6,600 nt of DNA, from IMG/VR virus record IMGVR_UViG_2734482774_000008. One strand, 5' to 3'. This stretch comes from a virus. Taxonomy: Duplodnaviria > Heunggongvirae > Uroviricota > Caudoviricetes. The translations under genes and the position numbers were made by a program. The notes under the pieces are model-generated. The model had not been told where the DNA came from and ran no database searches. It saw nothing but the letters and a program-made list of their open reading frames with translations. This document shows, one piece after another, positions 1 through 6,600 of the stretch (the stretch's first letter is position 1; each line of letters begins with the position of its first letter).

Positions 1-345
1 TTCAGGGGGCCAGTCTAGACAGAATGACGCGATACCGGCTTTCTGTGGCTCGGTCAGTGGAACTTTTATATTGCGCTCCACCCATGCCAGCGCCTTATCA
101 CGCTCAATGGCGTTGACCTGGTCGCATTTTTCCTTCGACAGTTTCATATTGGGAAAAACGTTTTTTCCATCCACCACTGTGGCACCCCGACAGATGGTCC
201 ATATGCCAGAACCATCGCGGTATGCCATTGTGTGGTTACCTTCTTTTTCGTCCAGAAACTGGTCAAGTATCTGAGGAGCAGATGCGCCAGCACCAATCAG
301 CGCCAGAACGGCAGCCGACAGGCCGTATCTGATTTTTGTGTTCAT
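1..345 (-). CDS. SAR endolysin (T4-lysozyme-family phage lysozyme, RrrD/R21-like); 5' portion only (115 codons), continues beyond window position 1
   Basis: Manual translation of the minus strand from ATG at 345..343 gives MNTKIRYGLSAAVLALIGAGASAPQILDQFLDEKEGNHTMAYRDGSGIWTICRG..., open through position 1. Hydrophobic Gly/Ala-rich N-terminus typical of a signal-anchor-release domain, followed by Glu-(8aa)-Asp-(5aa)-Thr spacing matching the T4 lysozyme catalytic triad. The start ATG overlaps the upstream stop (ATGA). Not in the ORF track because it has no stop inside the window. Confidence 0.85.
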   Translation of the reverse strand, partial: MNTKIRYGLSAAVLALIGAGASAPQILDQFLDEKEGNHTMAYRDGSGIWTICRGATVVDGKNVFPNMKLSKEKCDQVNAIERDKALAWVERNIKVPLTEPQKAGIASFCLDWPPE

Positions 346-653
346 AGATATTTATGATGAGGACGCTCGTGCTTATTGGCAGGATTTTCAATCTTAAAGG
401 AGTACTGATGCTGCAGATAAGACTCAACTTTTTCTGACAATTTTTCTGCTACTTCCAGGAAGACTTGCCGGACGCTCATTCTGGCTGCTGCCTCATAAAA
501 CTCCAGCGCAGCTCCTTCAACACGGTCCATGGCGACATCCAGGCCAAAAATTTCACCGTCAAAGCGTTCTTTGTCCTGTAAGGCTACAGTTACCGTAACT
601 TTATTCTCAAAATTACGGACTCCTTTCACAACCAGTTCATAGTCTTGAGTCAT
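342..653 (-). CDS. ydfR: YdfR-like small prophage protein (DUF1327 family as recalled), encoded between holin and endolysin
   Basis: 103-aa ORF with AGGAG Shine-Dalgarno about 9 nt upstream of the ATG. Length, position and sequence match my recollection of E. coli Qin prophage YdfR. Stop overlaps the endolysin start, implying translational coupling. Confidence 0.7.
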   Translation of the reverse strand: MTQDYELVVKGVRNFENKVTVTVALQDKERFDGEIFGLDVAMDRVEGAALEFYEAAARMSVRQVFLEVAEKLSEKVESYLQHQYSFKIENPANKHERPHHKYL

Positions 654-657
654 TGGA

Positions 658-873
658 TTACTCTCCTCTCGCAGCCTTACGCCTGTCTTCTTTAATCTTG
701 AAATAAAGATTTGTCAGATACGTCAGCATGCCAAATACCAGACTACCCAATACACCTATTGCCGCCCACTGTGAGGGCGTGACTTTATCGAGCAACTGTA
801 AAAACCAGTAGCCAGCACTGCCTGCAGAGGTGCTGTAGGCGATGCCCGTTGTTAACTTATCCATGGATTTCAT
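658..873 (-). CDS. essD: Class II holin, S21-type pinholin (EssD/EssQ-like) with dual-start motif
   Basis: Translation from ATG at 873 gives [71 protein letters not shown] (71 aa), closely matching phage 21 S and E. coli EssD as recalled. Two predicted TM segments and a charged C-terminus. GGAGGTG Shine-Dalgarno immediately upstream. The MKSM N-terminus gives two in-frame starts (Met1, Met4). The track's 99-aa ORF carries an unsupported N-terminal extension. Confidence 0.9.
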
Positions 874-963
874 AGCCTCACCTCCGCAGATAACGGATGG
901 TGTACACGGTTTGGTTCGAAGAAGGAAAGAAGTTACATTAGCGTAAGGCCCGAACATCTATTC

Positions 964-994
964 AAAAAGAAAAACGCCAGCAATTATTCTGGCG
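964..994 (-). terminator. Rho-independent terminator downstream of the AraC-family gene (minus-strand orientation)
   Basis: Perfect 6-bp stem CGCCAG/CTGGCG (975..980 and 989..994) with an 8-nt loop. On the minus strand it is followed by TTTTTCTTTTT (complement of 964..974). Sits 70 nt past the AraC stop. Confidence 0.5.
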
Positions 995-1063
995 TAGCTA
1001 AAAATATCGTATAATCTTACACTTCAAAAAATAACTTTATAAAATGCCATCACATCATATCTT

Positions 1064-1777
1064 CTAAGAAAATCTTGATAAATATTGGTGCGGAGGCACA
1101 CCAAAATATCCTCTAAAAACACTTACAAAATATGATGCATTGTCATACCCGCATATTCCCGCCACCTTGCCGACAGTATGGTTACTGTAGATCAATAATC
1201 TTTGCGCCATCATCATTCGTTCTTCAAGAATTAATTTACTAAACGATAATCCTTCGTCTTTTAATTTTCTTTTTAACAAACTCTCGCTCATATATAATCT
1301 TGAAGATATATCACAAAGTCTCCATGACGCTGAGATATCCGAGTGAATAATAGCCTTAACTTTACAACCTAAGCTATTAAGACTTCCGAACAAAAAACTT
1401 TGCACTATTTTCTCTGAAGATAAGACAGCAAGACATGCAAGTGATATTTGATTTCTAACTACATCCACGGTTTTGCTATCACAATTCAAGCATGCAACCA
1501 AGTTCTTTAACAATGAAAAATCTTCACATTCTACTATCAAGTATGACGGATAAAACCTTCTTACAGAAAAAGGTGAGAGTGTGTAGTTTTTAAAGAAATC
1601 ATTAACTGTTTTCTCCTCAACATCTACGATCATTAGATGATCTGTATTTGACGAAAAAAGATCTTTTAAATTGTATTCAATGAGGACAGCATTTCCTTTT
1701 TTAAACAAAATATCTTCTTTACCAATTCGGACACCAAACGAGTTCAACACCAAAATGATAGAATATATGTATGACAT
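1064..1777 (-). CDS. AraC/XylS-family transcriptional regulator (AppY/GadX/YdeO-like), AT-rich horizontally acquired gene
   Basis: C-terminal HTH region ...SESLLKRKLKDEGLSFSKLILEERMMMAQRLLIYSNHTVGKVAGICGYDNASYFVSVFRGYFGVPPHQY is a typical AraC-type double HTH and resembles AppY as recalled. Start placed at ATG 1777 (MSYIYS...), which has an AGGTGG Shine-Dalgarno 5 nt upstream; the track's start at 1786 is GTG. Sampled 60-nt stretches are about one-third G+C, well below flanking genes. Confidence 0.85.
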   Translation of the reverse strand: MSYIYSIILVLNSFGVRIGKEDILFKKGNAVLIEYNLKDLFSSNTDHLMIVDVEEKTVNDFFKNYTLSPFSVRRFYPSYLIVECEDFSLLKNLVACLNCDSKTVDVVRNQISLACLAVLSSEKIVQSFLFGSLNSLGCKVKAIIHSDISASWRLCDISSRLYMSESLLKRKLKDEGLSFSKLILEERMMMAQRLLIYSNHTVGKVAGICGYDNASYFVSVFRGYFGVPPHQYLSRFS

Positions 1778-1990
1778 ATTATCCACCTGATATCATTGGG
1801 GTTACACCAGGTAAGTATAGGTGGAAAATCAATATTCGCCAGTTCAACAATAAGGAAAATCTCATTGCATCACAACTATAAAACCATGTGTTTAACTCAC
1901 AAAAAACAAATCATTAAACTAATCTGTTATATTATAATAGCTGCGTGCAATAATAATATTATATGCTCTTTATATTCACTTGAAATATCT

Positions 1991-2179
1991 TCATATAAAA
2001 ACAGATTGAATAAAATCTTTTGGGGTTGGTATGTTTACCAACATTAAATTGCATCTCAATGTTTTCTTTAGCGTGAACAGGATTTTTATAAAAACTGACA
2101 CTATGAGCATCATAGCGTAGTTTTTACGATTGTAAATATCCTGCATACAGGAACTCATCACTTTCAGATGATATCGCAT
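1991..2179 (-). CDS. Hypothetical small protein (62 aa) between the RudS-like gene and the AraC-family gene; possibly not a real gene
   Basis: ORF begins 5 nt after the RudS-like stop with a weak GGTGA Shine-Dalgarno-like sequence. Contains a hydrophobic stretch (MMLIVSVFIKILFTL). Lies in AT-rich DNA where spurious ORFs are common, with no recognisable homology. Confidence 0.2.
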   Translation of the reverse strand: MRYHLKVMSSCMQDIYNRKNYAMMLIVSVFIKILFTLKKTLRCNLMLVNIPTPKDFIQSVFI

Positions 2180-2183
2180 ACAG

Positions 2184-3143
2184 TTAATTCACCATCAGTC
2201 TTAGAGCCAGTTCTTCCGGATAGGGATCGAAGTAATTCTGTGTAAGCAAGTAATCATTAGGATACTCACCCAGATAATGCTTCAGCAGAGTCAACGGCGC
2301 AAGAAGAGGCAATGTGCCAAAGCGATAGTTAAGTATAACCTCGCTCAACTCTTTACGCTGGCGTGTACTTAAGTAATTACTAAAATACCCCTGTATATGC
2401 ATCAGCACATTCGTGTGATTTTTACGTGATGCTGGTTTTCTGAGAATCGCCATCAGATTATCACGATACACCTCAAAGTATGATTCAAGGTCCGCCCACT
2501 CGTGTATTGCAGCCACAAATGGTCCCATATCTTTATAGCCTGCCTGGCTATGCGCCAACAACTGAAGCTTATAACGACTATGAAAAGCTAATAACTCTCT
2601 TCTTGATAATTTCTCCTTGTAAAGGTGATTGAGCTCATGCAAAGCAAAAACTCTTTCAATAAAATTCTCACGAAGCACTGGATCATGTAATCGCCCATCC
2701 TCTTCAACCGGTAGCCAGGAAAACTTTTCCATCAAAGTGCTCGTAAATAGTCCCACTCCATCTTTACGACCTCGATTACCATTTTCATCATAGACACGCA
2801 CGCGCTCCATGCCACAGCTGGGAGATTTAGCACAAACCACAAACCCCGATACATCCTTTAATTTGTCCATATAAGAACGACTAAACTCTGTCATTCTCTC
2901 TGTCACATCCTCATTCTGGTCGTGGCTGAAACACATCCGTATATTTCCTTGCTTCGAGCGCACAAGTCGTAGAGCAGGACGCGGAACTGGCAGCCCTATA
3001 GCCATTTCCGGACATACTGGTCTGAATGTTACCCATTCCACTAATTTGTCCATTAAAAAGTCATCTCTTTTGTGACCACCATCAAAACGAACAGCAGAAC
3101 CGCCCAAACAACCGCTGATCCCAATCACAGGTTTTTTTATCAT
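2184..3143 (-). CDS. TudS(DUF523)-DUF1722 fusion protein, RudS-like [4Fe-4S] thiouracil / tRNA 4-thiouridine desulfidase
   Basis: 319 aa. N-terminal half carries the TudS signature: Cys12 (GISGCLGG), Cys44-Pro-Glu46 (VCPE), and Ser107-Pro-Ser109-Cys110-Gly (KSPSCG), matching the three cluster-ligating Cys plus catalytic Glu/Ser as recalled. C-terminal half resembles YbgA-type DUF1722, ending ...YFDPYPEELALRLMVN. Strong GGGGGAGGAA Shine-Dalgarno before the ATG at 3143. Confidence 0.85.
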   Translation of the reverse strand: MIKKPVIGISGCLGGSAVRFDGGHKRDDFLMDKLVEWVTFRPVCPEMAIGLPVPRPALRLVRSKQGNIRMCFSHDQNEDVTERMTEFSRSYMDKLKDVSGFVVCAKSPSCGMERVRVYDENGNRGRKDGVGLFTSTLMEKFSWLPVEEDGRLHDPVLRENFIERVFALHELNHLYKEKLSRRELLAFHSRYKLQLLAHSQAGYKDMGPFVAAIHEWADLESYFEVYRDNLMAILRKPASRKNHTNVLMHIQGYFSNYLSTRQRKELSEVILNYRFGTLPLLAPLTLLKHYLGEYPNDYLLTQNYFDPYPEELALRLMVN

Positions 3144-3335
3144 TTCCTCCCCCTTGACTAATTCATTAACACATAAACTTTGTAGTGCACGGACTAAATT
3201 GCCTTTCTGGCTTCATCACTGACAATTTTTCTGTTATTGACTATTCCTAATATAGTAGGAAAGTTCTTTAAGTGATCGGTCGTACTCATCTATCTTTCAT
3301 ACTTACTCTCAACTATCAAAAGTACAGGATTTATT
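3144..3335. promoter_or_regulatory. Divergent intergenic region expected to hold the promoters of the RudS-like gene (minus) and the blc-like gene (plus)
   Basis: 192-bp non-coding spacer between divergent start codons. Contains TTGACT hexamers (3155..3160 and 3236..3241) and a TATAGT hexamer (3251..3256), but I could not pair them into a promoter with canonical spacing. Confidence 0.35.
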
Positions 3336-3860
3336 ATGAAGTTATGGCCTGTGTTGACTGGCATTGCACTCTCTTTCACTCTTATAGCATGTAAGGCCCC
3401 GACACCACCTAAAGGTGTGCAGCCGATTACAAATTTTGACGCCAACCGCTACCTCGGAAAATGGTATGAAATAGCTCGCCTCGAGAACTGGTTCGAACGT
3501 GGTCTGGAACAGGTCAGCGCTACTTATGAAAAACGGAACGACGGAGGGATTCGCGTACTTAACCGTGGATACGATCCAACGAAAAACAAATGGAGCGAGA
3601 GCGAAGGTAAAGCATACTTTACTGGAGATACTAAAACTGCAGCGTTGAAAGTTTCGTTTTTTGGCCCCTTCTATGGTGGCTATAATGTAATCAAACTGGA
3701 TGATGAGTATAAGTATGCTCTTGTCAGTGGTCCGAACAGAGAATACCTATGGATTCTGGCAAGGACCCAAACTATTCCAGATAATGTAAAAGCAGACTAT
3801 GTGCGTACCGCTCAAAAGTTGGGATTCAATGTCAATGAACTATTATGGGTTAAACAATAA
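3336..3860 (+). CDS. blc: Outer-membrane lipoprotein lipocalin, Blc paralogue
   Basis: 174 aa. Signal peptide with lipobox LIAC (Cys19) and Lys at +2. Lipocalin SCR1 motif NFDANRYLGKWYEIAR and the block KAYFTGDTKTAALKVSFFGPFYGGYNVI closely resemble E. coli Blc as recalled (about 60 percent identity estimated by eye, so a paralogue). AGGA Shine-Dalgarno 6 nt upstream. Confidence 0.9.
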   Translation: MKLWPVLTGIALSFTLIACKAPTPPKGVQPITNFDANRYLGKWYEIARLENWFERGLEQVSATYEKRNDGGIRVLNRGYDPTKNKWSESEGKAYFTGDTKTAALKVSFFGPFYGGYNVIKLDDEYKYALVSGPNREYLWILARTQTIPDNVKADYVRTAQKLGFNVNELLWVKQ

Positions 3861-3888
3861 AATCCCCACCCGAAATGATACTTATTAG

Positions 3889-3915
3889 AAAAAAACCAGC
3901 CTTTGGGGAGGCTGG
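3889..3915 (-). terminator. Rho-independent terminator in minus-strand orientation, about 100 nt downstream of the Q gene (tR'-like position)
   Basis: Perfect 7-bp stem CCAGCCT/AGGCTGG (3896..3902 and 3909..3915) with a 6-nt loop. On the minus strand it is followed by seven T (complement of A-run 3889..3895). On the plus strand there is no T-run after the hairpin, so it is at best a weak terminator for blc. Confidence 0.55.
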
Positions 3916-4015
3916 CTAAATCAGGAAACAAGCTGTTATATGATAATAACTACGTTGCGATTCCAACATTTAAAATGTTAGACTAATGAAAATCAGACAG
4001 CAACTTTTCCTTTAA

Positions 4016-4393
4016 TTATTTCGAACAATCAGCATCCATCTCCAATCGGAGATCCAACACCATCAGCATGCCCTCCACTACGCCCTCAGCTTTCTGGAGC
4101 ATCCTGCCAACCCAACAATCAGATCGCCCATGCTTATGTGCAAGCGCCATAAAAGTCATGCCGCCGACATAATAGTCCACCAATAAATCATGTAAATCGC
4201 TGTTGTTTTTTTTCAGGCGAGCCATACATTCACAAATGATCATCGCGTCATCGTCACAGCATTGCGGACGAGATCTTACTTTTGAAGGAATTAATCCCTT
4301 AAAACCGGCGGCAATGGACGACCAGGTCACATCTTCATGATTATTAGCCGCCCATGCCCCCCAACGCTCAAGAACCATCTGAATATCACGCAT
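4016..4393 (-). CDS. Late-gene antitermination protein Q (phage 82 Q / QuuD-like)
   Basis: Translation from ATG 4393 gives [34 protein letters not shown]...[34 protein letters not shown]... (125 aa), matching Q82-family antiterminators such as E. coli QuuD as recalled. GGAG Shine-Dalgarno 7 nt upstream. The track's start at 4408 is a TTG-initiated extension. Confidence 0.85.
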
Positions 4394-4410
4394 CAACTTA
4401 CTCCACAAAA

Positions 4411-5028
4411 TTAGGCCAGCACACCAATTGCCAGCGCGCGATCGATAAATCGAAAAATCAGCTCCAGTTGGGAGCCATACTTCTCTTCAAATGCCACGGT
4501 ATCCGTATGCAACTCGTCGTGATGCTTTCTGCACAAAGGCAAAACAAAGAGATCATGTGCTTTGGTTCCCATTCCGCCCTGCCCGTGACCAATCAGATGA
4601 TGCGGATCGTCGGCTGGCATACCGCAGCAAGCACACGGCTGTGTCTTAACCCAGCGTGTGTATTTCTCCTTAACCCACCGGTGACGTTTAGGCAGCTTCA
4701 TGAAAGATTCCGGAGACTCTGGATCAACGGTGATGCTTACCACCGTCTTTTCCTGTGATGGGTTTTGTTGCTGGTGGGCGTGAGGCAACGGTGCAAGATT
4801 TTTTGTGCGCTGTTTCAATATGCTGGTGGCGGTCTGCTCTCCCGGTACGATGTCGCTTTCGCGGTACACCGAGCAGATTTTTTCCGCTGGTAATCCCAGC
4901 GAGCGACGTAATACCGCTTCCGGTAGCGCGTCCGCCAGCTGATTGCGGACCGCCCACCAGGATAATTCAGCCAGAGATAATTCACGCTCCTGCGTACCGC
5001 TTATTGCGTGACCGATGACGTCAATCAT
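4411..5028 (-). CDS. YdfU-like prophage protein with Cys/His-rich C-terminal domain (DUF968 as recalled); N-terminus possibly truncated or replaced
   Basis: 205-aa ORF immediately upstream of Q on the same strand. C-terminal block [49 protein letters not shown] has a CxxC...HH...C..HH metal-binding pattern. No convincing Shine-Dalgarno before the ATG at 5028, which lies 2 bp from the divergent xis-like start. Confidence 0.65.
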
Positions 5029-5030
5029 CC

Positions 5031-5285
5031 ATGCTGACAGGTTTTGATGAGCAAGTTGCTCGAGTGATTCGGATATCCGAAGAGCAGTTAATTGCGCTGA
5101 AAGGAATAAAAAAAGGTACGTTAAAAAAGGCCCGGGAAAAATCGTTTATGGAAGGAAGGGAATATAAGCATGTCGCTCATGACGGTATGCCATGGGATAA
5201 CAGTCCATGCTTTTACAACCTGGAAGAAATTGATCGCTGGATTGAGCGCCAGGCATCAGCAAGACCAAGACGTCATCTTACTTGA
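5031..5285 (+). CDS. Excisionase-like small DNA-binding protein (Xis-like), upstream of and co-oriented with the integrase
   Basis: 84-aa ORF ending 34 nt before the integrase start. Contains EGREYKHVAHDG, resembling the DGREYLFHESA wing region of lambda Xis as recalled, at a similar distance from the N-terminus. No clear Shine-Dalgarno, so the exact start is uncertain. Confidence 0.55.
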   Translation: MLTGFDEQVARVIRISEEQLIALKGIKKGTLKKAREKSFMEGREYKHVAHDGMPWDNSPCFYNLEEIDRWIERQASARPRRHLT

Positions 5286-5319
5286 CTAAAAGCCACACTA
5301 ACTAATGAGAGAAGTTGAA

Positions 5320-6600
5320 ATGAAATATCCGACAGGCGTGGAAAACCATGGAGGGAAATTACGTATCTGGTTTGTTTATAAAGGCGTAAGAGTCAGGGAA
5401 AATCTGGGGGTTCCTGACACAGCAAAAAACAGGCGCGTTGCAGGTGAACTACGCTCCTCTGTTTGTTACGCAATAAAAACTGGTGTTTTCGACTATGCAA
5501 AACAGTTTCCCTCCTCACGCAATCTGGAAAAATTTGGTGAGGCCCGACAAGATTTAACCATAAAAGAACTGGCTGAAAAATTTCTGGCACTGAAAGAAAC
5601 TGAAGTCGCCAAAACATCACTCAACACATACCGTGCCGTCATCAAAAATATCCTGAGCATAATCGGTGAAAAAAATCTTGCCTCATCGATTAATAAAGAA
5701 AAATTACTGGAGGTTCGTAAAGAGCTACTGACTGGATACCAGATCCCCAAAAGTAACTATATTGTTACACAACCAGGGAGATCGGCTGTAACTGTAAATA
5801 ATTACATGACAAATCTTAACGCCGTGTTCCAGTTTGGTGTTGATAACGGTTACCTGGCAGATAACCCGTTTAAGGGGATCTCGCCATTAAAGGAATCAAG
5901 AACCATTCCGGATCCTCTTTCGCGGGAGGAATTCATCCGTCTTATCGATGCGTGCAGAAATCAGCAAGCCAAAAATTTATGGTGTGTTTCTGTTTATACT
6001 GGCGTTCGCCCTGGTGAGCTGTGTGCACTTGGATGGGAGGACATAGATCTGAAAAATGGAACAATGATGATCAGGAGAAATTTAGCAAAAGACCGTTTCA
6101 CGGTCCCAAAAACACAGGCGGGAACCAATCGGGTCATTCATCTTATTAAGCCAGCAATCGACGCTCTCCGGAGTCAGATGACATTAACGAGACTGAGCAA
6201 AGAGCATATCATTGATGTTCACCTCAGAGAGTATGGCAGAACAGAAAAACATAAATGCACCTTTGTTTTTCAACCTGAAGTGTCAGCGAGAGTAAAAAAT
6301 TATGGTGACCATTTTACCGTTGACTCAATAAGGCAGATGTGGGACGCAGCGATAAAACGTGCCGGACTCCGCCATCGAAAATCATATCAGTCGAGACATA
6401 CTTATGCCTGCTGGTCGCTGACAGCTGGTGCTAACCCGGCATTTATAGCAAACCAGATGGGCCATGCAGATGCGCAAATGGTATTTCAGGTATACGGAAA
6501 ATGGATGTCTGAAAACAATAATGCACAGGTAGCTTTGTTAAATACACAGTTAAGCGAGTTTGCCCCAACCATGCCCCATAACGAAGCAATGAAAAATTAA
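5320..6600 (+). CDS. int: Phage tyrosine integrase (Rac IntR-like, with N-terminal arm-binding-type domain)
   Basis: Translation from ATG 5320 (GAGAGA purine-rich stretch upstream) gives MKYPTGVENHGGKLRIWFVYKGVRVRENLG..., resembling the IntR-type N-terminal domain as recalled. C-terminal catalytic signatures present: TGVRPGEL (Arg), SRHTYACWSL (Arg-His), GHADAQMVFQVYGKW (His and catalytic Tyr). Stop codon is the last three bases of the window. Confidence 0.9.
   Translation: MKYPTGVENHGGKLRIWFVYKGVRVRENLGVPDTAKNRRVAGELRSSVCYAIKTGVFDYAKQFPSSRNLEKFGEARQDLTIKELAEKFLALKETEVAKTSLNTYRAVIKNILSIIGEKNLASSINKEKLLEVRKELLTGYQIPKSNYIVTQPGRSAVTVNNYMTNLNAVFQFGVDNGYLADNPFKGISPLKESRTIPDPLSREEFIRLIDACRNQQAKNLWCVSVYTGVRPGELCALGWEDIDLKNGTMMIRRNLAKDRFTVPKTQAGTNRVIHLIKPAIDALRSQMTLTRLSKEHIIDVHLREYGRTEKHKCTFVFQPEVSARVKNYGDHFTVDSIRQMWDAAIKRAGLRHRKSYQSRHTYACWSLTAGANPAFIANQMGHADAQMVFQVYGKWMSENNNAQVALLNTQLSEFAPTMPHNEAMKN

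Follow-up and report, generated by a model that had tools for sequence, protein, structure and literature searches.

The gap between the antiterminator gene Q and the holin gene of a decayed Escherichia coli Qin prophage holds blc, rudS, and an AraC-family gene, as read from open reading frames and Pfam domains in a 6,600-nucleotide stretch of DNA (the window; Table 1). It is a cargo module that phages commonly carry, and the finding is confirmed. With a probability of roughly 80%, positions 894–4033 are a mobile moron module of lambda-like coliphages that here lies inside the prophage remnant. The cassette as such is ordinary, because the module is common and its parts have already been published. 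What we add is that the divergent blc and rudS correspond to a chromosomal pair, most likely captured whole, and that the AraC gene has a separate history.

Table 1. Features of the window, with strand and basis of assignment
Position	Strand	Feature	Basis
1–17	.	Terminal 17 bp of IS2 in endolysin gene	Identical to first 17 bp of K-12 IS2A
18–345	-	Endolysin gene rrrQ, 5' part, interrupted by IS2	UTME-7 rrrQ (L001 19795–20328), 99.9% identity
342–653	-	ydfR (DUF1327), lysis module	Pfam PF07041, E 1e-51
658–873	-	S21-type (phage-21-type) holin, essD/essQ-like	Pfam PF04971; ORF open to 957
964–995	-	Intrinsic-terminator-like hairpin and T-run after araC	Terminator scan, fold
1064–1777	-	AraC/XylS-family regulator, 237 aa, 33% G+C	Pfam HTH_18 and HTH_AraC
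1778–2183	-	AT-rich spacer, ~31% G+C	Promoter-like sites for araC and rudS 3' hairpins
2184–3143	-	rudS, TudS (DUF523) and DUF1722 fusion, 319 aa	Pfam PF04463 and PF08349
3144–3335	.	Divergent blc/rudS control region, 192 bp	Sequence and alignment
3336–3860	+	blc, outer-membrane lipoprotein lipocalin (predicted), 174 aa	Pfam Lipocalin_2
3889–3917	-	tR'-like intrinsic terminator of short late-promoter transcript	9-bp G+C-rich stem and T7
3975–4003	-	Putative PR'-like late promoter (TTGCTG, 17 nt, TAACAT)	Read from sequence
4016–4393 (ORF to 4408)	-	Antiterminator Q (QuuD/434-type), 125 aa, intact	PF06530, E 1.6e-50
4411–5073	-	ydfU (DUF968), 3' part, truncated by deletion	Pfam DUF968
5071–5077	.	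Junction of 8.46-kb deletion	Mapping to L001
5074–6600	+	Truncated xis (to 5285) and integrase (5320–6600)	DUF1233, Arm-DNA-bind_2, Phage_integrase; L001 mapping

The initial annotation had described a cargo of about 3 kb in this slot, comprising a lipocalin, a RudS-like protein, and an AraC/XylS regulator. The open reading frames and domains agree with these identities, and the gene coordinates bear out the size: 3142 nt separate the Q stop codon from the holin start (3058 nt if the longer holin ORF start is used). Its by-eye estimate of composition, about one-third G+C for the AraC gene and near 45% for the other two, likewise agrees with the computed 33.2% for araC, 43.2% for rudS, and 43.8% for blc; the araC–rudS spacer has 30.7% G+C and the block overall 37.9%. 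The downstream edge of the slot is formed by the holin, which is identical to that of UTME-7, and homology resumes at position 902 to K-12 Qin and at 893 to DLP12. On the other side, Q shares about 84% nucleotide identity with DLP12 quuD and with Q of phage 434 as far as base 4034; at the protein level it is 97.6% identical to its counterpart in the viable phage IdasGreatGrand. The analogies drawn to other cargo also hold: cspB/cspF in K-12 Qin and nmpC in DLP12 lie between Q and the holin, as does stx2AB in a Stx2k phage. The slot, after Q and its late promoter and ahead of the holin, is the same as that of stx in Stx phages and of the nmpC and csp cargo, but the genes differ, and here the Q C terminus, PR', and tR' belong to a specific allele and are inherited together with the cargo.

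Of 5426 complete E. coli genomes, 883 contain at least 80% of the block, and a single complete phage genome has it at 94% identity. Eleven more phage records match the rudS–blc part at 91% (megablast), with a 75%-identical AraC allele. The rudS–blc core with an AraC allele at least 75% identical is present in 12 phage records, and among phage records the Q–PR'–tR' allele is confined to these same 12. Because it recurs in these genomes and phage records, the block is not a chance feature. It occupies at least two chromosomal sites and is carried by the viable lambda-like phages IdasGreatGrand, 1H12, and the Lambda_ev phages; every occurrence lies in the Q-to-holin slot, downstream of one particular Q/late-promoter allele. 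The stretch from holin to Q (window 657–4435) is about 92% identical overall in IdasGreatGrand and in a prophage at attLambda (ybhC), and in phage 1H12 identity is 90% across rudS, blc, and Q but falls to about 80% for the holin–araC part. In each of the three, the genes flanking the holin–Q block differ. K-12 Qin, with a different Q plus its csp genes, shares only 18–902 and 4411–5077. Comparison with enterobacterial prophages thus finds a recurrent cassette, in prophages and in free phages alike, and all three genes today move together with Q and the late-promoter region.

Stepwise acquisition of the three genes had been suggested from their composition. For blc relative to rudS, this does not appear to hold. 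Of 62 enterobacterial loci outside E. coli, 42 have the two genes divergent, and only 3 of the 62 have a match to the phage panel. The pair is chromosomal in Citrobacter, Enterobacter, and Leclercia, and in Citrobacter sedlakii the two genes are directly adjacent with a spacer of 187 bp, versus 192 bp here. Because of this divergent chromosomal pair and the similar C. sedlakii spacing, it seems most likely that blc/rudS was captured whole from the chromosome of an enterobacterium. A search for a donor of the pair found none closer than about 76–80% protein identity, so we infer a single capture from shared architecture rather than demonstrate it. The chromosomal loci of Enterobacter, Leclercia, and Citrobacter (with which Salmonella SPI-2 ORF242–ORF319 is also named among the closest systems) have blc divergent from rudS, as in the phage. 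They differ in protein sequence (66–80% identity) and lack Q, a holin, and an AraC gene in the vicinity; in most, a MerR-type (mlrA-like) regulator and a transthyretin-like gene lie between blc and rudS. The blc/rudS spacer is conserved at 92–100% relative to IdasGreatGrand and the attLambda prophage and at 85–98% relative to 1H12, and contains an 18-bp palindrome at 3244–3261; a scan of this spacer for a consensus sigma-70 promoter found none. The low-G+C AraC gene, in contrast, is absent from the chromosomal blc/rudS loci of non-E. coli enterobacteria and is much more diverged between phage alleles (dS 0.33–0.60, versus 0.04–0.29 for rudS and blc), and by these comparisons its history is separate from that of the pair.

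Blc passes the NCBIfam Blc cut-off (312.6 versus 267 bits) and has the lipobox LIAC with Cys19; from its family, it is predicted to be an outer-membrane lipocalin lipoprotein. It shares the Lipocalin_2 family and the lipobox with chromosomal E. coli Blc but is only 63% identical to that crystallized protein (3mbt), and is closer (76–80%) to the rudS-paired Blc of Enterobacter, Leclercia, and Citrobacter. Among 19 lambda phages from the infant gut, the Lambda_ev/1H12 set, more than 50% have been reported to carry this gene as a moron (Mathieu et al., Nat Commun 2020, PMC6969025). A prophage allele, WP_000780581.1, 97.7% identical to the window Blc, has been quantified by proteomics in a lysogen and rises 2–3-fold with meropenem (PMC13459554).

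RudS of the window is identical to WP_000592549.1 and 91.8% identical to RudS_vir (phage 1H12 gp66), which has been assayed as a tRNA s4U desulfidase and lowers tRNA s4U in vivo (Jamontas et al., NAR 2024, PMC11417400). The two are alike in the TudS–DUF1722 fusion, in their 319 aa, in the presence of Cys12, Cys44, and Cys110, and in the position of the gene between blc and the AraC gene in the Q–holin slot; the window copy is a different allele and lies in a defective Qin prophage, whereas RudS_vir lies in a viable phage. By orthology to the assayed 1H12 protein, we assign the rudS product as a tRNA 4-thiouridine desulfidase. In the same study, RudS_vir was weaker on tRNA among the orthologs assayed, had the shortest lag on free 4-thiouracil, and E. 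coli was said to be without RudS (PMC11417400). Contrary to this last statement, at least 16% of complete E. coli genomes have a prophage-borne RudS.

The prophage copy itself has decayed. The window matches other Qin copies only from base 18 onward, and homology to full-length ydfU stops at 5077. Window 18–5077 corresponds to L001 20001–25060 and window 5071–6600 to L001 33519–35048; the deletion between them took out the immunity, replication, and recombination region, that is, the whole early region, and the truncated xis is fused to antisense ydfU sequence. Xis and integrase mark the rspB end of Qin. With its early region gone and its endolysin gene interrupted by IS2, this copy cannot be induced in the normal way.

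As the initial annotation stated, rudS and araC point the same way as Q and the lysis genes, and blc is antisense to the late transcript. The late-operon coupling that it proposed has anatomical support only (the promoter-like site just after Q, the strong tR'-like terminator, and the co-orientation), and ordinary induction does not apply to this copy. For intact phages, the anatomy makes such coupling plausible. The putative PR' lies directly after the Q stop codon, and the 1H12 allele retains TA...T in the -10 element; we assign it by position and conservation only. The 84-nt leader to tR' folds at -24 kcal/mol (z -3.7), and the tR'-like terminator is conserved in all three phage alleles. 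Each cargo gene has a terminator-like hairpin of its own at its end, which is the moron layout; those of rudS lie at about 2088–2127, in a 3' untranslated region that folds at -34.5 kcal/mol (z -6.1). Promoter-like sites are not commoner than in shuffled sequence (13 versus 11.2 ± 3.9).

Several other explanations could account for the cassette. First, rudS, perhaps with araC, could be mainly a lytic-phase auxiliary gene. On induction by UV or SOS, Q-modified RNA polymerase would read from PR' through tR', antisense blc, rudS, and araC to the lysis genes, and RudS would erase s4U, so that UVA-driven s4U8–C13 cross-linking would not slow translation of late proteins. The shared orientation with Q and lysis genes downstream of a conserved promoter-like site and tR'-like terminator, the lack of a consensus promoter in the blc/rudS spacer, the smaller UVA growth delay upon RudS over-expression (PMC11417400), and carriage of the cassette by viable phages are all consistent with this. 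However, both minus-strand genes have their own terminator-like hairpins, typical of autonomous morons, and the blc/rudS orientation is most likely just inherited from the chromosomal pair. Moreover, the cargo genes are intact in several independently decayed, non-inducible Qin variants, the window included, which argues for a benefit to the lysogen. We consider a mainly lytic role possible, if rather improbable.

Second, the AraC protein could be a dedicated local regulator of blc and rudS rather than a cross-regulator of the host. Its frame is open over 1064–1786, the RefSeq start being ATG 1777 (237 aa), and the 1778–2183 spacer, indel-rich between alleles, has promoter-like sites at 2136–2109 and 1902–1875. 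End-to-end alignment with PsrA (37%), GadW (33%), AppY (29%), and YdeO (28%) places it in the GadW/YdeO/AppY/Psr clade. Low G+C and end-to-end alignment are shared with the EHEC prophage regulators PsrA/PsrB and PatE and with their chromosomal relatives GadW, GadX, YdeO, and AppY, and the PsrA gene likewise lies between Q and the lysis genes (Sp4); a homolog adjoins stx2 in the Stx2k phage. Nevertheless, identity to these proteins is just 26–37%, under every NCBIfam equivalog cut-off, and the protein forms a PHROG of its own (1450). Where every homolog compared has Cys5, the window copy has Tyr. As a local regulator, it would replace the MlrA-like MerR regulator between blc and rudS in Enterobacter, where the chromosomal pair has a regulator that the phage version lacks. 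In phages the AraC gene always accompanies blc/rudS, whose spacer combines a conserved palindrome with the missing consensus promoter. Against this, the nearest characterized relatives (PsrA/B, PatE, GadW, YdeO, AppY) target acid-stress regulons of the host, divergence is much faster for the AraC gene than for blc/rudS, some genomes retain both of these while the AraC gene is frameshifted or deleted, and the C. sedlakii pair has no adjacent regulator. Local regulation thus seems unlikely.

Third, it is very improbable that the cargo genes are functionless passengers decaying in a dead prophage. The heavy decay of this copy, and IS insertions or deletions in blc, rudS, or araC of some strains, would fit such a fate, but dN/dS between alleles is 0.10–0.24 for all three genes (0.10–0.23 for blc, 0.21–0.22 for the AraC gene), the reading frames are intact here, the RudS and Blc sequences match widespread RefSeq proteins exactly, Blc is detected at the protein level, and RudS_vir is enzymatically active. 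Finally, although the blc/rudS pair exists on the chromosome of other Enterobacteriaceae, we give almost no credence to a pre-existing chromosomal locus merely flanked by prophage sequence, which is contradicted by the phage-borne copies, by the different attachment sites to which the block travels, always between Q and the holin, by K-12 Qin at the same site without the block, and by chromosomal homologs that are just 66–80% identical and without the AraC gene; the block is prophage cargo, as first proposed.

If the block is a moron module of lambda-like coliphages, then, because each gene has its own terminator-like hairpin, the genes would function as lysogenic-conversion units. Where the phage is intact, rudS and araC would also be traversed by the Q-antiterminated late transcript, which would have to pass three terminators and 3.1 kb to reach the holin, reading blc antisense. 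In this copy, only autonomous expression, or activation in trans by the identical Q of another resident prophage, would be available. RudS would strip UVA-sensitive 4-thiouridine from tRNA, and the AraC protein, by homology to PsrA, PsrB, and PatE, would most likely cross-regulate H-NS-silenced stress or acid-resistance genes of the host.

The 3.1 kb that separate the Q stop from the holin start of this Qin remnant hold three cargo genes: blc, encoding a lipocalin; rudS, encoding a RudS-like protein; and an AraC-family gene, here called araC. The ORF list and Pfam agree with the initial annotation on these identities and on the slot, whose length it had put at about 3 kb, and its by-eye estimate of base composition is close to the measured G+C of 33.2% for araC versus 43.2% for rudS and 43.8% for blc (30.7% in the araC–rudS spacer). 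Its comparisons with other occupants of the slot also hold, with cspB/cspF in K-12 Qin, nmpC in DLP12, and stx2AB in an Stx2k phage. In contrast to Stx and Sp4 phages, which have tRNAs between Q and the holin, the slot here is without them, and a tRNA scan found no tRNA gene in the window. No known defence family was matched in PADLOC by five proteins (the three cargo proteins, truncated YdfU, and YdfR), and an Rfam search at a permissive threshold returned only two sub-threshold chance matches, one of them overlapping the terminator-like hairpin that follows Q. The holin start, MKSM (window 865–873), has the dual-start Met1/Met4 arrangement of phage 21 S (holin/antiholin); the longer 99-aa holin ORF, open upstream to 957, is not used by RefSeq.

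Genes in and around the Q-to-holin slot (window coordinates)
Feature	Coordinates	Strand	Basis
ydfR/DUF1327	342-653	minus	ORF list + Pfam scan
Phage-21-type holin	658-873 (ORF open to 957)	minus	ORF list + Pfam scan
AraC-family gene (araC)	1064-1786; RefSeq start ATG 1777, 237 aa	minus	ORF list + Pfam
DUF523/TudS + DUF1722 fusion (rudS)	2184-3143, 319 aa	minus	ORF list + Pfam
Lipocalin_2 gene (blc)	3336-3860	plus	Pfam; NCBI curated Blc cut-off passed
Antiterminator Q	4016-4393	minus	PF06530
DUF968 fragment	4411-5028	minus	ORF list + Pfam

Lambdoid coliphages carry this element as a moron cassette. The 3056-bp block recurs in enterobacterial prophages: of 5426 complete E. coli genomes, 1154 have a match to it, which covers at least 80% of its length in 883, and it is found in sequenced phages as well. 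One class of matches, at about 99% identity, lies at the Qin locus, and another, at about 94%, lies in a complete lambda-like prophage at attLambda beside ybhC; some genomes have two or three copies. The phages are IdasGreatGrand, from swamp mud, and 1H12 and the Lambda_ev/Jouyvirus phages, from infant faeces, and each of the 12 matching phage records has all three cargo genes. AraC seemed to be missing from the 1H12 group because its allele there, 75% identical at the protein level, is too diverged for megablast, which disposes of a two-gene variant in 1H12-type phages. A natural two-gene variant without araC was likewise rejected in strain S30, which lost the gene through an IS1-mediated deletion.

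The unit shared by these copies is window 657–4435, bounded by the 3' end of the holin gene on one side and by a point 27 bp upstream of Q on the other; beyond it the backbones differ, with ylcG/rusA versus ydfU on one side and rrrD versus ydfR plus rrrQ on the other. K-12 Qin shares only window 18–902 and 4411–5077, so Q was swapped there along with the cargo. DLP12 and 434-type phages share the coding region of Q at about 84% identity, as far as base 4034 and no further; a search of 50,697 phage records found the last Q codons, late-promoter region, and terminator nowhere without this cargo, and comparison of Sp4 and DLP12 with the late-promoter region of the window revealed nothing similar past the coding part of Q. 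Two properties mark the genes as morons. First, they are dispensable for phage growth, as judged from K-12 Qin, DLP12, 434-type phages, and Stx phages, in which a related Q is followed by other content. Second, they lie in a lambdoid genome between Q, with its assigned late promoter and terminator, and the holin, a layout also seen in viable phages.

Two contigs of a ‘Candidatus Nanosynbacter’ MAG (L068 and L073) encode Q, Blc, RudS, AraC, and the holin at 85–97% protein identity and are almost certainly mis-binned E. coli prophage DNA. The Qin prophage of E. coli Rosetta2(DE3) (BL21 lineage; L081 101–1497) keeps a blc encoding the same protein as that of the window and a Q with one residue changed. 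From this end of the circular record, rudS is annotated for its first 147 nt, with the arbitrary start of the record 100 bp upstream of that fragment; rudS may be truncated in B-lineage laboratory strains.

Earlier work already described two of the genes in this very cassette, and the third falls into a known class of prophage-borne regulators. RudS of the window joins PF04463 (residues 7–149, E 5.8e-40) to PF08349 (residues 192–309, E 9.4e-40), the TudS/DUF523 plus DUF1722 fusion by which RudS is recognized. Its cysteines at 12, 44, and 110 align with Cys10, Cys43, and Cys104 of the crystallised TudS 6z92, in the conserved CPE and SPSCG motifs, and Cys12, Cys44, and Cys110 hold the [4Fe-4S] cluster in RudS_vir and RudS_ST (PMC11417400, Table 1). 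The protein is identical to WP_000592549.1 and 91.8% identical to phage 1H12 gp66, which is RudS_vir, synthesised and expressed by Jamontas et al. (PMC11417400). In that study, every tested RudS protein lowered tRNA 4-thiouridine (s4U), and removal of s4U from tRNA by RudS_vir was shown in vivo; RudS_vir was less active on tRNA and had the shortest lag on free 4-thiouracil (PMC11417400). The same paper, whose supplement has no lipocalin or phage content, states that E. coli lacks RudS, which is true of K-12 but not of the species.

The lipocalin belongs to the Blc subfamily, scoring 312.6 bits with NF007786 against a cut-off of 267, matching PF08212 at E 7.5e-43, and aligning over residues 20–174 with the Blc structure 3mbt; it is 63% identical to chromosomal Blc. 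Its N terminus, MKLWPVLTGIALSFTLIAC-KA, has the lipobox LIAC with Cys19 and a Lys at +2, as in a lipoprotein with no Asp at that position. A lipobox Cys without Asp at +2 is the sorting rule for the outer membrane. Mathieu et al. listed blc among the morons of their 19 lambda phages, with presence in over half of them (PMC6969025). Proteomics of E. coli CCUG 70745 quantified WP_000780581.1, the allele of the attLambda prophage and 97.7% identical to Blc of the window, which rose 2–3-fold within 15 min of meropenem (PMC13459554). Thus, blc is expressed in a lysogen, and this detection of a near-identical allele is the only direct evidence for expression of the cassette from one.

The regulator has the double helix-turn-helix of the AraC family (PF12833 at residues 161–237, plus PF00165). 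It aligns end to end with PsrA (37%), GadW (33%), AppY (29%), and YdeO (28%), and its residues 4–234 align to positions 1–229 of the 253 in the YdeO model. YdeO also gives its best NCBIfam score, at 109 bits against a cut-off of 348, and as every equivalog score falls far short of its cut-off, the cargo AraC is not equivalent to YdeO or another named regulator (GadX, HilD, and others); its PHROG is one of unknown function. By these alignments, the cargo AraC is a distinct, unnamed branch within the GadW/YdeO/AppY/Psr clade. PsrA of Sakai prophage Sp4 is likewise in the Q-to-holin slot, and a PsrA-like gene adjoins stx2 in an Stx2k phage, so AraC regulators are an established kind of occupant; PsrA/B and PatE activate gadE/hdeA or other H-NS-silenced host genes (review PMC10877973). 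At codon 5 (window 1763–1765), the window copy has Tyr, and other Qin copies, IdasGreatGrand, 1H12, mEp332, PsrA, GadW, AppY, and YdeO have Cys (motif CS[VI]I); the Tyr may be a damaging substitution. Separately, PsrA (ECs_1087) is annotated as 195 aa, and O157:H7 Sakai (L012 28677–29390) has an uninterrupted 237-aa ORF from 28677 that fits the full length of the homologs.

The observation in the initial annotation is confirmed, and its interpretation is supported in part. It had proposed stepwise acquisition of the three genes, which probably holds for araC but not for the other two. Our survey of rudS, with one genome per species, gave 64 loci, two of them the mis-binned Nanosynbacter contigs. 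Among the remaining 62, a blc homolog (68–80% identical) lies divergently upstream of rudS (66–76% identical) in 42, and an AraC homolog is present in none. Only three of the 62 rudS loci match the lambdoid phage panel, and of these three one alone, that of Citrobacter murliniae, clearly lies within a prophage. Between blc and rudS, most Enterobacter and Leclercia loci have an MlrA-like MerR regulator and a transthyretin-like gene. The pair is directly adjacent in Citrobacter sedlakii, where the spacer is 187 bp, versus 192 bp in the window, and the neighbours are yjbB-, betT-, rluF-, and lysC-type housekeeping genes. When the window is compared with the IdasGreatGrand and attLambda alleles, the rudS–blc–Q segment is 96–100% identical and the AraC gene with its AT-rich spacer 59–97%; dS between alleles is 0.33–0.60 for araC versus 0.04–0.29 for rudS and blc. 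The absence of araC from the chromosomal loci and the greater divergence of its alleles point to two layers as the best reading, in which the capture of blc and rudS as a pair was separate from the addition or exchange of araC. Purifying selection acts on all three genes between alleles (dN/dS 0.10–0.24).

Comparison of the phage and chromosomal blc/rudS spacers found no conserved control elements. The spacer of the window contains a perfect 6-6-6 palindrome, TTCCTA-ATATAG-TAGGAA (3244–3261), identical in 1H12 and with one mismatch in IdasGreatGrand, which could be an operator. The C. murliniae chromosome (L034 6001–6957) has its rudS homolog (72%) in another lambdoid prophage, positioned upstream of a DUF968 gene instead of after Q and without blc, in what looks like an independent phage capture. 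Citrobacter braakii ATCC 51113 has a full-length rudS homolog (75%) on each of two contigs (L016 and L017), with no blc within 6 kb.

Twelve bases past the Q stop, at 4003–3975, is a promoter-like site (TTGCTG, 17 nt, TAACAT), of whose −10 element the T-A...T positions are kept in the 1H12 allele. About 50 nt beyond it lies a 9-bp G+C-rich hairpin with a run of seven T (3917–3889), and 27 nt beyond the T-run the cargo starts with the 3' end of blc. From this anatomy, we infer the usual PR'/tR' layout of a lambdoid late promoter and its terminator; a late transcript from PR', possibly shared under Q with the lysis genes upon induction, would read blc antisense. Terminator-like hairpins also end rudS (about 2127–2088, z −6.1) and araC (995–964), so that, with the tR'-like hairpin, a late transcript must cross three terminators. 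In other lambdoid phages, terminators are crossed by Q-modified polymerase. The same hairpins would make an autonomous unit of each cargo gene. The region is enriched for terminator-like sites (7 versus 2.8 ± 1.7 expected), and a promoter scan found no excess of promoter-like sites over shuffled sequence (13 versus 11.2 ± 3.9). The rudS 3' UTR (window 2085–2183, minus strand) forms two strong predicted hairpins (−34.5 kcal/mol, z −6.1 versus shuffles), the second followed by a U-run, a structure that exceeds the needs of a simple terminator.

The window copy itself is decayed. Sequence matching places it at the Qin locus of E. coli, in the ydfJ–rspB interval, and it matches strain UTME-7, a near-complete Qin reference, at 99.9% over window 18–5077 and 5071–6600. 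The intervening 8.46 kb, with repressor-like genes, replication genes, an exonuclease, and the start of xis, is absent. At the junction (about 5071–5077), truncated ydfU is joined to xis (window 5031–5285), and the 84-aa “excisionase” ORF there is a chimera whose first 14 codons are antisense ydfU and which lacks the first ~9 xis codons. Window 1–17 is the exact 17-bp terminal inverted-repeat end of IS2, so the endolysin gene rrrQ is interrupted past codon ~109, which leaves the lysis cassette broken. Q is intact, but with the early region needed for its expression deleted and the endolysin gene broken, any expression of the cargo in this copy must be autonomous or driven in trans. The cargo genes are intact in independent Qin remnants, ET881 with a different deletion and the nearly complete UTME-7; in some other strains, blc, rudS, or araC is struck by an IS element.

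One could imagine that blc and rudS are an old pair of Enterobacteriaceae with linked functions in light/UVA and envelope stress, which lambda-like phages captured directly behind their late promoter, and that AraC couples it to stress regulons of the host. An s4U eraser would then be turned on by the sunlight that also induces the prophage, and would keep tRNA chargeable and translation running through late gene expression. We consider this scheme unlikely, at perhaps a 15% chance of being correct. A late-promoter s4U eraser against sunlight is an attractive idea, but the persistence of the cargo genes in non-inducible remnants weakens it. If the scheme is true, the phage would encode an auxiliary function, tRNA de-modification, tied to the signal for induction. 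Literature searches gave no matches for prophage rudS/YbgA expression upon induction, nor a useful connection of lipocalins with LitR light regulons.

These results leave the general view of lambdoid Q-to-holin morons unchanged and add how the unit is built (three genes with a Q/PR' allele), how common it is in E. coli, and the probable origin of the blc/rudS pair in the chromosome. The ancestral chromosomal pairing provides a concrete lead as to why the genes for a lipocalin and for a tRNA de-modifying enzyme are carried together. An uncharacterised Psr/GadW-like regulator is flagged as widespread in commensal and clinical E. coli. Finally, about one-sixth of complete E. coli genomes have an intact-length, prophage-borne cassette, and s4U levels and UVA responses may vary by strain.

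Follow-up and report, generated by a model that had tools for sequence, protein, structure and literature searches.

We will refer to the 6,600-nucleotide stretch of DNA analysed here as the window. It represents a lambdoid prophage of the Qin type that has decayed. Its features are listed in Table 1. The original prediction had placed an AraC-like gene inside a prophage, and this location is confirmed by the Q, phage 21-type holin, xis, and int genes found around it. The interval from Q to the holin gene is filled by a cargo cassette encoding a Blc-like lipocalin, a RudS tRNA 4-thiouridine desulfidase, and, last, the AraC-like protein, for which we will use the term “regulator”. The rudS gene of the window shows about 91% nucleotide identity to that of phage 1H12, the product of which, RudS_vir, is among the RudS variants that have been tested (PMC11417400). 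In complete genomes, the block is located between ydfI/ydfJ and rspB, i.e., in Qin, and none of the complete RefSeq E. coli genomes carries the whole window in one contiguous piece. The draft assembly GCA_000797875.1 encodes an identical regulator protein and has the gene order rspB-int-xis-Q-lipocalin-RudS-regulator-holin. Rfam and tRNA scans of the window gave no match above threshold.

Table 1. Genes, protein domains, and candidate signals of the window (nucleotide positions unless residues are given).
Feature	Position	Strand	Evidence or remark
ydfR	342-653
Holin gene of class II (phage 21 S-type), essQ/essD-like; the first of the lysis genes 3' of the cassette	658..873	-	PF04971; annotated 216 bp
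Intrinsic-terminator-like hairpin ACGCCAGAATAATTGCTGGCGT with U-run TTTTCTTTTT, 3' of the regulator gene and just 5' of the holin gene	995..974	-
AraC/XylS-family regulator gene, PatE/Psr/GadW/AppY/YdeO clade, 237 aa plus stop	1064..1777	-	ORF, Pfam, BLASTP
Regulator, N-terminal domain, ToxT/Rns-like	about residues 1-134
Regulator, DNA-binding domain with two HTH	about residues 135-237
AGGTGG, Shine-Dalgarno-like, 6 nt 5' of ATG 1777	1784..1789	-	unchanged in three allele classes
AT-rich spacer 5' of the regulator gene, 406 bp; candidate promoter/H-NS-binding region	1778..2183	-	30.8% G+C
Promoter-like hexamers TTGTGA-16-TATAGT	1902..1875	-	scan
Promoter-like hexamers TTTACA-16-TATGAT	2136..2109	-	scan; conserved
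Strong hairpin between A-run and U-run, directly after the rudS stop	2125..2090	-	-14.1 kcal/mol, z = -4.5
RudS-type gene, 319 aa; a TudS desulfidase domain joined to DUF1722	2184..3143	-	PF04463 + PF08349
Blc-like outer-membrane lipocalin gene, 174 aa	3336..3860	+	NCBIfam Blc subfamily, 312.6 bits (cut-off 267)
Terminator-like hairpin with U-run, about 100 nt 3' of Q; on the opposite strand, it directly follows the blc stop	3917..3894	-
Antiterminator Q gene, 125 aa in RefSeq; longest ORF to 4408	4016..4393	-	PF06530, E=1.6e-50
DUF968 (ydfU) fragment, truncated, abuts xis-int	4411-5028	-
xis	5031-5285	+
int	5305-6600	+

The longest open reading frame listed for the regulator is 1064..1786 on the minus strand and has a GTG start. 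ATG 1777 is the start chosen by RefSeq for identical genes in complete genomes and is preceded by the AGGTGG motif. For these two reasons, the true gene is taken to be 1064..1777, in agreement with the coordinates given in the original prediction. The regulator alleles fall into classes of about 99%, 89%, and 82% nucleotide identity. Comparing the allele classes that share 85% and 76% protein identity gives a dN/dS of 0.22–0.27, with 0.12–0.18 in the DNA-binding half and 0.32–0.55 in the N-terminal half. The overall dN/dS indicates purifying selection. The regulator frame is a real, intact, selected protein-coding gene and not a chance frame; RefSeq names its product only “helix-turn-helix domain-containing protein”. 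The low G+C content pointed out in the original prediction has also been verified, with 33.2% in the gene and 30.8% in its 5' spacer compared to 43–47% in the flanking phage genes and 42.5% in the whole window. The mean G+C content of the E. coli chromosome is ~51%.

Several hairpins that may punctuate transcription have been located on the strand of the regulator. The original prediction had assigned a terminator of its own to the gene at 964..994, and the scan places the hairpin and U-run at 995..974. This hairpin folds at -11.3 kcal/mol (z = -2.5) and is kept in three allele classes with differing flanks. The strong hairpin at 2125..2090, which is partly conserved across the allele classes, is probably the rudS terminator and would part rudS from the transcription unit of the regulator. 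The overlapping hexamers at 2136..2109 at first resembled a conserved promoter; the hairpin and U-run are more simply read as the end of rudS. Overall, 13 promoter-like matches were found in the region, which is no excess over the 10.9 ± 3.1 found in shuffled sequence. The hairpin at 3917..3894 (-14.9 kcal/mol, z = -3.4) is, by analogy with lambdoid late promoters, probably a candidate tR' that would be overridden by Q. About 1.6 chance matches to the 8-bp AppY motif ATGSCWGM are expected in the window, which makes a scan for this motif uninformative.

The Q-to-holin interval holds other genes elsewhere, namely cspF, cspB, and ynfU in the Qin prophage of K-12 and nmpC in DLP12, and it can therefore be regarded as an exchangeable cargo slot. 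The stx genes of Stx phages fill the same slot. The regulator gene has the hallmarks of a moron, a cargo gene joined to the phage backbone: a replaceable position, a terminator of its own, and a G+C content distinct from that of the phage backbone (33% vs 43–47%). Since it is bracketed by two terminator-like structures on the strand of the late transcript, its anatomy is that of a classical moron. The gene lies 3' of Q and of a pR'/tR'-like element on the late strand, and transcription by Q-modified polymerase is therefore expected during lytic growth. The suggestion of a stand-alone regulator holds for its terminator, but the gene does not look set apart from phage transcription. With this anatomy, autonomous expression would be expected to be low in the lysogen, with read-through once the prophage is induced.

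The regulator has the C-terminal domain of ~100 residues with two HTH motifs that defines the AraC/XylS family. At residues 161–237, Pfam HTH_18 is matched with E=3e-16 and 59.9 bits (cut-off 33.6), and HTH_AraC is matched with E=6e-11 and 42.6 bits (cut-off 26.6). Residues 1–135 gave no Pfam match at E<=0.01. No AraC_binding or cupin domain was found by Pfam, and so the finding that the original prediction had set against itself, homologues of the sugar-responsive type with a cupin domain, did not materialize. The NCBIfam AraC and RhaS/RhaR profiles likewise give weak matches that cover only or mainly the HTH region.

Among solved structures, the best sequence match to the regulator is the DNA-binding domain of GadX (E=4e-21), followed by CsvR, Rns, and ToxT (E=1e-17 to 1e-11). 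An AlphaFold2 model built from an 11-sequence alignment has a mean pLDDT of 78.8 and a pTM of 0.68, with low confidence near residues 61–110. In Foldseek comparisons, the DNA-binding domain of this model superposes on GadX (3mkl) with a TM score of 0.86–0.89 and an rmsd of 1.2–1.5 Å, and it also superposes on the DNA-binding domain of MarA. The whole model gives full-length matches to CsvR, Rns, and ToxT with a TM score of about 0.45, a value attributed to the different placement of the domains in the model. These virulence regulators and the regulator share a common plan, in which a small beta-rich N-terminal domain is followed by a double HTH. They are its best full-length matches of solved structure, yet their identity to the regulator is only about 20%.

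Reference proteins for pairwise BLASTP comparisons were taken from MG1655 and from ATCC 43894, an O157:H7 strain. Of the characterised relatives, PatE is the closest, with an end-to-end alignment at 47% identity (E=1e-74); the figure rises to 65% in the DNA-binding domain and falls to 34% in the N-terminal domain. Full-length alignments were also obtained with the presumed PsrB (37% overall; 54% in the DNA-binding and 23% in the N-terminal domain), GadW (33%; 46% and 24%), AppY (29%; 39% and 22%), and YdeO (29%; 41% and 18%). With all five proteins, the alignment is collinear over residues 1–230 or more, which places the regulator in their clade. The alignment with EnvY is partial (31% overall; 43% in the DNA-binding and 13% in the N-terminal domain). 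In GadX, the C-terminal domain alone is aligned, with 41% identity (41% for the DNA-binding domain and 15% for the N-terminal domain). YbcM is aligned only in the C-terminal region (residues 107–231) with 23% identity. The original assignment to the AppY/YdeO/GadX type is therefore correct, with the likeness to GadX confined to the DNA-binding domain, and the BLASTP comparison proposed with it identifies the named group (PatE, the presumed PsrB, AppY, YdeO, and GadX) as the best characterised relatives.

The conserved features of the clade support this placement. Clade-wide motifs include an N-terminal xxxCS(V/I) strand, the recognition helix SESL(L/I)K, and CGYxSxSYF. The first recognition helix of the regulator, SESLLKRKLK, shows no difference from that of PatE. 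In AppY, Lys170 is needed for DNA binding (PMC10057817), and the equivalent residue of the regulator, Lys169, is conserved. The top NCBIfam profile is YdeO, which is matched over residues 4–234, followed by GadX, HilD, and HilC. The scores are far below the equivalog cut-offs (109 bits vs 348 for YdeO; 90 vs 500 for GadX), and the regulator is therefore an orthologue of no named regulator. It represents a separate subfamily with allele classes at 76–100% identity.

PatE (Z0321, in OI-8 of E. coli O157:H7 EDL933) is the closest characterised relative of the regulator. Both proteins are encoded by prophage-borne, AT-rich genes (35% G+C for PatE and 33% for the regulator), and they are of similar length (247 vs 237 aa). 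PatE and its phage homologues differ from the regulator in their location, between tail-fibre genes and int instead of from Q to holin, and they lack rudS and blc neighbours. PsrB and PsrA (Z2104 and Z1789 of EDL933) are also AraC-like and prophage-borne. The protein referred to here as the presumed PsrB is the sole AraC-like gene product in the OI-57 region examined, and its identity rests on position. Its gene occupies a slot similar to that of the regulator, 5' of holin and following a Q-like antiterminator gene, and it also encodes 237 aa. It is more distant than PatE, has a G+C content of 44%, and adjoins tRNA genes instead of rudS and blc. For PsrA, a tblastn search with 12 family members detected no AraC-like sequence in 70 kb spanning OI-50/OI-51 of ATCC 43894. 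The clade and the architecture are also shared with GadW, AppY, and YdeO (and with GadX, AdiY, and EnvY) of E. coli K-12. AppY is likewise prophage-borne, in DLP12, and AT-rich (32% G+C). The identity to the K-12 paralogues is only 29–33%, and that to GadX, EnvY, and AdiY is lower or is found in the C-terminal domain alone.

Based on the 65% identity of the DNA-binding domain to that of PatE, we lean towards the reading that the regulator is a phage-borne activator that would feed the host acid-fitness island (gadE/hdeA) and would be repressed by H-NS in the lysogen. In the proposed mechanism, the AT-rich gene and its AT-rich 5' spacer would be held low by H-NS in the lysogen, and the promoter of the gene would fire under some stress or stationary-phase signal. 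The two HTH motifs would then bind AT-rich sites at gadE, hdeAB, and similar promoters and activate them, as modelled on PatE, PsrB, and AppY. On prophage induction, Q-modified RNA polymerase coming from the late promoter would additionally run on into the regulator gene.

This mechanism is modelled on the studied members of the clade. PatE and PsrB activate gadE and hdeAB, and LEE genes are also targets of PatE (PMC10877973). The region from -132 to -45 of the hdeA promoter is bound by PsrB and mediates the action of PatE (PMC10877973). AppY directly binds gadE, gadY, slp, adiC, and glsA, and the expression of appY depends on H-NS, RpoS, ArcA, and DpiAB (PMC10057817). H-NS silencing of the regulator gene, as put forward in the original prediction, is suggested by the analogy with appY and is consistent with the AT-richness of both gene and spacer (33.2% and 30.8% G+C). 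The identity of the DNA-binding domains would not guarantee that the regulator has the same target sites as PatE. With just 34% identity between the N-terminal domains of the two proteins, the input signal may also differ. Yang et al. 2015 reportedly found that PsrA, a close relative of PsrB, does not enhance acid survival. If this is correct, clade membership does not predict phenotype.

A wider proposal is that the three genes form a widespread phage conversion cassette for stress protection, in which the regulator would act in the GadE/HdeA circuit beside RudS and the lipocalin, and the ToxT/Rns-like domain would sense a small molecule or pH. We hold this proposal to be rather unlikely. The gene linkage of the cassette has been surveyed in several collections. 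In IMG/VR, the regulator, RudS, Blc, Q, and holin genes are found together in 70 of the 80 contigs, and the 10 exceptions end at contig ends. This cassette also surrounds the other allele classes, which are located in DLP12-like or lambda-like prophages with complete structural genes, and infective phages that have been isolated (IdasGreatGrand, 1H12, and the Lambda_ev series) carry it as well. The linkage, which holds at every IMG/VR locus with enough flank, across three allele classes, and among isolated phages, could be taken to point to a local regulator, which would respond to a signal by controlling rudS and/or blc, or else its own promoter, instead of the acid genes of the host. The binding of fatty acids by the N-terminal domain in ToxT/Rns-type proteins would also suit such a local role, given that the neighbouring Blc is a lipocalin.

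A local role is unlikely. Across the allele classes, the protein identity of RudS, Blc, and Q stays at 97–100% while that of the regulator falls to 84–92%. The regulator is therefore the fast-changing or recombining part of the cassette, and this pattern argues for independent exchange and not for co-evolution with its neighbours. The strong hairpin after rudS parts that gene from the regulator, and the characterised members of the clade all act on distant host promoters. The linkage also does not extend beyond the subfamily. P0013, an intermediate of 59% identity, immediately follows a lambda-type Q gene and lacks RudS and Blc neighbours, and neither the PatE-like genes nor the presumed PsrB have rudS or blc beside them. 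Members of the clade have thus entered phages as cargo repeatedly, with the Q-to-holin slot a frequent location, and the linkage with RudS and Blc is specific to the subfamily of this regulator.

The search was extended to one genome per bacterial species, where nothing above 34% identity was found outside E. coli-type sequence. The relatives found there are orthologues of GadW, AppY, YdeO, and AdiY in Escherichia, Citrobacter, Salmonella, Edwardsiella, and Hafnia. Among 79 loci from genomes outside the E. coli type, none has RudS, Blc, Q, or holin beside the AraC relative. An 84% match labelled Nanosynbacter was set aside; it has E. coli phage genes alongside and is presumably a binning contaminant. 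A link between an AraC-like gene and RudS in Salmonella, where ORF242 and ORF319 may be paired in SPI-2, was considered and dropped; the Salmonella match examined is adiY, located between adiA and adiC.

The copy of the regulator in the window carries an unusual residue. Residue 5 is Tyr, while Cys is found in 78 of 78 IMG/VR copies and in all allele classes. WP_000120340.1 is an example of the Cys5 allele. Cys5 is also present in PatE, the presumed PsrB, GadW, AppY, YdeO, GadX, and EnvY. The AlphaFold2 model places this residue on beta strand 1 of the N-terminal domain, and its replacement by Tyr could impair this copy. The replacement of an otherwise invariant Cys, together with the heavy deletion of the prophage, in which a truncated DUF968 gene abuts xis-int, raises the question of whether the regulator of this genome is a decaying, non-functional copy. 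We regard this as no less unlikely than a local role. The frame is complete, and the Shine-Dalgarno sequence and terminator are intact. The only other difference from the common allele is Ser2, at a polymorphic site (Pro in 23 of 29 phage copies and Ser in the other 6). A protein identical to this Tyr5 form is encoded on 20 assembled contigs, which identifies Tyr5 as a propagating lineage variant and not a sequencing error.

A role in the phage life cycle (lysis or late genes, or the lysis-lysogeny decision) without host conversion is suggested by the position of the regulator directly 5' of holin, 3' of Q, and on the late-transcript strand, and by relatives that occupy the Q-to-holin position with three different antiterminator types, but it is very unlikely, since the unrelated genes found there in related prophages (cspB/cspF, nmpC) mark the slot as one for cargo rather than a regulatory module, lambdoid phages that lack the regulator gene are viable, its G+C content is foreign to the phage backbone, and its intact state in a remnant without replication, immunity, and structural genes fits host-level selection better.

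AppY, PatE, and PsrA/B are the textbook cases of a phage-encoded regulator rewiring a core host stress regulon. To our knowledge, the prophage AraC-like regulators that have been studied all come from K-12 or O157:H7. An AraC-like prophage regulator of the acid-resistance clade is a well-known kind of gene, and the present subfamily is both uncharacterised and common. A literature search, the reach of which ended short of the Psr-homologue list of Tree et al. 2011, found no paper on the regulator subfamily, on the cassette as a unit, or on a Qin AraC gene. Six additional Psr homologs are mentioned in PMC10877973. If activation of gadE/hdeA is true, acid survival, and possibly also the expression of virulence genes, would be subject to a modifier that is both frequent and transferable. 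Under the wider proposal of a stress-protection cassette, about one E. coli genome in six would carry such an unrecognised regulator on a lambdoid phage or prophage remnant, and the rewiring of acid resistance by phages would extend widely through commensal and livestock E. coli, beyond EHEC. If activation of gadE/hdeA is not true, the regulator is one more annotated “helix-turn-helix protein”. Its constant partner RudS has been studied experimentally, and this makes the cassette a defined system in which to ask whether phage cargo genes cooperate.

Among 5426 complete E. coli genomes, the full-length regulator is present in 884 according to megablast and in 996 according to blastn, and the cassette is found in about 17–18% of complete E. 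coli genomes. By megablast, the location is always chromosomal; by blastn, which includes distant relatives, 4 of 1747 places are on plasmids. The carrier genomes come from humans, poultry, pigs, dogs, frogs, and water.

The DUF968 (ydfU) gene of the window is shortened to 205 codons, compared with 349 in intact Qin, and directly adjoins the divergent xis-int pair. A single deletion has therefore taken out the entire replication, immunity and recombination region of the prophage. What remains is int-xis and Q, along with the cargo cassette and lysis genes.

Features of the window
Feature	Position	Strand	Remarks
RudS-type gene (TudS desulfidase domain + DUF1722, 319 aa)	2184..3143	-	neighbour of regulator
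Blc-like lipocalin gene	3336..3860	+	convergent with Q; interval to Q 3861..4015
Truncated DUF968 (ydfU) gene and divergent xis-int junction	4411..5285		

The RudS-type gene shares ~91% DNA identity with the phage 1H12 gene, whose product, RudS_vir, is among the RudS variants assayed in PMC11417400. The removal of 4-thiouridine from tRNA by RudS enzymes has been demonstrated in the same work, which also states that TudS/RudS homologues are absent from E. coli. In contrast to this statement, 923 of the 5426 complete E. coli genomes contain a match to the regulator DNA, and RudS is linked to the regulator at all loci with sufficient flanking DNA. With respect to the lipocalin gene, any Q-antiterminated late transcript would run antisense through it, and the hairpin at 3917..3894 could have a double role as tR' and blc terminator.

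When the allele classes are compared (IMG/VR loci L097-L176 versus the window), the RudS, Blc and Q proteins retain 97-100% identity, against just 84-92% for the regulator. Within the regulator gene, comparison of the window's allele with the 89% class gives a dS of 0.11 for the N-terminal half and one of 0.71 for the C-terminal half. These sequence comparisons suggest intragenic recombination or mosaicism inside the regulator gene. The window copy has Tyr in place of Cys5 (codon 5, 1763..1765), and the identical Tyr5 protein is found on 20 assembled contigs. Cys5 is kept in 78 of 78 IMG/VR copies and in all aligned paralogues (PatE, presumed PsrB, GadW, AppY, YdeO, GadX and EnvY).

PsrA (z1789) has been assigned to OI-50 by reviews. 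No AraC-like sequence was found in the OI-50 prophage or the following 20 kb of the O157:H7 assembly of ATCC 43894 (locus L009, 1,625,000-1,675,000), and the site equivalent to the presumed PsrB position holds only a TerB pseudogene.

The E. coli phage cassette is also carried by a metagenome-assembled genome labelled Candidatus Nanosynbacter (L018, JARKOR010000151.1; L033; genome contigs), with regulator, RudS and holin at 84%, 92% and 94%, together with a YdeO-like locus. The finding almost certainly reflects a binning contaminant.

Among complete E. coli genomes, megablast gave no match to window positions 1..17, and positions 18..6600 were matched at 99.8-100%. A rearrangement or IS junction close to the left end of the window is possible, since an ISVsa5 element splits the lysozyme gene just past ydfR in strain ECCWS199.

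Follow-up and report, generated by a model that had tools for sequence, protein, structure and literature searches.

Does a gene lying between the antiterminator and the lysis genes of an Escherichia coli prophage encode an enzyme that strips 4-thiouridine (s4U) from tRNA, and does its place in the prophage fit such a function? The gene, rudS (tRNA 4-thiouridine desulfidase), occupies positions 2184-3143 on the minus strand of a 6,600-nucleotide stretch of DNA, hereafter the window. We propose, with high confidence in the explanation as a whole, that it encodes a RudS-type [4Fe-4S] tRNA s4U desulfidase that belongs to a cargo cassette in the Q-holin interval of lambdoid phages.

rudS encodes an intact TudS-DUF1722 fusion protein

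The rudS open reading frame is intact and encodes a protein of 319 residues. It starts with the ATG at 3143-3141, just downstream of a strong Shine-Dalgarno-like motif, AAGGGGGAGGA, at 3155-3145. Searches against Pfam revealed two domains, each of which covers the complete profile with a score far above the curated cut-off. The N-terminal domain (residues 7-149; window positions 2697-3125, minus strand) matches PF04463 (2-thiouracil desulfurase/DUF523) over profile positions 1-141 of 141 with an E-value of 5.8e-40, and the C-terminal domain (residues 192-309; 2217-2570, minus strand) matches PF08349 (DUF1722) over positions 1-117 of 117 with an E-value of 9.4e-40.

The sole relative of solved structure is the thiouracil/4-thio-UMP desulfidase TudS (PDB 6Z92), found with an E-value of 8.4e-4 from the single sequence and 2.8e-5 from a profile. 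In the alignment against TudS, Cys12, Cys44-Pro-Glu46, Arg55 and Ser107-Pro-Ser109-Cys110 of the rudS protein pair with Cys10, Cys43-Pro-Glu45, Arg54 and Ser101-Pro-Ser103-Cys104, respectively. Moreover, the ten signature positions show no variation in any of the 146 intact orthologues that we collected from phages, prophages and chromosomes. A first-pass annotation of this gene was exactly right in its coordinates, strand, domain architecture and signature residues, and the Cys, Glu and Ser residues named in it do fall on the catalytic positions of the solved enzyme. At the level of sequence, rudS is confirmed to encode an intact RudS-type enzyme, that is, a TudS-DUF1722 fusion with a complete catalytic signature. 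The conserved residues predict that Cys12, Cys44 and Cys110 are the ligands of a [4Fe-4S] cluster, and that Glu46, Arg55, Ser107 and Ser109 are catalytic. An AlphaFold2 prediction based on an alignment of 21 sequences, all at least 69% identical, gave a mean pLDDT of 59 and a pTM of 0.41, and the model was unusable.

The fusion architecture sets the protein apart from its single-domain relatives. Stand-alone TudS proteins have about 150-170 residues and no DUF1722; TudS of PDB 6Z92 shares with the rudS protein the catalytic domain, the cluster ligands and the catalytic Glu, Ser and Arg residues, but lacks the C-terminal domain. Conversely, E. coli K-12 YbgA (b0707) is a stand-alone DUF1722 protein that resembles the C-terminal half and has no catalytic domain. 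The RefSeq product label, “YbgA family protein” only, undersells rudS, because the score against NCBIfam YbgA (PRK10167; residues 161-315) is 189 bits, below the equivalog cut-off of 237 bits, and because YbgA is devoid of the catalytic domain. In PHROGs, the protein is a full-length match to phrog_3275, for which the function is given as unknown.

The protein is nearly identical to a tested viral RudS

RudS was defined in 2024 as a TudS-DUF1722 fusion (PMC11417400). The same study lists ten viral RudS sequences, all from siphoviruses, one of which was tested: RudS_vir, gp66 of Escherichia phage 1H12 (H3V29_gp66), was synthesised and, upon overexpression in E. coli BL21(DE3), lowered the s4U content of tRNA as measured by HPLC-MS/MS. 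RudS_vir also has 319 residues and cysteines at positions 12, 44 and 110, and is 92% identical to the window protein over the full length, with 26 amino-acid differences. An even closer copy, 97% identical, is encoded by phage IdasGreatGrand. A phage-encoded RudS, taken by the first-pass annotation to be undescribed, was therefore already on record. As both the biochemistry of RudS and its carriage by phages have been published, the locus does not represent a new kind of system. The function is already known, and what remains of value is the prevalence of the gene, its genomic context and the physiological question it raises.

All six RudS proteins tested in E. coli BL21(DE3) decreased tRNA s4U, by 4.7- to 26-fold, whereas TudS did not lower tRNA s4U and YbgA had no effect on it (PMC11417400). 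Among the six, RudS_ST of Salmonella enterica LT2 (STM1389, ORF319) has the same 319-residue architecture and cysteine numbering as the window protein. The biochemical reference is a distant orthologue with the same fusion of domains, RudS_KT of Pseudomonas putida KT2440 (PP_0741). Mutation of its E51, S111, S113 or R60 abolished activity, as did mutation of the cluster cysteines, from which an active [4Fe-4S] cluster was concluded to be necessary (PMC11417400). By numbering offset, E51, R60, S111 and S113 correspond to E46, R55, S107 and S109 of the window protein, and R24, G27, H29 and K30 to R19, G22, H24 and K25. The DUF1722 domain of RudS_KT binds the anticodon region of tRNA, and N202, N203, S243, R244 and T246 are important for the binding (PMC11417400). 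S239, R240, N242 and T244 in the C-terminal domain of the window protein do not vary across 21 orthologues from enterobacteria and phages; their match to RudS_KT, including that of S243/R244 to S239/R240, is by numbering offset and not by alignment.

Given the near-identity to RudS_vir, we assign the published biochemistry to the window protein. It would convert s4U at positions 8/9 of tRNA back to uridine and so remove the sulfur by which tRNA senses UVA. In the TudS domain, Cys12, Cys44 and Cys110 would hold the cluster, with its fourth iron left open for coordination of the thiocarbonyl sulfur, whereas Glu46, positioned by Arg55, Ser107 and Ser109, would activate a water molecule, and the C-terminal DUF1722 domain would dock the tRNA.

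rudS lies within a three-gene cassette between Q and the holin gene

Read along the minus strand, the window contains a truncated ydfU, the antiterminator gene Q, a spacer, blc (on the plus strand), rudS, a gene for an AraC-family regulator, a terminator, the holin gene and ydfR. In the proposed arrangement, rudS would be the middle gene of a cargo cassette composed of blc, rudS and the AraC-like gene, inserted in the Q-holin slot of E. coli lambdoid phages.

On the upstream side, Q (4016-4408, minus strand; Pfam Phage_antitermQ, E-value 1.6e-50) is annotated in RefSeq as 4016-4393, 378 nt. The 155 nt that separate Q from blc include a strong intrinsic terminator, a hairpin followed by a T-run (3894-3917, minus strand), which lies about 100 nt downstream of Q and is a candidate tR'; it also sits just beyond the 3' end of blc. 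The conserved Q-proximal part of this spacer (3918-4015, minus strand) is expected, from the general architecture of lambdoid phages and from its conservation, to harbor pR' and the Q-loading site. The blc gene (3336-3860, plus strand) encodes an outer-membrane lipoprotein lipocalin, which matches Pfam Lipocalin_2 and scores 312 bits against NCBIfam Blc (cut-off 267). It runs against the direction of the phage late operon and diverges from rudS across an intergenic region of 192 bp (3144-3335) that includes the rudS ribosome-binding site.

On the downstream side, an AT-rich spacer of 397 bp leads to the AraC-like gene (1064-1786, minus strand), a YdeO/GadX-like gene on the same strand as rudS with a GC content of about 32%. 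The GC content of this gene and the spacer, 29-33%, is much lower than the 42-55% of the flanks. A second intrinsic terminator (974-995, minus strand), which follows the AraC-like gene and precedes that of the holin, closes the cassette, which is flanked by terminators on both sides. The lysis cassette then begins with the gene for a phage 21-type holin (658-957, minus strand; annotated as essD, 658-873), followed by ydfR (DUF1327; 342-653, minus strand), assigned from Pfam and annotation to a Qin-type lysis region. That rudS lies downstream of Q and upstream of the lysis genes, and reads in the direction of late transcription, bears out the late-operon placement ascribed to it earlier. Rfam and tRNA scans over the window yielded no matches, and a MerR gene is absent from both the window and the phage loci examined.

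We compared the AraC-like gene with two known genes, and neither could be equated with it. It was considered as orf10 of the APEC prophage phiv142-3 (PMC7724020), but the orf10 knockout primer finds no match in the window. Equivalence to Salmonella SPI-2 orf242, which neighbors ORF319 (RudS_ST), was rejected as well, because that regulator belongs to the MerR family (PMC11417400). In addition, the rudS gene of Enterobacter is adjoined by a MerR gene, encoding an MlrA-like protein of 241 residues, and no AraC homologue is found near chromosomal rudS genes.

The cassette is widespread and conserved among lambdoid phages and E. coli prophages

The block of Q, blc, rudS, the araC-like gene and the holin gene is present in 12 records of isolated lambdoid phages at 88-93% nucleotide identity. 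The phages carrying it include IdasGreatGrand, 1H12, Lambda_2E9, 4B5, 2G7a and the ev series, and the annotated gene order is identical among them. In 1H12, rudS has the same neighbors in the same order as in the window, although the AraC-like protein is only 76% identical. Close relatives of rudS are found on at least 127 IMG/VR contigs, and all 80 contigs fetched show the same cassette order wherever the contig reaches far enough; many of these prophage contigs encode a protein 100% identical to that of the window. The recurrence of the block in phage records and IMG/VR contigs upholds the earlier description of rudS as prophage cargo.

Among complete E. coli genomes, rudS is present in 1136 of 5426, and 1064 of the 1136 carriers keep at least 80% of the gene in one piece. 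The whole cassette, at a threshold of at least 80%, is found in 980 of the 5426. The cassette thus occurs in about 18-21% of complete genomes, or approximately one strain in five. In nearly all of the carriers, the gene is part of this lambdoid cassette. According to both the study that defined RudS (PMC11417400) and a 2026 review, RudS is absent from E. coli, a statement contradicted by these 1136 genomes. The E. coli gene lies in the Q-holin interval in every context examined, and prophages with the cassette occupy at least two attachment sites, ydfJ-rspB and ybhC-bioA. At the latter, the lambda site, strain 18-4 carries the cassette in a prophage with a complete early region.

In related prophages whose Q and holin genes are similar, a porin gene occupies this slot in place of the rudS cassette. 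The gene is thus located between conserved phage modules and exchanged for another cargo in relatives, as expected of a moron, and its neighbor blc is a common lambda moron (PMC6969025). The slot between Q and S is occupied by different cargo in different phages, by stx in Stx phages and by an nmpC/ompC-like porin gene in DLP12-type prophages, whose Q and holin genes are related to those of the window. In Qin of K-12, the slot is filled by cspB/cspF. The expression of stx depends on the late transcript; such a dependence is documented for stx, whereas for rudS it would follow from the position of the gene.

The phage copies of rudS are well preserved. Among the copies from phages and prophages, 82 of 83 are intact, and the dN/dS values of phage alleles range from 0.14 to 0.27, which indicates that phage rudS has evolved under purifying selection. 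The Q-proximal spacer and the terminator hairpin in the window are nearly identical to those of viable phages, and the hairpin at 3894-3917 is identical in 1H12 and IdasGreatGrand.

The prophage in the window is a decayed remnant

Compared to the viable phage 1H12, the element in the window has been reduced to a remnant. In the nearest E. coli genomes, the region corresponds to the site of Qin-type cryptic prophages, between ydfJ/ydfI and rspB, and these prophages lack immunity, replication and structural modules. A further ~2.98 kb is missing from the window in comparison with its nearest relative, E. coli ANT, such that ydfU is joined directly to xis. The deletion junction has an overlap of 7 bp (5071-5077), and the deletion is marked by the 5' end of the truncated ydfU (DUF968; 4411-5028, minus strand), which encodes 205 residues versus 349 in fuller Qin-type prophages. 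The rspB-side attachment end (5031-6600, plus strand) comprises the genes for an excisionase (5031-5285) and a tyrosine integrase (5305-6600). This Qin-type prophage has decayed to a remnant with its early region deleted, and cannot grow lytically. The suggestion that the phage may remodel host tRNA thiolation during lytic growth accordingly fails for this window.

In intact phages, the Q-antiterminated late transcript must cross rudS before it arrives at the lysis genes, and rudS would therefore be expressed upon induction. The holin gene would be reached by the Q-modified polymerase only after passage through antisense blc, rudS and the AraC-like gene, and the conservation of the spacer after Q, including the terminator, fits a late promoter followed by tR'. 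In the window, expression of the late operon is doubtful, as the prophage is without immunity, replication and structural genes. In lysogens, and likewise in the remnant, rudS expression would require a separate promoter or an activator. A consensus scan found no sigma-70-like promoter upstream of rudS (3144-3335), and the number of promoter-like sites in the region scanned, 13, is not in excess of the 10.9 ± 3.1 found in shuffled sequence. An inverted repeat upstream of rudS, AAATTG-N21-CAATTT at 3196-3228, the arms of which are similar to an MlrA half-site, was taken as a chance occurrence, since the right arm is not kept in 1H12 and nothing alike is found upstream of the Enterobacter and Citrobacter genes.

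The extent of the decay, together with the missing promoter consensus, raises the alternative that rudS in the window is a silent passenger of a cryptic prophage, with neither meaningful expression nor a present function. The damage seen in other copies of the cassette points in the same direction: IS3 is inserted in blc, IS1 lies inside rudS in some E. coli strains, an IS3-truncated stump of rudS is left in a BL21(DE3) derivative of the B lineage, and the cassette araC is frameshifted in strain 18-4. Such a fate is plausible for the decayed locus in the window. Nevertheless, the open reading frame of the window is intact and its product is identical to that of many prophages in IMG/VR. The intact phage copies and their purifying selection, together with the largely unbroken genes of most E. 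coli carriers, argue against silence for the cassette overall. On balance, we see the silent passenger as a possibility for the window gene, but lean against it; that the cassette carries a RudS-type tRNA desulfidase as cargo remains our preferred explanation.

The substrate preference of RudS_vir

The published data on RudS_vir also allow a reading in which the phage enzyme acts mainly as a TudS-like desulfidase for salvage or detoxification, on free 4-thiouracil or on 4-thio-UMP released by tRNA turnover, with the activity on tRNA being a side effect of overexpression. Stand-alone TudS enzymes recycle 4-thio-UMP (PMC10611767). In a uracil auxotroph supplied with 4-thiouracil, RudS_vir gave the shortest lag of the six RudS proteins, whereas on tRNA it was the least efficient relative to protein level and, when present in an amount similar to that of RudS_ST, removed less s4U than the latter (PMC11417400). 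As it is relatively weak on tRNA and the quickest on 4-thiouracil, RudS_vir may prefer either substrate in vivo. Nevertheless, RudS_vir lowered tRNA s4U significantly, and no RudS protein matched TudS in the support of growth (PMC11417400). Moreover, the tRNA-docking DUF1722 domain of the phage protein is full length and strongly conserved, and purifying selection acts on the whole gene in phage copies. Taken together, we consider a predominant role in salvage very unlikely, and favor tRNA s4U as the target of the phage enzyme.

Chromosomal orthologues and the origin of the cassette

Orthologues of rudS with 66-76% identity reside in non-phage contexts on the chromosomes of Citrobacter, Enterobacter, Klebsiella, Serratia, Pectobacterium and related genera, but the idea that the E. 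coli gene is likewise an ordinary chromosomal gene that merely lies beside phage genes is refuted by its constant Q-holin location, its presence in isolated plaque-forming phages and its occurrence at two or more attachment sites.

The chromosomal neighborhoods suggest how the phage cassette may have been assembled. On the chromosomes of Citrobacter sedlakii and Citrobacter sp. JGM124, blc and rudS stand side by side in divergent orientation, the very arrangement of the phage. Enterobacter and Leclercia have two further genes between them, one for a MerR regulator resembling MlrA and one for a transthyretin-like protein, and in Citrobacter braakii rudS is located at the end of a cluster consisting of genes for a cyclopropane-fatty-acid synthase, a DUF1365 protein and an amine oxidase. 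As the divergent pair is adjacent on some enterobacterial chromosomes too, blc and rudS were probably captured as one unit. By contrast, the AraC-like gene was probably acquired separately, in view of its much lower GC content and the lack of a counterpart near chromosomal rudS genes.

The regulatory setting also differs between chromosomal and phage loci. In Salmonella and Enterobacter cloacae, the chromosomal rudS adjoins a gene for a MerR-family regulator, and light-inducible expression has been proposed (PMC11417400). A light-responsive rudS locus linked to MerR/LitR regulators would be expected to have a MerR neighbor or to belong to an operon for photolyase or photo-oxidative stress, whereas the phage loci, in contrast to that of RudS_ST as well, contain no MerR gene. 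A regulator gene of the MerR type, which some chromosomal orthologues have at their side, has been lost from the phage cassette.

Implications for tRNA thiolation in E. coli

The locus raises the question of whether a prophage can alter the state of tRNA modification in its host. Overexpression of RudS_KT shortened the growth delay caused by UVA (PMC11417400). We tentatively put forward, as a rather unlikely but consequential extension of the above, that prophage rudS acts as a lysogenic-conversion gene or a late gene freed from MerR-type control, and measurably lowers tRNA s4U in approximately one-fifth of natural E. coli strains. If this were true, the UVA growth delay and the stringent response would be blunted in lysogens, or translation would be sustained for the phage after induction by sunlight. 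Near-UV physiology would then vary among E. coli strains according to their prophages, against the textbook view of a bacterium without an s4U eraser.

A phage or lysogen role of RudS is not discussed in the study that defined the family (PMC11417400) or in a 2026 review devoted to tRNA modifications and viral replication. Remodelling of tRNA thiolation at induction, or a changed UVA response of lysogens, was not found in the RudS paper or in two later reviews, and the literature searched is silent on the constant location of rudS in the Q-holin interval, on its association with blc and the AraC-like gene and on the absence of a MerR regulator. The prevalence of rudS bears on the reading of experiments on s4U, UVA and the stringent response across E. 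coli strains, among which the B lineage retains the stump of the gene seen in the BL21(DE3) derivative.

Genes flanking rudS and the upstream repeat

The phage-borne lipocalin gene blc (window 3336-3860, plus strand) runs antisense to the late operon and scores above the NCBIfam Blc cut-off. In Enterobacter and Citrobacter, most of the chromosomal blc copies adjoining rudS share 75-80% identity with it. Among gut lambda-like phages, blc has been found in more than half of those studied (PMC6969025).

The AraC-family gene of the cassette (window 1064-1786, minus strand) has a GC content of only ~32% and matches the phage protein family phrog_1450. Its best-matching models are YdeO, GadX and HilD, with every score under the cut-off. 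Comparison among phages revealed that it shares 76-86% amino-acid identity, compared to 92-97% for rudS, indicating that the AraC-like gene changes faster; in E. coli strain 18-4, which carries the cassette prophage at ybhC-bioA, it is frameshifted. The encoded protein can be grouped broadly with AppY and PatE, two other AraC-like regulators carried by prophages, and may regulate either host genes or the cassette itself.

Upstream of rudS, an inverted repeat AAATTG-N21-CAATTT occupies window 3196-3228, the arms of which resemble MlrA-type half-sites. Its right arm differs in 1H12, the phage that provided the tested RudS_vir, and nothing like it was found upstream of the chromosomal rudS genes compared. 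The repeat is probably due to chance.

Deletion and insertion-sequence disruption

Locus comparison against the Qin-type prophage of E. coli ANT (L003) revealed an internal deletion of ~2.98 kb in the window, the junction of which lies at window 5071-5077 with a 7 bp overlap (compare L003 18374-21351). The deletion removed the 5' part of ydfU, rem, one IS1 and an exonuclease pseudogene, and fused ydfU straight onto xis and int, leaving a truncated ydfU of 205 residues versus 349.

In some strains, rudS itself is broken by insertion sequences. An IS1 insertion splits the gene in E. coli KMi012 and YSP8-1, where RefSeq gives each half its own name, "DUF523 domain-containing protein" for one and "YbgA family protein" for the other. 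In E. coli Nico21(DE3) (L154 3501-3647), an IS3 element cuts rudS such that only the first 147 nt are left, with Q and blc still present beside the stump. The B-lineage locus was seen in Nico21(DE3), a derivative of BL21(DE3), the latter having served as the "s4U-eraser-free" expression host for the RudS work (PMC11417400); if the parent shares the locus, that host would carry a stump of the same cassette.

Other genomic contexts of rudS and TudS

Two short contigs binned in a "Candidatus Nanosynbacter" metagenome-assembled genome bear rudS, the AraC-like gene, the holin gene, Q and blc. Their genes share 85-97% identity with the E. coli phage cassette, and the contigs almost certainly derive from coliphage DNA contaminating the bin.

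A rudS of 73% identity, present both in Salmonella enterica serovar Derby and in a metagenome contig related to it, is flanked by ttcA, a gene of tRNA 2-thiocytidine synthesis, and a Usp-family gene that we take to be uspF; a DUF1367 phage-type gene adjoins. The site corresponds to the Rac prophage attachment region of E. coli, and the locus looks like a further prophage-remnant context. In addition, the TudS domain matches a second PHROGs family, phrog_27395, which is 153 positions long (E = 1.6e-13); this suggests that other phages possess stand-alone TudS-like proteins.

Follow-up and report, generated by a model that had tools for sequence, protein, structure and literature searches.

The open reading frame studied here is a real, intact gene for a Blc-type outer-membrane lipocalin, carried as accessory cargo by lambda-like E. 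coli phages. The window, i.e. the whole stretch of 6,600 nucleotides that was analysed, represents what a deletion has left of a lambdoid prophage at the Qin site of E. coli (Table 1). Under the best explanation, the lipocalin would be a functional, Lol-sorted outer-membrane protein carried as a moron in a three-gene cassette—lipocalin on the plus strand, RudS and an AraC-like regulator on the minus strand. In lambda-like coliphages and in remnants of such phages, this cassette would separate the unit of Q, late promoter and terminator from the lysis genes. The lipocalin would have been captured together with rudS, would bind the same class of ligands as Blc and would lie antisense to late transcription as a by-product. 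To this reading as a whole, we assign a probability of roughly 0.6.

The basic finding is already known and is ordinary, of low to moderate interest: the gene has been annotated as ‘lipocalin family protein’ or ‘Lipocalin Blc’, and blc is already in the literature as one of the most common morons in lambda-like phages of the infant gut (PMC6969025). Three points are added here. Rather than being a copy of E. coli blc, the phage gene is a member of a second clade of enterobacterial lipocalins; it moves together with rudS, whose product has been characterised by experiment as a tRNA 4-thiouridine desulfidase; and the two genes have their counterpart in a MerR-regulated locus on the chromosomes of Enterobacter-like bacteria. 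Should the two act jointly, a prophage cassette would provide a stress function to about one in five sequenced E. coli, and there would be a testable setting for the physiological role of Blc-type lipocalins, which has long been unsettled.

Table 1. Features of the window and the evidence for them.
Feature	Position	Strand	Evidence or remark
Class II (P21-type) holin gene, first late lysis gene past the cassette	658..957	-	PF04971, E 6.1e-34
Gene for AraC-family regulator (YdeO/GadX-like), low G+C, third gene of the cassette	1064..1786	-	Pfam, NCBIfam
rudS (TudS/DUF523 + DUF1722), tRNA 4-thiouridine desulfidase	2184..3143	-	Pfam; divergent from lipocalin, co-oriented with late transcription
Divergent intergenic region, rudS/lipocalin	3144..3335		Conserved across five alleles
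Clade-B Blc-type outer-membrane lipocalin gene	3336..3860	+	174 aa, ATG start
Lipoprotein signal peptide, lipobox L-I-A-C (Cys19), Lys at +2	3336..3392	+	Read from the translation
Intrinsic terminator, tR'-like, 24 nt past the lipocalin stop codon	3884..3917	-	For minus-strand transcripts
Candidate late promoter, pR'-like	3975..4003	-	TTGCTG, 17-nt spacer, TAACAT; directly downstream of Q
Q antiterminator gene, distant Q21-family member	4016..4393 (or 4408)	-	PF06530, E 1.6e-50
Deletion junction, 4-bp overlap	5071..5074		5'-truncated ydfU (DUF968) joined to 5'-truncated xis

A Blc-type lipocalin of a second enterobacterial clade

The protein, which is identical to RefSeq WP_000780584.1 of strain REL606, matches Lipocalin_2 (PF08212) over the full profile with E = 7.5e-43 and 146.4 bits (cutoff 24); a second Pfam match is to PF00061 (E = 2.2e-5). 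It also passes the NCBIfam model ‘outer membrane lipoprotein Blc’ (NF007786) with 312.6 bits (cutoff 267) and matches the E. coli Blc structures 3mbt and 1qwd at E about 1e-66, its identity to the solved Blc structures being 59-62%. As the earlier note on this DNA had read from the letters, lipobox and lipocalin motif are both intact: the signal peptide reads MKLWPVLTGIALSFTLIA|C, giving the lipobox LIAC|K, and the G-x-W-Y motif appears as GKWYEIAR. Full-length profile matches above curated cutoffs together with a type II signal peptide and a non-Asp residue at +2 thus place the protein in the Blc subfamily. In pairwise alignment, the phage lipobox lines up with VVAC|SS of Blc. It is well established that lipoproteins with a residue other than Asp at +2 are sorted to the outer membrane, and the Lys at this position predicts this destination for the phage lipocalin.

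The likeness to E. coli Blc (P0A901-type; PDB 1QWD, 2ACO and 3MBT; sigma-S-dependent, encoded in ampC-blc-sugE) comprises the Lipocalin_2 fold family, the passed NF007786 model, equal length, a gapless alignment and a lipobox with non-Asp at +2. Yet the phage protein shares 58.6% identity with K-12 Blc (63% at the DNA level), confirming that it is clearly diverged from the chromosomal version, and it falls in another enterobacterial clade. Instead of the frdD-(ampC)-blc-sugE context of E. coli blc (clade A), the phage gene occupies a cargo slot between Q and the lysis genes, beside rudS. Its upstream region is unrelated to that of blc, so that sigma-S control of the phage copy cannot be assumed.

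The earlier designation of the gene as a paralogue of E. coli blc therefore has to be given up. The closest relatives of the phage lipocalin, at 76-80% identity, are found in Cedecea, Scandinavium, Enterobacter and others, not in E. coli, and in a neighbour-joining tree the phage alleles nest with 97% bootstrap inside a second, separate clade of enterobacterial lipocalins (clade B) that is natively absent from E. coli. Buttiauxella izardii has one lipocalin gene of each clade. Chromosomal clade-B lipocalins of Enterobacter, Leclercia, Buttiauxella, Huaxiibacter, Raoultella, Cedecea and Scandinavium are 77-80% identical to the phage protein and share with it the mature N-terminus KxPTPPKGVQP and the divergent orientation to a RudS gene. 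In the databases, these chromosomal proteins carry the names Blc or lipocalin family protein.

That the prophage provides an extra copy, as had been proposed, is borne out by the genome counts. Chromosomal ampC-blc-sugE was found in 5,425 of 5,426 complete E. coli genomes, and REL606 holds both chromosomal blc and the phage-type gene. The phage gene, used as a blastn query at ‘distant’ sensitivity, did not retrieve chromosomal blc, to which it is only 63% identical in DNA; the count was made with a Citrobacter-type plasmid blc as a bridging query. A displacement of the host's own blc into the prophage, leaving no additional copy—the outcome that the earlier note had named as speaking against its own proposal—has family resemblance as the one point in its favour. 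It is refuted by the near-universal chromosomal blc and by the two genes of REL606; with the 58.6% identity and the placement in the other clade, it is next to impossible.

A cargo cassette between Q and the lysis genes

The fixed order of Q, lipocalin (plus strand), RudS (minus), AraC-like gene (minus) and holin was found in about 1,100 of the 5,426 complete E. coli genomes. All 80 viral IMG/VR contigs are consistent with it: 59 show the full order, the remainder agree given contig ends or IS elements, and the AraC-like gene always lies between rudS and holin where the contig permits. The order recurs in the isolated phages 1H12 and IdasGreatGrand and in other prophage backbones. Because 80 of 80 viral contigs fit one order, the arrangement looks like the result of a single capture. 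The phage-type lipocalin itself is present in 1,146 of the 5,426 genomes (about 21%), 1,038 of which cover at least 80% of an 811-bp query spanning the lipocalin, and the Q allele with its downstream region occurs in a similar number (1,115 genomes).

The cassette is absent from phages with related Q. The lipocalin gene is intact in REL606, where rudS is split by IS3, and in strain 503829, where the AraC-like gene is disrupted. Lying between Q/tR' and holin among backbone modules, dispensable for the backbone and patchily distributed among relatives, the gene has the location and distribution of a moron. Indeed, it is the same gene as the ‘blc’ moron of lambda-like coliphages (Mathieu et al. 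2020, PMC6969025), represented by 1H12 gp65 (‘Lipocalin Blc’), with 96-97% protein identity and the shared order Q - blc - YbgA/RudS - regulator - holin. While that moron resides in a viable phage, the copy in the window lies in the Qin-site remnant, which has suffered a deletion and is not inducible. Going by the literature, PsrA, PsrB and PatE are conceivable orthologues of the AraC-like protein; in the O157:H7 genome Xuzhou21, a single lipocalin locus was found, which means that these regulators are not linked to this lipocalin there. RefSeq annotates homologues of the holin as a 71-aa EssD, which would start at 873.

The remnant state is evident from alignment: window positions 18-5074 correspond to 15001-20057 of the sequence L001 and positions 5071-6600 to 28519-30048, so that 8.46 kb is missing at the junction, and with it the early genes and those for immunity and replication. 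Without this region, the remnant is unable to drive its Q gene from an early promoter. Read-through of the terminator would here occur only in trans, via the Q of a co-resident phage.

The late unit is of the Q21 type, with Q, a terminator on the same strand, the holin gene downstream and a candidate promoter. Q matches the Q21 structures 6p18/6jnx at E = 4.5e-9 and is convergent with the lipocalin gene, as had been noted before. So had the minus-strand terminator just past the lipocalin 3' end, and the coordinates in the note were accurate. It is canonical, running from 3917 to 3884 with a 9-bp stem (3917-3894) followed by seven T (-14.9 kcal/mol, z = -3.5), and is invariant across six alleles; read on the plus strand, the hairpin has no U tract. 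A search of Rfam at a permissive threshold returned two sub-threshold chance matches only, one of them this hairpin.

By analogy with lambdoid architecture, the hexamers directly downstream of Q may represent pR'. A transcript started at this candidate would have a leader of some 75-80 nt that ends at the terminator. Among the alleles, its -35 element is invariant and its -10 element is either TAACAT or TAATGT; the site is absent from a consensus promoter scan at its threshold. In phages with an 84%-identical Q, megablast homology starts at window position 4034, inside Q, and the segment downstream is not shared, so that the candidate is not anchored to a characterised late promoter. On the other side of the lipocalin, the intergenic region shared with rudS yielded no strong sigma-70 site in the consensus scan. 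The best -10-like hexamer is TATAGT (3251-3256), within the inverted repeat TTCCTA-N6-TAGGAA (3244-3261), and marks a putative promoter from which the lipocalin would presumably be expressed in the lysogen.

The probable chromosomal source locus and the antisense arrangement

The RudS of the window is 91.9% identical in amino acids to gp66 of phage 1H12 (RudS_vir), with Cys12, Cys44 and Cys110 kept, and RudS_vir has been shown experimentally to lower the s4U content of tRNA (PMC11417400). Phage RudS is 70-72% identical to the RudS encoded beside clade-B lipocalins in Enterobacter, Buttiauxella and relatives, where the two genes have the same relative orientation. Ten chromosomal species loci (L012-L021) and one metagenome contig (L008) have the order RudS, often a transthyretin-like gene, and a MerR/MlrA-like gene, divergent from the lipocalin; in one of them, L020, the MerR match is absent. 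In Cedecea and Scandinavium, the lipocalin is found instead beside a SnoaL / SDR / amine-oxidase / DUF1365 / CFA-synthase / DUF2878 cluster.

Since lipocalin and rudS sit together in the native clade-B locus, they were probably captured together, once, from an Enterobacter-, Leclercia- or Buttiauxella-like chromosome. At the source, a clade-B lipocalin would have been divergent from a MerR/MlrA-like gene followed by rudS, and the regulator gene would have been lost at capture. The apparent co-capture could also represent two separate events into one site, given that the phage lipocalin reaches only 80% identity to its best chromosomal match and that synonymous sites show saturation.

The phage cassette differs from the chromosomal clade-B loci in that neither the MerR/MlrA-like nor the transthyretin-like gene is present between lipocalin and rudS and the intergenic control region conserved in the chromosomes is missing; instead, an AraC-like gene forms part of the cassette. 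By tblastn, no remnants of MerR, the transthyretin-like gene or other cluster members were found in the window below E = 0.3. The chromosomal MerR-lipocalin intergenic regions contain the conserved blocks TCAATATACTACGAAT and TGCACTACACTT, but the rudS-lipocalin intergenic DNA of the phage has no homology to them, and blastn homology between the window and the chromosomal locus is confined to coding regions. A retained MerR operator was also considered; the forced alignment matches 11/16 positions in an AT-rich stretch and was taken as chance.

The earlier note had further proposed that late transcription running antisense through the lipocalin is a built-in switch that silences the gene during lytic growth. 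The geometry is real and conserved. The lysis genes lie 3 kb further along the minus strand from the terminator, and we infer that in intact relatives the Q-modified late transcript must cross the lipocalin antisense to reach the holin gene. Transcription that reads through the terminator in this way would cover the lipocalin in antisense and both rudS and the AraC-like gene in sense. The notion of a switch is weak, however, because the ancestral lipocalin/RudS pair was already divergent, meaning that one of the two genes would be antisense whichever way the pair inserted. In the Morganella phage IME1369_01, an independently acquired lipocalin points in the direction of the late genes. The antisense crossing is thus probably a by-product of an inherited divergent gene pair rather than a designed switch, and nothing here marks the arrangement as more than a consequence of the pair's insertion.

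Possible functions of the phage lipocalin

Comparison of the heme-contact residues listed for Blc in PMC8177097 revealed that 18 of 19 are identical in the phage lipocalin, the sole change being K77R. Blc binds heme or another tetrapyrrole, and its own physiological ligand is unsettled (PMC8177097). Because its pocket hardly differs from that of E. coli Blc, the phage protein most likely binds hydrophobic ligands of the Blc class—lysophospholipids, fatty acids and possibly tetrapyrroles—and would do so on the side of the outer membrane that faces the periplasm. Lysogens would in this way gain, perhaps to their benefit, a second Blc-type lipocalin of a clade that E. coli does not otherwise have. 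Both cassette genes are under purifying selection in phages, with dN/dS values of 0.06-0.23 among lipocalin alleles (allele pairs with dS up to 0.2) and of 0.11-0.28 for rudS.

A more specific possibility, conceivable though on balance unlikely, is that lipocalin and RudS form a phage-carried module protecting against near-UV and photo-oxidative stress. RudS would remove the s4U chromophore from tRNA, the lipocalin would sequester photo-oxidised lipids, lysolipids or tetrapyrrole photosensitisers, and E. coli, natively without either gene, would gain tolerance by lysogeny. The shared MerR/MlrA-like locus of both genes and the Cedecea/Scandinavium cluster described above are in line with such a module, as are the purifying selection on both genes and the tetrapyrrole binding of Blc. 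Moreover, rudS genes are frequent in light-responsive operons, the rudS of E. cloacae adjoins a MerR regulator gene, this type of MerR/rudS locus has been called light/UVA-responsive, and E. coli is without RudS (PMC11417400). Yet neither the MerR regulator nor its control region came along, so that any response to light would have been lost or rewired, and REL606, with its split rudS and intact lipocalin, argues against strict co-dependence. The link to function comes from gene neighbourhood, and a literature search combining lipocalin, photolyase, cyclopropane and MerR, or using the RefSeq accession, gave no results. The further-reaching version, in which the phages carry a two-gene piece of an enterobacterial light/UVA-stress locus, lysogeny confers near-UV tolerance and induction turns rudS on and the lipocalin off, we consider improbable.

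Alternatively, the lipocalin might be a selectively neutral passenger that hitch-hikes with rudS or the AraC-like gene and benefits neither phage nor host. The cassette does behave as one linked unit, and PHROG 2809, the group of the lipocalin, is listed as ‘unknown function’. The low dN/dS of the lipocalin alleles, the conserved pocket and the 1,038 of 1,146 genomes with at least 80% query coverage all speak against neutrality, and the gene has stayed intact where either of its neighbours is broken; a mere passenger seems quite improbable.

This leaves the function favoured in the earlier note, i.e. superinfection exclusion or envelope protection in the manner of Cor, Llp and Bor, with the antisense placement as an evolved silencing switch for lytic growth. 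The protein is a predicted outer-membrane lipoprotein of a temperate phage, most morons of these lambda-like phages encode membrane proteins (PMC6969025), and convergent Q, terminator and distant lysis genes form the geometry that such a switch would use. However, Pfam finds lipocalin families only, PADLOC returned no defence-system match, and neither these searches nor PHROG 2809 place the protein in a known exclusion or defence family such as Cor or Llp. The 18 identical pocket residues point to retained Blc biochemistry, i.e. small-molecule binding, rather than to a new receptor-blocking role. As for the switch, the divergent arrangement of the ancestral pair accounts for the orientation, and since the phage arrangement looks like a single capture, convergent evidence of design is absent; the lipocalin of IME1369_01 is co-oriented with the late genes, and the window is without the early region needed for Q expression. 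An exclusion function under an evolved switch is therefore very doubtful, and cargo of the Blc type remains our preferred reading. The analogy with Cor and Llp (superinfection exclusion) and Bor/Iss (serum resistance) holds insofar as all are phage-encoded lipoproteins expressed in lysogens, the lipocalin presumably so, but these proteins have no sequence or family relation to the phage lipocalin and none of them is known to be a lipocalin. Related phages have a separate Bor/Iss gene elsewhere.

The prophage lipocalin and its relatives

The intact lipocalin ORF matches Pfam Lipocalin_2 over its full length (E 7.5e-43), clears the curated NCBI model 'outer membrane lipoprotein Blc' (312.6 bits, cutoff 267) and, among solved structures, hits those of E. 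coli Blc (3MBT, 1QWD and 2ACO) with E values near 1e-66. An earlier note, made from the sequence alone, had located and described the lipocalin, Q and terminator correctly, as the ORF, profile matches and hairpin show. Lipobox and lipocalin motif are indeed intact, the translation containing G-x-W-Y and a lipoprotein-type signal peptide that ends in L-I-A-C with Lys at +2, and the divergence from K-12 Blc is clear (58.6% protein and 63% DNA identity, aligned without gaps). The note's observation is confirmed and its interpretation partly supported: the lipocalin is borne by a phage, additional to chromosomal blc and encoded antisense to late transcription. The gene itself was already known, being annotated in RefSeq ('lipocalin family protein') and in phage records ('Lipocalin Blc') and listed as a lambda-phage moron by Mathieu et al. 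(PMC6969025). The literature searched contained neither the clade assignment nor the MerR/RudS-locus synteny nor the pocket conservation described here, which sharpen the hypothesis for a gene that remains of an already-known kind.

The window derives from E. coli, at the Qin prophage site with ydfJ and rspB on either side. Apart from an 8.46-kb deletion, the UTME-7 prophage (L001) is collinear with it: window 18-5074 aligns with L001 15001-20057 and 5071-6600 with 28519-30048, overlapping by 4 bp. Lost relative to UTME-7 are the N-terminal part of ydfU, the replication and YdaT genes, both repressor-type regulator genes, ydfA, ydfB, exonuclease fragments, an IS3 element and the first 37 bp of xis. 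The window copy is therefore a remnant, its truncated ydfU running directly into a truncated xis and int; the early/immunity region is absent by alignment to L001, and the 84-aa 'xis' ORF (5031-5285) starts in foreign sequence.

That this is an extra copy, and not a displaced chromosomal gene, holds up: using a Citrobacter-type plasmid blc as bridging query, the chromosomal ampC-blc-sugE gene turned up in 5,425 of the 5,426 complete E. coli genomes, and E. coli B REL606 carries both a chromosomal blc (4,355,897-4,356,433) and a prophage lipocalin (1,617,068-1,617,592) whose protein is identical to that of the window. Origin by divergence from E. coli blc, in contrast, is contradicted by the phylogeny. 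The nearest relatives, at 76-80% identity, are lipocalins of Cedecea, Scandinavium, Pantoea, Klebsiella and Enterobacter, and in a neighbour-joining tree of the mature region three phage alleles nest within clade B, the second enterobacterial lipocalin clade, with 97% bootstrap. The two clades were separated by classifying the flanks of 30 enterobacterial loci. Clade A occupies the frdD-(ampC)-blc-sugE site in Salmonella, Citrobacter, Atlantibacter, Buttiauxella and others (56-61% identity to the phage protein), and Buttiauxella izardii carries one gene of each clade. Distant blastn found no core clade-B gene in E. coli, the matches being prophage copies and the CMY-2 plasmid blc only.

Clade B has two contexts. 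At ten chromosomal loci (L012-L021; six Enterobacter species, Leclercia, Buttiauxella, Huaxiibacter and Raoultella; 73-80% identity to the phage protein) and on a metagenome contig (L008), the lipocalin is divergent from a MerR/MlrA-like gene, beyond which lie a transthyretin-like gene (not at every locus) and a gene for a 319-aa RudS/YbgA; one of the ten, L020, gave no MerR match. In Cedecea and Scandinavium, the lipocalin adjoins a SnoaL / SDR / amine-oxidase / DUF1365 / CFA-synthase / DUF2878 cluster, which may resemble an alpha-proteobacterial one implicated in furan/modified fatty-acid synthesis and singlet-oxygen stress. At three such loci (L007, L009, L010), the cluster is flanked by the lipocalin and a MerR-like regulator gene. 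Two blocks, TCAATATACTACGAAT and TGCACTACACTT, are strongly conserved across genera in the DNA separating the lipocalin from the MerR/MlrA-like gene (L012-L021, L007, L009); they are likely promoter and operator elements of a chromosomal clade-B regulon.

A cassette with RudS and an AraC-like gene

On the minus strand, Q, a candidate promoter and a terminator are followed by the lipocalin gene (opposite strand), the RudS-type and AraC-family genes, the holin gene and DUF1327/ydfR.

Features of the cassette region and the deletion junction, in window coordinates
Feature	Position	Strand	Details
P21-type holin gene	from 957 or 873 down to 658	minus	
Terminator-like hairpin after AraC-like gene	974-995	minus	strong: 7-bp stem plus T run
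AraC-family regulator gene	1064-1786	minus	low G+C (about 33%)
Terminator-like hairpin after rudS	2098-2118	minus	weaker
TudS/DUF523 + DUF1722 protein	2184-3143	minus	319 aa
Lipocalin gene	3336-3860	plus	174 aa; ATG start
Intrinsic terminator	3917-3884	minus	9-bp G+C-rich stem at 3917-3894, then seven T
Candidate late promoter	4003-3975	minus	TTGCTG, 17 nt, TAACAT
Q gene	4016-4393	minus	PF06530, E 1.6e-50
Deletion junction	5071-5074		4-bp overlap; joins 5'-truncated ydfU (DUF968) to 5'-truncated xis

The same order and orientation are found in isolated temperate phages (Jouyvirus 1H12, the Lambda_ev series, IdasGreatGrand) and in prophages on other backbones. Among 80 IMG/VR viral contigs with the cassette, 59 have the full order, and contig ends or IS insertions could account for the rest. 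The lipocalin segment occurs in 1,146 of the 5,426 complete E. coli genomes and the Q 3' end with its downstream segment in 1,115, so that the two are tightly linked; in cassette-free phages with an 84%-identical Q, homology stops inside the Q 3' end. A 2.1-kb contig binned as 'Candidatus Nanosynbacter' (L011, JARKOR010000135.1) carries a rudS fragment, the lipocalin and a Q fragment at 97% identity and is almost certainly a binning contaminant.

The predicted product of the gene beside the lipocalin is a RudS-type tRNA 4-thiouridine desulfidase. With gp66 of phage 1H12 it shares 91.9% identity, Cys12/44/110 being kept; gp66 is the 'RudS_vir' whose overexpression lowered tRNA 4-thiouridine (Jamontas et al. 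2024, PMC11417400). The same study reports that TudS/RudS homologues are missing from E. coli, that light-responsive operons often contain RudS genes, and that in E. cloacae a MerR regulator gene adjoins rudS (PMC11417400). About a fifth of E. coli genomes would thus owe RudS only to the prophage cassette.

The phage RudS-like protein shares 70-72% identity with the RudS encoded beside clade-B lipocalins, and its gene is divergent relative to the lipocalin, as in the chromosomal loci. DNA homology to those loci is confined to the two coding regions: the window holds no remnants of the MerR or transthyretin-like genes, and the phage rudS-lipocalin intergenic region is unrelated to the chromosomal control region. 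The simplest history would be a single capture of the lipocalin/RudS pair with loss of the intervening regulator gene. The AraC-like gene, its G+C content far below that of neighbouring genes, would have joined separately. Its best NCBIfam matches are YdeO, HilD and GadX, each under its cutoff, and it belongs to the general class of PsrA, PsrB and PatE, prophage regulators governing acid resistance in O157:H7. Between the lysis genes and terminase of Morganella phage IME1369_01 (L094, 5001-5516) lies an independently acquired Blc-type lipocalin, indicating that lipocalin capture is recurrent among temperate phages.

Probable function and antisense placement of the lipocalin

The lipocalin is under purifying selection and is no obvious passenger: dN/dS among phage alleles is 0.06-0.23 (dS up to 0.2), at least 80% of an 811-bp query spanning the gene is covered in 1,038 of the 1,146 genomes, and the gene survives in damaged remnants, being intact in REL606 (L091 4063-6283) beside a rudS split by an IS3 element and in strain 503829 beside a disrupted AraC-like gene. 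In the co-crystal structure of Blc (PMC8177097), 19 residues approach heme to within 4 Å; 18 of these are unchanged in the phage protein and generally across clade B, and the remaining one is K77R. As mature-region identity to Blc is 62%, divergence lies on the surface and not in the pocket. The phage protein thus most likely binds Blc-class ligands, i.e. lysophospholipids or fatty acids and possibly a tetrapyrrole, suggesting a Blc-type lipid/tetrapyrrole-binding role at the periplasmic face of the outer membrane, presumably under different regulation from sigma-S-dependent chromosomal blc. Nothing supports the superinfection-exclusion role proposed in the earlier note: Pfam finds only lipocalin families in the protein, PADLOC matches no cassette protein, PHROG 2809 is labelled 'unknown function', and conservation of the pocket suggests that small-molecule binding has been kept. 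Related phages carry a separate Bor/Iss lipoprotein gene.

The note had also proposed that late transcription silences the lipocalin. The geometry stands: the gene converges with Q, a distant Q21-family member (PDB 6P18, E 4.5e-9), and the terminator lies between them. In the uninduced state, this terminator would halt a short leader 24 nt short of the lipocalin gene; in intact relatives, Q-modified polymerase would have to traverse the gene antisense before reaching the holin gene, also yielding sense transcripts of rudS and the AraC-like gene. An evolved switch, however, is doubtful, and the placement is probably incidental. The ancestral lipocalin/RudS pair was already divergent, so one gene would be antisense in either insertion orientation, and all copies look descended from one insertion, leaving the design without independent replication. 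The 50%-identical lipocalin of IME1369_01 is oriented with its lysis and terminase genes. Moreover, lacking the early region, the window has a Q without early promoter, and read-through here would depend on a second resident phage whose Q has matching specificity.

Terminators and candidate operators

The minus-strand terminator is canonical (-14.9 kcal/mol, z = -3.5) and unchanged across the six alleles compared; on the plus strand the same hairpin precedes CUAAAUCAGG and lacks a U tract. Given the further hairpins after rudS and the AraC-like gene, polymerase would have to read through several such sites with the aid of Q before late transcription reached the holin gene. A 9-bp hairpin or palindrome, UCUAACAUU-UUA-AAUGUUGGA (3955-3985, minus strand), overlaps the -10 of the candidate late promoter, and in the 1H12 and RM14516 alleles most pairs survive substitutions via G-U wobble; it may belong to the Q-loading/pause region or serve as a DNA operator. 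A perfect inverted repeat, TTCCTA-N6-TAGGAA (3244-3261), lies some 80 nt ahead of the lipocalin start codon and overlaps the best -10-like hexamer, TATAGT (3251-3256). Kept in three of five alleles, with G to T in one arm in the other two, this repeat may be an operator.
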